DNA from: an uncultured delta proteobacterium
GTDB taxonomy: Bacteria > Desulfobacterota > BSN033 > UBA1163
Assembly (NCBI GenBank): GCA_963731045.1
Contig: CAVSVC010000010.1
Span: 74,630-138,629, forward strand
Reading direction: 5' to 3'
Length of the DNA: 64,000 bases
Shown here in pieces: positions 1 to 64,000 of the stretch. The position numbers were made by a program, and so were the translations under genes. How positions within the stretch are numbered: position 1 is the first letter of the stretch; every line of letters starts with the position of its first letter. The notes beneath the pieces are model-generated. The model was given only the letters and a program-made list of their open reading frames with translations. It was not told where the DNA came from and made no database searches.

Positions 1-1584
1 GGAAAAGTTGACCGTTTTCGAAACGGCGTTATCCGTAAACTTCTGAAAGGCGGCCTGCATGCGGATATGGTCCTCCGGAGAAATATCATGGGCTGTAACA
101 AAAAGCCGTTTGATCTCCTCCGAAATCCCGTCCAGTCCCTGGAGATGACCCCTCTGGGCGATCTCTTTCATCAGGTCCTCCGAACAAAACCCCTTCTCCT
201 TCGCCAGCGTTTCAAAGAAAGGGTTCACCTCCACGAGGTCCTTCCCGTCCAGAACATTTCGAACAAACGCCAGGGCAAACAGAGGCTCGATTCCGGACGA
301 AGTCCCAGCAATGATGGAGATGGTCCCGGTGGGCGCGATCGTGGTCACCGCCGCATTCCTCATTGCGTCCCATCCATTCTTTAAAACGCTTCGTTCAAAA
401 TTGGGAAACGATCCCCGCTGAAGGGCCAGTTCCCGGGAGGCTTTCCGCCCCCTCTTCTGAATGAAGGCCATCACCTTCTCGCCGATGTCGAGAGCTTCCG
501 GAGAATCATACGGGGCCCTCAACTGGATGAGGAGGTCTGCAAACCCCATCACCCCCAGGCCGATCTTCCGGTTCGACTTGGTCATCGTCTCAATCTCAGG
601 AAGGGTATAGCGATTCATATCGATCACGTTATCCAGAAAATGGACCGCACTCTCCGTCACCGAGCCGAGCTTTTCCCAGTCGATCGCCCCGTCCTTGACC
701 ATGCGGGAGAGGTTGATCGAACCAAGATTACAGGACTCGTATGGAAGCAGGGGTTGCTCCCCGCAGGGGTTCGTGCTCTCAATCTCTCCCAGTTGAGGGG
801 TCGGGTTGTCCCGGTTGATCCGGTCCAGAAAAATGATCCCCGGATCCCCGTTCTTCCAGGCATGAATGGTAATCCGGTCAAAAACATCCCTGGCATCCAG
901 CGAGCGAACAATCTCGCGGGTTCGCGGATTCCGGAGTGCATAGGGGCTGTTCCGTTTCATCGCCTCCATGAACTCCTCGGTCAAGGCCACCGAGATGTTG
1001 AAATTGTTGAAATGGTGGTCCTCTTCCTTGCACCGTATGAAATCGAGGACATCAGGGTGGTCCACCCTGAGAATGCCCATGTTCGCTCCCCTTCGGGTCC
1101 CACCCTGCTTGATGGTCTCGGTGGCCGTGTCGAAAACCCTCATAAAAGAGACCGGACCGCTCGAGATCCCTTGGGTCGAACCGACAACGTCCCTTTTGGG
1201 CCGGATCCTGGAAAAGGAGAAACCGGTCCCTCCTCCGCTTTTTTGAATGAGCGCCATCTGCTTGACGGAATCGAAGATCTCTTCCATGGAATCGCCCACC
1301 GGAAGCACAAAACAGGCAGAGAGCTGCTGGAGTTCTCTCCCCGCATTCATCAGGGTGGGAGAATTGGGCAGAAAGTCGAGGGAGGCCATGAGAGCATAGA
1401 ACTCCTCCTCGGTCTGTCGAAGATCGCACTTGGGAGGGTAGAGGCCGTCCGCCTCGGCAATGTTTCCGGCCACCCGGCGGAAAAGCTCCTCCGGCGTCTC
1501 CTGCACGTTGCCCTGGGCATCGTGTTTGAAGTACCTTTTTTCCAGAACAGTTATGGCATTCTGTGTAAGAGTAACGGATCCCAT
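1..1584 (-). CDS. nrdJ: Adenosylcobalamin-dependent (class II) ribonucleotide reductase, first 528 codons; the 3' end lies beyond the window edge
   Basis: Absent from the ORF track because it runs off the window. My minus-strand translation from ATG 1584 (SD GGAGGGAAAG) gives [19 protein letters not shown]...[13 protein letters not shown]...[14 protein letters not shown]...[23 protein letters not shown]...[13 protein letters not shown] and stays open to base 1. The + ORF 640..1689 is its antisense shadow. Confidence 0.9.
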
Positions 1585-1696
1585 CTTTCCCTCCTGACAG
1601 GCTGTCGAATAAACCTCCTACCTGCAGTGGGTCCACCACGATTGCAACAGGGCGTTCTTGATCAGCCTGAAAAAAAACGATTCTCTTAGGAATGAG

Positions 1697-1749
1697 CTAC
1701 TAAATGTTGCGGTCAACAAAAAGATTAGCACAATATTTTGTGTTGTCAA
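1697..1749 (-). promoter_or_regulatory. nrdJ promoter with tandem NrdR boxes
   Basis: The minus strand reads TTGACA(1749-1744)-ACACAAAATATTGTGC(1743-1728)-TAATCT(1727-1722). The 16-nt spacer matches the NrdR-box consensus acaCwAtATaTwGtgt at 14/16. A weaker box CCGCAACATTTAGTAG (1712-1697, 10/16, core positions kept) lies 31 bp downstream, which is the usual tandem spacing. Confidence 0.55.
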
Positions 1750-1825
1750 TACCCAATCTGCAAACGGGCTTTATTAGCCTACAATTGTCGATGGAGAACC
1801 GCCAAAGGAAGCGCAACGCGAAGGT

Positions 1826-2554
1826 TCAGCCGCCGAGGTAGAGCTTGCGGACGTCCGGATTGTGGAGCAGATCATGACCTCTTCCCTCGTACCGGTTATT
1901 TCCCATTTCAAGGACATAAGCGTAATCGGAGTATTCGAGGGCCATTGCAGCCTTCTGTTCCACTACAAGGCAGGGAATGCCGGTCTTCTTAATCTCCACA
2001 ATCTTATCAAATACGGTCTTGACCATTTTGGGGGAAAGACCGAGAGAGGGCTCGTCCAGAAGGAGGAGCTTGGGCTGAATCATCAAAGCCCTTGCCAGGG
2101 AAAGCATCTGCTGCTCGCCCCCGCTCATCTGTTTGGCCTTTCTACTTTTATTCTCCATCAACCAGGGAAAGAGCGTCTGGACCCGGTCGAGGGATCTCTC
2201 TTTCTCGAGCCGATCCTTGATCGTCCATGCCCCCATTTCCAGGTGCTCCTGGATAGTCATGTCGGGGAAGACAACCCTTCCCTGCGGATTGAAGGCCAGA
2301 CCTTTCTCCACCACTCTATAAGGCGGGTGGTTTGTGATCTCTTCTTCCAGGAAGACGACTTTCCCCGAACGGACCGGCAGAAGACCTGCCGCGACCTTGA
2401 GCACCGTCGACTTGCCGGCTCCATTGGGGCCGATGAGCGCGACGATCTCGCCTTTCCGCACGGAGACGGAAACTCCGTGAAGGATCTCCATCTTCCCATA
2501 GCCTGCAACCAGGCTCTCAACGGACAGGATAGGTTGATCTTCTCTCTCTGTCAT
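1826..2554 (-). CDS. livF: Branched-chain amino-acid ABC transporter ATP-binding protein, LivF type
   Basis: ORF 1826..2656 has Walker A GPNGAGKST, signature MSGGEQQML and Walker B LLLLDEPS. I moved the start to ATG 2554, which overlaps the livG stop (ATGA). Confidence 0.9.
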   Translation of the reverse strand: MTEREDQPILSVESLVAGYGKMEILHGVSVSVRKGEIVALIGPNGAGKSTVLKVAAGLLPVRSGKVVFLEEEITNHPPYRVVEKGLAFNPQGRVVFPDMTIQEHLEMGAWTIKDRLEKERSLDRVQTLFPWLMENKSRKAKQMSGGEQQMLSLARALMIQPKLLLLDEPSLGLSPKMVKTVFDKIVEIKKTGIPCLVVEQKAAMALEYSDYAYVLEMGNNRYEGRGHDLLHNPDVRKLYLGG

Positions 2555-3263
2555 CTTCCGAAATAATGTTCGAGCAGGAGTTCGTTCTTCTGAATCTCGC
2601 TGCAGCTCCCTTCGGCAATCTTCTGCCCGTAGTTGAGGGCCACGGCAGTCTGACAATGGTCCATGATGACATTCATGTCGTGCTCGACGATGATAAAGGT
2701 CTTTCCTTCCCGGTTCAACGCATGGATCAATTCCATCAACTCGTTCTGAAGCGTGGGATTGATGCCGGCCGCCGGTTCATCGAGAAGGACGACCTCCGCA
2801 TCAAGCATCAGGACCTGGGCAAGGGAAAGAAGCTTCTGCTGGCCGAACGAGAGATCCGAGGCATAGGCATCCTTCTTCTCCACAAGTTTGACGAGCTGGA
2901 GAAGGTCCATGGCCTTCTCAGCAACCTTCTTCTCCTTCCCTCTCCCGACAACGATCAGGTTCTCGAGGAGGGTCATTTTCGGGAAAATCCGGATGAGCTG
3001 GTAGGTTCGAACGATTCCCCTGCGGGCGATTTCGTACGGCTTCTTTCCGCGTGATCTCTTTCCCCTTTGAAATAGATCTGTCCTGAATCGGGTCGCAGGA
3101 CCCCTGTGATGAGGTTGAAGAGCGTGGTCTTCCCGGCTCCGTTAGGGCCGATCAGCCCGGTGATGGATCCGGGCTCAAAGTCGATGAAACAATGGTCAAC
3201 AGCCATCAGTTCGCCGAACTTCTTGACCACGTCCACAATCTTGAGTATGGGTTCCCTTGCCAT
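2551..3263 (-). pseudogene. livG: LivG-type ABC ATP-binding protein, frame broken once (apparent 1-nt deletion near 3047-3050)
   Basis: ORF 2973..3263 carries the N-terminus with Walker A GPNGAGKTT. ORF 2551..2976 carries the rest (LSFGQQKLL, VLLLDEPAAG). The second frame reads KKPYEIARRGIVRTYQLIRIFPKMTLLENL upstream of its own ATG, so the two ORFs are one gene. Confidence 0.85.
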
Positions 3264-3304
3264 CCTTCCGCTTTCAGTTTTGAATTTTGAGTCTTAAATT
3301 TTGA

Positions 3305-3520
3305 AATCTAGACTTCACGCTCACGGATCACTCTGTTTTTTCTGCCTGCTGCCCCTTCGATCTCGCTCAGGGCAGGCTTCTGCTTTCTGCTTATTTCTTC
3401 TCTTTGCCTCACTGATAACTGATCACTGATGACTCTGTTTATTCTGCTTTCTGCCTACTGCCTTCATCTTTCTTGGGTTTACTGATCATTGATCACTGAT
3501 AACTTTATTTTGCCTGCCTG
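3305..3520. repeat. Repeat-laden 257-bp spacer inside the liv operon: three degenerate 35-55-bp units plus a GC hairpin
   Basis: The units at about 3322-3353, 3410-3462 and 3480-3520 share ..CACTGAT(A/G)AC..T(G)TTTATT(C)TGC..TGCCT(A/G)CTGC. They contain stacked TGATCA/GATC motifs. Hairpin GCCTGCTGCCC...GGGCAGGC lies at 3344-3377. Confidence 0.55.
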
Positions 3521-4471
3521 CTATATTTTCCGGGTTCTTGGCAATATCCCCCTTTCCTTCATCCAGCCCAGCAGCCCCTGCGGGAAAAAGAGGATCAGGG
3601 CCATCAGGATTCCTCCGAAGATCGCCATATAGAGCAGCGTCAGCTCCGACCACAGGACCTCATGGATGAGCGTAAACAGGGTTGCCCCGAGGATCGGGCC
3701 AAAGACCGTCCCAACCCCGCCGAAAAGCGCCATCACGATGGGGGTAAGCGTCAGGTGGATGCTGAAGGCAAAGGACGGATCGATGTAATTCTGATACGTG
3801 AAGTGGATGGCTCCGGCCAGGCCGACGAGAAAAGCGCTGAGGACAAAGGCCAGGATCTTATCCCGGGTGGTGTGGATCCCCAGGGTCTCCGCTGCCTGTT
3901 CATCTTCACGAATCGCCATCAGGCGAAGACCGAACTTGGACGATACGACCTGATAGCAGATCACCAGTGAAACAACGGCAAGCAGGAGAATCGCCCAGTA
4001 AAGCGTTGGGAGTCTGATCCCCGCGACAAAGGGGACTCCCTCTCCTCCATGCGTGATCGGCGAAAGATACTCCGTGCCGAAGAATTCCCTTGTGCCCTCT
4101 GTCAAAGCCACCATGGAGATGGCAAAATAGACCCCCTTGATCCGGAGCAGAATATATCCGACCCCGATGGAGACCATTGCGATGAGGATGGCCCCAATGG
4201 GCCAGGCAACGACCCAGGGGACACCGTAGTCGGCAATCAGGAGGCTGCTCGTATACCCGCTCACACCGATAAACCAGGCCAGGCCGAAATTCGTGTACCC
4301 GGTCAGACCCGAGAACACATTCCATCCCGACGCATAGACGCTGTAGATCAGGATGAGCACCAGAAGGGTGATCCAGTAATCGGAGGCAAAGAAGGGAATC
4401 GCGATGAGAAAAATCATCAGGACAACGATTCCAATCCGAAGAAGGGTTTTATTCTCTAAGAACGTCTTCAT
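3521..4471 (-). CDS. livM: Branched-chain amino-acid ABC permease, LivM type
   Basis: ORF 3521..4837 is a polytopic membrane protein. I moved the start to ATG 4471 (MKTFLENKTLL...), which overlaps the livH stop (ATGA). The upstream part of the ORF overlaps livH in another frame. Confidence 0.9.
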   Translation of the reverse strand: MKTFLENKTLLRIGIVVLMIFLIAIPFFASDYWITLLVLILIYSVYASGWNVFSGLTGYTNFGLAWFIGVSGYTSSLLIADYGVPWVVAWPIGAILIAMVSIGVGYILLRIKGVYFAISMVALTEGTREFFGTEYLSPITHGGEGVPFVAGIRLPTLYWAILLLAVVSLVICYQVVSSKFGLRLMAIREDEQAAETLGIHTTRDKILAFVLSAFLVGLAGAIHFTYQNYIDPSFAFSIHLTLTPIVMALFGGVGTVFGPILGATLFTLIHEVLWSELTLLYMAIFGGILMALILFFPQGLLGWMKERGILPRTRKI

Positions 4472-5319
4472 TTCTTGAAAAGTCCTGTCGGTCTGAAGAG
4501 AAGAATGATCAGGATCGTCACCGAGGGAATGATCTGAGCCATCTTGGCGCTCATATATTGAGTGACCACGGCCTCCAGGATGCCGATGATCAGCCCCCCG
4601 GCCAGGGCCCCCTGGATATTTCCCAGACCCCCCAGGACGACAATGGCAAACGCCTTTGAGACGTAGCTTCCTCCCATCTGAGGAAAGATCACCCACTGCA
4701 GGCTGACGATGGCCCCTGCCGCGCCAGCCAGGGCAATTCCCATTCCGAAGGTCAGCATCCTCATTCTCATGGTGTTGATCCCGCACACCAGGGCCACCTC
4801 CGAGTTCTGAGAAGTGGCCCGGATGGCCTTGCCCCACTTGGAGTACTTCAGAAAGAGAAAGAGCGCCGCCGTGATCCCGATGGCCAGGCCAAAGGAGGCT
4901 GTTTTGCTCTTGCCGAAGACCAGCCCCATGATGGGAAAGCTGCCAGTCAGATAAGAGATAGACCGGTAGGTATTCGTCCAGAAGAACTGGGCCAGATTCC
5001 AGATCAGAATGGACATCCCGAAGGTGAGGATCAGGGCCGAAAGCTCGTGCTCCTTGATGAGCCGTTCCGTAATCCGTCCGTGGATCACCACCCCGAAGAA
5101 AAAGAAGATGGGGACGGCAAGGACCACGGAGAGAAGGGGGTTGAGGTGGAGAAGGCTGAAGGCCCAGAAGGCGAAGTAGGCACCGAGCATGACAAACTCG
5201 CCGTGGGCGATATTGACGATCCCCACCACTCCCCAGACCAGGGTCAAGCCCATGCCCACGAGGGCATAGACCGACCCCAGCATCAATCCCCGAATCAGGA
5301 TTTCGACGAAATTGAGCAT
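4468..5319 (-). CDS. livH: Branched-chain amino-acid ABC permease, LivH type
   Basis: ORF 4468..5319, 283 aa, hydrophobic. The N-terminus MLNFVEILIRGLMLGSVYALVGMGLTLVWG is typical of LivH. Confidence 0.9.
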   Translation of the reverse strand: MLNFVEILIRGLMLGSVYALVGMGLTLVWGVVGIVNIAHGEFVMLGAYFAFWAFSLLHLNPLLSVVLAVPIFFFFGVVIHGRITERLIKEHELSALILTFGMSILIWNLAQFFWTNTYRSISYLTGSFPIMGLVFGKSKTASFGLAIGITAALFLFLKYSKWGKAIRATSQNSEVALVCGINTMRMRMLTFGMGIALAGAAGAIVSLQWVIFPQMGGSYVSKAFAIVVLGGLGNIQGALAGGLIIGILEAVVTQYMSAKMAQIIPSVTILIILLFRPTGLFKK

Positions 5320-5432
5320 AGAACCATGGAATAGTGGAACGATGGAATGTTGGGCAAGAAAATGGAATTCAATTCTGAAAAAGAAACTTGAATCATGATT
5401 CCATCAATCCAATATTCCATTCTTCCAGTGTC
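5320..5432. repeat. Intercistronic TGGAAT/ATTCCA repeat cluster between the binding-protein gene and livH
   Basis: There are four forward TGGAA(T/C) copies (5325-5375) and at least two inverted ATTCCA copies (5398-5422). Together they can fold into long imperfect hairpins on the operon transcript. Confidence 0.45.
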
Positions 5433-6761
5433 TTACTTGCTCCATCCCGGGAAAGGATAGACGGCGTCCGCCGTTTTCATCCCTTTGGGATAAACGATCT
5501 GTTTGATCATCCCTTCAACGGCCACCTGGCTGGGAAGCAGCTTCTTCCCTTCGGCCTTCTGCCACTGGATCAGGTTTGTCGCCTTGCCCACCTGCAACCC
5601 CGAATCCGGACTTCCGAGGGGAGCGATTTCGTACTCGCCGAAGACGGTCGTGGTCTTAATCGAGTACAATTTGTCCCGGATCGCCTTCTTATCTTCCGCA
5701 GAACCGACTTCTTTCATGGCCCGCTCCAGGATCTGTCCCGCTGCGAAACCCGCCGCGGCGTGATAAGAAGGTTCCCCTTTGAACTCCTTCAGATACGCCC
5801 TGTAGAAATCCTGGTTCCCCGGTGTCTTGCTGAAGGGCTCCCAAAAGGTCTCTCCAGTCACATACAGGCCATCGAGTTTCAAGGACTTTGCAAAATCGCC
5901 GATGGCCGGTCCCACGAGGAATCCGAACAGTTTCGGAGTCGCGTTGATGGCCTTCGCCGCTTTGGTCACGCCGATCGAATCGGGAAGATAGCCTCCCCCC
6001 ATAAGGATATCGGGTTTCTGAGACCAGGCTTTCGACACAATGGGTTCCCAGTCCGCCGTCTCTTTCGGATAGGCCTCATCCAGGACAACCTGCATCCCCA
6101 TCTCTTTCGCCTTTGCAACGAGGGGTTTCATGGCCCCGATGGGAAACGCCGTGTCCGAATAGATGAAGGCCACGCTCTTCGCGCCCTTCTCCTTTCCGAT
6201 ATCGAGGCACCCGTAGAGGTTCTTCCAGGCCAGAGGCAGGATACCGACAAACCACTCCCTCTTCTTTCCTTCCCAGATGACAGGCGCATTGGCCAGGGGC
6301 GTAATGATCGGCATCTGGTATTGCTCCGCCAGCGGAGCAATGGCATTCGACGCACCGCTTCCGTACGGGCCGAGGATCAAATCCACCTTATCCGAGACCA
6401 CGAGCTTCCGAACCAGCTTCACCGCCTCGCTGGGATCGCTCTTGTCGTCATAGACCACGAATTCCACCGGACGTCCAAGGAGCCCGGGACCCGAACAGCC
6501 CAGTTTCTCAACCTCTCCGAAGGTGCAACCCTTTTCATTGATAATCTTCCCCCAGAGTTTGTATCCCCCCACTTCCAGCTCGCCTTCCCTGGCCATGGCG
6601 CCGGTCAGGGAGATGGCGACGCCGATCTTGATGGGCGGTTTGGTCTGGGCAAAGACCCTCTTCCTCGCAAGGCTTCCCATGCCGAGGACCGCAGCCCCGA
6701 GCACGCTCTTCTTCATGAAATCCCTTCGGCTCCACTCTCTCTTCGCGCTCTTTTCCCTCAT
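5433..6761 (-). CDS. Periplasmic branched-chain amino-acid (LivJ/K family) binding protein with a Tat-type signal
   Basis: ORF 5433..6761. Twin-arginine motif SRRDFMKKSVLGAAVLGMGSLA, then IKIGVAISLTGAMA, which is typical of type I periplasmic binding proteins. It heads the liv operon. Confidence 0.88.
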   Translation of the reverse strand: MREKSAKREWSRRDFMKKSVLGAAVLGMGSLARKRVFAQTKPPIKIGVAISLTGAMAREGELEVGGYKLWGKIINEKGCTFGEVEKLGCSGPGLLGRPVEFVVYDDKSDPSEAVKLVRKLVVSDKVDLILGPYGSGASNAIAPLAEQYQMPIITPLANAPVIWEGKKREWFVGILPLAWKNLYGCLDIGKEKGAKSVAFIYSDTAFPIGAMKPLVAKAKEMGMQVVLDEAYPKETADWEPIVSKAWSQKPDILMGGGYLPDSIGVTKAAKAINATPKLFGFLVGPAIGDFAKSLKLDGLYVTGETFWEPFSKTPGNQDFYRAYLKEFKGEPSYHAAAGFAAGQILERAMKEVGSAEDKKAIRDKLYSIKTTTVFGEYEIAPLGSPDSGLQVGKATNLIQWQKAEGKKLLPSQVAVEGMIKQIVYPKGMKTADAVYPFPGWSK

Positions 6762-6812
6762 CTCCGTAATCCCCCTTTCTTGAATGACTCCACTCTGATC
6801 TTCCCAAACTTA

Positions 6813-8219
6813 TCAGACTACCCTCTCCTTTGTCAATCCTCCGCGGCGGTCCCGCCATAGGGACGCAAGGGTCCCGCCAAGGCATAGGACGGTAAATACG
6901 ACGAAAGCGATTCTTGCACTTCTGATAAATTGCGGGTAGGACGCAGGGGTCATCTGGGACCGTCCCATGCACAAAGAAAAAATCAACATCGTCATTCCCA
7001 TACTGAAGGTCATCCCCGTCGTCCGCATCGTCCCGAGAATGCCTGAAGCCACACCGTAGAACCTTTTCTCCACAGATCTCATGACGGCATTCGTATTGGG
7101 GGACGAGAACAGGGCAAAACCGAAACCGAGGAGGACCAGGTTGCCGATAATGAGAACGATTCCCGTTCTTTCGCCCAGGAAAGCGAAAAGAAGAAGCCCC
7201 ACAGCGCTGATCGCCATTCCGATGGAGGCAACGATATGGGGCTCCATCCGATCCGAAAGCCTGCCGGCAAAGGGAGAAAAGATCGTCTGGACTACGGGCT
7301 GAGAAAGCAGAATCAAGCCTGCCTGCTGGGGATTAAACCCTTTGATGAATTGCAGGTAAAGACTGAGAAGAAACGTGACCGCAAACGTGGCACTGTAATT
7401 GATCAGAGCGGCAAGGTTGGAGAAGGCAAAACCCTTGTTCTTTCGGAAGAGATCGATGTTGAAAATGGGACTCTTCGACCTCATTTCCCATTTTGCAAAG
7501 ACGAAAAAACCGAGGGCGCTGAGGCCGATCAGGCAGGCCCCCTTGATCGCAGGGAGCTGCGACAGGCCGACCATGAGGCTCACCAGCGCCATGCCGTAAA
7601 GGCCCGCTCCCGGGAAGTCGAAGGCCTCCCCTTTCGCTTCGGTCCAGTCCCCTTTCACCTTCCACAGGGTGAGAAAAATGACAGGGAGTCCAAGGGGAAT
7701 GTTGATCAGGAAGACGCTCCGCCAACCCAAAGAGTGGGTGAGAAGCCCTCCGAAGAAGGGCCCGCATGAAAGTCCCCCGTAAACGGCGGCAACGTTGATC
7801 CCCAGGACCTTTCCTCTCTCCTCGGCGGGGAAGATCGATGTGACGATCGCCAGGGCCGTGGTGAAGATCATGGCTCCCCCGATCCCCTGGATCACACGGG
7901 TAAGAATTAGGAAAAAGGGCGACATGGCCATGGCTGCGAGAAGAGAGGCAAAGGCGTAGGTGATGGATCCGTAAAGGAATAACCTCTTTCTCCCGGAAAT
8001 ATCCGCAATCCTCCCGAACGGGATCTGTAAAATGGCAAGGGTCAAGAGATAAGAGCTTGTCACCCACCCCAGCAGGATGGCATCCATGGCGAACTCTTTC
8101 CCGATGGAAGGCAGGGCAATGTGAATGGACGACCCCGTGAAGGCAATCAAGAACGACCCGAGCGTCGTCACAAGGAGGACAGGTTTCCTGTTGGAAAGGT
8201 CTTCATTTAACGCCGTCAT
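6813..8219 (-). CDS. MFS transporter, DHA2/EmrB-like (about 14 TM segments)
   Basis: ORF 6813..8318. MFS motif GRIADISGRKRLFL and many hydrophobic helices. The start is probably ATG 8219 (MTALNEDLSNRKPV...). Confidence 0.85.
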   Translation of the reverse strand: MTALNEDLSNRKPVLLVTTLGSFLIAFTGSSIHIALPSIGKEFAMDAILLGWVTSSYLLTLAILQIPFGRIADISGRKRLFLYGSITYAFASLLAAMAMSPFFLILTRVIQGIGGAMIFTTALAIVTSIFPAEERGKVLGINVAAVYGGLSCGPFFGGLLTHSLGWRSVFLINIPLGLPVIFLTLWKVKGDWTEAKGEAFDFPGAGLYGMALVSLMVGLSQLPAIKGACLIGLSALGFFVFAKWEMRSKSPIFNIDLFRKNKGFAFSNLAALINYSATFAVTFLLSLYLQFIKGFNPQQAGLILLSQPVVQTIFSPFAGRLSDRMEPHIVASIGMAISAVGLLLFAFLGERTGIVLIIGNLVLLGFGFALFSSPNTNAVMRSVEKRFYGVASGILGTMRTTGMTFSMGMTMLIFSLCMGRSQMTPASYPQFIRSARIAFVVFTVLCLGGTLASLWRDRRGGLTKERVV

Positions 8220-8512
8220 GGAGTTCGTATCCTTTTCAACGCCTCTGCGCGGTTTTATCATGACAGAACCATAACAGATCTTCCAGCCCGGGTAAACAGA
8301 ATTTCTGCGGGATTTCAATTATGGCTCTTCGGGGTTTTGCGAGATGTCGGCCTGGAGTAGACCTGTCCGCCCTGCATACGCAGACAGGGGGCGAGGGGGA
8401 GTTAGATTCTTTTCGGGGGGAGTAAAGGGGAGGGATAAAGTGCCGGAACCCGCTGAAAAGCCGGAAGGACCTTCTTTCTTTTTTCGATGTCCTCTTCGGT
8501 TCGCAGGGGATG

Positions 8513-8590
8513 AAAAAATTCCAGGGCCTGATCATCTCTCTCAGCCGACTGAAGGGATCAGGGGTGGCTTATTTATGCCAGGCCCTGGAA
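8513..8590 (-). terminator. Long-stem rho-independent terminator closing the signalling operon
   Basis: Perfect 12-bp arms TTCCAGGGCCTG (8519-8530) and CAGGCCCTGGAA (8579-8590), with an inner hairpin CTGATC..GATCAG. On the minus strand the stem is followed by T6 (8518-8513). It starts 8 nt after the HTH gene stop. Confidence 0.6.
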
Positions 8591-8597
8591 TCACAAC

Positions 8598-8783
8598 TCA
8601 CCCTTGGTTCCATCTCTTTGCCTTCTTGATCGCTTCCGTAATCTCGTCCATATCAAAACGCCAGGAGTCTCCGATCTTGAACCCCGGAAGTTCCCCGGTC
8701 GAGGCCAACTTATAGATCGTGGATTCAGAAAGCTTTAAGAACTGGCTGAGTTCTTTCGCAGTGACAATGCTCCCCATCTTCAC
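8598..8783 (-). CDS. 61-aa excisionase/MerR-type helix-turn-helix DNA-binding protein
   Basis: ORF 8598..8783. VTAKELSQFLKLSESTIYKLASTGELPGFKIGDSWRF matches the HTH_17 / excisionase-family DNA-binding pattern. No integrase is nearby. Confidence 0.8.
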   Translation of the reverse strand: MKMGSIVTAKELSQFLKLSESTIYKLASTGELPGFKIGDSWRFDMDEITEAIKKAKRWNQG

Positions 8784-8865
8784 TCCTCTCGGGGTTGGTT
8801 TCTTTTTGATTTCTCAGTCCGGCTCTAAAGAAGAACACCCCCCTTATCCTGCCGACCCCTCTTGC

Positions 8866-10338
8866 TCACCGGTCCAGGACCTCGCGGACTTTCTTCGCGA
8901 GGGTCGTCGGCGAGAAGGGTTTCTGTAGAAACGGATCTCCCGGCTTGATCAGGGCCTGATGCGTCATCGTTAAATCGGAGTATCCGGAGATGAAAAGTAC
9001 TTTCGCTTCGGGGTGAAGCGTTCTGAATCGGCTAACGAGTTCTCTTCCGCCCACCTGGGGCATGACCACATCGGTAAGAAGAAGATGGATCTCCCTGCCG
9101 GCATAGTCGCGGCCCAGGTGGATGGCCTCGTTTCCGTGGATGGCCTCGATGACCGTGTACCCCTGGTCCCGCAGAATCCGGGCGGCCAATTCACGAACCG
9201 ATGTGTCGTCTTCCACAAGGAGAACCGTCTCATCTCCCTTCGGAGGGGGCTCTTTGGTATCGCGGGGAAGAAGCGTATCGATTTCTTCCTCGATTCGCGG
9301 CAGATAAACCTTGAACGAGGTGCCCCGGTTGACCTCGCTGTAAACCCAGATGTTTCCTCCGCTCTGTTTGACGATGCCGTAAACCGTGGAAAGGCCGAGG
9401 CCGGTCCCCTTTCCTTTCGTTGTAAAGAAGGGTTCGAAGATATGTTCCCTGACCTCGGCCGGCATCCCGCAGCCGGTATCGGTCACTGAGAGCACCACAT
9501 AGCTTCCGGGTCTGACCCCGACATGATAACGGGCGTATTCCTCATCCAGTGCCACATTGGCTGTTTCGAGCAGGAGGGTCCCGCCTTTCGGCATGGCGTC
9601 TCTTGCATTGACGACCAGGTTGAGGATCACCTGCTCGATTTGACTCAGATCGGTCCTGACCCTTCCCAGATCCTGAGCCAAAAGGGTTTTCAACTCGACG
9701 TCCTCCCCGATGATCCGGCGTAACATCCTGTCCAGGTCCTTCAATACCGCATTCAGATCGATCACCTTCATGTCCATGATCTGGCGCCGGCTGAAGGCCA
9801 GAAGCTGATGGGTCAATGCAGAGGCTTTCTCCGTCGCTTTCCGGATCTCCTCCAGATTTCCCCTCATGGGATCGCCCTCTTCAACTCCCAAGAGACAGAG
9901 CTGGGTGTAGCCGCTGAGGACCGTCAACAGGTTGTTGAAGTCATGGGCCACCCCCCCTGCCAGTTTTCCGATCGTCTCCATCTTCTGAGACTGAAAGAAT
10001 TGATTCTCGAGATGCTTTCGTTCGGTGATGTCTTCAATGATGAAGATGGTGAAATCCGGCTCTCCCTCTTCACTCCGGAGAAGTGAAACATTGACCAGCC
10101 CCCAGACGAAGCTGCCGTCTTTTCTGACATAGCGCTTCTCAATCTGGTAGTGATTTCGATTTCCGGACACCAGTTCCTCGTAGGACGGAACTTCCGCGGC
10201 GACATCCTCAGGATGGGTGAATTCTCTGAACAGTCTGTTCTGGAGCTCTTCTTTCCCATATCCAAGCATCCTCTCCAGGGCGGCATTGCTCTCAACAAGC
10301 CTCCCCCCCATATCCACAAGGGCGATCCCCGCCGCCAC
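8866..10338 (-). CDS. Soluble hybrid sensor histidine kinase (PAS-HisKA-HATPase-REC)
   Basis: ORF 8866..10338. H-box [12 protein letters not shown]-boxes DTGCGM and GTGLGLS, and a C-terminal receiver (VLLVEDD...LLLTDVVMP). The true start is probably ATG 10403 (SD GGAGG), reached through a homopolymer indel; see findings. Confidence 0.85.
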
Positions 10339-10503
10339 GCGTTCAAAGATCGCTTTGAACGTCGCCTCATTCCTCTGGGGGGCTTTTTCGGAGCGGTCTG
10401 CATTGGAAGGCCCCTCCGGATTCCAGGGGTGAGCAAAGCCCCTCCTTGAGGATCTTTGCGGGGGTGTCCCTCCGGGGTCTCACGGGCAGGTCTTTCTCAG
10501 GCA

Positions 10504-10869
10504 TCATGCGAACACCTGTGAGGTGATCCTGTCAATTTCAAAAATGTCCAGAGGTTTTCTCAAGTAGTTGAGGATGCCGAGGGATTTTGCCTCGTCTTCC
10601 ACACTCTCCTGATTACTTGCCGTAATGATGACCACGTCCACCTCTTTCTTATTTTCATGAAGCCGTCTCAGAATATCGATCCCATCGATGCCCGGCATCT
10701 TGATATCCAGAAACATGAGACTGGGCGGGTCGTCCTCCAGAATTTGAAGGGCTTTATAACCGTTTTCCGCTTTGATCAGATCGTATCGATCACCCAGAAG
10801 GACTTCAAAAGAATCGAGGATCCCTTGATCATCATCCACAACCAGAATTCGTTTTGAAAGATTTTCCAT
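10504..10869 (-). CDS. Single-domain CheY-like response regulator
   Basis: ORF 10504..11076. The receiver signature starts at ATG 10869 (MENLSKRILVVDDDQG...FLDIKMPGIDG...VIITA). Confidence 0.85.
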   Translation of the reverse strand: MENLSKRILVVDDDQGILDSFEVLLGDRYDLIKAENGYKALQILEDDPPSLMFLDIKMPGIDGIDILRRLHENKKEVDVVIITASNQESVEDEAKSLGILNYLRKPLDIFEIDRITSQVFA

Positions 10870-11086
10870 CGCGTCCTCCACAGCGTCTCTGTCTGAATGC
10901 CACTCTTCTCTCGATGGCGGAGAGAGGACTGAGGCAGGAGTCCAAGTCTTCGTCGGTCGGCCGTTCGAGACCGATACTTGGATGATTCCGGCGAACCGAT
11001 GTCTTTTTATCAGCAAAAAGAATGCCGGATCTCCGTGGAATTCCGGACTGGATGAAACTCTTTTAGAATTCAACAAGTTAAACGAG

Positions 11087-12985
11087 CTAAGGGATGTTAA
11101 GGAAATTCAGGAGAGCGGAGAGCGGATTGCCTATCCTAGTAGGCAGTTCTAAGTTTTTACAACAGGGAGTTCTCAGAACAACGAGGGCTCCTTTGCCTTT
11201 TTCACTCGTGACCTCAATGGAGCCTCTGTGGTCCTCCATGATCTTGTGAGCCAGGGCCATCCCGAGACCCACGCCCTTATCCTTGGTGGTGTAGAAAGGG
11301 TTAAAGATGTTCTTAGCGGTCACTTCGTCCATCCCGATTCCGGTATCCCGGAAGGCGATCTTGACCCTCGGCGACCCGGACTTCTCAACCCTGGAGGATA
11401 CCGAAAGCCGTCCCCCGCCCGGCATGGCCTGAAGGGCGTTGATGATCAGGTTCGAAAAAGCGCGGTAGAGCTTGTCGGGGTCACCATGGATCCCTCGAAG
11501 GCTTCGGTCCAGATGATCCTCAAAAACGATCTGTTTCCTGGCCATCTCTTCGTCATGGAGGTCCGTGACCTGAAGAATCAGTTGATTGACGTCGACATGA
11601 ACAAAGGGTCTCTTCCGGGTTCGGGTCAATTCCAGAAGATCTTCCACCAGTTGATTGATCCGTTCAATTTCGCGGGGGACCGTGACATTGAATCGCTCCA
11701 TAAAAGAGAGATTTTCAACCTTTTTGGGCAGGAGCTGGACGAAGGTCTTGATGGCCGAGAGGGGGTTCTTGATTTCGTGAGCAAGACCCGCAGAAAGGGT
11801 CCCCAGGGCTGCCAGGCGATCCGCCTGCCGGAGTTTCTCCTCCAATCCCTTCATCTCCGTGATGTCCTGGAAGATCGCCAGCGCTCCGATGGCCTTCTTC
11901 TCCCCATCCGTCAGGACCGAGGTGCTCGCCAGGATCCACAGCGTTTCTTCGCCTCTCTTCAGTTCACGCTCGGAAAGGAATAGCCCTTCGCCTTCGGAGA
12001 GGGTCTCGGTCAACATGGCCGAGAGGGGGTGGCTCACCCCCAGGACCTCCTCCAGGTTCCTCCCCGCCATTTCCTCCTCCCTTCTGGCCAGAATGCGCAC
12101 AGCCATCTGATTGAGGGTGACGATTCTCTTTTCCGGATCGATCGTCACGAGTCCATTGGTCATGGAGGCAAGCACGTTATCCGTATAGGCTTTGAGGGAG
12201 GTGATTTCCCGGAGACGGGTTTCCAATTCCATCCTGTGTAGAAGAATCTGCCGGATCATGTGATGAAAGTTCTTTCCCAGCTCTTCAATTTCATCCCCCG
12301 TCCGGATGTCGATGGCCTGTTCAAGATTTCCCCTCGCTGCCGCAATGGTCGATTCCACCAACCTCGAAATGGGTTGGGTGATCCGTCTTGCAAAAAAGAT
12401 GGAACCCAGAATACCGAGGATCACGGCGAAGAAAGCCAGGAGGAGGAGGTTGAAACGCGTCCGGGTAATCTGGCGATACATTCTCTCAAGGGAGAGGCCG
12501 ATTCGGACGGTTCCCCATTTCTCTTCGGACCCTTTGATAAAAACAGGAACGGCAATATCGAGGATCCTTTTTCCCGACTCCCCGTAAGACACGGCCGTGA
12601 CGGTGGGTTTCCGGGCCTCCAGCGCTTTTTGACTGACCTCATCCGTCAGGATCACCCCCTGTTTTTCATCGTGCCGACTGTACACAGCGACTTTCGTCTC
12701 CTTGTCATGGATGATCACGTAATCGATGTCCTCATCAAGCGCAACCTTTTCGCCGTTCTGCTGCAGAACGACATAGTTATAGGTGAGGAGGGCATTGATA
12801 CTGACGGAGGCCAGGTTTTGAGCAATGGCCAGCCCCCGCTTTCTCGACTCTTCCTGAATGATTTCAGACTGGCGTTTCTCAACCAAAAAAATGATGATGG
12901 CCATGAGGACAAGAATCAGGACCGTAGAATAAAGAATGAGACGGTTTTGCAGACGGAGCGATTTTGTTTTCAGAGGCAGAATCAT
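11087..12985 (-). CDS. Membrane sensor histidine kinase (extracytoplasmic domain-HAMP-PAS-HisKA-HATPase), NtrB/AtoS-like
   Basis: ORF 11087..12985. Two TM segments flank an approximately 150-aa loop. HAMP (RRITQPISRL), PAS, H-box AGLAHEIKNPLSAI, and G-boxes DTGIGM and GVGLGM. Confidence 0.9.
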   Translation of the reverse strand: MILPLKTKSLRLQNRLILYSTVLILVLMAIIIFLVEKRQSEIIQEESRKRGLAIAQNLASVSINALLTYNYVVLQQNGEKVALDEDIDYVIIHDKETKVAVYSRHDEKQGVILTDEVSQKALEARKPTVTAVSYGESGKRILDIAVPVFIKGSEEKWGTVRIGLSLERMYRQITRTRFNLLLLAFFAVILGILGSIFFARRITQPISRLVESTIAAARGNLEQAIDIRTGDEIEELGKNFHHMIRQILLHRMELETRLREITSLKAYTDNVLASMTNGLVTIDPEKRIVTLNQMAVRILARREEEMAGRNLEEVLGVSHPLSAMLTETLSEGEGLFLSERELKRGEETLWILASTSVLTDGEKKAIGALAIFQDITEMKGLEEKLRQADRLAALGTLSAGLAHEIKNPLSAIKTFVQLLPKKVENLSFMERFNVTVPREIERINQLVEDLLELTRTRKRPFVHVDVNQLILQVTDLHDEEMARKQIVFEDHLDRSLRGIHGDPDKLYRAFSNLIINALQAMPGGGRLSVSSRVEKSGSPRVKIAFRDTGIGMDEVTAKNIFNPFYTTKDKGVGLGMALAHKIMEDHRGSIEVTSEKGKGALVVLRTPCCKNLELPTRIGNPLSALLNFLNIP

Positions 12986-13012
12986 CTGAATCGGATTCCC
13001 TGTTGCGGAAGA

Positions 13013-14533
13013 TTACTTCTTCTTCAACCATATTTTCTTCATCGGGATGTAAGGCCCCCCAAGGGCGCTCACCTCCACCCCCCTGACGTAAGGTTGATAG
13101 ACCATCTGAAAGAGGGGGTTGACCATGGGGACAATCGGAGCGTCATCCAGAATCATCTCCTCGATCTTTCGGTACATCTCCATTCGCTTGAGATAATCCC
13201 TCTCGGCCCTTGCCTGTTCGAGGAGACGATCGACTTCCGGGTTTTGATAGGCCGTGTAATTATATTTGGATTTGGAATGGAAAAGCGTCCCGAGAAAATT
13301 ATCCGGGTCCGGGAAATCAGCGTACCAGGCATAGATGAAGACAGGGGCCTTGTGATTCCTGAGAAGGGATTCGTACGCAGGCCAGTTGGTTTCAAAACGG
13401 ATGTTCGTTCGCATGCCGATCCTGTTCAGCCGTGACTTGACTTCATTGAGCTCTTTCCGGGCTGCCTCGGACTGGGTCGCACTCCAGATTTCCAGGATCT
13501 GGTTTTTCAGGTCCCCTCCTTCGGCAAGGAGTTTCCTGGCCCGGATTTCATCAAAAGGATACATTTCTTTCTGGGGATCGTGGCCGGGCATCCCCGGGGG
13601 TAAAATACTCTTAGCCAGCATGAACTGATTCTTGTGAAGCTCGGAAACGATGAATTTCTTGTCGATGGCAAGATTGATGGCCTTTCTCAATCCCCGATGA
13701 TCCAGGGGGTTCGACAAGAGATGGAAACCATAGAATCTCAGGGAGAGAAGGGGTTTCTGCAAAAAAGGGTACTGTTTTTCCTGGACGATCTTCTCCAATC
13801 GGTCAGGAGGAATGAAGGATTCCTCCAGAGCACCTTCCTCGAAGGCCCGCAGGATCTCATTCCTGGGGGCTCCGTGGTAGACCTTGAAGACAATCCGATC
13901 CAGAAAAGGCCTTCCCTCAAAGTAATCCGGATTGGCCTCGAGAACGATCTCTTCCCCTTCTTTCATCGACACCAGCTTGAACGGCCCGGTCCCCACGGGA
14001 AAATTCCTGAAACCGATCCCCTTTTTTTTCCCCACCTCTTCCCTGGGAACAACCTTGGCGCCCTTCATGGCAAGGATGCTGATAAATGGGGCATAGGGTT
14101 CGGTCAGAATAATCCGGAGGGTGCGTTCATCCACCGCCACGAGCCCCTTTACCCCTTTTGCCCTTTTTTCCATGAACTCGTTTGCGCCGAGGATCCTGTT
14201 GAAAAAATCGGCGAAATTCGATTGCACATCCGAATCGAGTATCCGGGTGAAGGAGTATACGAAATCCGCTGCAGTCACCTTCCTGCCGTTGTGAAACCGG
14301 ACCCCTTCCCTCAGGTGAAACGTGTAGGTGAGGCCATCCGGAGAGATCTCCCACGATTTTGCAATGGCCGGAACCGTGTTGAGATCCTTGTCGAATTGAA
14401 CCAGGCCATCGAAGATCTGCTGAATGACCGTTGTCGAATAGATGTCCCTGGATAAGGCGGGATCAAGTGTTCTCGGACTGAACTCGAGAGGAATCCGATA
14501 GATCCCTCCGTGATTCGGGGGCTCTTTCTCCAT
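13013..14533 (-). CDS. Family-5 (OppA/DppA/NikA-type) solute-binding protein, orphan (no cognate permease or ATPase genes)
   Basis: ORF 13013..14533 has typical SBP_bac_5 sequence (IAKSWEISPDGLTYTFHLREGVRFHNG). A signal-peptide-like segment (FLFFILLQLFVLSWICPASAQS) lies in frame upstream of ATG 14533 but has no canonical start; see findings. Confidence 0.85.
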   Translation of the reverse strand: MEKEPPNHGGIYRIPLEFSPRTLDPALSRDIYSTTVIQQIFDGLVQFDKDLNTVPAIAKSWEISPDGLTYTFHLREGVRFHNGRKVTAADFVYSFTRILDSDVQSNFADFFNRILGANEFMEKRAKGVKGLVAVDERTLRIILTEPYAPFISILAMKGAKVVPREEVGKKKGIGFRNFPVGTGPFKLVSMKEGEEIVLEANPDYFEGRPFLDRIVFKVYHGAPRNEILRAFEEGALEESFIPPDRLEKIVQEKQYPFLQKPLLSLRFYGFHLLSNPLDHRGLRKAINLAIDKKFIVSELHKNQFMLAKSILPPGMPGHDPQKEMYPFDEIRARKLLAEGGDLKNQILEIWSATQSEAARKELNEVKSRLNRIGMRTNIRFETNWPAYESLLRNHKAPVFIYAWYADFPDPDNFLGTLFHSKSKYNYTAYQNPEVDRLLEQARAERDYLKRMEMYRKIEEMILDDAPIVPMVNPLFQMVYQPYVRGVEVSALGGPYIPMKKIWLKKK

Positions 14534-14718
14534 CGCATCGCCCGAAGGACTTTGAGCCGACGCAGGGCAGATCCACGAGAGGACAAACAGCTGGAGAAGA
14601 ATGAAGAATAAAAATACGTTTGGCCGTTTGCACTTCGGGTGACCTCTAAAATATCCTTGATTCTCTTGGTAACGCTCTGCCGCATATCTTAGAGGGAAAA
14701 AGATGAATTTTCAAGGAC

Positions 14719-14756
14719 AAAAAAAAGAAGCATGATCCCTTCCGAGACATGCTTCT
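14719..14756 (-). terminator. Rho-independent terminator of the micro-gene
   Basis: The minus strand reads AGAAGCATG-tctcggaagggat-CATGCTTCT followed by T8. It starts 31 nt after the micro-ORF stop. Confidence 0.7.
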
Positions 14757-14787
14757 TCTTTTCGTCTGCCGGAAAATCCTTGCCGGA

Positions 14788-14877
14788 TTACCATCCACCT
14801 CCGTCGGCCAGAACCGGGAGCACATAGGCGGCCACTGTCGCTGCTACGATAAGAAGCTCGATCGCGATCTTCTTCAT
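14788..14877 (-). CDS. 29-aa micro-protein MKKIAIELLIVAATVAAYVLPVLADGGGW (Sec-signal-like leader plus pentapeptide, or a single-pass membrane peptide)
   Basis: Too short for the ORF track. ATG 14877 is preceded by GGAGGAGGTGATATC and the stop is TAA 14790-14788. It has its own sigma54 promoter upstream and its own terminator downstream. Confidence 0.6.
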   Translation of the reverse strand: MKKIAIELLIVAATVAAYVLPVLADGGGW

Positions 14878-14941
14878 GATATCACCTCCTCCGATTGGAT
14901 TGAGATAAAGGAACCTGATAAGAACGATGCTGGGGTAGAAG

Positions 14942-14958
14942 AGCAAGACGGGTGCCGG
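14942..14958 (-). promoter_or_regulatory. Sigma54 (-24/-12) promoter
   Basis: The minus strand reads CGGCAC-CCGTC-TTGCT, against the consensus TGGCAC-N5-TTGCW. The GG-N10-GC spacing is exact. The TTGC lies 65 nt upstream of the micro-ORF ATG and directly downstream of a sigma54 activator gene. Confidence 0.7.
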
Positions 14959-15065
14959 AAGAAATGGAGGTCCATTTCTCCGGCCCGGCGGAGGGTAAAT
15001 TGCTGTGATAAAAGGAGTTTTCGGGCAAGCCGTTATTTGGTGTTAGGAAAAGCCCCTTCCGATCA

Positions 15066-15170
15066 GCTGCCTATTCGATTGGGCAGCCCTTGGAGGGAAC
15101 AGGCGGAAAACCATGAAGAACTATTTGATTCAATGGAGGAAGTCTTGATTGCCCATGATGACGGGCAATC
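15066..15170 (-). promoter_or_regulatory. Two dyad-symmetric candidate activator (UAS) sites
   Basis: TGCCTATTCGATTGGGCA (15068-15085) and TGCCCATGATGACGGGCA (15150-15167) both fit TGCC[CT]-N8-GGGCA. Their centres are 82 bp apart, and about 126 and 208 bp upstream of the -24/-12 element. Confidence 0.4.
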
Positions 15171-15442
15171 CATAGAAAAATAAGCGGCTTCCCGGACGAA
15201 ACGAACCCGGACAGACCGTGTTGCGAGCCTTCAAATGCCGGTTTTTGAGAGATCTAAGGGGAAACGGAGGATTTTACTTCCGGCTGCAAAGCGGGTCGCC
15301 GGGGCTGAGTCAACTCATCGGCTCCCCGGCATAAATGTCGGGGCTTGCTCAATAGACCCTGAGCGGCGTTCCTATCCCCGCCTAAAAGGCGGGGCTTCGC
15401 GCCGTCGAACGGGTGAAGCCTCCTTCATCCAACATCAGGACT

Positions 15443-16828
15443 TTATCCGCTTGGTTTCTTGAGGAGTATGCCGAATTGTTTGGCTTTCTGCAGGAGGGTG
15501 TTCCGGTTGATTTTGAGGATTTTGGCCGCCTCCGTCTGGTTCCACCGGGTCGTTTCGAGAACGTTCACGATCATTCTTTTCTCGAACTCTTCCCTGATTC
15601 GGAGGAGCCCCGCCTTCGGCAGATCGAGCCCCCTGACATCCTGGTTCGAAGACATCAGGATTTCTAACGGGATGTCCTCCAATTGAATCGGCTCGGTGCG
15701 ACTCGAAAGAACGACGATCCTCTCAATGAGGTTCTCCAGTTCGCGAATATTCCCCGGCCAATGATACCGCATCAGGCCTTCCATGGCTTTGTCGGAGAAT
15801 CCCGGGATCCTCTTGTGAAAGGCAAGGTTGAACTTGTTCAGGAAATGCTTTGCCAGGAGCGGCATGTCCTCGCTCCTCTCCCGGAGGGACGGGAGGGTGA
15901 TGGGTACAACGTTGAGTCTGAAATAGAGGTCCTGCCGGAACTTCCCTTCCTGGACGGCATGGTCCAGGTTGGTATTGGTGGCGGCAATCACCCGGATATC
16001 GATCTTGAAGGGCTTATTCGATCCGATCCGTTCAATCTCTCTTTCCTGAAGGACCCTCAAAAGCTTTGCCTGAAGATCATGCCTTAATGCGGAGATCTCA
16101 TCGAGAAAAAGGGTGCCGCCATGGGCGTGCTCAAACTTTCCGATCGTCCTCGTGTGAGCTCCTGTAAAGGCCCCCTTTTCGTGGCCGAACATCTCGCTTT
16201 CCATCAATTCAGACGGAATGGCCGCGCAGTTGATTGCCACAAAAGGGCCGCTTTTTCGATTTCCCTGCTCGTGAACGGACCGGGCAATCAGTTCTTTCCC
16301 GGTTCCGCTCTCCCCGGTAATAAGAATACTGGTGGAGGTGAAGGAGACCTTTCTGATGAGGTCGAAGATGTCCAGCATCACTTTGCTCCGGCCAACAATC
16401 TTGTCCGGTCCCCGAAACTGTTTGACTTCTTTCCGGAGGTAGTCCAGTTCTTTCTGAAGCCGCTGATTGCTGATTACCCGCTCGACGGTGGACAGGATCT
16501 CCTCCGGTTCATAGGGCTTGGTGATGTAATCGTAGGCGCCCAGTTTGATCGCGTCCGCCGCCTTTCGGGCGAGGTTGAGGGCAGAGACCATGATGACATC
16601 GATCCCTTCATCCACTTCTTTGATCCGCCGAAGTACCTCCAACCCGTCCATGTCCGGCATATTGACGTCCAGGAGAACAAGATCCACGGGCACTTTCCTG
16701 ATCGTTCTTAACGCCTCCTGCCCGCTTTCCACACTATGGAGTCGGTAATCGTCTTCAAGGATGACTTCAAGCGATTCCCTGGCGCCGGGCTCATCATCGA
16801 CGATCAAGAGACTGGGTTTGATTTCCAT
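15443..16828 (-). CDS. Sigma54-dependent response regulator (REC-AAA+-Fis HTH), NtrC family
   Basis: ORF 15443..17131. Receiver (LLIVDDEPG...LLDVNMPDMDG), Walker A GESGTGKE, GAFTGA motif, and C-terminal HTH (RWNQTEAAKILKINRNTL). I moved the start to ATG 16828 (MEIKPSLLIV). Confidence 0.9.
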   Translation of the reverse strand: MEIKPSLLIVDDEPGARESLEVILEDDYRLHSVESGQEALRTIRKVPVDLVLLDVNMPDMDGLEVLRRIKEVDEGIDVIMVSALNLARKAADAIKLGAYDYITKPYEPEEILSTVERVISNQRLQKELDYLRKEVKQFRGPDKIVGRSKVMLDIFDLIRKVSFTSTSILITGESGTGKELIARSVHEQGNRKSGPFVAINCAAIPSELMESEMFGHEKGAFTGAHTRTIGKFEHAHGGTLFLDEISALRHDLQAKLLRVLQEREIERIGSNKPFKIDIRVIAATNTNLDHAVQEGKFRQDLYFRLNVVPITLPSLRERSEDMPLLAKHFLNKFNLAFHKRIPGFSDKAMEGLMRYHWPGNIRELENLIERIVVLSSRTEPIQLEDIPLEILMSSNQDVRGLDLPKAGLLRIREEFEKRMIVNVLETTRWNQTEAAKILKINRNTLLQKAKQFGILLKKPSG

Positions 16829-16835
16829 CGTTGAA

Positions 16836-16864
16836 AATATAATGGAAAAGGTTTTCGCCGTCAA
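16836..16864 (-). promoter_or_regulatory. Sigma70-type promoter of the activator gene; the transcript may be leaderless
   Basis: The minus strand reads TTGACG(16864-16859)-N17-TATATT(16841-16836), then only 7 nt (TTCAACG) before ATG 16828. There is no SD. Confidence 0.4.
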
Positions 16865-17056
16865 GAAAGGACGAATCGAAGGCATTCCCCCACTGACGGG
16901 GGGCATTGGGAAAGGGAGAAGGGTCTCAGGGCGGGAGGAACTATCTCCAAAATCTTGGTAAGCGGTTAATTGACAGGTAGGGGCTGCGAGGCGGAAGAGG
17001 GTTGCAGAGGCTTTTCTTGCCATTTTTTCCGAGGAATTTCGACAAAAAAGGTGCCG

Positions 17057-17091
17057 CCCTGCCTTCGCCGAAGCGGCTACGCGCAGGCAGG
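17057..17091. repeat. REP-like GC-rich palindromic element, copy 1
   Basis: CCCTGCCTTCGCCGAAGCGGCTACGCGCAGGCAGG is flanked by A6 and T6. It is nearly identical to the reverse complement of 23783-23817. Confidence 0.6.
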
Positions 17092-17217
17092 TCCAAGTTT
17101 TTTCCGACAGTTCCCCCCACCCTGATCTCACTCTGTTGTCCCCCGTCTGAAGGTCGACGTATCGAAAGATTGACTTTTGGCGGAGCGAATGCTAATGGAG
17201 ATTGAGAGGAGAAAAAG

Positions 17218-17922
17218 ATGCGCTTCACGGTTCAGAAAGAGTTGTTTGATCACCTGCCCGATCTTACGCTTGGCGTCGTCGTCGCAACCGGCCTGGACAA
17301 TACCCGTCCCCGCAAAGAAATCGATGATCTTCTGACCCGGGCTGTCGGAGGAATCAAGGAGAACATCAACACGGGGAAACCCCAGGACCATCCCAGGATC
17401 AAACCCTGGAGAGCGGCTTTTTCAAAGGTTGGCATTTCGGGAAGTAAATTTCCGAGTTCCATCGAGTCGATGACCCGGAGAATTCTGAAGGGAGACCCCT
17501 TTCCGAGAATCAACCCCCTGGTTGATCTTTATAACAGTCTCTCGTTGAAGTATCTGGTTCCCATGGGCGGTCACGATCTGGATACCCTGAGGGGAGATGT
17601 CCATCTTCGATTCGCGGAGGGATGGGAACCTTTTACCCCGATGGGAACAGGAGAACCCATGATCGTCCCAAAAGGGGAACTCGTCTATCGAGACGAACAG
17701 GAGGTGCTTACCCGGAATTGGGCATGGCGTCAGTGCGAAAAAGATAAAGCCACGGAAAGAACGAAAAACATCTTCATTCCCATCGACGTTCTTGGAGAGG
17801 TGGGCAAAGAGAGGGCGGGTGAAATCATCCGGGAGTTGGACACCTTGATCCCGCAGTTTCTGGGAGGGAAGATCCTTTCGTCCATTCTGGACAGCGAACA
17901 TCCCTCCGTGGAGATTGGGTGA
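17218..17922 (+). CDS. B3/B4 tRNA-binding-domain protein (PheT B3/B4-like)
   Basis: ORF 17218..17922, SD GAGAGGAG. The sequence pattern (DLTLGVVVATGLDN...PSSIESMTRR...INPLVDLYNSLSLKYLVPMGGHDLD) is typical of stand-alone B3/B4 proteins. Confidence 0.8.
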   Translation: MRFTVQKELFDHLPDLTLGVVVATGLDNTRPRKEIDDLLTRAVGGIKENINTGKPQDHPRIKPWRAAFSKVGISGSKFPSSIESMTRRILKGDPFPRINPLVDLYNSLSLKYLVPMGGHDLDTLRGDVHLRFAEGWEPFTPMGTGEPMIVPKGELVYRDEQEVLTRNWAWRQCEKDKATERTKNIFIPIDVLGEVGKERAGEIIRELDTLIPQFLGGKILSSILDSEHPSVEIG

Positions 17923-17974
17923 CCCGAGTCCCGGCCTGGTCGCGGGCGGAAAAACTTACCCTCAGGGCCTGGAA

Positions 17975-18004
17975 AGAAAAAAAGGGAAGAGTCTTGCTCT
18001 TCCC
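17975..18004 (-). terminator. Terminator of the small lipoprotein gene
   Basis: Stem GGGAAGAG (17984-17991) / CTCTTCCC (17997-18004). On the minus strand it is followed by T9. Confidence 0.55.
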
Positions 18005-18080
18005 TTACAAAAACGTTCTCTTTCCTCCTATGGGCCCATTTTACTCTTTCATCGACTCAGGCTTCTTGCTGCGAAAAGAA

Positions 18081-18242
18081 TCAGAATCCTTTCTTCTGAA
18101 TTTCCGCTAAGCCTTCATCCACTGTAAAAACGGCACCACATTTGGGGCATTTAATCTTTGTGTCTTTTGCAATGCCACCGCATCCTACCGAGAAAACTGC
18201 CAACATCGCCAATGCCAAGAAAATACTCACCCATTTCCTCAT
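18081..18242 (-). CDS. 53-aa putative lipoprotein with a CxxC knuckle
   Basis: Not in the ORF track. ATG 18242 follows AAGGAGGTGA. The product is MRKWVSIFLALAMLAVFSVGCGGIAKDTKIKCPKCGAVFTVDEGLAEIQKKGF, with a lipobox-like SVGC and CPKC. A terminator lies downstream. Confidence 0.6.
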   Translation of the reverse strand: MRKWVSIFLALAMLAVFSVGCGGIAKDTKIKCPKCGAVFTVDEGLAEIQKKGF

Positions 18243-18726
18243 TACGCTTCACCTCCTTTCGTTAAAGGTCTGGAGAAGTTCGGCTAACGTCACCCCGCCA
18301 ACACGAATAACAAAAAAATGAAGTTATTGTCAAGAAAAAAATGAACGAACACCAAAAAAGCGAGCGCCTCCCCGGCCCGCAGGCAGGGAATCAGGTCAGA
18401 CCGATAGCAGGTTCCCGGAAACATCGGCTATGAAGGGCGTATCCGGTCTTTCGTCGGCGCTTTCAAGGAAACCTATTTTTTCTTGGACGTCCCTTTCTTG
18501 GTTGCCTTCTTCGTTTTAGGAGTCTTCGTTCCACAGGCCATCTGTTCCCCCCGTTGTTTTCGTGCTAATTATTGATTTATTTATCTCTTTTAATTTACTA
18601 TTTGTCAAGAGTTTTCTTAATCGGGATTTCCGTAACGAAAACAGGGGTCTTATCGTCGGCCTCCTTTTCCCGGAAAAGAGAAGCCGTTTTTACTTCCCGT
18701 CTCTCCGTGGATTTGTCAAGGGTGCC

Positions 18727-19866
18727 ATGCCGCTGAAACGGACGAAAACAGCCCTTCTCCATCGAACGGATTACCTCTCGGGCAATGAAGCAGCTGCAGA
18801 GGCGGCCATTGCCGCCGGTTGCAGGTTTTACGCCGGATATCCCATCACCCCTTCCAGCGAAATCATGGAACGCATGGCGGTCCGTCTCGCGGAGGTGGGA
18901 GGGGTCTTCATCCAGATGGAGGATGAGATCGGTTCCATCTCCGCCGTCATCGGAGCGTCATGGGCCGGGGCGAAGGCCATGACCGCCACATCGGGTCCCG
19001 GATTCAGCCTGATGCAGGAAGCGATCGGATACGCCGCATTTACCGAAACGCCCTGCGTCGTCATGGATGTCCAGCGGGCAGGTCCCGGCACCGGCCAGGC
19101 GACCAGAGTGGGAAGCGGTGACGTCATGCAGGCGAAATGGGGCTCCCATGGCGACTATCAGGTGATCGCCCTCTCTCCCTGGTCGGTTCAGGAAATGGCG
19201 GATTTCACCATTCAGGCCTTCAATCTCAGCGAACGGTATCGTGTCCCTGCCATGGTTCTGGCCGACGCAGCCATCGGTCATCTTCGGGAAAATGTTTCCA
19301 TCCCACGAAGGATCGAAACCTGGTCCAGAAAGAAGAGGAAAGGGGCTCCCCCTTTCGGGACCGATTCGGAAGACGGGGTTCCGGATATGCCGGCTTTCGG
19401 GGAGGGCGCCCGTCTGCTCGTCACCGGGTCCACCCATGATGCGATGGGTTTCCGAAAGACCGATGATCCGGAGGCTCATGCCAGACTCGTCGAGCGTATC
19501 CATCAAAAAATCCTGAAGCATCGGGGATCGATTGCTCAAACCGAATCCTACTTCCTGGAAGAGGCTGAAACGGTTGTCGTGGCCTACGGGTTCACTGCCC
19601 GGACGAGCCTCTATGCGGTCAGAAGACTGCGTCAGGAGGGCGCAAAGGTCGGCTTGTTAAGATTGAAAACCCTCTGGCCTTTCCCGGAGGAGGCGGTTCG
19701 AAAAGCAGGGGAGCGGGTTCAGTGGGTCGTCGTTCCCGAAATGAATCAGGGCCAGGTTGCCGGAGAGGTGAAAAAGGCGTGTCTTCGCGATGTCCTCCAG
19801 ATCCATCAAAGCAACGGGGAAGTCATCCGTCCCGAGAAGATCTTTGAGGTTTTGAAGAACCTGTAG
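18727..19866 (+). CDS. korA: 2-oxoacid:ferredoxin oxidoreductase, alpha subunit
   Basis: ORF 18562..19866. Homology begins at ATG 18727 (MPLKRTK...GNEAAAEAAIAAGCRFYAGYPITPSSEI). Confidence 0.9.
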   Translation: MPLKRTKTALLHRTDYLSGNEAAAEAAIAAGCRFYAGYPITPSSEIMERMAVRLAEVGGVFIQMEDEIGSISAVIGASWAGAKAMTATSGPGFSLMQEAIGYAAFTETPCVVMDVQRAGPGTGQATRVGSGDVMQAKWGSHGDYQVIALSPWSVQEMADFTIQAFNLSERYRVPAMVLADAAIGHLRENVSIPRRIETWSRKKRKGAPPFGTDSEDGVPDMPAFGEGARLLVTGSTHDAMGFRKTDDPEAHARLVERIHQKILKHRGSIAQTESYFLEEAETVVVAYGFTARTSLYAVRRLRQEGAKVGLLRLKTLWPFPEEAVRKAGERVQWVVVPEMNQGQVAGEVKKACLRDVLQIHQSNGEVIRPEKIFEVLKNL

Positions 19867-19935
19867 GGAGGACGTCTGCTGCTTCGAGATCGGACGGGTG
19901 GCAGCACGGGATGGCCCTACGGATGAGGTTCCGCA

Positions 19936-20700
19936 ATGGCAAGAGCAATGGAAAAGTATCTCCGCCCCGGCGTCAAGGGAACCCCTTTCTGCCCGGGCTG
20001 CGGCCACGGGATCCTGATGCATGCCGTTTTAAGGGCCATAGATGAACTCAACCTGAAGATGGAGAAGCTGCTCTTTGTCTCCGGGATCGGGTGCGCTGCG
20101 TGGATCCCCAGTCCCCATTTTAATGGAGACACCCTTCATACCCTTCACGGCAGGGCGCTGGCCTTTGCCACGGGGGCCAAACTCTTCAACCCGGATCTCA
20201 CGGTGATGGTCATCAGCGGAGACGGAGATCTTTCTTCGATCGGAGGAAATCATCTGATCCACGCGGCAAGAAGAAACATCGACCTGAAGGTGATCTGTGC
20301 CAACAATATGATCTACGGGATGACGGGCGGACAGGTTGCCTCGACCACGCCGAAAGGATCAAGAACCTCCACCACAGAAGAAGGGAATCCCTACCGTCCT
20401 TTTGATCTGTGCAAGCTGGTGGAGGCCGCAGGCGCAACGTACGTGGCCAGGTACTCCGTCACACAACCCGAAGGGCTGATGCGCTCCATCAAGAAGGCTT
20501 TTCTCAACAGAGGGTTCTCTTTCATCGAGGTCCTCTCTCCCTGTCCGACACAGTTCGGCAGAAGGAATCAATTCGACCGCCCTGAGGATATGGTCCAGAA
20601 CCTCATCCGGCAATGCATTCTCAAGGAGGAGGCGGAGCGGTTGACGGAGGAAGAACTGTCCGGAAGGATCATCACCGGGGAATTCGTCTGTTCATCTTAA
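19936..20700 (+). CDS. korB: 2-oxoacid:ferredoxin oxidoreductase, beta (TPP-binding) subunit
   Basis: ORF 19936..20700. FCPGCGHG and the TPP motif ISGDGDLSSIGGNHLIHAARRN. Confidence 0.9.
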   Translation: MARAMEKYLRPGVKGTPFCPGCGHGILMHAVLRAIDELNLKMEKLLFVSGIGCAAWIPSPHFNGDTLHTLHGRALAFATGAKLFNPDLTVMVISGDGDLSSIGGNHLIHAARRNIDLKVICANNMIYGMTGGQVASTTPKGSRTSTTEEGNPYRPFDLCKLVEAAGATYVARYSVTQPEGLMRSIKKAFLNRGFSFIEVLSPCPTQFGRRNQFDRPEDMVQNLIRQCILKEEAERLTEEELSGRIITGEFVCSS

Positions 20701-20724
20701 ACTTTCCCTATCGGATGGGATGCC

Positions 20725-21273
20725 GTGGCAAAGATCACACAGGTTCGTTTGAGCGGTTTTGGAGGCCAGGGGATTGTCCTGGCAGGAAGACTCCTGGGTC
20801 ATGCGGGGGTGATCGAAGGGAAATATGTTTGCGGCTCGGACGCCTATGGTGCCCAGGCCCGGGGCTCCGGCTGCAAATCGGAGGTCATTTTTTCAAAGGA
20901 TCCCATCGACTTTCCCCATCTGATCGGAGCGGACATTCTTGTGGCTATGTCGCAGCAGGCCTATCAGGCGGACTGTGACGATGTTATAAAACCGTCAGGG
21001 CTCGTTTTTTACGATCAGGGGCAGGTGACACCCAGGCAGGATTTGAATGTGAGTCAATTTGGAATTCCGGCGACAGCCTATGCCGTCAAGAAACTGAAGA
21101 ACAGGCAGGTTGCAAACATCATCCTGGTCGGCAGCCTTGTGGAGAAGACGGGAATCGTCTCTCCCGGTACCCTCCGGAAGGCTATCCGTTCTTTGATCCC
21201 CCCAAGATTCTCGGCCCTGAACATCGAGGCCTTCCGGGTCGGCATGGACCTGGGGAGAAAAACGCATGGTTGA
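20725..21273 (+). CDS. korC: 2-oxoacid:ferredoxin oxidoreductase, gamma subunit
   Basis: ORF 20725..21273 (GTG start). RLSGFGGQGIVLAG is typical of the gamma subunit. Confidence 0.85.
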   Translation: MAKITQVRLSGFGGQGIVLAGRLLGHAGVIEGKYVCGSDAYGAQARGSGCKSEVIFSKDPIDFPHLIGADILVAMSQQAYQADCDDVIKPSGLVFYDQGQVTPRQDLNVSQFGIPATAYAVKKLKNRQVANIILVGSLVEKTGIVSPGTLRKAIRSLIPPRFSALNIEAFRVGMDLGRKTHG

Positions 21274-22648
21274 GGGAAGAACCCACAGGCCGGTGATTCA
21301 TCCGGAGAAATGCCGGAGCTGCAATATCTGCATCAGAGGGTGTCCTGCGGAAATCATTCCGGAATACCGACAGGAACCGGAGACCCTGCGTGGCGCCCTT
21401 TACAGAGGAAGGTTGACAGAAGCCGGACGGGAAGACCGGGTGCCGCTTCCTCCGTGTCAGGAGGCCTGTCCCATCCATCAGGATACAAGAGGCTATGCCG
21501 GCCTCATTGCCAGAGGAAAGCTGAAAGAGGCCCTCGAATTGATCCGGGAAGTTAACCCCCTCCCGGCTGTCTGTGGATTTATCTGCCACCACCTTTGTGA
21601 AGAGGCCTGTTTGAGAACCGAGGTGGATCAGCCCGTCCCGCTCAGGCTCCTGAAGCGCTTCGTCGCGGAATACGAGAGGGAAGGAGGGAGGGTCCTCCGC
21701 AGACCCCGGAAAAAGAGACGCGAAAGAATCCTGGTGATCGGTTCCGGACCTGCAGGCCTGACGGCAGCCAATGATTTGAGCCTTCTGGGATACGGGGTGG
21801 TCATTATGGAAGCCCTTCCGGTCTCCGGGGGAATGCTTGCCGTGGGGATCCCGGAATTTCGGTTACCCAGGGACATCCTCAAAATGGAAATCGAAGGCAT
21901 CAAAGCACTCGGGGTGGAGGTCCGGACGGAACACCCTTTCCGGTTCGACGGGAGCGTGAACGTCTTTCGAAAGCTCGGCTTCCAGGCGGTCTTTCTTTCC
22001 ATCGGGGCCCATCGCAGCGCCCGCCTGAAGGTGCCGGGCACCGCATTCCAGGGGGTCTCATCTGGAGTGGAATTCCTGCGGGATCTGAACCTCGGTAAGA
22101 CCATGCCGGTTGGAAAGAAAGTCGTCGTGATCGGCGGCGGGAATGTCGCCCTTGATGTGGCGCGTTCCGTCATTCGACGGAAAGCGGAGTCGGTCGACCT
22201 CATTTATCGAAGATCCCGGAGAGAGATGCCCGCCATGGCCGAGGAAGTGGATGAAGCCGTTCGCGAAGGGATCAGGATGCTTTTTCTTGCGTCTCCCGTT
22301 CGAATCACCGGAAAAAACGGCAAGGCAACCGGTCTGGAATGTGTCCGAATGGAGCTTGGCCCGCTCGATCGATCAGGGAGACCATGGCCGGTCCCGATTG
22401 AAGGATCCGGTTTCAGGGTGAAGGCCGATCGCATCATTTCAGCCATAGGCCAGCGTGTGGACTCAAGCGCTTTAAGAGGACTCGCCCTCCGGGAAGATGG
22501 AACCCTGGCGGTCCATCCGGACACCGGGGCAGCGAACGTGGAAGGTGTTTTTGCAGGAGGGGACGTGGTCACAGGACCTGGCTGGGCGATCGATGCCATC
22601 GCAGCCGGCAAAAGGGGGGCCGTATCGATCGATCAATACCTTTCATGA
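21266..22648 (+). CDS. GltD/NfnB/SudA-like FAD-dependent NAD(P)H oxidoreductase with Fe-S clusters
   Basis: ORF 21266..22648 overlaps the korC stop by 8 nt. It has an N-terminal CRSCNICIRGCP and the GltD-type cluster region (CQEACP...VCGFICHHLCEEACLR). There are two dinucleotide folds (VIGSGPAGL, VIGGGNVALD). Confidence 0.85.
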   Translation: MVEGRTHRPVIHPEKCRSCNICIRGCPAEIIPEYRQEPETLRGALYRGRLTEAGREDRVPLPPCQEACPIHQDTRGYAGLIARGKLKEALELIREVNPLPAVCGFICHHLCEEACLRTEVDQPVPLRLLKRFVAEYEREGGRVLRRPRKKRRERILVIGSGPAGLTAANDLSLLGYGVVIMEALPVSGGMLAVGIPEFRLPRDILKMEIEGIKALGVEVRTEHPFRFDGSVNVFRKLGFQAVFLSIGAHRSARLKVPGTAFQGVSSGVEFLRDLNLGKTMPVGKKVVVIGGGNVALDVARSVIRRKAESVDLIYRRSRREMPAMAEEVDEAVREGIRMLFLASPVRITGKNGKATGLECVRMELGPLDRSGRPWPVPIEGSGFRVKADRIISAIGQRVDSSALRGLALREDGTLAVHPDTGAANVEGVFAGGDVVTGPGWAIDAIAAGKRGAVSIDQYLS

Positions 22649-22658
22649 AGGGGCGGGA

Positions 22659-22982
22659 ATGACGAGGGAATGTAAGAAAGAAGTTGTACCGAAGCCGAAA
22701 CGGGAAGGCCCGCTTCACAGGAAGCGAAGGCAGGGCCCCCCCGCCGGAGAATCCGGCCTTCAAAAGGAAGAGGCCGTTCAGGAAGCCCAACGTTGCCTGG
22801 GGTTGCGGGAATGTGAATCGTGTGAGACCTGTTCTCTCTTCTGCCCCGATCTCTGCATCACCCGGGACGAGAAGACAGGGCAGGTCCAGATCGACCTGAA
22901 CTACTGCAAAGGATGCGGCATCTGTGCATCCGTCTGTCCCAAAAAAGCGATTCAGATGGTCCTGGAAGGGGAAGGGGTATGA
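22659..22982 (+). CDS. korD: 2x[4Fe-4S] ferredoxin, delta subunit of the 2-oxoacid oxidoreductase
   Basis: This is the C-terminal part of ORF 22497..22982, starting at ATG 22659. Motifs CESCETCSLFCP and CKGCGICASVCP. Confidence 0.8.
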   Translation: MTRECKKEVVPKPKREGPLHRKRRQGPPAGESGLQKEEAVQEAQRCLGLRECESCETCSLFCPDLCITRDEKTGQVQIDLNYCKGCGICASVCPKKAIQMVLEGEGV

Positions 22983-23764
22983 AAGAGAAGATACGGTTCG
23001 ATCTCAATTCCGATGTCGGAGAGAGTTTCGGAGTTTACAAACTGGGACTCGATGAGGACGTGATTCCTCACATCACCTCCGCAAACATCGCCTGTGGTTT
23101 CCATGCCGGGGATCCCGGGGTCATGCGGAAGACCGTCGCCCTGGCCAAACAGTATGGTGTCGCCGTCGGCGCCCATCCCGGATTTCCAGACCTCATGGGA
23201 TTCGGAAGAAGAAAGATGGACGCCACGATCGAAGAAATCCAGGATTACGTCGTCTATCAGACCGGGGCCCTTCAGGCCTTTGCCAGGGCTCAGGGGCTCA
23301 AATTGCAGCACCTGAAAGCGCACGGCGGTCTCTACAACATGGCTGTGGCAAATCCGAAAATCTGGCAGGCCATGGCCGAGGCTGTAGCCAGCGTGGATCC
23401 GGAGATCATTCTGATCGTCCTGGCTTCCTCAATGAGAGACACCCTGCTGGAGACGGGAAAACGGGTGGGGATCCGTTTCGCCTTTGAAGCCTTTCCTGAC
23501 CGCGCCTACAACAGCGATGGCGCGCTGACCTCGCGAAGAGAAAAAGGGGCAGTGATCGAAGACCATCAACGAGTGGCTCAGAGGGCACTGAAAATGGCCC
23601 TGGAGGGGAAAGTCGTTGCGACCGATGGGACAGAGATTGACCTCAGGGCGGAAACCCTCTGCGTTCACGGGGACAACCCTGCCGCAGTCCAGATGGTCAA
23701 AAAGATCCGGGAAGACCTGAAAACAGCCGGCGTCGAAGTGACAGCCCTGCAGAATCTATTCTAA
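22979..23764 (+). CDS. pxpA: 5-oxoprolinase subunit A (LamB/YcsF family)
   Basis: ORF 22913..23764. Start ATG 22979 overlaps the korD stop (ATGA). DLNSDVGESFG...ANIACGFHAGDP is characteristic. Confidence 0.9.
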   Translation: MKEKIRFDLNSDVGESFGVYKLGLDEDVIPHITSANIACGFHAGDPGVMRKTVALAKQYGVAVGAHPGFPDLMGFGRRKMDATIEEIQDYVVYQTGALQAFARAQGLKLQHLKAHGGLYNMAVANPKIWQAMAEAVASVDPEIILIVLASSMRDTLLETGKRVGIRFAFEAFPDRAYNSDGALTSRREKGAVIEDHQRVAQRALKMALEGKVVATDGTEIDLRAETLCVHGDNPAAVQMVKKIREDLKTAGVEVTALQNLF

Positions 23765-23782
23765 GAGAACAGATTCGAAGCA

Positions 23783-23817
23783 CCTGCCTGCGCGTAGCCG
23801 CTTCGGAGCAGGCAGGG
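23783..23817. repeat. REP-like GC-rich palindromic element, copy 2 (inverted relative to copy 1)
   Basis: CCTGCCTGCGCGTAGCCGCTTCGGAGCAGGCAGGG has stem CTGCCTGC/GCAGGCAG and is followed by GATTTCGGATTTTTTGG. It lies between pxpA and pxpB. Confidence 0.6.
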
Positions 23818-23840
23818 ATTTCGGATTTTTTGGTGAGGGG

Positions 23841-24530
23841 ATGAATCTTTATCCGGAAACCGTCTTCAGGCCAATGGGAGATCGCGGCCTCCTGCTTGAA
23901 TTCGGAGATGCGATCAGCCGTGAGGCAAACGATAAGGTAAGGAGAATGGCCCTTGCCCTCCAGGCGAAGGCCATTGCCGGCATTGTTGAAACGGTCCCTG
24001 CCTATCGTTCTCTTCTCGTCATCTATGATCCGCTGCTCCTCTGCGTCACTGCCGTGAAGGAAGCCTTAAAGAAGATCGAGAGAGAACTTCAGCAGATCAC
24101 GTTTCCCCAGCCGAAGCTGAACCGGATTCCTGTCCTCTATGGAGGTTCTTATGGTCCGGACCTGGATGACGTCGCCCGGCACCATCAGATCCCATCCGGA
24201 GAGGTCATCCGTCTCCATTGCAGTCTTCCCTATCTCATTTACATGATCGGCTTTATGCCCGGGTATCCCTATATGGGAGAACTCCCGGAGAAACTCGTCA
24301 CACCCCGGCTGAAGACGCCGAGATTATCGGTTCCGGCCGGTTCCGTGGCGATTGCACAGAGGCAGACGGGCATCTATACGGTGGAGAGCCCGGGAGGCTG
24401 GCGGGTCATCGGCCGCACCCCGGAAAGACTGTTCGATCCTCAAAAAGACCCCCCTGCCCTGCTTCAAGCGGGAGACCAGGTCCGGTTCTATCCCATCTCT
24501 GAAAAAGAGTTTGAAGCATGGAGACGATAG
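23841..24530 (+). CDS. pxpB: 5-oxoprolinase subunit B (KipI / allophanate hydrolase subunit 1 family)
   Basis: ORF 23841..24530. VPAYRSLLVIYDP and GFMPGYPYMG motifs. Confidence 0.9.
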   Translation: MNLYPETVFRPMGDRGLLLEFGDAISREANDKVRRMALALQAKAIAGIVETVPAYRSLLVIYDPLLLCVTAVKEALKKIERELQQITFPQPKLNRIPVLYGGSYGPDLDDVARHHQIPSGEVIRLHCSLPYLIYMIGFMPGYPYMGELPEKLVTPRLKTPRLSVPAGSVAIAQRQTGIYTVESPGGWRVIGRTPERLFDPQKDPPALLQAGDQVRFYPISEKEFEAWRR

Positions 24531-25483
24531 AGACTTTCGAAGTCCTGGACCCCGGCATCCTGACCACGATTCAGGACCTCGGCCGGCACGGCCTTGCCCG
24601 GTTCGGAGTCCCTCCTTCCGGGGCTTCAGATTCCTTTTCATTCAGAGCCGCCAATCTCCTTGCGGGAAACCGGGAGGCCGAGGCGTGCCTTGAAATCACG
24701 ATCATGGGTCTCAGGATGAGGGCTTTAAGGGAGATTGTCGTCTCTATCACAGGCGGGGACCTCACCCCTCTTCTCAACGGAGATCCCCTTGCAATGTGGA
24801 AGACCCACCTCCTGGTCGAAGGGGACATCGTCGCCTTCAAGAAGGTGAGGACGGGCTGCCGGGCCTATCTTGCAGCGGGGGGAGGCATCTCCGTTTCCCC
24901 TGTCATGGGAAGCCGGGCCACCTGTCTCTCCGGAAAATTCGGCGGCTTGGAAGGCAGGGCCCTGAAGCGTGGGGATCTCCTCTCTGTCCCGGACGTCCCG
25001 CCCCTGTTGAAAAACGTGGGAACTCAATTTCCAGGCGTCTGGGTCCCCGACCTGAAGAAAGAGGCCTCTTTCAAAGTGATCTTCGGCCCTCAGGACGATC
25101 ACTTTACTCAGGAGGGAATCGGCACCTTCCGGTCTTCCGTCTACGAGGTGTCTCGCCAATGTGACCGGACCGGCATCCGGCTCCAGGGCCCGATCATTCG
25201 AAGACGGCCGGACGTGGAAGAATCGATCATCTCCGAAGGACTGGTCCCGGGAGTGATCCAGGTCCCAGGGGACGGTCAACCCATGATGATCCTGACGGAA
25301 ACAGTCACTGGGGGCTACGCAAAGATTGCCACCGTCATTTCCGCCGAGTTAAGCAGAATCGCCCAGTTGAAACCGGGAGACAGGGTGCGTTTTGAATCCA
25401 TCGGCATTGAGGAGGCCCACCGTCTTCTTCGGGAACAGGAAGAGCGTTTAAGCGCTTTTGCCGCTTCACTCCAGCGGGGTTGA
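24518..25483 (+). CDS. pxpC: 5-oxoprolinase subunit C (KipA / allophanate hydrolase subunit 2 family)
   Basis: ORF 24518..25483 overlaps pxpB by 13 nt. TIQDLGRHG...G(V)PPSGA pattern. Confidence 0.9.
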   Translation: METIETFEVLDPGILTTIQDLGRHGLARFGVPPSGASDSFSFRAANLLAGNREAEACLEITIMGLRMRALREIVVSITGGDLTPLLNGDPLAMWKTHLLVEGDIVAFKKVRTGCRAYLAAGGGISVSPVMGSRATCLSGKFGGLEGRALKRGDLLSVPDVPPLLKNVGTQFPGVWVPDLKKEASFKVIFGPQDDHFTQEGIGTFRSSVYEVSRQCDRTGIRLQGPIIRRRPDVEESIISEGLVPGVIQVPGDGQPMMILTETVTGGYAKIATVISAELSRIAQLKPGDRVRFESIGIEEAHRLLREQEERLSAFAASLQRG

Positions 25484-25555
25484 CCGGCATGGGTCCCTTG
25501 GAGAGCGATTTGTCCGGGTTCGTTTCTGCGTCTGAAGGATGAATCAACGCCCCTC

Positions 25556-27478
25556 TCACCTGGACGATGAATCCGGGTCGATGGGAATCTCAAATTCGTA
25601 AAGATCCGCCTCCGAGCCATAGTAGATCTTCCGGTTTGCCAATCCCATCCCCGACGTGATGGGCTGAGCGGGGTGCCCCAGGAGAAGGACCTCGTCGTTC
25701 CCGGGATCGATGACGAAGATCGCCTCTTTCGAAAGCCCGTAGAGCCTGCCGTCGAATCCGCGCCGGAGAGAGATCTCCGCCGGCTCCTTCAATCCGAGAG
25801 GGAAGATCTTCTTCACCTTTCTCTTTTCAACATCAAAAACAAAAACGTCTTCTTTCTCCGTAATGCCATACAGGAAGCCATCCGCGGTTGAGGCAAGAGA
25901 GAGAATCGTTCTTGCTCCAGGAACGGGGACGGTTTCAAAAACCTTTTTTTCCTCTTCGGGGTCCCACAGCATCAGCTTGGCCTCTTTTTCAACCGCCCGT
26001 GTCCCGGACCCGCCCCGTACCGAACTCCCGGCCGCCAGAAGATCGGACGTCTCGACGTAGGCCAGCGAGGCAATGCTTTGATTCTGGATCACATTCCGGT
26101 AGCCTCTCTTCTCGTTTTTCTCAGGGTCATAGACGCCCAGCGCACCGCCCAGGAGGCCGTAATCAGGGTAACCTCCCACGTAGATTTTTCCGTGAGGTCC
26201 TGCCAGCATCGCCCTCGGCCGGTATTGACCCTCTCCCATGGGTCCTAAATCTCTCGGATTCGATCCCTCCGTATCTCCGAATCGGAGGGGCCTCTTCGGG
26301 TCATAGACCGAAAGCCGGGCCTCAGGATAGGAACACAGGTAGAGTTTTTCATTGAAAACCCCCATCGAGTAGACCTCTCCTGTGGCATGAGCGGCTTTCC
26401 CGAGATTGGTGAGGGAATTTTCTTCAGGGTCGTAGACAAAGAGACGGAGAGGCAACATGCTGCTGCCGTAGATCCGGCCGTCCGGTCCTTCCCCCACCAC
26501 AAAGATATAGGCCCCCGCGGCATCGTAGCGAAGGGGAATTTCCTTTTCCTCTTTTGTCACAGGATCCCGCAGCCCGAGGATCTTGTTTTCCACGACAAAG
26601 AACTGCCGGCCGTCGGGGAGGGCTCTCTGCGGGAGAGGAACGTCCCCTCTGGAAAGCTCCGCCATTTTCTTCCCTTCTTCAATCCGAAACCACTTCTCCG
26701 GGCCGGTCTGAAAAGAACGGCTTGCGTACATCTTTCCATCATTCCCTTTGAATAACCGGAGGCGTCCCGGCCCGCGGTCCCCTGGAGAAATCAGGGATGT
26801 TCCGGTTCGTCGCTCCGGGTCAAAGACGACGACGTCGACCTTTTCGAACTGGATCGAGCAATAGATCAGGCCATCCTCTCCGGCCGTCGGATAACAGTAG
26901 AATTGGTCCGGATCCATCCGACCGTAATCCTCGGTCTTTCCCGTCTTTGGATCATAAGAGAAGAGTTTTGCCGATGGAAACGTTCCCCCCCAGATCTTTC
27001 CATCCGGGCCTGTGCTGAGGCTGCAAATGAAGGACTCTTTTTCTCCGCACGGACGGCCGAGGTCCTCCCATCTTTCCGTCCCGGGATCGAACCTCAGGAG
27101 GTGGGCGTTGTAGTAGCTACCGAGATAGATCCTGTTCTCAAGATCGAGGGTATAGCCCCAAGAACCCATCTCCGAAGAAAGAGGCCCGTTGAACTGCTTC
27201 ATTTCGCCGGTATCGGGATTGACGGCAAGAAGGAAAAGAGGCGCCCCATACTGTGAGAAGGAGATATAGAGGGTATCCGGCTTGCCGGTCTTGCCGGGCC
27301 CGAGATGTACCCCCCAGCTCACCGGTTCCTTCACGGGAGTGCCCAGACGACGGAAGGCAAAGGATTTTTCGGGAGGGAAAAAAGAAATAGAGGGCGGCAA
27401 CAACCAGAAGAACGAAAGAACCGGCGCAGACGGTACCGCCTGCCTGGGTAGGCAGGCTACAAAGGTTTTCCAGCACAC
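25556..27478 (-). CDS. Hypothetical exported beta-propeller repeat protein
   Basis: ORF 25556..27478 (GTG start). Hydrophobic N-terminus, then many approximately 45-aa repeats of the type G.IY.GS....L..YDP. No family was recognised. Confidence 0.65.
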   Translation of the reverse strand: MCWKTFVACLPRQAVPSAPVLSFFWLLPPSISFFPPEKSFAFRRLGTPVKEPVSWGVHLGPGKTGKPDTLYISFSQYGAPLFLLAVNPDTGEMKQFNGPLSSEMGSWGYTLDLENRIYLGSYYNAHLLRFDPGTERWEDLGRPCGEKESFICSLSTGPDGKIWGGTFPSAKLFSYDPKTGKTEDYGRMDPDQFYCYPTAGEDGLIYCSIQFEKVDVVVFDPERRTGTSLISPGDRGPGRLRLFKGNDGKMYASRSFQTGPEKWFRIEEGKKMAELSRGDVPLPQRALPDGRQFFVVENKILGLRDPVTKEEKEIPLRYDAAGAYIFVVGEGPDGRIYGSSMLPLRLFVYDPEENSLTNLGKAAHATGEVYSMGVFNEKLYLCSYPEARLSVYDPKRPLRFGDTEGSNPRDLGPMGEGQYRPRAMLAGPHGKIYVGGYPDYGLLGGALGVYDPEKNEKRGYRNVIQNQSIASLAYVETSDLLAAGSSVRGGSGTRAVEKEAKLMLWDPEEEKKVFETVPVPGARTILSLASTADGFLYGITEKEDVFVFDVEKRKVKKIFPLGLKEPAEISLRRGFDGRLYGLSKEAIFVIDPGNDEVLLLGHPAQPITSGMGLANRKIYYGSEADLYEFEIPIDPDSSSR

Positions 27479-27523
27479 TCAACCGCCTTTTTGAGCTTGG
27501 TTTGTGCAATTGGGACGTTAACC

Positions 27524-28534
27524 TTAAATCCCCGGATCGCTGGTTGGGTCACTCGCCTCCGTCCCGGAGGATTCTCCGCCGCTCGCTTCCGCGGGAGGGC
27601 CTTCCGGTGCCACGGATTCTGGGGTTGCGGATTGAGCCGCTGCGGGCTGAGCCGACGGCCTTCTCTGCCGGGATCGCCAGTGCGGTTTGGGGGTTGTCGG
27701 TTTCTTCTGGGTTTTCCGTTCCGGTTGAGCCACCCGTTCTTTCGTTTCTTTTGACTCCTCCGGTTCCCTCTTTCCCTGGACTTTCCCGAACCCCGTGATG
27801 ACGTAGGTACCGCTTCGGGCATCCGTCCTGAGCTGGACGATTCCTTGTTTCTCTGCGTCTTCGAGAAGGTCGCTGAAGGTCCGGTACCCATAGTAGGATT
27901 CGTTGAAGGAAGGTTTCTTCCGCTTCATCGTCTCTTTCACCATCGATGACCACAGCACTTCTTTGTTCTCCCGGACCAGGGCCACCAGGGAATCGACCAG
28001 AAGCTGGAAGCCTTCTTTCTTTCGTTCCGGCAGATCCATGTCGATGGTCGGAGGGGTCCCCAGGGGCCGCTCCAGATCCTCGTAATAGATGAATTCATCG
28101 CAGTTATCGATCAGGAGGTGGGAGCTCGATTCCTTCATCCCCAGGCCGATCACCCGCTTCCCGTTCTCCTTCAGTTTCGAGACGAGGGGAGAAAAATCAC
28201 TGTCCCCGGAAACAATCACAAACGTGTCGATGTGCTCTTTGGAATAGCAGAGGTCGATGGAATCGACACAGAGCCGGATATCTGCAGAGTTCTTGCCGCT
28301 CATGGACCGTTTCGGGATATCGATCAACTCGATGGCCGCTTCGTGAAGGGCCCTCTTGTAATCCGCGAAGCCGCCCCAGTCCGCATAGGCCTTCTTAACG
28401 ATGATCTTTCCCTTCTCGACCAGACGTTCTAATACTTTCCGGATCTCGAAGCGTTTCTCTTTCTTCCCTTTAAAACCCAGCGCCAGGTTCTCAAAATCGA
28501 TAAAAACCGCTAAGGTATTGTCTCCCTCACTCAT
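27524..28534 (-). CDS. NYN (LabA-like) ribonuclease domain plus OST-HTH/LOTUS domain protein with a basic disordered tail
   Basis: ORF 27524..28597, start probably ATG 28534 (SD AAGGA). NYN core (AVFIDFENL...KAYADW...VIVSGDSDFSPLV), then LOTUS-like (YYGYRTFSDLLEDAEKQGIV). Confidence 0.8.
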   Translation of the reverse strand: MSEGDNTLAVFIDFENLALGFKGKKEKRFEIRKVLERLVEKGKIIVKKAYADWGGFADYKRALHEAAIELIDIPKRSMSGKNSADIRLCVDSIDLCYSKEHIDTFVIVSGDSDFSPLVSKLKENGKRVIGLGMKESSSHLLIDNCDEFIYYEDLERPLGTPPTIDMDLPERKKEGFQLLVDSLVALVRENKEVLWSSMVKETMKRKKPSFNESYYGYRTFSDLLEDAEKQGIVQLRTDARSGTYVITGFGKVQGKREPEESKETKERVAQPERKTQKKPTTPKPHWRSRQRRPSAQPAAAQSATPESVAPEGPPAEASGGESSGTEASDPTSDPGI

Positions 28535-28703
28535 CCCGTTGTCCTTTCTGTAAGCCTTTCTCGGCGTGAAATCCGCTGCCGGCAGCTTCCAGATCAATCC
28601 TACAACGAATCGAAGGATTTGTAAACACGATAACGCAGCCGGTACGGCGCAAGGGCAAGATCATCGGCCCGCCCGGATTCATCTCTGCAACGGCCGGGCA
28701 AAC

Positions 28704-29909
28704 CTAACTCCGACCCCGAAGGGAATATCCTTTTTTTCTCAGGTGGGTTTTGATCTCCGAGATGTGTTCCGGCCCGCGGGTCTCCAGGACCAGGACGACC
28801 CTGGAAAACCCGATCGGAATGTCCCTGGCCGTCCGTTCGTGAAGGATGTGAAGAATGTTGGCCCGACGCTGCCCGACCAGGGTGACCAGCTCTGCCAGCG
28901 CTCCCGGGACATCCCGCAGGAGAATCTCCATGCGAACCACTCGTCCTGTCCGGGCGAGACCTTTTTCAATGATCCGGTCCAGGAGATGGACGTCGATATT
29001 TCCTCCGCTGATGATCAGAACGACCTTCTTCGCGTCGATCCTGCCCTTCTTCGATAGGAGGGCCGCCAGCGGGGCCGCTCCCGCCCCCTCCGCGATCACT
29101 CTTTTTCTTTCGATCAGCAGAAGAATGGCTGAGGCAATCTCGTCCTCCTCCACGGTGAGGATCTGATCCACATGCTTCCGGATAACGGAAAAAGTCGTCT
29201 CCCCCAGCCTCCTGAGAGCGATGCCATCCGCCAGGGTGGGTTTGATCCTCACTTCCACAATTCTCTTCTTCTCGCATGCGAGAAAAGCCGAGGGCGCGTG
29301 GGCGGACTGAACGCCGATGATCTTCACACGGGGGCGGCGCTTCTTCAGGATCGAAGCGATTCCCGAAATCAGACCTCCCCCGCCTACGGGGACGATCACG
29401 GCCTCGACCTCGGGGACCTCCTCCAGGATTTCGATGCCGATCGTCCCCTGACCGGCAATCACCTGTTCGTCATTAAAGGGATGAATCAAGAACCTTCCCG
29501 CATGCGCCATTTCGCTCGCACGATTCAGGGCTTCGTCCATATCTTTTCCGAACAGGACAACCTCTCCTCCATAGGATCTTGTCGCAACCTGCTTGGCCAG
29601 GGAAGCGCCTTCAGGCATCACAATCGTCGAGGGAATCCCCAGAAGAGAAGAAGCGTACGCGACACCCTGGGCATGATTGCCGGCCGATGCCGCAACAACG
29701 CCCCTCTTCCGCTCTGCTGGAGACAACTGGGACAGCCTGTTGTAAGCCCCTCTGATCTTGAAGGAGCCGGTCTTCTGAAGGTTCTCCAGTTTGAGGAAGA
29801 CGTCTTTCCCCGTCATCTTCGAAATTGCGTCCGAATAGATCATGGGGGTCCGGAGAACGGCCCGCTGAATCCTGTTCTGTGCAGCTTCAATCTCTTCCCA
29901 GAGTCTCAC
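28704..29909 (-). CDS. ilvA: Threonine ammonia-lyase (PLP enzyme with a C-terminal ACT-like domain)
   Basis: ORF 28704..29978. SFKIRGA lysine motif and GGGGLISG loop. The start is probably GTG 29909, which overlaps the stop of the upstream ABC ATPase gene (GTGA). Confidence 0.88.
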   Translation of the reverse strand: MRLWEEIEAAQNRIQRAVLRTPMIYSDAISKMTGKDVFLKLENLQKTGSFKIRGAYNRLSQLSPAERKRGVVAASAGNHAQGVAYASSLLGIPSTIVMPEGASLAKQVATRSYGGEVVLFGKDMDEALNRASEMAHAGRFLIHPFNDEQVIAGQGTIGIEILEEVPEVEAVIVPVGGGGLISGIASILKKRRPRVKIIGVQSAHAPSAFLACEKKRIVEVRIKPTLADGIALRRLGETTFSVIRKHVDQILTVEEDEIASAILLLIERKRVIAEGAGAAPLAALLSKKGRIDAKKVVLIISGGNIDVHLLDRIIEKGLARTGRVVRMEILLRDVPGALAELVTLVGQRRANILHILHERTARDIPIGFSRVVLVLETRGPEHISEIKTHLRKKGYSLRGRS

Positions 29910-30694
29910 GAAGATGCCCTCCCTTTTTTCAACAGGCTGATGCGCGGCATCCCCGAAACGGGGTGCTTGTCCACCCACACGTCGCAGCCGTAAACGCGTT
30001 CAATATTCTCCCGGGTGATGACCTCCTGGGGGGTTCCGATTTTGAATATCTTTCCTCCTTGAAGAAGAATCAGCTTGTCACAGAATTCGGAGGCAATATT
30101 CATGTCATGCGTCGCCATCACGATGCTCATGCCCTTTTCCCGGTGAAGATCAAGGATCAGGTTCAGGAACTCCACCTGATGATGGATGTCCAGGCTGGCA
30201 GTAGGCTCGTCCAGGAGAATCACCTCGGGCTCCTGGGCCAGCGCCCTGGCAATGAAAACCCTCTTCCTCTCTCCTCCGGAGAGCTCTTCAACGGGCCGTT
30301 CCGCAAGGGGAAGGATCTCCGTCCATTCCATCGCCTTCGTCGCAATCTCCAGATCTTTCTTGCCTTCGAACACCAGATGGCCCAGATAGGGGGATCTTCC
30401 CATGAGAACGATCTCCATCACGCGAAAGGGAAAGAGGAGATGAGTCTCCTGGGCCACCACGGCAATCCTCTTCGCAATTTCGCCCTGTTTCAGTTTTTTC
30501 AAAGGGATTTTTTCAAAGAGGACCTCTCCGCTCTTCGGGGAAATCAAGCGGTAAAGAATCTTGAGAAGCGTTGTTTTGCCCGAGCCGTTGGGGCCGATGA
30601 TGCCGATGAATTCTCCTTTTTCCACCCGGAAGGAGACATGCTGCAGAACCCAGTCTTCGCGATAGCGGAATGAAACCGCATCGACATCGATCAT
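29906..30694 (-). CDS. btuD: ABC transporter ATP-binding protein, BtuD/FepC type
   Basis: ORF 29906..30694. GPNGSGKTT, LSGGERKRV and ILLDEPTASLD. The ATG overlaps the permease stop (ATGA). Confidence 0.88.
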   Translation of the reverse strand: MIDVDAVSFRYREDWVLQHVSFRVEKGEFIGIIGPNGSGKTTLLKILYRLISPKSGEVLFEKIPLKKLKQGEIAKRIAVVAQETHLLFPFRVMEIVLMGRSPYLGHLVFEGKKDLEIATKAMEWTEILPLAERPVEELSGGERKRVFIARALAQEPEVILLDEPTASLDIHHQVEFLNLILDLHREKGMSIVMATHDMNIASEFCDKLILLQGGKIFKIGTPQEVITRENIERVYGCDVWVDKHPVSGMPRISLLKKGRASS

Positions 30695-31723
30695 AGGGGC
30701 TTGATCACCTTTCGCGTCCTGAGGAGATAGATGAAGAAGGGCCCTCCAAAGACCGCGGTAATGACTCCCACCGGCAACTCCACGGGGGCGAGGATCGTCC
30801 TGGCCAGGGTGTCCGAAGCGACGAGAAATGAGGCGCCGATCAGCGCCGAAGCGGGAATGAGCAGACGGTGGTCCGGTCCGAAGATCAATCGAACCGAATG
30901 GGGCACAATCAGGCCCACAAAACCGATCAGGCCGCAGACAGAGACGGAAGCGGCGGTCATCAACGAGGCGGAAAGGTACGAGAGGAGTTTCAACCTTTCC
31001 ACATCCACCCCGAGCTGAACGGCGTTTTCTTCACCTGAAAGGATCAGGTTCAGCTGGCGGGACCGGAAATAGAGAAATAGGATACCGAGAACAATGTACG
31101 GGAAGATCATTCCGATCATGCCTCCGCTCGCAAAACTGAAGTCACCCATCAGCCAGAAGAGGATGGTGTGAAGCTCCTCTCTCTGTGAGATCGAGAGAAA
31201 GAACATGATGACTGCGGAGAGAAAGGAGCTCGTGATGACGCCCTGCCAGCAGGAGTGTATTGGGATGAATCTTTCCGTCCTGTCTTCCGAAATAGAAGAC
31301 GACGAGGATGGTGAGAAGGGCTCCGAGCGAGGAAGCCAGAGGGATGCCCAGAGAAGCCGTGCTGAATCCGATGAGGATGGCGACGATCGCTCCGACAGCC
31401 GCTCCGCTCGAGACTCCGAGGATATAGGGATCGGCCAGGGGGTTTCGCAGAAGGGCCTGAAAGGTCGCTCCTGAAACGGAAAGACCTGCTCCTACCAGAC
31501 CGGCCACCGCGGCCCGGGGAACCCTCAGGGAAAGGAGGATGGCCCGGTGTGTTTCATTCCCTGCGTTCTCAAGGCCGAAAAGGGAGTGCAAGAGGATGCG
31601 GATCGATTGAGAGAAAGGAATCCTCACGCTTCCCAACGTCACGGAAATCACGGTGACCAGGAGAAAGAGGACACTCAGGAGTGCTGAAACAAGGATCACT
31701 TTTCGCAGGGTGACGATCTTCAT
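30691..31723 (-). pseudogene. btuC: FecCD/BtuC-family permease, frame broken once (apparent extra base in the CCC run at 31241-31243)
   Basis: ORFs 31142..31723 and 30691..31206. Removing one G from CTGGCAGGGCGTC restores LLLAGVITSSFLSAVIMFFLSISQ, which joins the two parts. Confidence 0.85.
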
Positions 31724-31782
31724 AAAACCTCAATGGATAATGAGCCATGGGCCATGATCATTGCCCCCCCTCCCTTCTCCCG

Positions 31783-32685
31783 TCACTTTTTGATCTTCTC
31801 GGGGTGCAGGACCGCTGCAATCGCTTCCAGCCCCTCGACGATTCGAGGGGAAGGGCGGTCGATCAGGTCCGAATTGACCAGATGGATCCGATGCTGCTTT
31901 ACGGCAGGGATCGTATTCCATCGACCCCACTCCTGGAGCAGCTTTCTATAGTCCCCTTTGGGGTTGTGGGTGCTGACCACAATGACCTCCGGAGATCTCT
32001 TCAGAATCTCTTCCATACCCCATCGGGGGTACGTCTCCTTCTCATCTCCCGCAATGTTTTCCCCCCCGGCCAGGGAGATGAGATGGTCTGCAAAGCTTCC
32101 CTTGCCGGCGGTGACGATGGGAAGATCACCAATCTGGAGGAAAACCCTGGGACGGGGCAAATTTCTGACGCGGGCGATCACTCTCTCTTTTCGCTTCTCC
32201 ATTCCCTGAACGATTTCCGCCGCCCGGGCTTCTCGCCCCACCACCTGCCCGATGTGGCCGATACTGGTCAGGATATCGTTGAAATTTTTTGGAAAGATAA
32301 CATAGACCGGAAAACCGAACTTTTCCAGGCGGTCGACCATCTCCCGGGTATTTCCGACCCCCGTGGCAAGAATGAGATCGGGCTTCAGAGAGAGGATCCT
32401 TTCAAAATCGAGGTTGATATAGCTTCCCACCCGCACCTTGGTCTTGGCCCTTTCGGGGAAATTACAGTGAATCGAAACCCCAGCGATCTCCTCGTCGAGA
32501 CCGAGGCTGAAGAGGATCTCGGTGATATTGGGCGCCAGAGAAACGATCCTCCGGGGAGGAGAGGAAACGGCGACTTCCCTGCCGACTTCATCGATAAACG
32601 TTGAAGAAGACGGTGTGGAGGTCGACACCCGGACCGGCGCGCATAAAAAAAGAATCAGGAGAGATATCAGGAGATGTTTTTTCAT
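31783..32685 (-). CDS. btuF: Periplasmic cobalamin/siderophore-type binding protein (BtuF-like)
   Basis: ORF 31783..32685. Signal peptide, then IVSLAPNITEILFSLGL, typical of cluster A binding proteins. It is the first gene behind a cobalamin riboswitch. Confidence 0.85.
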   Translation of the reverse strand: MKKHLLISLLILFLCAPVRVSTSTPSSSTFIDEVGREVAVSSPPRRIVSLAPNITEILFSLGLDEEIAGVSIHCNFPERAKTKVRVGSYINLDFERILSLKPDLILATGVGNTREMVDRLEKFGFPVYVIFPKNFNDILTSIGHIGQVVGREARAAEIVQGMEKRKERVIARVRNLPRPRVFLQIGDLPIVTAGKGSFADHLISLAGGENIAGDEKETYPRWGMEEILKRSPEVIVVSTHNPKGDYRKLLQEWGRWNTIPAVKQHRIHLVNSDLIDRPSPRIVEGLEAIAAVLHPEKIKK

Positions 32686-32727
32686 CGACGATTAAGTTCA
32701 ATCGGAATGTTCATCCGATCGGGGTTT

Positions 32728-32768
32728 AAAAAAAACCCGGTCCTTCAGAAGAAAGACCGGGTTTTTTT
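32728..32768 (-). terminator. Riboswitch expression-platform terminator
   Basis: The minus strand reads A7-CCCGGTC-tttcttctgaag-GACCGGG-T8. It lies between the aptamer and the btuF ATG. Confidence 0.7.
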
Positions 32769-32813
32769 GAGACAGTTCCCTTCACGGCCTTCCACCGAAG
32801 ACCTATTGTGAAG

Positions 32814-33028
32814 CGTATCCAGGCGGGTTTTCTGACTCACGGATCATCCTACTTGGCCTGCTGCCCTACCCGATCCCAGGCCTCCCTGCCCCTTCCCGTC
32901 CTTTGGCCCTTCTGCACGTTCAGGGCTCAGGAGAGTGGTTCCGGCAGGTTTCGTCCCCGTTTACAGCGGCGTGGCCGTCCCCGAGTCTGACGGGGTTCCC
33001 CTTTAAAGTCCATGCCACCCGGATACGG
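32814..33028 (-). promoter_or_regulatory. Cobalamin riboswitch (RF00174-type aptamer)
   Basis: On the minus strand, P1 is CGTATCC...GGATACG. Conserved core AAAGGGGAACCCCGTCAGACTCGGGGACGGCCACGCCGCTGTAAACGGGGACGAAAC. B12 box GAGTCAGAAAACCCGCC (32838-32822). It sits upstream of btuFCD. Confidence 0.8.
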
Positions 33029-33407
33029 ATCAATTCTTGGGTATTCTATATCACGGTCGTTACCCCGATGTCAATCCGTCGACACGCCTCAATCCTTCGG
33101 GCGATACCTCAGCAACGACCCCGGCAGCCTCCCCCGGAAGACCCGCCGCGTGCAAAACCGCCGCGCCCGCTGTTGCTTCCTCCCCCGCGAAACCCCTGTA
33201 CGGATCCTCCGCCCCTCAGAGAAGGGGTTCTGATGGAAGGTGCGCTGAAAGAGCGGTCCATTCTTGGAGCGGGCCTCTCAAAGCTCATTCCCCTGCCGCT
33301 GCTGGAGACCCCGGGCGATCGGCCGCCGAGGCCCATGCTGCCTCGGTTCCGCGGAGGAGGTATCCGGACGATTGAAGGAGCTTCCTCCCATCTCATTTCG
33401 TCCCGTC

Positions 33408-34394
33408 TCAAAGCGGCGTCTTTCGAATCCCCCATCCGTTCCCCCCTCTCAACGATCCGCTTTGATTCGTGTTCGGTGAGACGACTCCCCCGCGACGACC
33501 TCCGGAACCGAGAGCTTCCGCACGATTCACGAAACCTCCCCGATTTGTGATCGCGGCAGGCACGGTTCCGGATCTCACCCTTTCACGGCTCCGCTCAACG
33601 ATGGATGCCGCGCCTCTCCGGGCGTCCACGGAGGCGAATCCTCCCGGTGCGGAGCCAATCCTCTGGGCCTCGAATCTCCTCGCACCGGTGCGGGTCAGGG
33701 GATCCACTGCAAACATTCTCCCCGTTGCACGATCATAGATATGGTTGCTCACCACCTTGATAACGGTCTTATTCACGAAAATGACCCGATTAAAATCGTG
33801 AAGGATAAAGAACCCCGGGAAGAAGAACGTGTTCCACCAGAATGGATAGGGAACCCAGCTGTACATGTAGCCGTAATCCCAGGGGGGTGGGTAGTAAGTT
33901 ACCACCGGAGGACCCTCGTTGTAGTAATAATTGTTGACGGCCGCAGGGTCGGAATACGGACCGGAACCGCCCTCCGATTCTCTTCCGGATTCCCTGCCGC
34001 TGGTATCCGAAACAACGGGCAGGTTTTCTTCTGCGGACAGCGTTTGGAGAACCTGGACCGCTTCGTCCTTGCGCATCGCCAGTCTGCCGGCTTCCGCCGC
34101 CTCCCCCACTGCGCCCCGGAGTTCGCCGAGGATATCCGGTGTCATGGGATAGGCGGCAATCCATCCGTTCCTGGGTGCAATGCCGGCCGCGGCCAGGGTG
34201 TTTTCCGCTTCAGCTTCGCTCTTGACGCTTCCCAGTTTGAGGGCTTCCACCAGCTTCACGGCGAAGTCGCCTTCCCTTACCAGCGTCTGGGCCACGGGAG
34301 GAGCCTCTGCCGCCGGCTCTTCTGTGTAAGCGCTTCTAACCGATAGAATCAAGAGCAGACTGACCACACACAAAATCGTCAAGGAGTTTCTCAT
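33408..34394 (-). CDS. Hypothetical secreted protein with an aromatic/proline-rich core and an Arg/Gly/Ser-rich tail (probably continues to 33109)
   Basis: ORF 33408..34394. Signal peptide MRNSLTILCVVSLLLILSVRSAYT and the core YYYNEGPPVVTYYPPPWDYGYMYSWVPYPFWWNTFFFPGFF. ORF 33109..33435 continues the RG-rich tail in another frame, with a G5 run at 33429-33433. Confidence 0.7.
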   Translation of the reverse strand: MRNSLTILCVVSLLLILSVRSAYTEEPAAEAPPVAQTLVREGDFAVKLVEALKLGSVKSEAEAENTLAAAGIAPRNGWIAAYPMTPDILGELRGAVGEAAEAGRLAMRKDEAVQVLQTLSAEENLPVVSDTSGRESGRESEGGSGPYSDPAAVNNYYYNEGPPVVTYYPPPWDYGYMYSWVPYPFWWNTFFFPGFFILHDFNRVIFVNKTVIKVVSNHIYDRATGRMFAVDPLTRTGARRFEAQRIGSAPGGFASVDARRGAASIVERSRERVRSGTVPAAITNRGGFVNRAEALGSGGRRGGVVSPNTNQSGSLRGGNGWGIRKTPL

Positions 34395-34646
34395 TGTTTA
34401 ACCACTCCCTTCTGTTAAACGGGCAAATTTGTCCGTCCCTCTTTAAATATAATACCTCTATCGAAAGACAACAAATCCGCGGCGCGTCTTCGCGTAAATT
34501 GACAATCGGCGGGGATTGTACTATTCTTAATAACTTAAAGAAGTCAAAAGGTTATCAACTCATTTTTCCCGAACCCTTTACCGGCACATGCTCCGCAAGC
34601 CCCGGTCTTCAGCCGGAGAGCTTCACTCTTCACAACAGGTGGCCAA

Positions 34647-37247
34647 TTGCTGAATGAATTGCTTTCCTCCGTTTCAAAGCCCGTCCGGTATCTCGGACGG
34701 GAAATCAACTCGGTCGTCAAGGATCCATCCGGGGTGAGATTGAGATTCTGTCTTGCCTTCCCGGATGTTTACGAGGTGGGGATGTCCCACCTGGGGATTC
34801 AGATCCTGTATCATATCCTGAACAGCAGGAAGGACATTTTCTGCGAGAGGGTCTTCGCTCCCTGGATTGATCTGGAGAATCTCCTGAAGGAAAAGGGAAT
34901 GCCTCTCTCATCCCTGGAAACATCCACTCCCCTTGCGGAGTTCGACCTCCTGGGCTTCTCCCTTCAATACGAGCTCTCTTATACCAATATCCTCAATATG
35001 CTCAGCCTGTCCGGGATTCCCTTTCTGGCAGCGGAGCGGGACGAACGCTTTCCGCTCATCATCGCCGGCGGACCGACCGCCTTCAATCCTGCGCCGGTCG
35101 CTGACTTCTTCGATGCCATTCTCATCGGAGACGGAGAAGAGGCGATCGTCGAGATCTGTGATCTCACCCTCCGGTGGAAAGAATCGGGGAAGGGAAAAGA
35201 AGATCTCCTGAGGGCCCTCTGTCGAGTTGGAGGGGGTCTACGTTCCCTGCCTCCACACCGGCGGCAGCGTCATTCACAAACGTCTTGTTTCCGACCTCGA
35301 CCGGGCTCCTTTCCCGGTCTGCCCTGTTCTCCCTTACATGAAGGTGGTCCATGACCGCCTCAGCATGGAGATTGCGCAGGGGCTGCAAGCGCGGGTGCCG
35401 ATTCTGCGAAGCGGGGTTTATTTACAGACCTTACCGGGAAAGAAGCCCCCAGGTCGATCGAAGAGATTTTGCAAGCCGTCCCTGAAGCAGACGGGCTACG
35501 AAGAGATCTCCCTCCTCTCTCTCAGCGCAGGGGATTATTCCGTCATCGGACCTCTGCTCGACCCATCTCATGGACCAATTTGAATCGAAAAGACTGGCGG
35601 TCTCTTTTCCTTCTCTGAGGATTGAAGAGGTGGTGGGACATCTGGCCGACGAGGTCAAGCGGGTGCGGAAGACCGGATTCACGATTGCGCCGGAGGCCGG
35701 GACGGAACGATTGCGAAAGGTCATCAACAAGCAGATTGAGGAGGAGGTGCTCTTCCAGGGGGTCTCTGATCTTTTTTCAAAGGGCTGGAAGAATATCAAG
35801 CTCTATTTCATGATGGGACTTCCCTCGGAGACGGAGGAAGATCTGCAGGGGATCCTCGATCTATCGAAGAAGATTCTTTCCTTCGGACGAAGACAGAAAG
35901 GTTCTCCCAGTGTGGGCGTGAGCGTTTCCACGTTTGTCCCCAAACCCCATACGCCCTTCCAGTGGGAACCCCAGATTTCCCTGGAGGAGATGAAGGAGAA
36001 GCTCCGTTTCCTCAAAGAAGGGTTAAGGAAAAGCCCCTGTCGATTGAAGTGGCAGGACCCCCATCTCAGCCGGTTGGAGGGGATTTTTTCCAAGGGAGAC
36101 CGGAAGCTTTCGCAGGGTGCTGATCGAAGCCCATCGGCTGGGATGCCGGTTCGATGGCTGGAGTGACCAGTTCCGCTCTGATCTCTGGGAGAAAGCCTTT
36201 GAGAGGACGGGCACCGGATATGATTGCCTGCGCCCGGAGGAGGGATGTCCATGAAGTCTTTCCATGGTCTTTCGTGAGCACCGGGGTCCGTCCCGGGTTT
36301 CTCCGTGAAGAATATGAGAGAGGGTTGAAGGGCGAGTACAGTCCTCCATGCCGGGAGGGGACCTGTCACCGCTGCGGCATCTGCGATGGAACGGCCATTC
36401 GGGTCAGGGAGGGGAAGGGGAATGGACATCGACCTCTCGAAGGCCCCCTGCCAAAACGGCTCTTCGAAGAAGAGGGAACGAAAAAGAGGGTCCGGCTGAA
36501 ATTCGAAAAGAGAGGGCCGATCTGCTTCGTCAGTCATCTCGAACTGGTCCATCTCTTCCACCGGGCTTCGAAGAGGGCTCATCTTGCCCTCTGTTACTCT
36601 GAAGGATTTCACCCGATGCCGAGGATCATCTTCGCCAGGGCCCTTCCCGTGGGCATGGAGAGCCTGGACGAGATCGTGGATCTGGAAATCGAGGGACGGC
36701 ATGAAGCCCGTTGAGATCAAGGAGAGGTTCAATCAGACGCTTCCGGCGGGGATTCGAATCATCGGGGCGGAAGAGGTTCCTCACTCCGGGTTTCGCCTCC
36801 AGTCTCTGCTCCAACGGTCGACTTATTGGATCCTCCTGGATCACTCTGATCTCCAGAACGGAGGCCGACGCGAAGATCAGGAAAGCTCTCGAAAAGGAGG
36901 AGCTCCCGTTGATACAGGAAAGGAAGGAAAAGAAACGGAGCATCGACCTCCGGCCCCTGATTGAGAGGATGGTTGTCAAAAACCCTCCGGACGGAGAGGG
37001 TCCTGGAACACCGGGGTCGACGAGGAAGCGGAAGAACGGGGCGACAACGATTGGGGGGTCGAACTGGTCCTCCGGAGGGGAGGGAAGGACGGCCAAACCT
37101 TTAGAGATCATTGGAGCGATCCTCGGGCTGGAAGGCCCGTCTCGTGAGTCTCAGATCAAAGTGGTCGAAGCTGGAGTAGTTCTCGTTGACATCACCCGAG
37201 CTCTTTCTCCGGAAATGGATCGCGAAGTGCGTATTACGGACATGTAG
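34647..37247 (+). pseudogene. Fused TIGR03960-type B12-binding radical SAM / TIGR03936 (DUF2344) protein, broken by at least 9 frameshifts
   Basis: Pieces are ORFs 34647..35354, 35227..35583, 35570..36166, 36154..36714, 36584..36964 and 36711..37247. The CxxxCxxC motif (GCKRGCRFCEAG, Cys codons at 35384/35396/35405) lies in a frame not called by the track. Typical strings are TGYEEISLLSLS, VRKTGFTIAPEAGTERLR, STFVPKPHTPFQWEPQ and FVSHLELVHLFHRA. It holds the conserved position upstream of rng. Confidence 0.8.
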
Positions 37248-37258
37248 CGGGGAGCATC

Positions 37259-38744
37259 ATGGCCAACGAGCTGATTATCAATGTGACACACCAGGAAACC
37301 AGGGTGGCCCTCCTCGAGGACAGGGTTCTTGCGGAGTTGTACATTGAGCGCGCCAAAGACCGGGGAATCGTGGGGAACATCTACAAGGGAAAAGTGGTCA
37401 AGGTCCTCCCCGGGATGCAGGCGGCGTTTGTGGATGTCGGACTGGAGAAGGCGTCCTTTCTCTACGTCTCTGACGTTTACGGCGGAGTGGAAGATTACGA
37501 AGAGATCGGTTTTCAGGGCGGAGGAGATGCCCAGTTACTTCACCCCAGCCCTCGCCGATCGAGGACCTCCTTTCAGAAGGGCAGGAGATTCTGGTGCAGG
37601 TTTCGAAGGAACCCCTCGGCACGAAGGGGACTCGCATTACCTCTCACGTGACGCTGCCGGGCCGGTATCTCGTCTTCATGCCGACCGTGGACCATGTCGG
37701 TGTTTCAAGAAGAATCAAGGAGGAACGGGAACGGAAACGGCTGCGGGAGATTGTCCAGGCCATGAAACCCCCTTCCGGGGGCTTCATCGTCCGTACGGCC
37801 AGCGAAGGGGCTGACCCCGAGGAAATTCGCAACGATATGGACTTTCTTCTCAGGCTGTGGAACAACGTTCAGAAGAAGAACGAGACTTCGTCCGCCCCTT
37901 CTCTCATCTACAGCGACCTGACCATGGTGCTCCGGGTCATCCGGGATATCCTTTCTCCCCAGGTCAACCGGATCGTCATCGATGCCAGAGAAGAATACGA
38001 CAACATCGTCGCCTTCATCAGCACGTACATGCCTAAGCTGAAGTATGAGATCAGCCTGTACGAAAAGAAGGAGCCCATCTTCGACGCCTACGGCATTGAG
38101 ATGGAGATCGGGAAGATTCTTGGGAGAAAGATCTGGCTGAAATCCGGCGGGTATATCGTGATCGACATGACCGAGGCCCTGGTTGCCATCGATGTCAACA
38201 CGGGGAGGTATGTCGGAAAGAGGAATCTGGCCGACACGATCCTGAAAACGAATCTGGAGGCCGCCAAAGAGATTGCGTACCAGCTCCGACTCCGAAATAT
38301 CGGGGGGATTATCATCATCGACTTTATCGATATGGAGAGGGAAGGAGATCGTGAAAAAGTCTACCAGGCCCTGGAAGAGGCCATTCGGAAGGACCGGCAG
38401 AAGACAATATTTTCAAGATTTCGGAACTGGGTCTGGTGGAGATGACCCGGAAGCGGACCCGCGAGAATATTTCAAGGATCCTGGGGGAATCCTGCCCTTA
38501 TTGCGAAGGGGCCGGATTCATCAAATCAAAGACAACGGTCTGTTATGAGATCTTTCGTGAGATTGAACGAACCGCCTCCGAACTGGGAGGGCATAGCATC
38601 CTGGTTGAGGTCAATCCGGAGATCGCCGGCCTACTCTACGAAGAGGAACGAAGCGCGGTGGAGGAATTGGAGCGGAAGCTTAGGAAGAAGATTCTGATCA
38701 AAGGGAAGACCGGGTTTTCACCAGGAACAGTTCAATATCATTGA
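37259..38744 (+). pseudogene. rng: Ribonuclease G/E family (Rne/Rng), frame broken twice
   Basis: ORFs 37259..37651 (S1 domain: GNIYKGKVVKVLPGMQAAFVDVG), 37594..38445 (EPLGTKGTRITSHVTLPGRYLVFMP...AIDVNTG) and 38436..38744 (zinc link CPYCEG). Apparent 1-nt deletions lie near 37555 and 38410-38413. Confidence 0.85.
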
Positions 38745-38825
38745 GATATGATGTGTCATACGGCATTTGGCTTGGAACGCTGACTGGGGGATCTCCCGGC
38801 GTTCATTGGGTCGAACGTCAGCGTA

Positions 38826-38854
38826 TTGACAAATCCTTGAAAACCAATTAACAT
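38826..38854 (+). promoter_or_regulatory. Sigma70-type promoter for rplU-rpmA
   Basis: TTGACA(38826-38831)-N17-TAACAT(38849-38854), 27 nt upstream of the rplU ATG. Confidence 0.45.
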
Positions 38855-39281
38855 AAGTCGATTCAAATAGGGAGGGGTCCTATGTATGCCGTGATCAAGA
38901 CCGGAGGAAAAGAGTACCGGGTGCAGCAGGGGGATTTGATCCGTGTCGAAAAGCTGGAAGGAAACGTAGGGGATCCGGTGAGCCTGGGCGAGGTGTTGAT
39001 GGTCTCCGACCAGGGAGAGGCTCAGTTCGGAACGCCGCTCCTGACGCAGGCCTCGATCACGGCGAAGATCGTTGAGCAGGCCCAGGGAAAGAAGGTCCTG
39101 ACGTATAAGATGAAGAGAAGAAAGAATTACCGGCGCTTCAAAGGACACCGGCAGTTCTATACCACCCTCAAGATTGATGAGATTCGGGTGGCCTTGAAGA
39201 GACACCGATCGACGTCGAAGATTTTGTACGCAATCCGGAGTGTGAAGTTTGGGATTTCGGCCTTTCAGGCAGGAGGAGATC

Positions 39282-41721
<2,440 letters not shown>

Positions 41722-41729
41722 GGGGTAAG

Positions 41730-42988
41730 ATGGACTTCACCGCAGAAATTCAAACGCTTGCAAAGAAAGCGAAAGAGGCATCCTATCGGCTGGCCCGGCT
41801 CTCCGCGGATTCCAAAAATCGCCTTCTCTTGGAGATGGCCGCCACGCTGGAGCAGAACGAGAATCTTCTGGTCGAAGAGAACAAGAAGGACCTGGCTGTC
41901 GGCGAGAAGCGTCAGCTTTCTCCGGCCCTGATGGACCGGTTGAAGGTCACCCCCGCAGTCATTCGCGGCATGGCGGAGGGACTTCGGGAAGTGGCCCGTC
42001 TTTCCGACCCGGTCGGTGAAGTGGTCAGAATGTGGAAGAGGCCGAACGGTCTGATGGTGGGAAGAATGAGAATTCCGCTGGGTGTCGTGGGAATCATCTA
42101 CGAATCCCGTCCCAATGTCACGGCCGATGCCTCAGGCCTCTGCCTCAAATCGGGAAACAGCGTCATCCTGCGGGGAGGCTCCGAGGCGTTTCATTCGAAC
42201 CGGATCATGGGGAGTCTTCTTCAGGAGGTTCTGGTCAGGCAGGGGCTGCCGCGGGAGGCGCTTCAGATCTTTCCCTGGAAAGAAAGAGAAGCGATGAAGG
42301 AACTCCTTCAACGGGAGGAGGAGATTGACCTGATCATTCCTCGAGGCGGGGAAGATCTCATCCGGTTTGTGATGACCCATTCGAAAATACCCGTGATCAA
42401 GCACTACAAGGGAGTCTGCCACATCTTCGTGGATGAAAGCGCGGATATCGAGATGGCAACCCGCATCTGCCTCAACGCCAAGGTCCAGAGACCGGGTGTC
42501 TGTAATGCCATGGAAACCCTCCTGGTTCACGAGAGGATCGCGGCACGCTTTCTGCCGCACGTTGCCGGGGCTCTGCAGGAAAGGGGGTCGTGTTGCGCGG
42601 TTGTCCGATGACCCGGAAGATCCTTCCCAAGATCGCGGAGGCCACCGATCAGGACTGGAGCGAAGAATACCTGGATCTGATCCTCGCCGTCAAGGTGGTT
42701 CCCGGGATGGACGAGGCCGTCGAGCATATTGCCGCCTACGGCTCCCTTCATACCGAAGCCATCGTCACCTCCGACTATCAGAACGCCCAACGGTTTCTGA
42801 AAGAAGTCAATTCCTCCTGTGTCCTGGTCAATGCGTCAACAAGGTTCAATGACGGTTATGAACTCGGTTTGGGCGCCGAGATCGGGATCAGCACCACGAA
42901 ACTTCATGCCTTCGGCCCCATGGGACTGGAGGAGCTGACGACCACGAAGTTCATTGTGTATGGAGAAGGACAGGTCAGGGGAGAATAG
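41730..42988 (+). pseudogene. proA: Gamma-glutamyl phosphate reductase, frame broken once (G5 run at 42583-42587)
   Basis: ORFs 41730..42611 and 42590..42988. Adding one G gives ...[19 protein letters not shown]..., which is continuous with HTEAIVTSD...NASTRFNDG. Confidence 0.88.
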
Positions 42989-43123
42989 AACAAAAACTCG
43001 AAGCACGAAATGCCGAGACAAGGATCGAATGTTCAGAATCCGAAACATTAAGACCCGTTTCTTTGGATGAATTGGCGCATTCGGACTTGGGATTTGGTTC
43101 GGATTGGTCCTAAGAGGACGCTT

Positions 43124-43155
43124 CGCCTGACGCTTTCGCCTACCTGCGGCAGGCG
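43124..43155. repeat. Diverged REP-like palindrome within a composite repeat-rich spacer (43000-43175)
   Basis: CGCCTGACGCTTTCGCCTACCTGCGGCAGGCG is followed by GATTTCGGATTTCGGATTT. The upstream module TCGAAGCAC also precedes the 23783 copy. Confidence 0.45.
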
Positions 43156-43231
43156 AGATTTCGGATTTCGGATTTATTCCTGAGAGGGGGAGCGGAAGAT
43201 CAGAAAAGAAGCTGAGGGAAAAAGGGTTGGG

Positions 43232-43864
43232 TTGTTTGGAGGAACCTTCAATCCCATCCATCTGGGTCATCTCCGGGGAGCGGAAGACATTCGGGAGGCC
43301 TTCGGACTTCAAAAAATAATCTTTATCCCGGCCGCCAACCCGCCTCACAAGGCACGGGAGGGCCTTGTCGACTCCGGACACCGGCTCGAGATGGTTCACA
43401 TCGCCACGTCCGGAAATCCTTATTTTTTTGTCTCGGACGTTGAGCTCAAAAGGGCTGGGAAATCCTATTCCATTGACACCATCCGGTATTTCCGGGAGAA
43501 GGAACAGGGAGATCTCTTTTTCATCATGGGAAAGGATGCCTTCATGGAAATTGAGACCTGGAAGGAATTTCGGCACCTTTTCTCTCTCTGCCACTACGTC
43601 GTCATGACCCAACCCCGGCACCGGCAAAACGCTCCCGGGCCCCGACTCCCGTCTTCTCTTTCTGAGGACTTTCTGTATCGTCCGGAGACGGAGGAATGGA
43701 TTCACACCTCCGGTCATACGCTTTCCTTTAAGGAAATCAACTATTTGGACATCTCTTCCACAAAGATCCGGGATTTGATCCAAAGAGAGAAATCGATAAG
43801 ATACCTGATCCCTCCCGATGTGGAAACCTACATCCATAGCCATGGATTGTACCGAAGGACTTAG
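43232..43864 (+). CDS. nadD: Nicotinate-nucleotide adenylyltransferase
   Basis: ORF 43232..43864 (TTG start). GGTFNPIHLGH and ISSTKIR motifs. Confidence 0.9.
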   Translation: MFGGTFNPIHLGHLRGAEDIREAFGLQKIIFIPAANPPHKAREGLVDSGHRLEMVHIATSGNPYFFVSDVELKRAGKSYSIDTIRYFREKEQGDLFFIMGKDAFMEIETWKEFRHLFSLCHYVVMTQPRHRQNAPGPRLPSSLSEDFLYRPETEEWIHTSGHTLSFKEINYLDISSTKIRDLIQREKSIRYLIPPDVETYIHSHGLYRRT

Positions 43865-43901
43865 TTTGAAAATGTTTCTGCAGTCGGGGGATTTTTTTTT
43901 G

Positions 43902-43929
43902 TTGTCACGACCGTTTTTTCTGTTATAAT
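43902..43929 (+). promoter_or_regulatory. Near-consensus sigma70 promoter for rsfS
   Basis: TTGTCA(43902-43907)-N16-TATAAT(43924-43929), with a TG at the extended -10 position. Confidence 0.5.
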
Positions 43930-43951
43930 GCTACAATTATTTTGATACGTT

Positions 43952-44347
43952 ATGATGATCGATTCGAAGACAAAATCCCTGCTCTGTATGAAAGCGGCCA
44001 TTGAGAAGAAGGCGGTCGATCCAGTCCTTCTCGAGATGAGGGAAATTGCCTCCATCGCGGATTACTTTTTCATCTGCAGCGGAAAATCGGACCGCCAGGT
44101 TCAGACCATCGCTCAGGCGATAGAAAAGGATCTGAAAAAAAGAGGGATTCAGCCTTTGGGGCAGGAAGGAACCCTCGAAGGAAAGTGGATCCTGATGGAT
44201 TACGAGGATGTGGTCATCCATGTCTTTCTGGAGCCCGTCAGGGCGTTCTACGACCTGGAAGGACTGTGGATGGATGCGCCCAGGATAGATTTCCAAGAAG
44301 ATCTAACCAGTGAGGAGACAGCCATTGGATCCGAAGAAGGGAATTGA
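43952..44347 (+). CDS. rsfS: Ribosome silencing factor RsfS (iojap)
   Basis: ORF 43952..44347. ADYFFICSG.S.RQV...WILMDYEDVVIHVF is typical. Confidence 0.9.
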   Translation: MMIDSKTKSLLCMKAAIEKKAVDPVLLEMREIASIADYFFICSGKSDRQVQTIAQAIEKDLKKRGIQPLGQEGTLEGKWILMDYEDVVIHVFLEPVRAFYDLEGLWMDAPRIDFQEDLTSEETAIGSEEGN

Positions 44348-44696
44348 CAAAAAAACGCTTGCACGCTTCAGAAAAACGCTGCTTAAAGAGCGGGAAGAAA
44401 TCATCGGAGAGGTAAAGCAGATCTACGAATCCTCCAAAGAGATGGGTCAAGACGGGATTCAGGATATTGGGGATGAAGCGGCCAACATCTATCACCGGCA
44501 GGTCCTGCTCAGCCTGACGGAAAATGAACGAACCCGGCTTCAGGAAGTGGATGAAGCCCTGGACCGAATTGAAGGCGGCTTATACGGCATCTGCGAAGAG
44601 TGCGGCGAACCCATCGGACTGAAACGTCTTGAGGTCCGACCCGTTGCCAAGTATTGTGTCCCCTGTAAAACCAAACTCGAAAAAGGGAAATTGTAG
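44310..44696 (+). CDS. DksA/TraR-family C4 zinc-finger protein
   Basis: ORF 44310..44696. Coiled-coil N-terminus and CEECGEPIGLKRLEVRPVAKYCVPC. Confidence 0.8.
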   Translation: MRRQPLDPKKGIDKKTLARFRKTLLKEREEIIGEVKQIYESSKEMGQDGIQDIGDEAANIYHRQVLLSLTENERTRLQEVDEALDRIEGGLYGICEECGEPIGLKRLEVRPVAKYCVPCKTKLEKGKL

Positions 44697-44699
44697 ACC

Positions 44700-46088
44700 A
44701 TGCTGTCGAGACTATTAACCATTATCGTTCTGGCTGCCATTGCTCTCTTCTGCGCGGTTTCACTGGGCAATCCTTTAGATATCGAAGAATTCAACCTCCT
44801 TTTTTGGAAAACCGGTCCCACCGATCTTCCCACGCTGATGTTCTTATCTTTCCTGCTCGGAGCCATGTTGGCCTTCATCGTGTTTGTGGCCCGGGATGTG
44901 AAAAGGGCGATCGAAGGCATCCAGGAGTCCCGGCAGAAGAAGAAGGGCCTCTCCCTGAAAGAGGAATTCAACCGGGGCATGGAAGCCTTTCTCCGGGGAA
45001 ATCTGTCCAAGGCAAAAACCCACTTTGTGACGGTACTTAAGAAGGACCCCTCCCAGATCGACCTCTATCTCCGGCTTTCCGAGATCTCCTTGAAAGAGAG
45101 TAACGAGGACGAAGCATTCCAATGGCTGGAGCGGGCGAAAGCGATCGACATGAACAATCTGGAGGCCCTCTTCGCAGAGGTAAACCTTTACCAGCAGATG
45201 AAGCGGTTTGATGACGCCATCCGGACGCTAAACCGGGTCATCCGGCTGGATGATTCGAATCTCAGGGCTTTAAGAAGTCTGCGCGAAATCTTCCTGAACA
45301 GCCAGCGATGGGAAGAAGCCATCCAGACCCAGCGGTCGATTCTCAAATTGACAAAGGGGAAAAAAGCCGAAGAGGAGGAGACCCTCTTCTACCTGGGATT
45401 GAAGTACGAGCACGCCAGAGATTTCCTCAACAAGGGCGGAGAGGCTTCTCTGGAGCGTGCCCTGAAAGAAGCCAAGGAGATTGTCAAGGAAAGCAAGACG
45501 TTCATGCCGGGCCTTGTCCTTCTCGGGGATATCTACCTGAAAATGGGAAAATGGGCGATCGCCGGAAAGGTCTGGGGAAAGAGTTTTGCCCGCTTCAAAT
45601 CGATCGTCTTCATCCTGCGGCTGGAAGAACTCTACCTGAGCCGGGAGGATCCGAGTACCCTCCTCCGGATCTATCAGCGGGCATTGAAACGGGATCCGGA
45701 GAACTGGGTCATGACGTTCCATTATGCGAGGCTCTGCCTGAGGCTGGAATTGCTGGACGAAGCCCTGGAGGCGGTGGACGAACTCAGCCTCAAGAGGAAG
45801 GATTTTCCGGCTCTCCATCGGCTTCTGGCGCAGATCTATCTCCGGAAGAAGGACTTCGACCAGGCGGCTCACGAATTTGAAAAAACCTTCGAATTGAGCG
45901 GGACCTCGTACCTTCCTTTCTTCTGTAATGTCTGCGAAAAAGAATCGAAGGAATGGGTGGCTTATTGCCCGCAGTGCCGCCATTGGAACACGTATGCGAT
46001 TAAAGAGGGCGAGAGAATCGCCACGTTCTTCCCCCCTTCCGTAGGCGAACAGCGGCCGTTGCCATGGCTCGGCGAAACCTCTTATTGA
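44700..46088 (+). CDS. Membrane-anchored TPR protein with a C-terminal rubredoxin-like Cys4 motif (LapB/YciM-like)
   Basis: ORF 44700..46088. N-terminal TM, TPR repeats, and CNVCEKESKEWVAYCPQCRHWNTY at the C-terminus. Confidence 0.7.
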   Translation: MLSRLLTIIVLAAIALFCAVSLGNPLDIEEFNLLFWKTGPTDLPTLMFLSFLLGAMLAFIVFVARDVKRAIEGIQESRQKKKGLSLKEEFNRGMEAFLRGNLSKAKTHFVTVLKKDPSQIDLYLRLSEISLKESNEDEAFQWLERAKAIDMNNLEALFAEVNLYQQMKRFDDAIRTLNRVIRLDDSNLRALRSLREIFLNSQRWEEAIQTQRSILKLTKGKKAEEEETLFYLGLKYEHARDFLNKGGEASLERALKEAKEIVKESKTFMPGLVLLGDIYLKMGKWAIAGKVWGKSFARFKSIVFILRLEELYLSREDPSTLLRIYQRALKRDPENWVMTFHYARLCLRLELLDEALEAVDELSLKRKDFPALHRLLAQIYLRKKDFDQAAHEFEKTFELSGTSYLPFFCNVCEKESKEWVAYCPQCRHWNTYAIKEGERIATFFPPSVGEQRPLPWLGETSY

Positions 46089-46828
46089 AACCCAGGCGGA
46101 TAACCGACGTTATCGGGCAGGTCTTCCAGTTTCTGTTACCCTCTCAGTGTCCATGCTGTGAAAGCTTCCTGGAGGAAGGAGCAGGGATTGTCTGTCCGGA
46201 CTGTCTCTCCCATATTCACTGGCTCGAACCTCCTTTCTGCTCGATCTGCGGCAGCCCCTTTCCCTCCCGGGTCGGTGAGTCCCATCCCTGCAGTGACTGC
46301 ATGCGCGGGAAGAGGTACTTCCAGACGGCCAGGGCTCTCGGATATTACGGAGGGTCCCTGCAGAAAATGATCCATCGATGGAAATATGAGGGAAAGACCC
46401 ATCTCACGGGTCCTCTCGTTGAGTGGATGGCATCGGGATTAGACCGTTATTGGGATCCTCCCCGTTTCGACCTTCTGCTGCCCGTCCCTCTCCATACCCG
46501 GCGCCTCCGGGAGCGGGGATTCAATCAGGCCCTCCTGCTGGCAAAGGGTCTCAGTCGCAGGACGGGGATTCCCTATCGGAAGGGATTTCTGCAAAAGAAA
46601 AGCGCCACGACGCCACAGGTCGAGCTGAGCGGAGCCGACAGGGAACGAGCGGTGAAGGATGCTTTTTGTCTTGCCGGAAACGAGGGACTGGAGGGGAAAT
46701 CCATCCTCCTGCTGGATGACGTCTATACGACCGGAGCAACGGTCAACGAATGTGCCCGGATCCTCGTTGCCGAGGGAGCCCGACGGGTGGACGTCCTGAC
46801 GTTGGCCCATGCGGTAAAAAGGAATTGA
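46064..46828 (+). CDS. comF: ComF-family phosphoribosyltransferase-fold protein
   Basis: ORF 46064..46828. N-terminal Cys clusters (CPCC...CPDC) and PRTase motif ILLLDDVYTTGAT. Confidence 0.85.
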   Translation: MARRNLLLKPRRITDVIGQVFQFLLPSQCPCCESFLEEGAGIVCPDCLSHIHWLEPPFCSICGSPFPSRVGESHPCSDCMRGKRYFQTARALGYYGGSLQKMIHRWKYEGKTHLTGPLVEWMASGLDRYWDPPRFDLLLPVPLHTRRLRERGFNQALLLAKGLSRRTGIPYRKGFLQKKSATTPQVELSGADRERAVKDAFCLAGNEGLEGKSILLLDDVYTTGATVNECARILVAEGARRVDVLTLAHAVKRN

Positions 46829-46830
46829 AA

Positions 46831-46863
46831 GAATAGGTCTTATAAGTCATATAAGACTTATTC
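46831..46863 (+). terminator. Hairpin terminator after comF
   Basis: GAATAGGTCTTATA-agtca-TATAAGACTTATTC, followed by a T-rich tract. Confidence 0.5.
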
Positions 46864-46899
46864 CATTCTTTTCTTTCTGTTTCAATTGCGAGAAAAAGG

Positions 46900-49800
46900 A
46901 TGAGCCAAAGCAGAAAATGGTTCTTTCTCTGGATCCTGATTCCGATTCTGGCCGTCGGCATTCTGCTCTTCATCTCCGTCTCTCATCTCCTCGACCCTGC
47001 CCTTTACGGGAAAATGCTCCAGGAGGCGGTGGGCAGAGAGATTGGAAGGGAGGTCACGATCGGAAAAACGAAGGTGAACGTCTGGGGAGGACTCGGAATC
47101 GCTTTTGAAGATTTCAGAGTCAAAGACCTCTCCGGTGGTTTTGATTTCCTTCAAGCCAGGAAGCTGATCGCAACGGTCAAGCTGAAGCCCCTGATCAGAA
47201 AAGAGGTGAAGTGGCGGGAGATCATTCTTGATTCGCCGAACCTCCATCTCGTCAGGGATAAGCAGGGACGATTCAACTTCGCGGATGCCTCTCTGACGCC
47301 GGAGGACCTGAAAGCATCCCAGCAGAAGCTGTTTCGCGCGCTTGCGACGTTGTTCGGAGGGTCCTTCACGGTTCGCAACGGCACGCTCCGCTTTTCAGAC
47401 GAATTCGTTGGAGAAAGCCCTCTCGTCACCGAACTGAGGGCATTCACCCTGAACCTGTCCGGGGTATCCTACGAGAAGCCGTTCCCCTTTCTCTTCTACG
47501 GCAAGATGGTTCATTCAAACAGGGAGGGTAAATTCTCTTTCAGCGGAACGATCGGGGATATTCCGGAAGATATGGACTTTGCCAAGGGAAGAATCAAAGC
47601 GGAAGTCGAGACCAAAGGGATCGATCTCTCTCACTTCTGGCCCTATCTCAGGACACGGCTTCCCATGAAAGCAGTCGCAGGGGTTTTTGATCTGGAGGGA
47701 AACTACCAGGGGAGGTTCTCAGGAGGGTTTAAGACCTCGGCAAGAATCCGTGTCCGGGATGTGGTCTACGACCATCCCCAGGTCTTCGCTCAGACGTTCA
47801 CTCCCAAACGGGTCAATCTCGATTTCCAGATGAACTCTGATTCAACGAACTTCGACGTTCCCGACTTTTCCATCGAACTCCCCGAATTCTGGGTAAAAGG
47901 AAAAGGAAGGTTCTACGGAATCGGAACGAAGGAGATGGGCATGGAAGCGGAGGCCCGGACCGGTCCGTTTGACCTCTCGGATGGAAGGCGGTACATCCCC
48001 TACAGGATCATTGCCAAAGAAGTGTCCGACCATCTCTTCACTTCGGAGGGAAGCGGCTCTGTCCAGATCGTTTCGGCCAGGCTTGCCGGAAAGATGGAGG
48101 AAATCGAGCATTGTGACCTCCTGCAACATGCTCATACCCTTTCGGCGGAGGTGAAACTCAATAAGGTCCGTTTGCGCCTACCCTGGACATCTACCGCCCT
48201 TCGAGAATCTCAAGGGGAACCTTTTGTTCAAGGAGGGTCACCTGAACCTGACGGAGATGAGCGGCAGTTTTTTCCACTCCAGCATGGAGAGAGCGAAGGG
48301 CATTTTTCTTCGCCTGCTGCACGTCCCAACGCTTCAATACAGCAGCGAGGGGGAGCTCGATCTGAGCGACCTCCCCGCCCTGGAGAAAATAGAGGGTTTT
48401 TCGGCTGAACGGATTTTTGGGGGCTTCCGCCGCATTGCCGGAAAGGCCGATTACAAACTCTCCTTCAAGGCGGAACTCAGGACCCCAATCGATTTTCAGC
48501 ACCAGGGGGTCTACGACCTTTCCAACGTGCAACTCCAGCATCCAAGGATCCCCTTTCCCTTGTCCATTCCGGACGGAAAGATCGATTACTCCAGCGACGG
48601 GGGGGTGTGGACCGGGGTCCGATTGGCCTTCGGGGATTCCTCCTTCTCCATGAACGGCCGATGGAAAAAGGGATCGAAGGGGGAACCTTTTGGAATCTCA
48701 GCCAAAGGCAGGCTTGATCTCAAGAACCTGATCCCCCTCGCAGACTCCCCTTCTTTTCCCGAGGGAATCCGGCAGAAGATGAAATCCCTCGACATCCTTT
48801 CCGGGAAGGGGGACTTCTCATTCAAGGGGCAGGGCCCCGAAGGGCTCCGGTTCTCATCCTACGAGGGAGAATGGGTCCCGAAGGAGAACCAGATTCAGTT
48901 GAAAGGAACATCCTCTCCGCTGATGGTCAGAGAGGGTTCTCTCTCCTTTTCGAATTCGGGTCTCCATTTTTCAAAGTTGAAGATCCAATACAGGGACCTT
49001 CCCCTCACCCTGGAAGGCTCCATGAACGCCAAAACCATGACCCTGGATACAACGGGTTCCATCGATCTGAGCTACGTGATGGCTGTTCTTCAATCGCCTC
49101 TCCTATCCGATGTCGTCTCTTCCCGGCCGGATGAGATCCGCGAACTGCGCGGTGAGGCCGCCGTGCGTCTGAGATGGTCCGGAAGCATCGATGACTGGAT
49201 TCATGCCATCAGGGAGGGCGAGATCAGGGTGAAAGGAGCGACCCTCCGTCACCAGGGGATTTCTTTCCCCCTTTCGGGGGTCGAAGGCCTGTTCCGTTTC
49301 TCTCCGGAACAGATACGATTCGAGGGATTGAAGAGGGAGCCTGGGAGGCACATCCCTCACGGCCTCGGGGGCTGTCTCCCGCCTCGGGCTTGCTCCCGGA
49401 AGCCCTTCTTCCGTTCCTTCCGCTCCCCGCTCTCTCTCGTTTCAGGTCGCCTCGCCCCAAATCGACCTCGATGCCCTTTTCCCCGCGAGAGAAGGGACAT
49501 CTTTATCCTCGCAACCGTTCCTGAGAAGACTCAGGGATTGGCTTTCCACTTGGAATCTGGACGGCCGGATTGATGTGGAGAAATGGAAGTACCGGGATTC
49601 TCTCTTTCAGGATGTGAAGGTGGAGATGAAGACGGTTGATGGTAGATTACAGTTCCGCACCTTTCAGCTCAGAGGAGACGGGGGAGACCTTTGGGGTGAG
49701 GGATGGGTTGAGCCCACGGAAAAAGGGGTGAGATTCGAGACGAAACCCCGCATCTCCAATATGGACGCAAAGCCTTTTCTGCGGATCCTCCTTCAAAAAG

Positions 49801-50408
49801 GGAAGGAAGAGAGAATCGATATCCGTGGAAGGATGAATATCAACAAGGTGGAACTGAGGGGAGAGGGAGAGGATTTTCAAAAAGTGAAAGAGTCCCTGAA
49901 CGGAATGCTGAGACTGACGCTCGAAAACGGAGTGATCGAGCGGTGGAACATCCTCTCAAAGATTTTTTCCGTCTTGAATGTCTCTCAGCTCCTGATGGGC
50001 CGATTGCCGGATCTCAAGAGCAAGGGCCTCCCCTTTCATCAGATCTCCGCGAATGTTCTTATCAAGGACGGTGTTGCCACGACAGAGGATCTTTTTGTTG
50101 ACAGCGATGCCATCCGGATCACCCTCGCCGGCGGCATCGATCTGGGCAAAGGGACTATCGACGCAAAAATAGGCGTTCATCCCCTGGTCACGGTGGATAC
50201 GTTATTGAGTAAGATTCCAATTGTGGGATACATCCTCACCGGCAATGAAAAGGCCTTCATCTCTTACTACTACGAAGTCAAAGGCGATCTGGAGGATCCC
50301 AGGATCGAGGCCATCCCGATCAAGGCGTTGGGCGAAGGATTCCTGGGATTTGTGAAACGTCTTCTCGAAACGCCCCTGAGGCCCTTCCAGAAATCCCCGG
50401 GTCCTTGA
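46900..50408 (+). pseudogene. AsmA/YhdP-family large envelope protein, frame broken twice
   Basis: ORFs 46900..48408, 48224..49573 and 49575..50408. N-terminal anchor plus AsmA-like start, and C-terminal IPIVGYILTG...YYYEVKGDLEDP. Apparent extra bases lie in the C3 run at 48181-48183 and the G3 run at 49335-49337. Confidence 0.75.
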
Positions 50409-50488
50409 CCCGATTCTTGTGGAATTGGGTTTGTTCGGTCAAGGGTTAAAAAAATCTTTTCACAAATCCGTTTTTCCCCATTTTTCTC

Positions 50489-50543
50489 TTGACAAGACAC
50501 GACATGTTGGTGTAAAAACTTTAAAGCATACTAAATGTAGCCC
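50489..50543 (+). promoter_or_regulatory. nrdD promoter with tandem NrdR boxes
   Basis: TTGACA(50489-50494), then box ACACGACATGTTGGTG (50497-50512), then TAAAAA (50513-50518). A second box ATACTAAATGTAGCCC lies at 50528-50543, 31 bp further on. Its core CTAAATGT is shared with the distal nrdJ box. Confidence 0.5.
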
Positions 50544-50592
50544 CTCTTTAAGGCTTTCCTCTCTGATAAACTTCGAGACAAGGTGGAAAAAA

Positions 50593-52734
50593 ATGTCAAA
50601 AGTGATTGAACTGCAAGGCGAACGTATCGGATTTAGGGAAGAAGTCGAGACCACGGACATGGCCCTTTTTGTCCGGACATCCGATGAATCCATGCACGGC
50701 TGGGACCGTCAGAGGATCGTCGATGCCCTGGTCCGGGAGACCTATGTCGATTTCGATACGGCAAAAGAGATCGCACAGGAAGTGGAGGAGCTCATTGCCA
50801 CGTCCAAGATCAGAATGGTCACAGCCCCTCTGATCCGCGAGCTGGTGGACGCAAAACTGATTGAACGAGGTCTTGAGCAAGCCCGCAGGATGCACACCCG
50901 TCTCGGCATGCCTCTCTTTGATGTGGACCAGCTCATCCTCCATCCGAATAAGGAGAATGCGAATGTCCCCCACGGGCCCGAGGCGACCAATCTGACGCTC
51001 GCAGAAAGGATCAAAAAGGAGTATGCCCTCCTCTCCGTCTTTTCCCAGGAAGTGGCCGACGCCCATATGCGCGGCGACCTTCACCTGCACGACCTGGGGT
51101 TTATAGATCGGCCTTACTGCAGCGGCCAATCGCTTGAATATATCAAGAAGTTCGGACTGAGTCTTCCCAATTCGATTGCCATGGCCAAACCCGCCAAACA
51201 CTCGGAGGTTCTGCTTGCCCACATGGTGAAGTTTGCCGCGGCCCTTCAGAGCCACTTCGCAGGCGCCATCGGGTGGGACTCCGTCAATCTCTTCTTCGCT
51301 CCCTACATCGTCGGCATGTCCAACCGCGATGTGGAACAGCTGGCCCAGATGATGATCTTTGAGTTTTCCCAGCAGGCCGTCGCCAGGGGAGGCCAGGCCA
51401 TCTTTACGGATCTCAACCTCTACTGGGAGGTTCCAAAACATTTTGAGAAGGTCCCGGCCATCGGCCCGGGAGGGGAGTTGACGGGCAAGACGTACGGGGA
51501 ATACGAAAAAGAGGCCCAGCGTTTTGCGTGGTCCCTCTTCGACGTTTACATGCACGGAGATGGTTCCGGAAGACCCTTTTTCTTCCCGAAGCCGATGGTC
51601 CACATCACGGAGAAATTTTTCAAAACCCCCGGCCATATGGATTTCCTCAACCATATCTGTGACATCTCCGCCGAGAAGGGAAACACCTATTTCGTCTTTG
51701 ACCGCGGTGAGACGGCCAAGATCTCTGAGTGCTGCCGTCTCAGCTTCAAGCTGGATCAATCGGACCTGGAGGATGCAAAGCAGCCGTGGAAGATGCGCTA
51801 CTGTGCTCTTCAGAATGTCACCCTCAATCTGCCCCGGATCGCCTACCTTTCTAAAAAGGAGGATACCCTGCTTTTTTCAAAAATCGCCGAGTTTCTGGAG
51901 GTGGCGGTCAAAGCCCATCTCGAGAAGAAACTCTTCATCGAGAAACTTCTCTCTCTGGGAGAGAAGGGCCCTCTCGCGCTCCTCGCCATGGATCGGGATG
52001 GCTCTCCTTATCTCCGGATGCACCGGGCCAGTTTTCTCATCGGGATGGTGGGACTCAATGAACTCGTCCAGATCCACACGGGCCAGGAGCTGCACCAGTC
52101 CAGAGACGCCTTCAAGTTCGGCCTCAAGGTGATCGCTCACATGAAACTCCTGATTGACAAATTCAGCCAGCGCTATGGAATGAGATTCGTTCTGGAACAG
52201 ACCCCTGCGGAATCCACGGCCTACCGTTTTGCCAAACTGGATCTGACCTATCATTCGCCTGCCTCCGGCCACATCGTCAAGGGAGATATTTCAAGAGGAG
52301 AAGTCTATTACACCAATTCCACCTATCTGAACAACTCTGCCGTTCTCAACCCCATTGAACGGGTCAGGCAGGAAGGACTCTTTCATCCCCTGATTGAAGC
52401 CGGATCCCTCACACACATCTGGCTGGGGGAATCCAGACCTTCCAGCGCCTCTCTGTCGAACTTCGTCATCAAGACCTTTCAATCCACTCAGAATGACCAG
52501 ATCGCCTTCTCCCCCGAATTTACAACCTGCAACCTCTGCCACAGAACGAGCCGGGGCCTCCGGACGAAGTGCGACTACTGCGGCTCGGAGGATGTGGACG
52601 GCATTACCCGCATCACCGGCTATTTCACCAAGGTGTCGAGTTGGAACAAGGGCAAACTGGGAGAACTGCGGAACCGGTATCGAAATCAGGCCTTCTTGGA
52701 ACCGGGAGAAGGAAAAGGGGTAGTGAACAATTAG
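50593..52734 (+). CDS. nrdD: Anaerobic (class III) ribonucleoside-triphosphate reductase
   Basis: ORF 50419..52734, start ATG 50593 (SD AAGGTGG). C-terminal Zn site CNLC...CDYCG and glycyl-radical motif RITGY. Confidence 0.9.
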   Translation: MSKVIELQGERIGFREEVETTDMALFVRTSDESMHGWDRQRIVDALVRETYVDFDTAKEIAQEVEELIATSKIRMVTAPLIRELVDAKLIERGLEQARRMHTRLGMPLFDVDQLILHPNKENANVPHGPEATNLTLAERIKKEYALLSVFSQEVADAHMRGDLHLHDLGFIDRPYCSGQSLEYIKKFGLSLPNSIAMAKPAKHSEVLLAHMVKFAAALQSHFAGAIGWDSVNLFFAPYIVGMSNRDVEQLAQMMIFEFSQQAVARGGQAIFTDLNLYWEVPKHFEKVPAIGPGGELTGKTYGEYEKEAQRFAWSLFDVYMHGDGSGRPFFFPKPMVHITEKFFKTPGHMDFLNHICDISAEKGNTYFVFDRGETAKISECCRLSFKLDQSDLEDAKQPWKMRYCALQNVTLNLPRIAYLSKKEDTLLFSKIAEFLEVAVKAHLEKKLFIEKLLSLGEKGPLALLAMDRDGSPYLRMHRASFLIGMVGLNELVQIHTGQELHQSRDAFKFGLKVIAHMKLLIDKFSQRYGMRFVLEQTPAESTAYRFAKLDLTYHSPASGHIVKGDISRGEVYYTNSTYLNNSAVLNPIERVRQEGLFHPLIEAGSLTHIWLGESRPSSASLSNFVIKTFQSTQNDQIAFSPEFTTCNLCHRTSRGLRTKCDYCGSEDVDGITRITGYFTKVSSWNKGKLGELRNRYRNQAFLEPGEGKGVVNN

Positions 52735-52752
52735 CAATGAGCAATGACGGAA

Positions 52753-52863
52753 ACGGTAAGGGTGACGAAGCCCGTATCGTCGGTCGGTTAGGTCATGGGT
52801 CTTTAACACTTGCTGTAACCAGCGGACTCTTGACGAAACGGGCTTCTCAGCCGTAACCTTCAC
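52753..52863. repeat. Approximately 110-bp long-palindrome (MITE/REP-like) element, copy A
   Basis: ACGGTAAGGGTGACGAAGCCCGTATCGTCGGTCGGTTAGGTC....GACGAAACGGGCTTCTCAGCCGTAACCTTCAC. The inner 15-bp arms are GAAGCCCGTATCGTC and GACGAAACGGGCTTC. It is homologous to 59220-59323. Confidence 0.6.
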
Positions 52864-52893
52864 AATGACCATCGAGTTTTTTCAGGAGGGAAC

Positions 52894-53160
52894 ATGGGCC
52901 TGGTCAAGATTTTCACAAAAGCAAAATGTCCTAAGTGTCCGGCAGCCAAGCAAATTTTGGCGGAATTGAAGAAGGAAGGTGTTTCTGTCCATCATTACGA
53001 TCTGGATACCATCGACGGCCTCGCAGAAGCCTCCTTTTACGGGATCCTTTCCACCCCCTCCATCCTGATTGAAGATGGGGAGGAAAAGGAAATTGCAGGC
53101 TGGAGAGGGGCCACCCCGACGCTCCAGGAGGTGAAGCAGCATCTCCAGGCCATCCGATGA
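52894..53160 (+). CDS. Glutaredoxin/NrdH-like thioredoxin-fold protein (CPKC)
   Basis: ORF 52894..53160, SD AGGAGGG. KIFTKAKCPKCPAAKQIL. It lies between nrdD and nrdG. Confidence 0.8.
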   Translation: MGLVKIFTKAKCPKCPAAKQILAELKKEGVSVHHYDLDTIDGLAEASFYGILSTPSILIEDGEEKEIAGWRGATPTLQEVKQHLQAIR

Positions 53161-53325
53161 AGCGTCAGGCGCCTCAAACCTTCAATCTCAAACGAACTCC
53201 GATTTTCGAACCCCAGGGGAAGCCGCGTATTGCCTGTAAAATATGCCAAATAATCGCTCAGTGAAGGTTTGGAAGCACACCCAACCGCGTAAGGAAACGC
53301 AATGTTAAGGTGAACTGTCGCAGCG

Positions 53326-54006
53326 ATGATTGATATCAAAGGATTTCTTGAAACCTCCTTCGTAGACTGGCCCGGAAAGATTTGTTCCGTCCTTTTTCTG
53401 CCTTACTGCAATCTTCGGTGCCCATACTGCCACAACGCCGCCCTCGTTTCTCATCCGGAGCAGCTTGCTTCGATTCCCATCCGGGATATCCTGGACCGTC
53501 TTTCATCCTTTCAGGGGTGGATTGACGGCATCTGCCTCACTGGAGGAGAACCCACCCTACACACCCGTCTTCCCCTGCTGATCAAGGAGATCAGGCGAAA
53601 AGGGTTTCTGGTCAAGCTGGACACAAACGGGACGCATCCGGAACTTCTGGAGAAGTTGATCCGTGAAGGGCAGCTCGATTATGTCGCCATGGATGTGAAA
53701 GCTCCGCTCGATCCTCTGCGGTACAGGCGTGCCGCGGGCGTTCCCGTGGATCTCGATCTTATTCGGGAATCGATTGAAATCATCAAGCGAGCGGGGGTCG
53801 AATACCACTTTCGACTTACCGTTGTCCCGGGAATCCACAAAAAGGAAGACATCCAGATGCTGGCGGACCAGCTGAGGGCGGGGAAGCGGCTCGTTCTCCA
53901 GAACTTCAATCCGGAGAATCCTCTCGATCCCAAGCTCAAAGGCCTTTTTCCATTCGACCTCAGCATGCTGAGGGAAGTGGAGAGGGAAATCCAGGCGATG
54001 ATCTGA
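53326..54006 (+). CDS. nrdG: Anaerobic RNR activating radical SAM enzyme
   Basis: ORF 53326..54006. CNLRCPYCHN and GICLTGGEP. Confidence 0.9.
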   Translation: MIDIKGFLETSFVDWPGKICSVLFLPYCNLRCPYCHNAALVSHPEQLASIPIRDILDRLSSFQGWIDGICLTGGEPTLHTRLPLLIKEIRRKGFLVKLDTNGTHPELLEKLIREGQLDYVAMDVKAPLDPLRYRRAAGVPVDLDLIRESIEIIKRAGVEYHFRLTVVPGIHKKEDIQMLADQLRAGKRLVLQNFNPENPLDPKLKGLFPFDLSMLREVEREIQAMI

Positions 54007-54031
54007 CCCATTTCAGACAACAGATTGCAGG

Positions 54032-55096
54032 TTGAAGAGTCTAAAGTCTGGAAATAAGGTGAAAGAAACGCCGAGATTTCCCTCCAAGACGTCGGTAAGA
54101 ATGGACCCTTTAGAGAAAGAAATCCTTCTTCTACGATCGATCTATGAAAGTACCCAGGACCCCGTCATCGTTCTGAACGGAAAGGGTGAATTCCTGAGCG
54201 TCAACCCGAAAGGAATGGAAGCCTTCGGTTACCGCTGGGAAGAGCTCCGGCAGATGGCCTTTTGGGGCCTTTTCGCCGACGAGGATCGTGACAGAATGAG
54301 AAACGGGATCGAGGAGATCGAGACGGGAAAGGCGGCGCAATTCCGGACCCATCTCCTCACACGTTTGGGCGGAAAGATCCCGGTTGAGTTCTTTGGATCT
54401 CTGAAGGGAGAATTTCTGCTCATTACCCTGAAGGACTTGAGAGAGAAGATCCGGATCGAGGAACAGATCGAGAGTATCAAGATGGACTTCGCAAGACAGA
54501 TTGAGGAAAGAGATCAGTTTGCCCGTGAGTTGCAGGCCGTCAGAGATCTCTACCGGGAGAAGATGAAAGAGATCGAGGCCATGAGGGAGGAAGCCGTCCG
54601 CCTCTCCTATATCGACGATCTGACGGGCATCTACAACCACCGTTTTTTTATCGAGCAACTCACGATGGAAGTGCAGCGGCAAGCCCGCTATCCTGCTCCT
54701 CTTACCCTCTTGATGATCGATATCGACTATTTTAAACATTACAATGATACCAACGGCCACTTGGCAGGGGATCAGGCTTTAAAAGCGATCGCCCTCTTGA
54801 TCCAGCGCGGGGTCCGGCATACCGACATCGTGGCTCGATACGGAGGTGAAGAGTTTTCAGCCATTCTGATCAATACGGGAAAGCAGGGGGCCTTCGAGAT
54901 TGCGGAGCGGGTGAGGAAGAAGGTGGCCGATACCCGCTTCCCCAACGAGCAGGCACAGCCCAACGAGGACCTGACGGTCAGTATCGGTGTCGGGTCCTTT
55001 TTGCCCCCGATTGCGACACTCACCGACCTCATTCGGGATGCGGATAATGCCCTCTATCGCGCCAAGAGAGCGGGTCGGAACCGGATCGAGGGATAG
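54032..55096 (+). CDS. PAS-GGDEF diguanylate cyclase
   Basis: ORF 54032..55096 (TTG; alternative ATG at 54101). PAS, coiled coil, and an active-site RYGGEEF. Confidence 0.85.
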   Translation: MKSLKSGNKVKETPRFPSKTSVRMDPLEKEILLLRSIYESTQDPVIVLNGKGEFLSVNPKGMEAFGYRWEELRQMAFWGLFADEDRDRMRNGIEEIETGKAAQFRTHLLTRLGGKIPVEFFGSLKGEFLLITLKDLREKIRIEEQIESIKMDFARQIEERDQFARELQAVRDLYREKMKEIEAMREEAVRLSYIDDLTGIYNHRFFIEQLTMEVQRQARYPAPLTLLMIDIDYFKHYNDTNGHLAGDQALKAIALLIQRGVRHTDIVARYGGEEFSAILINTGKQGAFEIAERVRKKVADTRFPNEQAQPNEDLTVSIGVGSFLPPIATLTDLIRDADNALYRAKRAGRNRIEG

Positions 55097-55097
55097 C

Positions 55098-55487
55098 GTG
55101 AAGGCCCTTCTGGTGGTTGCGGCGCTGATTGCCGACGAAGAACGGATCCTCGTCACCCGGAGAAAGAAAGACGCATCCTACGGTCTCTTCTGGGAATTCC
55201 CCGGCGGAAAGATCGAAAAGGATGAAGAGCCCAGGCAGGCCCTGCGCAGGGAACTGGAGGAAGAACTGGGAATTCGTGTCGAGGTTCGGGATCTCTTCGA
55301 TGTCGTTTTTCACGACGATTTCGCCTCTTCCGTTCTTCTTTTGATTTACCGCTGCCGAATCGAGGAAGGCATCCCCGAACCTCTGGGGTGTCACGAACTC
55401 CGATGGGTTAAACCCCAGGAGATCGCGGGGCTCCGGATGCCGCCCGCTGATCAATCCATCCAGAAACGATTGTCTTCTCACGGATGA
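55098..55487 (+). CDS. NUDIX hydrolase, MutT-like
   Basis: GTG 55098 sits just after the GGDEF stop. Nudix box GGKIEKDEEPRQALRRELEEELGI. Confidence 0.8.
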   Translation: MKALLVVAALIADEERILVTRRKKDASYGLFWEFPGGKIEKDEEPRQALRRELEEELGIRVEVRDLFDVVFHDDFASSVLLLIYRCRIEEGIPEPLGCHELRWVKPQEIAGLRMPPADQSIQKRLSSHG

Positions 55488-55598
55488 CAGCGCGATCGCG
55501 GCTTTCCGGGGAGGTTTTACGCCCTGAAGGGCGGGTTTACGGATCAGACATCGGAGCTGTCTTGATCCGGTTGAAAGAGCGAGCATCCTGAGGGTGGG

Positions 55599-56474
55599 TT
55601 GGCCATGGAGAAGGACCGGGGGGAACGATACGCTGCAAGCCTGGAACGCACCGTCAAGAACGACTATCTCTATCTCAAAACCGCCCTGGATGATTTCCAG
55701 GAGATGTGCCGGATGGTGACTCCCGAGAGGAATGTTCCCCAGGGGATCATCGTCGACATCCGTGAAATGTATAAAGAAATTCGAGGCAGGCTGACCGAGA
55801 TCAAGGCCATTCAGCAACTCATTCAAGGCAAGTATCGCCAATACTACCACCGGGACAGCGTGAGAGACAAGGAGATCCTGGAGTTCGGCTTTGTTGCAAA
55901 GAACTGCTATTCCAAATTCGAATATGTCCTGAAGCAGAAACTGGCTCAGGGGAGAATGAAGACCGGGCTCAAAGAACCCGGCCCCAAGGAGCCGGTCTCC
56001 CGCGAGAAGGACGACGACCTTTCTCCCTGCTGGTTCCATTCCGGAGAAAATCAAATCGGCCTCGCCAAGAATCTCCGCACACTCACAGAACTGGATTATG
56101 AGCATGCTTCCGGATCGGAAAATGTGGAGAGACGCGATCTCGGCACCGAAAGAAGCCTTACCCTCTTCCTCCTCAAGGGAGATCCTTCCACTCTGGACGA
56201 CCTACTGTCCCGGATTCGCTTCAGAGAGCATGATATCATCGAGAGGACCCGGCCGGATGAGGTTCGAGGAACGTTGGCTCATCTGAAGAAGGTTCTTCCT
56301 TCCGAGATCGAGGGCATCTTCCAGCGCCTGGTGAAGGACAGAGGGTTTTCGCATTTGAGATGTCTGCTCCTTCCCGTTCACGCCCAACAGGATCTCGAAA
56401 GCGACCGGTTCAGCAGGGTGGAGTCTCTTCTTGCCGAAATGAAAGAAGGAGAAGTAAAGATCCTTTCGATTTGA
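55599..56474 (+). CDS. Hypothetical soluble protein, 291 aa, no recognised domain
   Basis: ORF 55599..56474. The K/E/R-rich composition is coding-like. The longer antisense ORF 55029..56105 overlaps mutT and looks like a shadow. Confidence 0.55.
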   Translation: MAMEKDRGERYAASLERTVKNDYLYLKTALDDFQEMCRMVTPERNVPQGIIVDIREMYKEIRGRLTEIKAIQQLIQGKYRQYYHRDSVRDKEILEFGFVAKNCYSKFEYVLKQKLAQGRMKTGLKEPGPKEPVSREKDDDLSPCWFHSGENQIGLAKNLRTLTELDYEHASGSENVERRDLGTERSLTLFLLKGDPSTLDDLLSRIRFREHDIIERTRPDEVRGTLAHLKKVLPSEIEGIFQRLVKDRGFSHLRCLLLPVHAQQDLESDRFSRVESLLAEMKEGEVKILSI

Positions 56475-56595
56475 CACTCCTCCCCGTACGCGTTATAAGA
56501 AACCTTAGATCCGTTTTTCACGGTTTCACCCTTCCCGTCACCGGCCGAATGGTCGATAAACCATCTGTTCCTATCGAATTCAAAACGGGATTTCC

Positions 56596-57849
56596 ATGAT
56601 TCCTCCTCTCAAGGACTTCTACTTTTTCAGTGAATTTCTGAACCGCAAGGTCTTCAATCCCGCCGGCGAGAGGGTAGGCAGGGTCGTGGACCTGGTGGCC
56701 GAGAGGGGACAGGCTTATCCGATGATGATCGGTCTCGTCTTTCGACCGGGAAGAGGACAAAAACGGCTCTATCTTCCGTGGGGAGAAATCAGGCGTTTCG
56801 AGCCTGAAATCACGACGTCCGGAGAGGATCCGGGGGCCCTTCAGACCCGCTTCCCGGAGAAAGAGAGTGTGCTTCTCCGGGAAGAGGTCATGGATAAACA
56901 GATCGTAGACACCTACGGTGCAAAGGTGGTCCGGGTCAATGACCTCCACTTTCTCCGGATCGACTCACACCTCCGGTTGATCCATGTGGATGTGGGTTTT
57001 CGCGGCCTGATGAGAAGGGTGGGATGGGAGAAGGGGGTGGATAAACTGCTTCAACTGCTCTTCTCCTACGATCTTCCCAACCAGTTCATCTCGTGGAAAT
57101 ATGTTCAACTCCTTTCCGGCTCCGACCTCCTGCACCTCAGCGTCTCCCAGAAGAAACTCTCCCATCTTCATCCTGCAGACCTGGCCGATATCCTCGAGGA
57201 TCTCGGCGGCCGGGAGCGGTCCGCCGTCTTTCACGCACTGGACACGGAGACGGCGGCCGAGGCCCTGGAGGAGATCGATCCGAAAATACAGAAGGCCCTC
57301 ATCGAGACCATCCCCGTGGAAAGGGCCTCGGACATTATGGAAGAGATGTCTCCCAGCGATGCGGCCGACCTGCTGGCGGACCTTCCGGAAGAACGAGCGG
57401 AAGAGATCCTGGAGGAGATGGAGGAAGAAAGGGCCGAAGACCTGAGAGAGCTTCTTGTTCACCCGGATGAAACCGCGGGAGGATTGATGACGACGGCTTA
57501 CCTCAGCCTGAACCGCGAGGTGACCGTGGAGACGGCCATGTCAAAGTTGAAAGCGGAAGCCCCGAATCTCGATATTGTCGACTACATCTATGTCATCGAT
57601 GAAGAAGAGGTTCTCCAGGGAGTCGCCAGCATTCGGGACCTTTTCACGGCGCCGTCCCACCAACGCCTCTCACAGATCCAGACGTCGAGATTGGTCAGCG
57701 TCAGGCTCGACGAACATCAGAATGAGGTGGTGGAGGAATTCGTGAAGTACGGGTTCAAGGCCCTGCCCGTGGTGGATGACGCGAACCGTCTCAAGGGGGT
57801 CATCAGTTTTCAGAGCATCTTGCAGGTTCTGGCTCCGGAGGCAGGGTAG
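56596..57849 (+). CDS. Soluble PRC-barrel / MgtE-N / CBS-pair protein (MgtE cytosolic module without a membrane domain)
   Basis: ORF 56596..57849. MgtE_N acidic helices (LHPADLADILEDL...SPSDAADLLADLPEERAEEILEEM), then two CBS motifs. No TM segments. Confidence 0.85.
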   Translation: MIPPLKDFYFFSEFLNRKVFNPAGERVGRVVDLVAERGQAYPMMIGLVFRPGRGQKRLYLPWGEIRRFEPEITTSGEDPGALQTRFPEKESVLLREEVMDKQIVDTYGAKVVRVNDLHFLRIDSHLRLIHVDVGFRGLMRRVGWEKGVDKLLQLLFSYDLPNQFISWKYVQLLSGSDLLHLSVSQKKLSHLHPADLADILEDLGGRERSAVFHALDTETAAEALEEIDPKIQKALIETIPVERASDIMEEMSPSDAADLLADLPEERAEEILEEMEEERAEDLRELLVHPDETAGGLMTTAYLSLNREVTVETAMSKLKAEAPNLDIVDYIYVIDEEEVLQGVASIRDLFTAPSHQRLSQIQTSRLVSVRLDEHQNEVVEEFVKYGFKALPVVDDANRLKGVISFQSILQVLAPEAG

Positions 57850-57920
57850 GGAAACGTGCCCGTGATTCGTCTTCGTGTCAGGAAGAACGGACACTGAAAC
57901 AGGACTCTTCAATTCTTCTT

Positions 57921-59177
57921 ATGGCAGACTACGGAAAGTATCTCTTAAGGTCAAAACAATCCCTCTGGAAGACTGTGGGGCTCTTCTTCATCCTCATGGG
58001 ACCGGGGATCATTACGTCCAATGTGGACAATGATGCGGGCGGGATTACGACTTACTCGCTGGCAGGCGCGCAATACGGGCTGAAGCTGATCTGGTCCATG
58101 ATTCCCATCATGATCGCCCTGATTGTGATCCAGGAGATGTGCGCCAGAATGGGCGTTGTGACTGGAAAGGGATTGTCCGACCTCATTCGTGAGAAATTCG
58201 GGGCCAAGATCACCATGTATCTGATGCTCGGCATGTTCCTCACAAATATGGGCAACGTCGTCTCCGAGTTTGCGGGGATCGCCGCCGGGATGGAGATCTT
58301 CGGGGTCAGTAAGTTTATTTCCGTTCCCATAAGCGCTTTTCTGGTCTGGTGGATGGTTGTGAAGGGAACGTATCGCTTCGTTGAGAAGGTCTTCCTCGGG
58401 GCGTGTGTCTTCTATCTCTCCTACATTATCACAGGAATCATCGTGAGACCGGACTGGAACCATGTGCTCGATCAATTCCTTCATCCCCAGCTGAGCCTGA
58501 CCCCCCCTGAGATGACCATGGTCATCGGCCTTGTGGGAACGACCATCGCTCCCTGGATGCAGTTCTATCTTCAGGCCTCCATCGTAGAGAAGGGGATCAA
58601 AATCGAGGAGTATAAATTCGCACGATTCGATGTGGTCATGGGATCGGTCTTCGTCCATATCGTGGCGTTCTTCATCATCCTGGTCTGCGCAGAAACTCTC
58701 TTCAAAAGCGGGGTCCGAATTGAAACAGCCAAGGACGCCGCCCTTTCTCTCGAGCCCCTGGCCGGGAGGTACTGCACCTACCTCTTCGCCTTCGGACTGG
58801 TGAACGCCTCCCTTTTCGCGGCCTCGATCCTCCCCCTGTCGACGACTTACCTGATCTGCGAAGGATTGGGATGGGAAGCCGGGATTGACAAAAAATTTGC
58901 CGAGGCGCCTCAGTTCTATGGATTCTATTCCCTGATGATCTTTTTGGGGGCGGGGATCATTCTCTATCCGGACGTTCCGCTCATTCCGATTATGTATCTC
59001 TCCCAGGTCATCAACGGAATGGTCCTCCCGTGTATCCTCGTCTTCATGCTCCTGCTCATCAATGACAAGAAACTGATGATGGACCACACCAACGGCCCCG
59101 TCTTCAATACCGTCGCCTGGGTCACCGCGTTAATCTTGATCGGCTTCACCCTTCTCTTGCTGATCCAGTCTCTGTGA
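57921..59177 (+). CDS. Nramp-family transporter with NRMT-type (Mg2+-type) binding-site substitutions
   Basis: ORF 57921..59177. A gap-free alignment to MntH puts DAGG where DPGN sits in TM1 (NVDNDAGGITTY). It puts TTIAPW where ATIMPH sits in TM6. Confidence 0.8.
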   Translation: MADYGKYLLRSKQSLWKTVGLFFILMGPGIITSNVDNDAGGITTYSLAGAQYGLKLIWSMIPIMIALIVIQEMCARMGVVTGKGLSDLIREKFGAKITMYLMLGMFLTNMGNVVSEFAGIAAGMEIFGVSKFISVPISAFLVWWMVVKGTYRFVEKVFLGACVFYLSYIITGIIVRPDWNHVLDQFLHPQLSLTPPEMTMVIGLVGTTIAPWMQFYLQASIVEKGIKIEEYKFARFDVVMGSVFVHIVAFFIILVCAETLFKSGVRIETAKDAALSLEPLAGRYCTYLFAFGLVNASLFAASILPLSTTYLICEGLGWEAGIDKKFAEAPQFYGFYSLMIFLGAGIILYPDVPLIPIMYLSQVINGMVLPCILVFMLLLINDKKLMMDHTNGPVFNTVAWVTALILIGFTLLLLIQSL

Positions 59178-59219
59178 GACATCCTTCATCTTCAGGGATT
59201 TGAAAATAGTCTTCGGCCC

Positions 59220-59323
59220 ACGGTTAGGGTAACGATGCCCGTATCGTCATTCGGTAAGGTCGTCGGTCTTAACGTAACCCTTTTACCCTGAACGAAACGG
59301 GCTTCGTCACCGTGACCTTTAAC
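59220..59323. repeat. Approximately 105-bp long-palindrome element, copy B
   Basis: ACGGTTAGGGTAACGATGCCCGTATCGTCATTCGGTAAGGTC....GAACGAAACGGGCTTCGTCACCGTGACCTTTAAC. Same orientation and architecture as 52753-52863. Confidence 0.6.
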
Positions 59324-59451
59324 AATAAGCCCGAATATTTTCGCGGTTCCCGGACGCTCCGCGGTTATCGCGCATCGAAGACTCCTCTTTCGGCTTGATT
59401 TTTCCGGGGACCTCTGTTAGTTTTCAGCTACTGCAGATGGAAGGAGAGGGG

Positions 59452-60363
59452 ATGAAGATCGCGATCATCGGTGGTGGTGCGATGGGAAGCCTTTTCGGGG
59501 CCCTCCTGACCTATTCCGGGGAAGAGGTCTGGGTGGTGGAGATCAGCAAGGAGCATATCCATACGATCCGTTCCGTCGGCCTTACCTTCGAGGAAGAAGG
59601 AAAGATTGAAATGCTGAGTATGAACGTCACGAACGATATCGCTTCCTTTGGAAAGGCGGATCTGGTCCTTTTCTTCGTGAAGACCTACCATACGGAGAAG
59701 GCCGTCTCGGACGCCTTGGTTCTCGAAAAGGAAGATACGGTCTTTCTAACCCTGCAGAACGGCCTTGGCAACGAAGAGGCGATCTGCAAAAAGGTGGACC
59801 CCGGGAAGGTGATGCTCGGCGTAACAGGACACGGGGCGACGCTCCTGGGTCCGGGTCACATTCGCCATGCGGGAAAGGGGAAGTCCTTTATCGGCGAGTT
59901 GGACCACCGGGTGACCGATCGTGCCAAGCGAATCGCCGAGGTCTTTTCCGAGGCCGATATCGAGACGGAAGTCTCCGCAAATATCCATGATCTTCTCTGG
60001 GATAAATTGCTGACCAATGCGGGAATCAATGCCTTAACCGCTCTAACCGGGCTGAGAAATGGTCAACTCCTCGACCATCCGGAAACGCTGAGGCTTCTCG
60101 AAGCCCTGGTCACCGAGGCTGCGGAGGTAGCAGCCGCAAAAGGCATCCGTATCGAAGGGAATCCGGTCGAGAAGGCCAAGGCTGTCGCGCTGGCCACAGG
60201 GGGAAACCGGTCTTCCATGGGGCAGGACTTTGACTACCGGCGGCGGACCGAGATTGACGTGATCAACGGGGCCATTGTGAGGGAAGCCGAGCGCCTCGGA
60301 ATCCCTGTCCCGTGCAATCGCATGATCACGGATCTCGTTAGAGTCATCGAAAGGAGATTTTAA
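59452..60363 (+). CDS. panE: 2-dehydropantoate 2-reductase
   Basis: ORF 59395..60363, start ATG 59452 (SD GGAAGGAGAGGGG). MKIAIIGGGAMGS Rossmann motif and SSMGQD. Confidence 0.85.
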   Translation: MKIAIIGGGAMGSLFGALLTYSGEEVWVVEISKEHIHTIRSVGLTFEEEGKIEMLSMNVTNDIASFGKADLVLFFVKTYHTEKAVSDALVLEKEDTVFLTLQNGLGNEEAICKKVDPGKVMLGVTGHGATLLGPGHIRHAGKGKSFIGELDHRVTDRAKRIAEVFSEADIETEVSANIHDLLWDKLLTNAGINALTALTGLRNGQLLDHPETLRLLEALVTEAAEVAAAKGIRIEGNPVEKAKAVALATGGNRSSMGQDFDYRRRTEIDVINGAIVREAERLGIPVPCNRMITDLVRVIERRF

Positions 60364-60441
60364 ACTCGACAACCCTAAGACGCGAGAGCGCAAGTCGCAA
60401 GGGGCTTCAAACCTTGCCCCCTGCAAACGAGGAGGAGAGAG

Positions 60442-61278
60442 ATGGAACGTAAGAAGATCACCCCCGTGGATCTTCAGGCCATGAAGAATGAGGGAAAGCG
60501 GTTCAGCATGCTCACGGCGTATGACTACCCACTGGCCCTGCTTGAAGACCGGGCGGGGATTGAGGTCATCCTGGTGGGCGACTCCCTGGCCATGACCGTA
60601 CTGGGCTATCCGAACACCGTTCCGGTAACCATGGACGAGATGATCCATCATACCAAGGCGGTAACCCGGGGAGCAACCTATGCGCTCATCCTCGGGGATA
60701 TGCCCTTCATGTCCTACAACACCTCGGAGCGGGAGGCGATCCTCAATGCCGGCCGTTTCATGAAAGAGGCAGGCGCCGACGCGGTCAAGCTGGAGGGCGG
60801 CGCTTCCATGAAGGATGTTGTGAGGTCTCTTGTCAAAGCAGGGATTCCGGTCATGGGCCATATCGGGCTCACTCCTCAGACAGTTTCAATGCTGGGGGGG
60901 TTCAAGGTTCAGGGAAAGGACGCCCAGGCGGCCCAGAGAATCATTGATGACGCATTGCTCCTTGAAGACGCCGGTGCCTTCTCGGTTCTCCTGGAGGCCG
61001 TTCCGGCCCCCATTGCGGAGAAGATCACGGCCCGGCTGAAAGTCCCTACCGTCGGAATCGGTGCAGGTCCCCACTGTGACGGCCAGGTACTGGTGGTCCA
61101 TGATATGCTTGGCCTCTTTGATCGGTTTACACCCAAATTCGCAAAGGGGTACATCAATCTCAGCGAACTGATCCTGAAGGCCTTTCGGGATTACCGGGAA
61201 GAGGTTTTGACAGGGGTCTTTCCCACGGACCAGCACAGTTTTCATATTGAAGAGAAGGAATTGAGCAAAGTGAAATAG
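60442..61278 (+). CDS. panB: 3-methyl-2-oxobutanoate hydroxymethyltransferase
   Basis: ORF 60442..61278. LTAYDYP...VGDSLAMTVLG...KLEGG...GHIGLTPQ. Confidence 0.9.
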   Translation: MERKKITPVDLQAMKNEGKRFSMLTAYDYPLALLEDRAGIEVILVGDSLAMTVLGYPNTVPVTMDEMIHHTKAVTRGATYALILGDMPFMSYNTSEREAILNAGRFMKEAGADAVKLEGGASMKDVVRSLVKAGIPVMGHIGLTPQTVSMLGGFKVQGKDAQAAQRIIDDALLLEDAGAFSVLLEAVPAPIAEKITARLKVPTVGIGAGPHCDGQVLVVHDMLGLFDRFTPKFAKGYINLSELILKAFRDYREEVLTGVFPTDQHSFHIEEKELSKVK

Positions 61279-61501
61279 GGAAGCCCTCCGCCCTGAAGGA
61301 CAGGGTGTTCGGGGCACATGCCGATCGAGCTCTCGATCAAAACCTTTTGAAATAAAAGAATTTTGGGCTTGAAAATGGAGTCAAATTGAGATAATCTAAA
61401 TCTTTACGGAGAATGAGGAGAGTCCAAGTCCCTCAGGATGGCAAGGGACTCTCCTTTCTTGGACAGGGGAACGTAGTACTTTTTCCATCGGAGGTGATTC
61501 C

Positions 61502-61735
61502 ATGACGATTTCTGCTTATGTGTTTATCGAATGCACTGCAGGGGCTTCGACGAAGGTCGTAAAGGATGTCGTCAGAATCCCCGGGGTAAAGCGGGCAAAC
61601 GCCACAACCGGGCCTTATGATGTGATCGCTCTGGTGGAGGCGCCGGATATCACCATCCTGGGGGAATTTATCGTGAACAAGATCCAGAGTCTCCCGGGTG
61701 TCCTGCGGACTCAAACGAACGTGATTGTAGATTAG
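61502..61735 (+). CDS. Stand-alone Lrp/AsnC ligand-binding (RAM) domain protein, 77 aa
   Basis: ORF 61502..61735. AYVFIECTAG...GPYDVIALVEAPD...LPGVLRTQTNVI. Confidence 0.8.
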   Translation: MTISAYVFIECTAGASTKVVKDVVRIPGVKRANATTGPYDVIALVEAPDITILGEFIVNKIQSLPGVLRTQTNVIVD

Positions 61736-61879
61736 GGAAGGTGTCCGGAGTCGCCTTCCGGCCGGAAAGAGATTGATTGCCCTGAGGTTAACGCCATGCG
61801 CGACCTGCCCTTCGCAGGCTCTGCTGTGAAGGACAGGATCTGCGCCTTGCGATTTTTTGCTTAATCGGGAGGAGAGTGT

Positions 61880-61969
61880 ATGGGGAGTGTTGTCAAGAAG
61901 AGGCGGAAGAAGATGAGGAAGCACAAACACAAGAAACAGCTGGACCGGGATCGTCATAAGAAGAAGTAA
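61880..61969 (+). CDS. 29-aa highly basic micro-protein, bS22 / AURKAIP1-COX24-like
   Basis: Not in the ORF track. SD GGGAGGAG, product MGSVVKKRRKKMRKHKHKKQLDRDRHKKK. The stop TAA 61967-61969 overlaps the ATG of the next gene (TAATG). Confidence 0.55.
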   Translation: MGSVVKKRRKKMRKHKHKKQLDRDRHKKK

Positions 61970-62790
61970 TGGCCGCCATGCGCCGGCTCTGGATTCATGT
62001 CCTTCTCTTTGTTCTGACGGTGGCCTCCACGTTGCTCGTCGGAGGCCCTGCTTATTCCATGACGATCATGCTGATCCTTCTGGGACATGAAATGGGTCAC
62101 TATTTCATGTCCCGGAAGTATGGAATGGCGGCAACCCTTCCTTTTTTCCTGCCCTTCCCTCTGTCTCCCTTCGGAACGCTGGGTGCCGTGATCCGGATGC
62201 ATGGGACCCTGTCCTCACGAAAGGCCCTCTTCGATACCGGTGCGGCGGGACCATTGACCGGTCTCTGCCTGAGTATTCCTGCGATTGTGATCGGCCTGGG
62301 TCTTTCTCGCCTTGTTCCCATCTCCCAAGTGGATGAAGGAATGCTGCGATTGGGGGATCCCCTTCTTTTCTCCGTGATCCAGCGGCTCGTCTTCGGGGAA
62401 GTTCCGGGAGGTCATGACATCCTTCTTCACCCCATTGGGTATGCAGGATGGGTTGGCCTTTTCGTCACCGCATTGAATCTTCTACCTATCGGGCAACTGG
62501 ACGGAGGCCATGTCGCCTATGCCCTTTTCGGAGGAAGAAGCCGCCTCGTCTTCCTCGTTGCCGTTATCGTCATGGCCTTCATCACTGTTTTCATCAATCC
62601 CGGATGGTTCCTCCTCCTGATCCTCATCATTCTCTTCGGCTTCCGCCACCCGGCCCCGCTGGATGATCAAACCCCTCTGGACACCACCAGAAAAGTGATC
62701 GGTGGATTGACCTTCCTGATTTTCATCCTCTCCTTCACCCCTGCCCCCTTCCCCCAGTTCGTGAATGATCTGGAGCAGTTCTTTCGCTGA
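61969..62790 (+). CDS. Site-2 protease family (peptidase M50) membrane metalloprotease
   Basis: ORF 61969..62790. HEMGH zinc motif, polytopic, and the second motif NLLPIGQLDGGH. Confidence 0.85.
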   Translation: MAAMRRLWIHVLLFVLTVASTLLVGGPAYSMTIMLILLGHEMGHYFMSRKYGMAATLPFFLPFPLSPFGTLGAVIRMHGTLSSRKALFDTGAAGPLTGLCLSIPAIVIGLGLSRLVPISQVDEGMLRLGDPLLFSVIQRLVFGEVPGGHDILLHPIGYAGWVGLFVTALNLLPIGQLDGGHVAYALFGGRSRLVFLVAVIVMAFITVFINPGWFLLLILIILFGFRHPAPLDDQTPLDTTRKVIGGLTFLIFILSFTPAPFPQFVNDLEQFFR

Positions 62791-62846
62791 TGCCCATGGC
62801 ACGCACAAGCAGAGATTTCGTTTTTACTCGGTTCTTGCGCGTTACA

Positions 62847-62896
62847 CCCTATGCCCTATGCCCTATGCTCTATGCCCTATGCGCTATGCGCTTATG
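62847..62896. repeat. Heptanucleotide tandem repeat, 7 copies of C(C/T/G)CTATG
   Basis: The copies read CCCTATG CCCTATG CCCTATG CTCTATG CCCTATG CGCTATG CGCTTATG. The array lies between two convergent genes and covers the last 9 codons and the stop of the minus-strand gene. Confidence 0.8.
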
Positions 62897-63784
62897 CGGG
62901 TTGTTGTCCCCGTGCCTGAGATAATGGTTGAGGCAGATGCGAAAATTCTCCGCCGCATCCTTCTTGCTGTTGACGATAAAGATACGGTTCCGAACGTGAA
63001 AGAGCTCGTCCACCAACCTCTCCACGGGATAGCGGGTCCCGGCTTCCGCTCCATATCGCCGGTTCAGTTCCCCTTCAAACATCACAACCAGCTTGTCCTT
63101 CATCCTGAGCTGGGTGTCATTAAAGAGCAGAGCCACCTCCGGCAGGACGTCGTCAATGCGGGAGAAGAAGGCGGAGATCTCACCCTGTTCGATTCCTCTG
63201 GGAGGGGAAGACTTCACCTCGACATAGACGAGCCTTCTGTTCCAGGAGGCAAAGACATCGTAATCCCCCCCGGCAGGGGTCTTCTTAAGGCTGACTCCGT
63301 AGATGGAAGGAGAAGCGAACTCCCGCTTGAACATCTCGGAGATAAACCATTCGAGAGTCGGCCCGAAACTGTAACGGGGAGGGTTCCTGATGCCATACTC
63401 CCCTCTTCCTTTCTTTTCGATGGCCCCCAACTCGGTCAGAAATTCACAGTACCCGCGTGCGACGCTGGATGAGCAATACCGGGTGAGGTTCTTAACCCGA
63501 AACGCGGGCTGGTTCTTGATCATATCCCTCACGACGAGCCTGAAGGAATACCTCTTCATCATCTCGTAAAACCGGACTTTGCCGGCGGAGGAAAGATCGG
63601 CAGGGAAGAATAGGCGGTCCGTCGGGTTTTTTCGAAAGACTTTGATCCCCCTTGCCTTGAGCAATCCCTCCACTGGCGAAGGATCATCCAGCGAGAGGGC
63701 CCGGATGACCTCAATCTCCCTGGAAAGCCGCCGGACCTTTCTTCTCAGAGATTGAATTTCTGTAAGAATATCATCATGTTTCAC
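62870..63784 (-). CDS. Hypothetical protein with a possible winged-helix region and a PD-(D/E)xK nuclease-like motif
   Basis: ORF 62870..63784. GGDYDVFASWNRRLVYVEVKSS fits the D-x(n)-E-x-K restriction-endonuclease-fold signature. The ATG directly abuts the stop of the upstream radical SAM gene. Confidence 0.6.
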   Translation of the reverse strand: MKHDDILTEIQSLRRKVRRLSREIEVIRALSLDDPSPVEGLLKARGIKVFRKNPTDRLFFPADLSSAGKVRFYEMMKRYSFRLVVRDMIKNQPAFRVKNLTRYCSSSVARGYCEFLTELGAIEKKGRGEYGIRNPPRYSFGPTLEWFISEMFKREFASPSIYGVSLKKTPAGGDYDVFASWNRRLVYVEVKSSPPRGIEQGEISAFFSRIDDVLPEVALLFNDTQLRMKDKLVVMFEGELNRRYGAEAGTRYPVERLVDELFHVRNRIFIVNSKKDAAENFRICLNHYLRHGDNNPHKRIAHRA

Positions 63785-64000
63785 TCAGAAACCCCGGTAG
63801 AGGCGGTAATGCCTGGCGATCCGGATCGCCGACCCGTATTCTTTCTCTGTGATCCTGCGACTGATTTCAGGATATTCATGAGCCCGGTACTCGGGGCGAT
63901 ACTGATCCATAATGTTGACATAGGAGTGAATAGAGAGATCGTGGGCGATGAATTCGAGGACGGATTCAGAAGCGGCAGTTCCCTCCGGCATCACCAGATG
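63785..64000 (-). CDS. PflX-type (COG1313) radical SAM protein, C-terminal 71 codons; the 5' part lies beyond the window
   Basis: ORF 63785..63994 stays open to the window edge. VNIMDQYRPEYRAHEYPEISRRITEKEY is the conserved PflX C-terminal signature. Confidence 0.7.
   Translation of the reverse strand, partial: HLVMPEGTAASESVLEFIAHDLSIHSYVNIMDQYRPEYRAHEYPEISRRITEKEYGSAIRIARHYRLYRGF

What the first reader, a model, noticed from the sequence alone, without database searches (positions are those of the whole stretch)
56596..59177. Split design: an MgtE-type cytosolic Mg2+-sensing module is encoded as a separate protein next to an NRMT-type Nramp
A gap-free alignment to E. coli MntH shows DPGN replaced by DAGG in TM1. 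In TM6, A-x-x-M-P-H is replaced by T-x-x-A-P-W. As I recall, loss of the soft Met ligand and the Asn is the signature of the Nramp-related magnesium transporter clade (characterised members come from Clostridium and Eggerthella). Seventy-one bp upstream, a 417-aa soluble protein carries PRC-barrel repeats plus the MgtE N-domain and CBS pair. In MgtE these form the Mg2+-sensing gate, but no membrane domain is present here. My inference is that a trans-acting MgtE-like sensor gates or regulates the NRMT. I am not aware that such a pairing has been analysed. I looked for an M-box riboswitch at 56475-56595 and did not recognise one.
Basis: partly seen in the sequence, partly recalled or inferred. 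Interest (0 to 1): 0.65.

Follow-up and report, generated by a model that had tools for sequence, protein, structure and literature searches.

The report
NRMT transporter with MgtE-like partner
This is a two-gene operon encoding a magnesium-type Nramp transporter and a soluble protein built like the Mg2+-sensing cytoplasmic part of the MgtE channel; the pairing is real and almost universal, but it was already reported in 2014 and its function is still untested.

Summary
ORF 56596-57849 (417 aa) is a soluble PRC / PRC-like / MgtE_N / CBS-pair protein. ORF 57921-59177 (418 aa), 71 bp downstream, is an Nramp-family transporter. It carries every published binding-site signature of EleNRMT (D38, G41, T207, A210, W212) and matches EleNRMT at E=1e-106, against about 1e-22 for Mn-type Nramps. 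No M-box is present.

The gene pairing is strong in both directions. In 76 of 77 assessable genomes from at least 12 phyla, an NRMT-type gene lies next to the partner gene. In 74 of 76 assessable NRMT-anchored metagenome loci, the partner lies immediately upstream. These include the native locus of EleNRMT itself.

Shin et al. 2014 (PMC4072509) described this "ancillary" MgtE-like gene next to most NrmT genes. They proposed cytoplasmic feedback regulation and saw no effect in one co-expression test.

Additions from this work:
- The same cytosolic module also occurs fused to an MgtE pore, and some of those fused genes sit next to an NRMT too.
- The window's clade has lost the Mg4 and Mg5 ligands of MgtE but keeps the Mg6, Mg7 and ATP-site residues.
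- NRMTs carry a clade-specific cytoplasmic loop.

The regulatory mechanism remains an inference. Interest is modest.

The parts
56471..56499 (+). Sigma-70-like promoter element, TTGACA-17 nt-TATAAG, overlapping the stop codon of the upstream ORF
   Evidence: Read directly from the sequence. The TTTGACAC..GTTATAAA element is conserved in the window and 5 of 8 close relatives (L005, L006, L007, L010, L012). The scan tool missed it because its rule requires T at the last position of the second hexamer. Function is inferred.
56500..56595 (+). Leader upstream of the partner gene; no riboswitch
   Evidence: No Rfam match above chance. The sequence is not conserved among close relatives. The fold is no more stable than shuffles, z 0.12.
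56596..57849 (+). Partner gene: 417-aa soluble PRC / PRC-like / MgtE_N / CBS-pair protein (an MgtE cytosolic module with no plug helix and no pore)
   Evidence: The AlphaFold2 model has pLDDT 92. Foldseek matches the MgtE cytosolic domain 2yvy at E 1.7e-21, rmsd 1.7 A, TM-score 0.87 normalised to the target. No hydrophobic segment.
56617..56817 (+). PRC-barrel domain 1 (residues 8-74)
   Evidence: Pfam PF05239 at 29.3 bits, cutoff 21.2. Beta strands in the model.
56866..57111 (+). Divergent PRC-like beta domain 2 with a helical insert (residues 91-172). It holds the near-invariant residues D100, Q102, D105, N115, D116, D132, R140, R141 and W167.
   Evidence: hhalign against domain 1: probability 87%, E 4e-6. 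Not hit by Pfam. Conservation. The same residues are conserved in MgtE-fused relatives.
57148..57465 (+). MgtE_N helical domain (residues 185-290). It keeps E222 (TtMgtE E59, site Mg7) and D258 (D95, site Mg6). S254 replaces D91 (site Mg4).
   Evidence: Site definitions come from PMC5882242.
57466..57831 (+). CBS pair (residues 291-412). ATP-site residues Y330, R347, D348 and F387 are kept. S407 replaces D247 (Mg4). G386 and Q410 replace D226 and D250 (Mg5).
   Evidence: The ATP site is defined in PMC5529423.
57850..57920 (+). 71-bp intergenic spacer with no terminator-like site
   Evidence: The median spacer in 74 same-strand homologous pairs is about 46 bp.
57921..59177 (+). NRMT-type Nramp (SLC11-related) transporter, 418 aa
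   Evidence: Pfam Nramp E 3e-101. EleNRMT 7qia E 1.3e-106 versus DraNramp about 1e-22. 43.5% identity to EleNRMT and 23% to E. coli MntH.
58032..58043 (+). TM1 metal-site motif D38-A-G-G41 (DPGN in Mn-type Nramps)
58539..58556 (+). TM6 motif T207-T-I-A210-P-W212 (A-T-I-M-P-H in Mn-type Nramps)
58866..58916 (+). NRMT-specific insertion in the predicted cytoplasmic loop between helices 8 and 9 (residues 316-332, GWEAGIDKKFAEAPQF). Candidate docking site for the partner; this is an inference.
   Evidence: GWE..EAP.F is at least 80% conserved in 148 NRMTs, and 11 of its columns are gaps in E. coli MntH and DraNramp. Sidedness is inferred from the known Nramp topology (N-terminus inside).

Best explanation
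The region is a two-gene operon with its own promoter, from an uncultured Thermodesulfobacteriota bacterium (Syntrophorhabdus-like). The downstream gene encodes an NRMT-clade Nramp. By homology to EleNRMT this is a proton-uncoupled importer of Mg2+ (and Mn2+). The upstream gene encodes a soluble homologue of the whole cytoplasmic part of a PRC-extended MgtE channel: two PRC-type beta domains, the MgtE N domain and a CBS pair. It stops exactly where the MgtE plug helix and pore would begin.

The most likely role of the soluble protein is as a non-covalent regulatory subunit of the NRMT. It would read intracellular Mg2+ and/or adenine nucleotide through the retained acidic and CBS sites, and restrain an otherwise uncoupled uptake system as negative feedback.

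Shown: the domain and clade identities, the operon-like arrangement, and the near-universal two-way gene linkage.
Inferred: physical binding, the ligand, and the sign of regulation.

My component confidences are: NRMT clade 0.95; MgtE-derived cytosolic partner functionally tied to the NRMT 0.85; direct ligand-dependent regulation of transport 0.45.
For: - Transporter identity. It is EleNRMT-like: E 1.3e-106 to EleNRMT versus about 1e-22 to Mn-type Nramps. All published signature residues match, namely D38, G41, E116, T207, A210, W212 and Q362 (features from PMC8806188).
- Partner identity. Pfam MgtE_N plus CBS, with TIGR00400 matched only over model positions 23-255 of 450. phmmer to TtMgtE gives E 5e-36 and the match ends at the end of CBS2. 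The AF2 model has pLDDT 92 and superposes on Mg2+-bound 2yvy at rmsd 1.7 A.
- Forward linkage. Of 80 species-representative genome loci chosen only by similarity to the partner, 76 have an Nramp next door. 74 of these are on the same strand, with a median gap of about 46 bp. Three of the other four run off the contig. All 74 that are at least 300 aa score closer to EleNRMT than to MntH or DraNramp, and none has DPGN or MPH.
- Reverse linkage. Of 76 assessable NRMT-anchored metagenome loci, 74 have the partner immediately upstream. These include L085 and L086, which are 97% identical to EleNRMT.
- Co-regulation. An M-box riboswitch precedes the whole partner-NRMT pair in L120 and L137, so the pair is co-regulated by Mg2+ in some lineages.
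- Module conservation. The same module occurs fused to an MgtE pore, and its most conserved residues are the same in both contexts.
- No alternative pore. No MgtE pore ORF occurs in 160 loci or in the 64-kb window, so the module is retained without its own pore.
- Sensor residues. The Mg6 (D258, invariant in 80 diverse members) and Mg7 (E222) ligands and the ATP-site residues Y330, R347, D348 and F387 are kept.
- Need for a brake. EleNRMT is not proton-coupled (PMC8806188), which makes a cytoplasmic brake plausible. This last point is an inference.
Against: - No interaction or regulation has been shown anywhere.
- Shin et al. 2014 found that the NrmT proteins of C. acetobutylicum work without the partner. 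Co-expressing the A. capsulatum partner did not improve Mg2+ rescue. That assay could not have detected an inhibitor.
- EleNRMT transports in proteoliposomes on its own (PMC8806188).
- In the window's clade both Mg4 ligands are Ser (S254 and S407, in 116 and 107 of 120 close relatives). Mg5 D226 is Gly in all 120, and D250 is Gln in the window itself.
- The Mg2 and Mg3 sites of MgtE need the plug helix and pore, which are absent.
- The conserved PRC2 residues are not specific to the free-standing form, so no NRMT-specific interface could be identified on the partner.
- I could not run a complex prediction.
- The A. capsulatum homologue behaved mainly as a Mn2+ transporter, so Mg2+ as the main substrate here is not certain.
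Confidence: 0.5

Rival explanations
1. The partner senses energy status or a nucleotide rather than Mg2+. Its CBS pair binds ATP, ADP or another adenosine ligand and couples NRMT activity to energy status. Mg2+ binding is secondary or lost in this clade.
For: - Four of the five side-chain contacts of the TtMgtE ATP site are kept (Y330, R347, D348, F387; site from PMC5529423).
- The Mg4 and Mg5 ligands are lost in the window's clade.
- Foldseek also finds many nucleotide-binding CBS pairs, such as AcuB, OpuCA with c-di-AMP, and MJ0100.
Against: - N203, which contacts the adenine, is Thr here and is variable in the family. F227 is Leu in 45 of 80 diverse members.
- D258 (Mg6) is invariant, and most of the family keeps the Mg4 and Mg7 acidic residues.
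- M-box control in some relatives ties the operon to Mg2+.
- In MgtE, ATP tunes Mg2+ sensing rather than replacing it.
Confidence: 0.2
2. The partner is not a gate. It is a metallochaperone or buffer, or an assembly or stability factor, for the NRMT. It would hand over or sequester incoming cation, or help the transporter fold.
For: - Shin et al. 2014 named metal chaperone activity as an alternative.
- The protein is strongly acidic, with 74 D+E against 47 K+R. It has an invariant cluster of Asp residues in PRC2 (D100, D105, D116, D132).
- The gene linkage fits any obligate accessory role.
Against: - NRMTs express and transport without it in B. subtilis and in liposomes (PMC8806188).
- Cytosolic Mg2+ is at millimolar levels, so a chaperone is not obviously needed.
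- The module is the regulatory domain of a channel in its fused form.
Confidence: 0.1
3. There is co-regulation but no physical partnership. The partner is a remnant or independent descendant of an MgtE gene that was co-transcribed with NRMT as a second Mg2+ uptake system. It now acts elsewhere, for example on a pore-only MgtE encoded at another locus or on an unrelated target.
For: - Full-length PRC-MgtE channels sit next to NRMT genes in L165 and L168, so the ancestral state may have been two transporters in one operon.
- Pore-only MgtE proteins exist in nature (bioRxiv 10.1101/2025.05.26.656215).
Against: - A useless remnant would decay. Instead the pore-less form is intact, well conserved and next to an NRMT in 97-99% of assessable loci across at least 12 phyla.
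- No MgtE pore ORF occurs within 4 kb in 160 loci or anywhere in the 64-kb window.
- A target elsewhere would not explain such tight adjacency.
Confidence: 0.1
4. Substrate rival, compatible with any of the above. In this organism the transporter mainly imports Mn2+ (or another transition metal) rather than Mg2+, as reported for the A. capsulatum homologue that also has a partner and lacks an M-box.
For: - The A. capsulatum NrmT-like protein fully rescued a Mn2+ transport mutant but rescued the Mg2+ mutant only at millimolar Mg2+.
- EleNRMT transports Mn2+ as well as Mg2+.
- There is no M-box here or in 17 relatives near the window's clade.
Against: - The metal-site residues are identical to EleNRMT, including T207. 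The equivalent residue T224 is needed for Mg2+ transport.
- The soft Met ligand that favours transition metals is absent.
- The partner derives from a Mg2+ channel.
Confidence: 0.25

Closest known systems
NrmT/NRMT operons with the MgtE-like 'ancillary' gene (Shin et al. 2014, PLoS Genet, PMC4072509: C. acetobutylicum Ca_c0685 and Ca_c3329; A. capsulatum Acp2976/Acp2977)
   Same: - The gene order is the same (MgtE-cytoplasmic-domain gene, then the Nramp-related transporter), and so is the transporter clade.
- Like the A. capsulatum pair, this one has no M-box.
- The regulatory hypothesis is the one those authors proposed.
   Different: - This is a different lineage (Thermodesulfobacteriota).
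- The partner is one gene, not split in two as in Ca_c0685.
[quoted passage not shown]
- In this clade the Mg4 and Mg5 ligands are replaced.
EleNRMT from Eggerthella lenta (PDB 7QIA; Ramanadane et al. 2022, PMC8806188)
   Same: - 43.5% identity over 400 residues.
- Identical metal-site signature (D, G, T, A).
- Trp in place of the first helix-6b His, with the helix-3 Glu and helix-10 Gln kept.
- The native E. lenta-like loci L085 and L086 also carry the partner gene immediately upstream.
   Different: - EleNRMT was characterised alone. In term searches of that paper ('CBS', 'operon' and 'accessory' had no hits; the 'MgtE' and 'regulat' hits concern other things) I found no mention of the partner.
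- At the second helix-6b His position, EleNRMT has Asn and the window has Leu.
MgtE Mg2+ channel (Thermus thermophilus; PDB 2YVX, 2ZY9, 2YVY)
   Same: - The N domain and CBS pair are homologous (E 5e-36) and superpose at rmsd 1.7 A on the Mg2+-bound form.
- The E59, D95 and ATP-site equivalents are kept.
   Different: - There is no plug helix and no pore domain, so this is not a channel.
- About 180 extra N-terminal residues form two PRC-type domains.
- The D91/D247 (Mg4) and D226/D250 (Mg5) ligands are replaced in the window protein.
- Any output must go to a separate protein of unrelated LeuT fold.
PRC-extended full-length MgtE channels (uncharacterised; for example P0278, P0300, P0281)
   Same: - They are homologous over the whole length of the partner (residues about 9-416, 37-41% identity), including both PRC-type domains and the same near-invariant residues.
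- Two of the five examined are also followed by an NRMT-type gene.
   Different: - They carry the MgtE pore domain PF01769, which the window protein lacks.
- Three of the five are not next to an Nramp.
Canonical Mn2+/H+ Nramps (E. coli MntH, DraNramp)
   Same: They share the Pfam family PF01566, the LeuT-type fold, the conserved TM1 Asp and the helix-10 Gln.
   Different: - 23-26% identity.
- DPGN and A-x-x-M-P-H are replaced.
- The proton-pathway His is replaced.
- There is an 11-residue insertion in loop 8-9.

Membership tests
NRMT clade of the Nramp/SLC11-related family (PF01566) | Nramp-family fold or sequence (PF01566) | tested here: met
   Pfam E 3e-101, covering model positions 1-356 of 357.
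NRMT clade of the Nramp/SLC11-related family (PF01566) | TM1 site: the Asp is kept and the Asn is replaced by Gly (EleNRMT D55, G58) | tested here: met
   D38 and G41. The motif is DAGG, against DPGN in E. coli MntH and DraNramp. Feature taken from PMC8806188.
NRMT clade of the Nramp/SLC11-related family (PF01566) | TM6 site: Ala to Thr (T224) and Met to Ala (A227) | tested here: met
   T207 and A210.
NRMT clade of the Nramp/SLC11-related family (PF01566) | Proton-pathway residues lost (the helix-6b histidines replaced) | tested here: met
   W212 stands at the first His position. Leu or Gln (depending on the alignment) stands at the second. The helix-3 and helix-9 pathway residues were not examined individually.
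NRMT clade of the Nramp/SLC11-related family (PF01566) | Closer in sequence to characterised NRMTs than to Mn-type Nramps | tested here: met
   360 bits to EleNRMT against at most 83 bits to any Mn-type Nramp structure. 43.5% identity against 23-26%. I made no formal maximum-likelihood tree.
NRMT clade of the Nramp/SLC11-related family (PF01566) | Transports Mg2+ without proton coupling | not testable with these tools
   Needs transport assays. The A. capsulatum relative favoured Mn2+.
NrmT plus MgtE-like ancillary gene operon (Shin et al. 2014) | A gene for an MgtE cytoplasmic-domain homologue lies immediately next to the NrmT gene on the same strand | tested here: met
   71-bp gap, same strand. 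The same arrangement holds in 74 of 77 and 74 of 76 assessable relatives.
NrmT plus MgtE-like ancillary gene operon (Shin et al. 2014) | An M-box riboswitch upstream (present only in a subset, so not obligatory) | tested here: not met
   None in the window or in 17 nearer relatives. Present in L120 and L137. Shin et al. also describe members without it.
MgtE Mg2+ channel (TIGR00400 / PF01769) | MgtE_N domain plus CBS pair | tested here: met
MgtE Mg2+ channel (TIGR00400 / PF01769) | Plug helix and five-helix pore domain (PF01769) | tested here: not met
   No PF01769 hit. TIGR00400 scores 166.6 bits, below its cutoff of 232.75, and is matched only over positions 23-255 of 450. The protein ends at the end of CBS2. 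No hydrophobic segment. It is therefore not an MgtE channel.
MgtE Mg2+ channel (TIGR00400 / PF01769) | Acidic ligands of the cytoplasmic Mg2+ sites Mg4-Mg7 (E59, D91, D95, D226, D247, D250) | tested here: inconclusive
   - E222 and D258 are kept.
- D91 is S254, D247 is S407, D226 is G386 and D250 is Q410 in the window.
- Across 80 diverse family members the positions are acidic in 82%, 81%, 100%, 23%, 76% and 74% respectively.
- Whether Mg2+ binds cannot be judged from sequence.
PRC-barrel domain (PF05239) | A match to the PRC-barrel profile | tested here: met
   - Residues 7-66 score 29.3 bits against a cutoff of 21.2.
- The second domain is not matched by Pfam.
- It is related to the first domain by hhalign at E 4e-6.

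The most novel reading that the evidence does not exclude
The free-standing PRC-MgtE_N-CBS protein is an obligate regulatory subunit that arose when a PRC-extended MgtE channel gene lying upstream of an NRMT gene lost its pore. In this reading, a ready-made Mg2+/ATP sensor cassette was handed from a channel to an unrelated LeuT-fold carrier. It now gates that carrier in trans, perhaps by docking on the NRMT-specific cytoplasmic loop 8-9. This would also mean that the only structurally and kinetically characterised NRMT (EleNRMT) has so far been studied without its native regulator.
Probability: 0.3. Interest if true: 0.6.

Novelty: already known. Interest (0 to 1): 0.3.

Why it matters
NRMTs are the fourth class of bacterial Mg2+ importers and appear to be uncoupled uniporters, so how cells stop them from overloading the cytoplasm is an open question. 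The MgtE-like partner is the obvious candidate for that brake. It has sat untested since it was noticed in 2014.

This analysis shows that the linkage is close to obligatory in both directions across many phyla. It applies to EleNRMT, for which purified protein, structures and liposome assays already exist. The one published negative test could not have detected a negative regulator. Together, these points make the question directly testable with existing reagents.

For genome annotation, the practical points are two:
- The transporter should not be called an Mn2+/Fe2+ MntH.
- The partner should not be called a 'magnesium transporter'.

As a discovery the finding itself is not new.

Tried and rejected
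1. Single-sequence AlphaFold2 of the partner gave pLDDT 44 and was unusable. I replaced it with an 80-sequence alignment model.
2. The 80-sequence alignment A1 was too diverse for the genome scan (error). I used the 14-sequence alignment A2 instead.
3. My first mapping of the TtMgtE Mg2+ sites used mafft --keeplength. That dropped insertions and shifted the numbering in the CBS half. I corrected it, and only the corrected values are used.
4. Idea: the exceptionally conserved PRC2 residues mark an NRMT-specific docking surface. Rejected, because the same residues are equally conserved in the MgtE-fused relatives.
5. A hidden riboswitch or structured leader at 56475-56595. Rejected: no Rfam hit, no conservation, z 0.12.
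6. A split MgtE whose pore is encoded nearby. Rejected: no MgtE pore ORF in 160 loci or in the window.
7. Transcript evidence for co-transcription. No run holds more than 12% of the sampled words, all are environmental DNA, and none is RNA. I laid no reads.
9. The upstream 291-aa ORF as a third component. It is conserved only in the closest clade, so I do not treat it as part of the module.
11. A later literature search found no paper in the held library after 2014 that addresses the partner. Subscription journals are not covered.


Full report
**What is there.**

The first protein has a PRC-barrel domain (7-66), an MgtE_N domain (191-292, E 2e-27) and a CBS pair running to residue 412. It has no MgtE pore domain. 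NCBIfam's full-length MgtE model is matched only over positions 23-255 of 450 and scores below its cutoff. No hydrophobic stretch is present.

The second protein is a full-length Nramp-family member (E 3e-101) with about ten hydrophobic segments.

The flanking genes are nrdD, a glutaredoxin-like gene, nrdG, a PAS-GGDEF gene, a NUDIX gene and an unknown ORF upstream, and panE, panB and an M50 peptidase downstream. None is related to Mg2+. The closest genomes are uncultured Syntrophorhabdus and Thermodesulfobacteriota MAGs, at 74-75% identity for the partner. Synteny from nrdD to the Nramp gene is conserved in one such MAG.

**The transporter is NRMT-type.** Against all PDB sequences the best match is EleNRMT (7QIA) at E 1.3e-106 and 360 bits. 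The Mn-type Nramps reach only about 1e-22 and at most 83 bits. Identity is 43.5% to EleNRMT and 23% to E. coli MntH.

I fetched E. coli mntH (L084) and aligned it. DPGN becomes DAGG, and A-T-I-M-P-H becomes T-T-I-A-P-W, letter for letter as in EleNRMT. Every residue that Ramanadane et al. 2022 single out has its counterpart here: D38, G41, E116, T207, A210, W212 and Q362, matching their Asp55, Gly58, Glu133, Thr224, Ala227, Trp229 and Gln379. The alignment is not strictly gap-free, but that is immaterial.

**The partner is an MgtE cytosolic module with an N-terminal extension.** With an 80-sequence alignment, AlphaFold2 gives a confident model (pLDDT 92.2). It has the following parts:
- a beta domain at residues 8-74;
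- a second beta domain with a helical insert at 91-172;
- a short disordered linker;
- the helical MgtE N domain at 185-287;
- a CBS pair at 294-412.

Foldseek places the last 230 residues on the Mg2+-bound MgtE cytosolic domain 2YVY (E 1.7e-21, rmsd 1.7 A, TM-score 0.87 normalised to the target).

The sequence match to TtMgtE ends at the last residues of CBS2. The plug helix that couples the sensor to the pore in MgtE is therefore absent.

Pfam does not recognise the second beta domain. Profile-profile comparison relates it to the first (hhalign 87%, E 4e-6), so 'PRC repeats' is reasonable but the second copy is divergent.

**Sensor residues.** I used the published site assignments: Mg4 D91/D247, Mg5 D226/D250, Mg6 D95 and Mg7 E59 (PMC5882242). 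The family as a whole keeps acidic residues at E59 (82%), D91 (81%), D95 (100%), D247 (76%) and D250 (74%), but not at D226 (23%).

The window's own clade differs. Both Mg4 ligands are Ser (S254 in 116 of 120 close relatives, S407 in 107 of 120). D226 is Gly in all 120. D250 is Gln in the window, although it is Asp or Glu in 112 of 120.

The ATP contacts of MgtE (Y170, R187, D188, F227; PMC5529423) are kept as Y330, R347, D348 and F387. N203 is Thr.

So the protein could still respond to Mg2+ and/or adenine nucleotide. It is not a straight copy of the MgtE sensor.

**Co-occurrence, forward direction.** I scanned one genome per species with an alignment of the partner. The best 80 loci span Thermodesulfobacteriota, Zixibacteria, Ignavibacteria, Nitrospirota, Aminicenantes, Acidobacteria, Binatia, Chloroflexota, Dormibacterota, Actinomycetota, Armatimonadetes, Margulisbacteria and others.
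- 76 of the 80 have an Nramp homologue next to the partner gene. 74 are on the same strand and downstream, with a median spacer of about 46 bp.
- Three of the remaining four end within 250 bp of the partner's stop codon.
- One (L069) has 1.3 kb downstream without an Nramp.
- All 74 neighbours of at least 300 aa score closer to EleNRMT than to MntH or DraNramp.
- The motifs are DAGG (rarely DAAG, DASG, DATG or DAGA) and TTI[AT]P[WY]. DPGN or MPH never occurs.

**Co-occurrence, reverse direction.** I scanned metagenome contigs with an NRMT alignment led by EleNRMT, which returned 80 loci. The partner is immediately upstream in 74 of 76 loci that have enough upstream sequence. The exceptions are L109 and L121. 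Many of these loci are near-duplicates from gut metagenomes, so the number of independent observations is smaller than 74. L085 and L086 are 97% identical to EleNRMT and carry the partner. In term searches of the EleNRMT structure paper ('CBS', 'operon' and 'accessory' gave no hits, and the 'MgtE' and 'regulat' hits concern other matters) I found no mention of it.

**Regulation of the operon.** A TTGACA-17-TATAAG element lies at 56471-56499 and is conserved in five of eight close relatives. The 96-nt stretch after it is neither conserved nor unusually stable. There is no M-box in the window or in 17 nearer relatives. An M-box does precede the whole partner-NRMT pair in L120 and L137, in line with Shin et al. 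2014.

**Prior knowledge.** Shin et al. [quoted passage not shown] They note that it is split in two in C. acetobutylicum. They tested the A. capsulatum pair in B. subtilis and saw no further rescue. [quoted passage not shown]

I found no later paper in the held library that follows it up.

- About a tenth of the 50%-identity representatives closest to the partner are roughly 600 aa long. These are PRC-MgtE_N-CBS-MgtE(pore) proteins, that is, complete channels with the same N-terminal extension.
- The near-invariant residues of the partner (D100, Q102, D105, N115, D116, D132, R140, R141, W167, D258 and others) are just as conserved in those fused forms. They belong to the module, not to an NRMT-specific interface.
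- Two of the five fused channels I looked up (L165, L168) are themselves followed within about 25 bp by an NRMT-type gene with NDAGG and GTT[IV]APWM. The other three are not.
- In a neighbour-joining tree of the N+CBS part rooted on TtMgtE, most fused forms branch near the root and the window's protein is deeply nested. This fits an origin of the free partner by pore loss from a PRC-MgtE gene already sitting next to an NRMT. The tree has no support values and a single outgroup, so I treat this only as a lead.
- NRMTs share a conserved 11-residue insertion (GWE..EAP.F) that Mn-type Nramps lack. It lies between helices 8 and 9, which by Nramp topology is a cytoplasmic loop. It is a candidate contact site; this is an inference.

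**Mechanism.** The tight two-way linkage, the retention of an intact and conserved pore-less module, and its descent from a channel's regulatory domain make a functional partnership with the NRMT very likely. Direct, ligand-dependent negative regulation is the best single hypothesis. EleNRMT is not proton-coupled, so uptake driven by membrane potential needs a brake.

The 2014 co-expression test looked for better rescue, which an inhibitor would not give. The informative assay is metal hypersensitivity, as used for MgtE sensor mutants.

Against this hypothesis, nothing has been shown experimentally, NRMTs work alone, and this clade has lost two Mg2+ sites and the plug helix. I put direct regulation at about 0.45. 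The rivals are:
- a nucleotide sensor, 0.2;
- a chaperone or buffer, 0.1;
- co-regulation without contact, 0.1.

Separately, there is a 0.25 chance that Mn2+ rather than Mg2+ is the main substrate.

**Verdict.** The clade call and the co-occurrence are strongly supported, and the regulatory inference is plausible but unproven. The claimed novelty is not there. Interest is modest (0.3). Most of it comes from the fact that the open 2014 question is now easy to test with the EleNRMT system.

Noticed in passing
L085 1846-3285 and L086 2455-3894 (partner), next to NRMT ORFs 97% identical to EleNRMT: The native Eggerthella-type locus of the structurally characterised EleNRMT has the PRC-MgtE_N-CBS partner gene immediately upstream. 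In term searches of the structure paper ('CBS', 'operon', 'accessory' absent) I found no mention of it.
   Followed up: partly
L165 1752-3545 and 3552-4802; L168 3001-4806 and 4829-6070: Full-length PRC-MgtE_N-CBS-MgtE(pore) channels are directly followed by NRMT-type Nramp genes. This is a possible intermediate between a stand-alone PRC-MgtE channel and the pore-less partner. Three other fused channels (L166, L167, L169) have no Nramp neighbour.
   Followed up: partly
window 57355-57357 (S254) and 57814-57816 (S407): The two ligands of the MgtE Mg4 site (D91 and D247), which bridge the N and CBS domains, are both Ser in the window and in most of its 120 close relatives. Both are Asp in about 78% of the wider family. 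This looks like a coordinated replacement.
   Followed up: partly
window 55599-56474 (+): A 291-aa ORF with no Pfam or NCBIfam match lies directly upstream of the partner's promoter. It is conserved (E 1e-84 to 1e-99) only in the closest relatives L004-L012 and is absent from the wider set. Function unknown.
   Followed up: partly
window 56471-56499: A near-consensus sigma-70-type promoter (TTGACA-17-TATAAG) overlaps the stop codon of the upstream ORF. It is conserved as TTTGACAC..GTTATAAA in L005, L006, L007, L010 and L012. The promoter scan missed it because of its rule for the last base.
   Followed up: yes
L120 2366-2538 and L137 1979-2147: M-box riboswitches (134 and 145 bits) sit upstream of the partner-NRMT pair in two metagenome loci. 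L120 also has a 6S RNA match just downstream of the NRMT gene at 5378-5557.
   Followed up: no
L096 1326-2177 and 1990-4041: In one low-coverage (1.8x) gut-metagenome contig, the C-terminal half of the partner and the NRMT lie in a single 684-codon stop-to-stop frame. In its relatives L091-L097 the two genes are in the same frame and separated by one stop codon. This is probably a sequencing error, but it would be a natural fusion if real.
   Followed up: no
L098-L108 (58% identity to EleNRMT), partner frames about 618 codons: In this gut clade the stop-to-stop frame holding the partner is about 200 codons longer at its 5' end than elsewhere. This may be an extra N-terminal domain or only non-coding read-through.
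   Followed up: no
L055, L059, L060, L065, L067, L070, L073, L075, L076, L078, L080-L083: NRMT neighbours in Nitrospirota, Chloroflexota and Dormibacterota have TTITP[WY] instead of TTIAPW, that is, Thr instead of Ala at the former Met position. Some have DATG or DASG in TM1. This is a possible sub-clade with a different metal site.
   Followed up: no
L069 (Armatimonadetes), L121, L109: These are the few assessable exceptions to the pairing. L069 has a partner with 1.3 kb of downstream sequence and no Nramp. L121 and L109 have NRMT genes with 2.4 kb and 0.6 kb of upstream sequence and no partner.
   Followed up: no
L036 5262-6561: The NRMT gene next to the partner is broken into two overlapping frames, and the partner frame is truncated at 349 codons. 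This is either a decaying pair or an assembly error.
   Followed up: no
window 50419-54006: An anaerobic ribonucleotide reductase cluster (nrdD, a small glutaredoxin/thioredoxin-like ORF, and the radical-SAM activase nrdG) is followed by a PAS-GGDEF and a NUDIX gene. It is syntenic with a Thermodesulfobacteriota MAG and consistent with an anaerobe.
   Followed up: no
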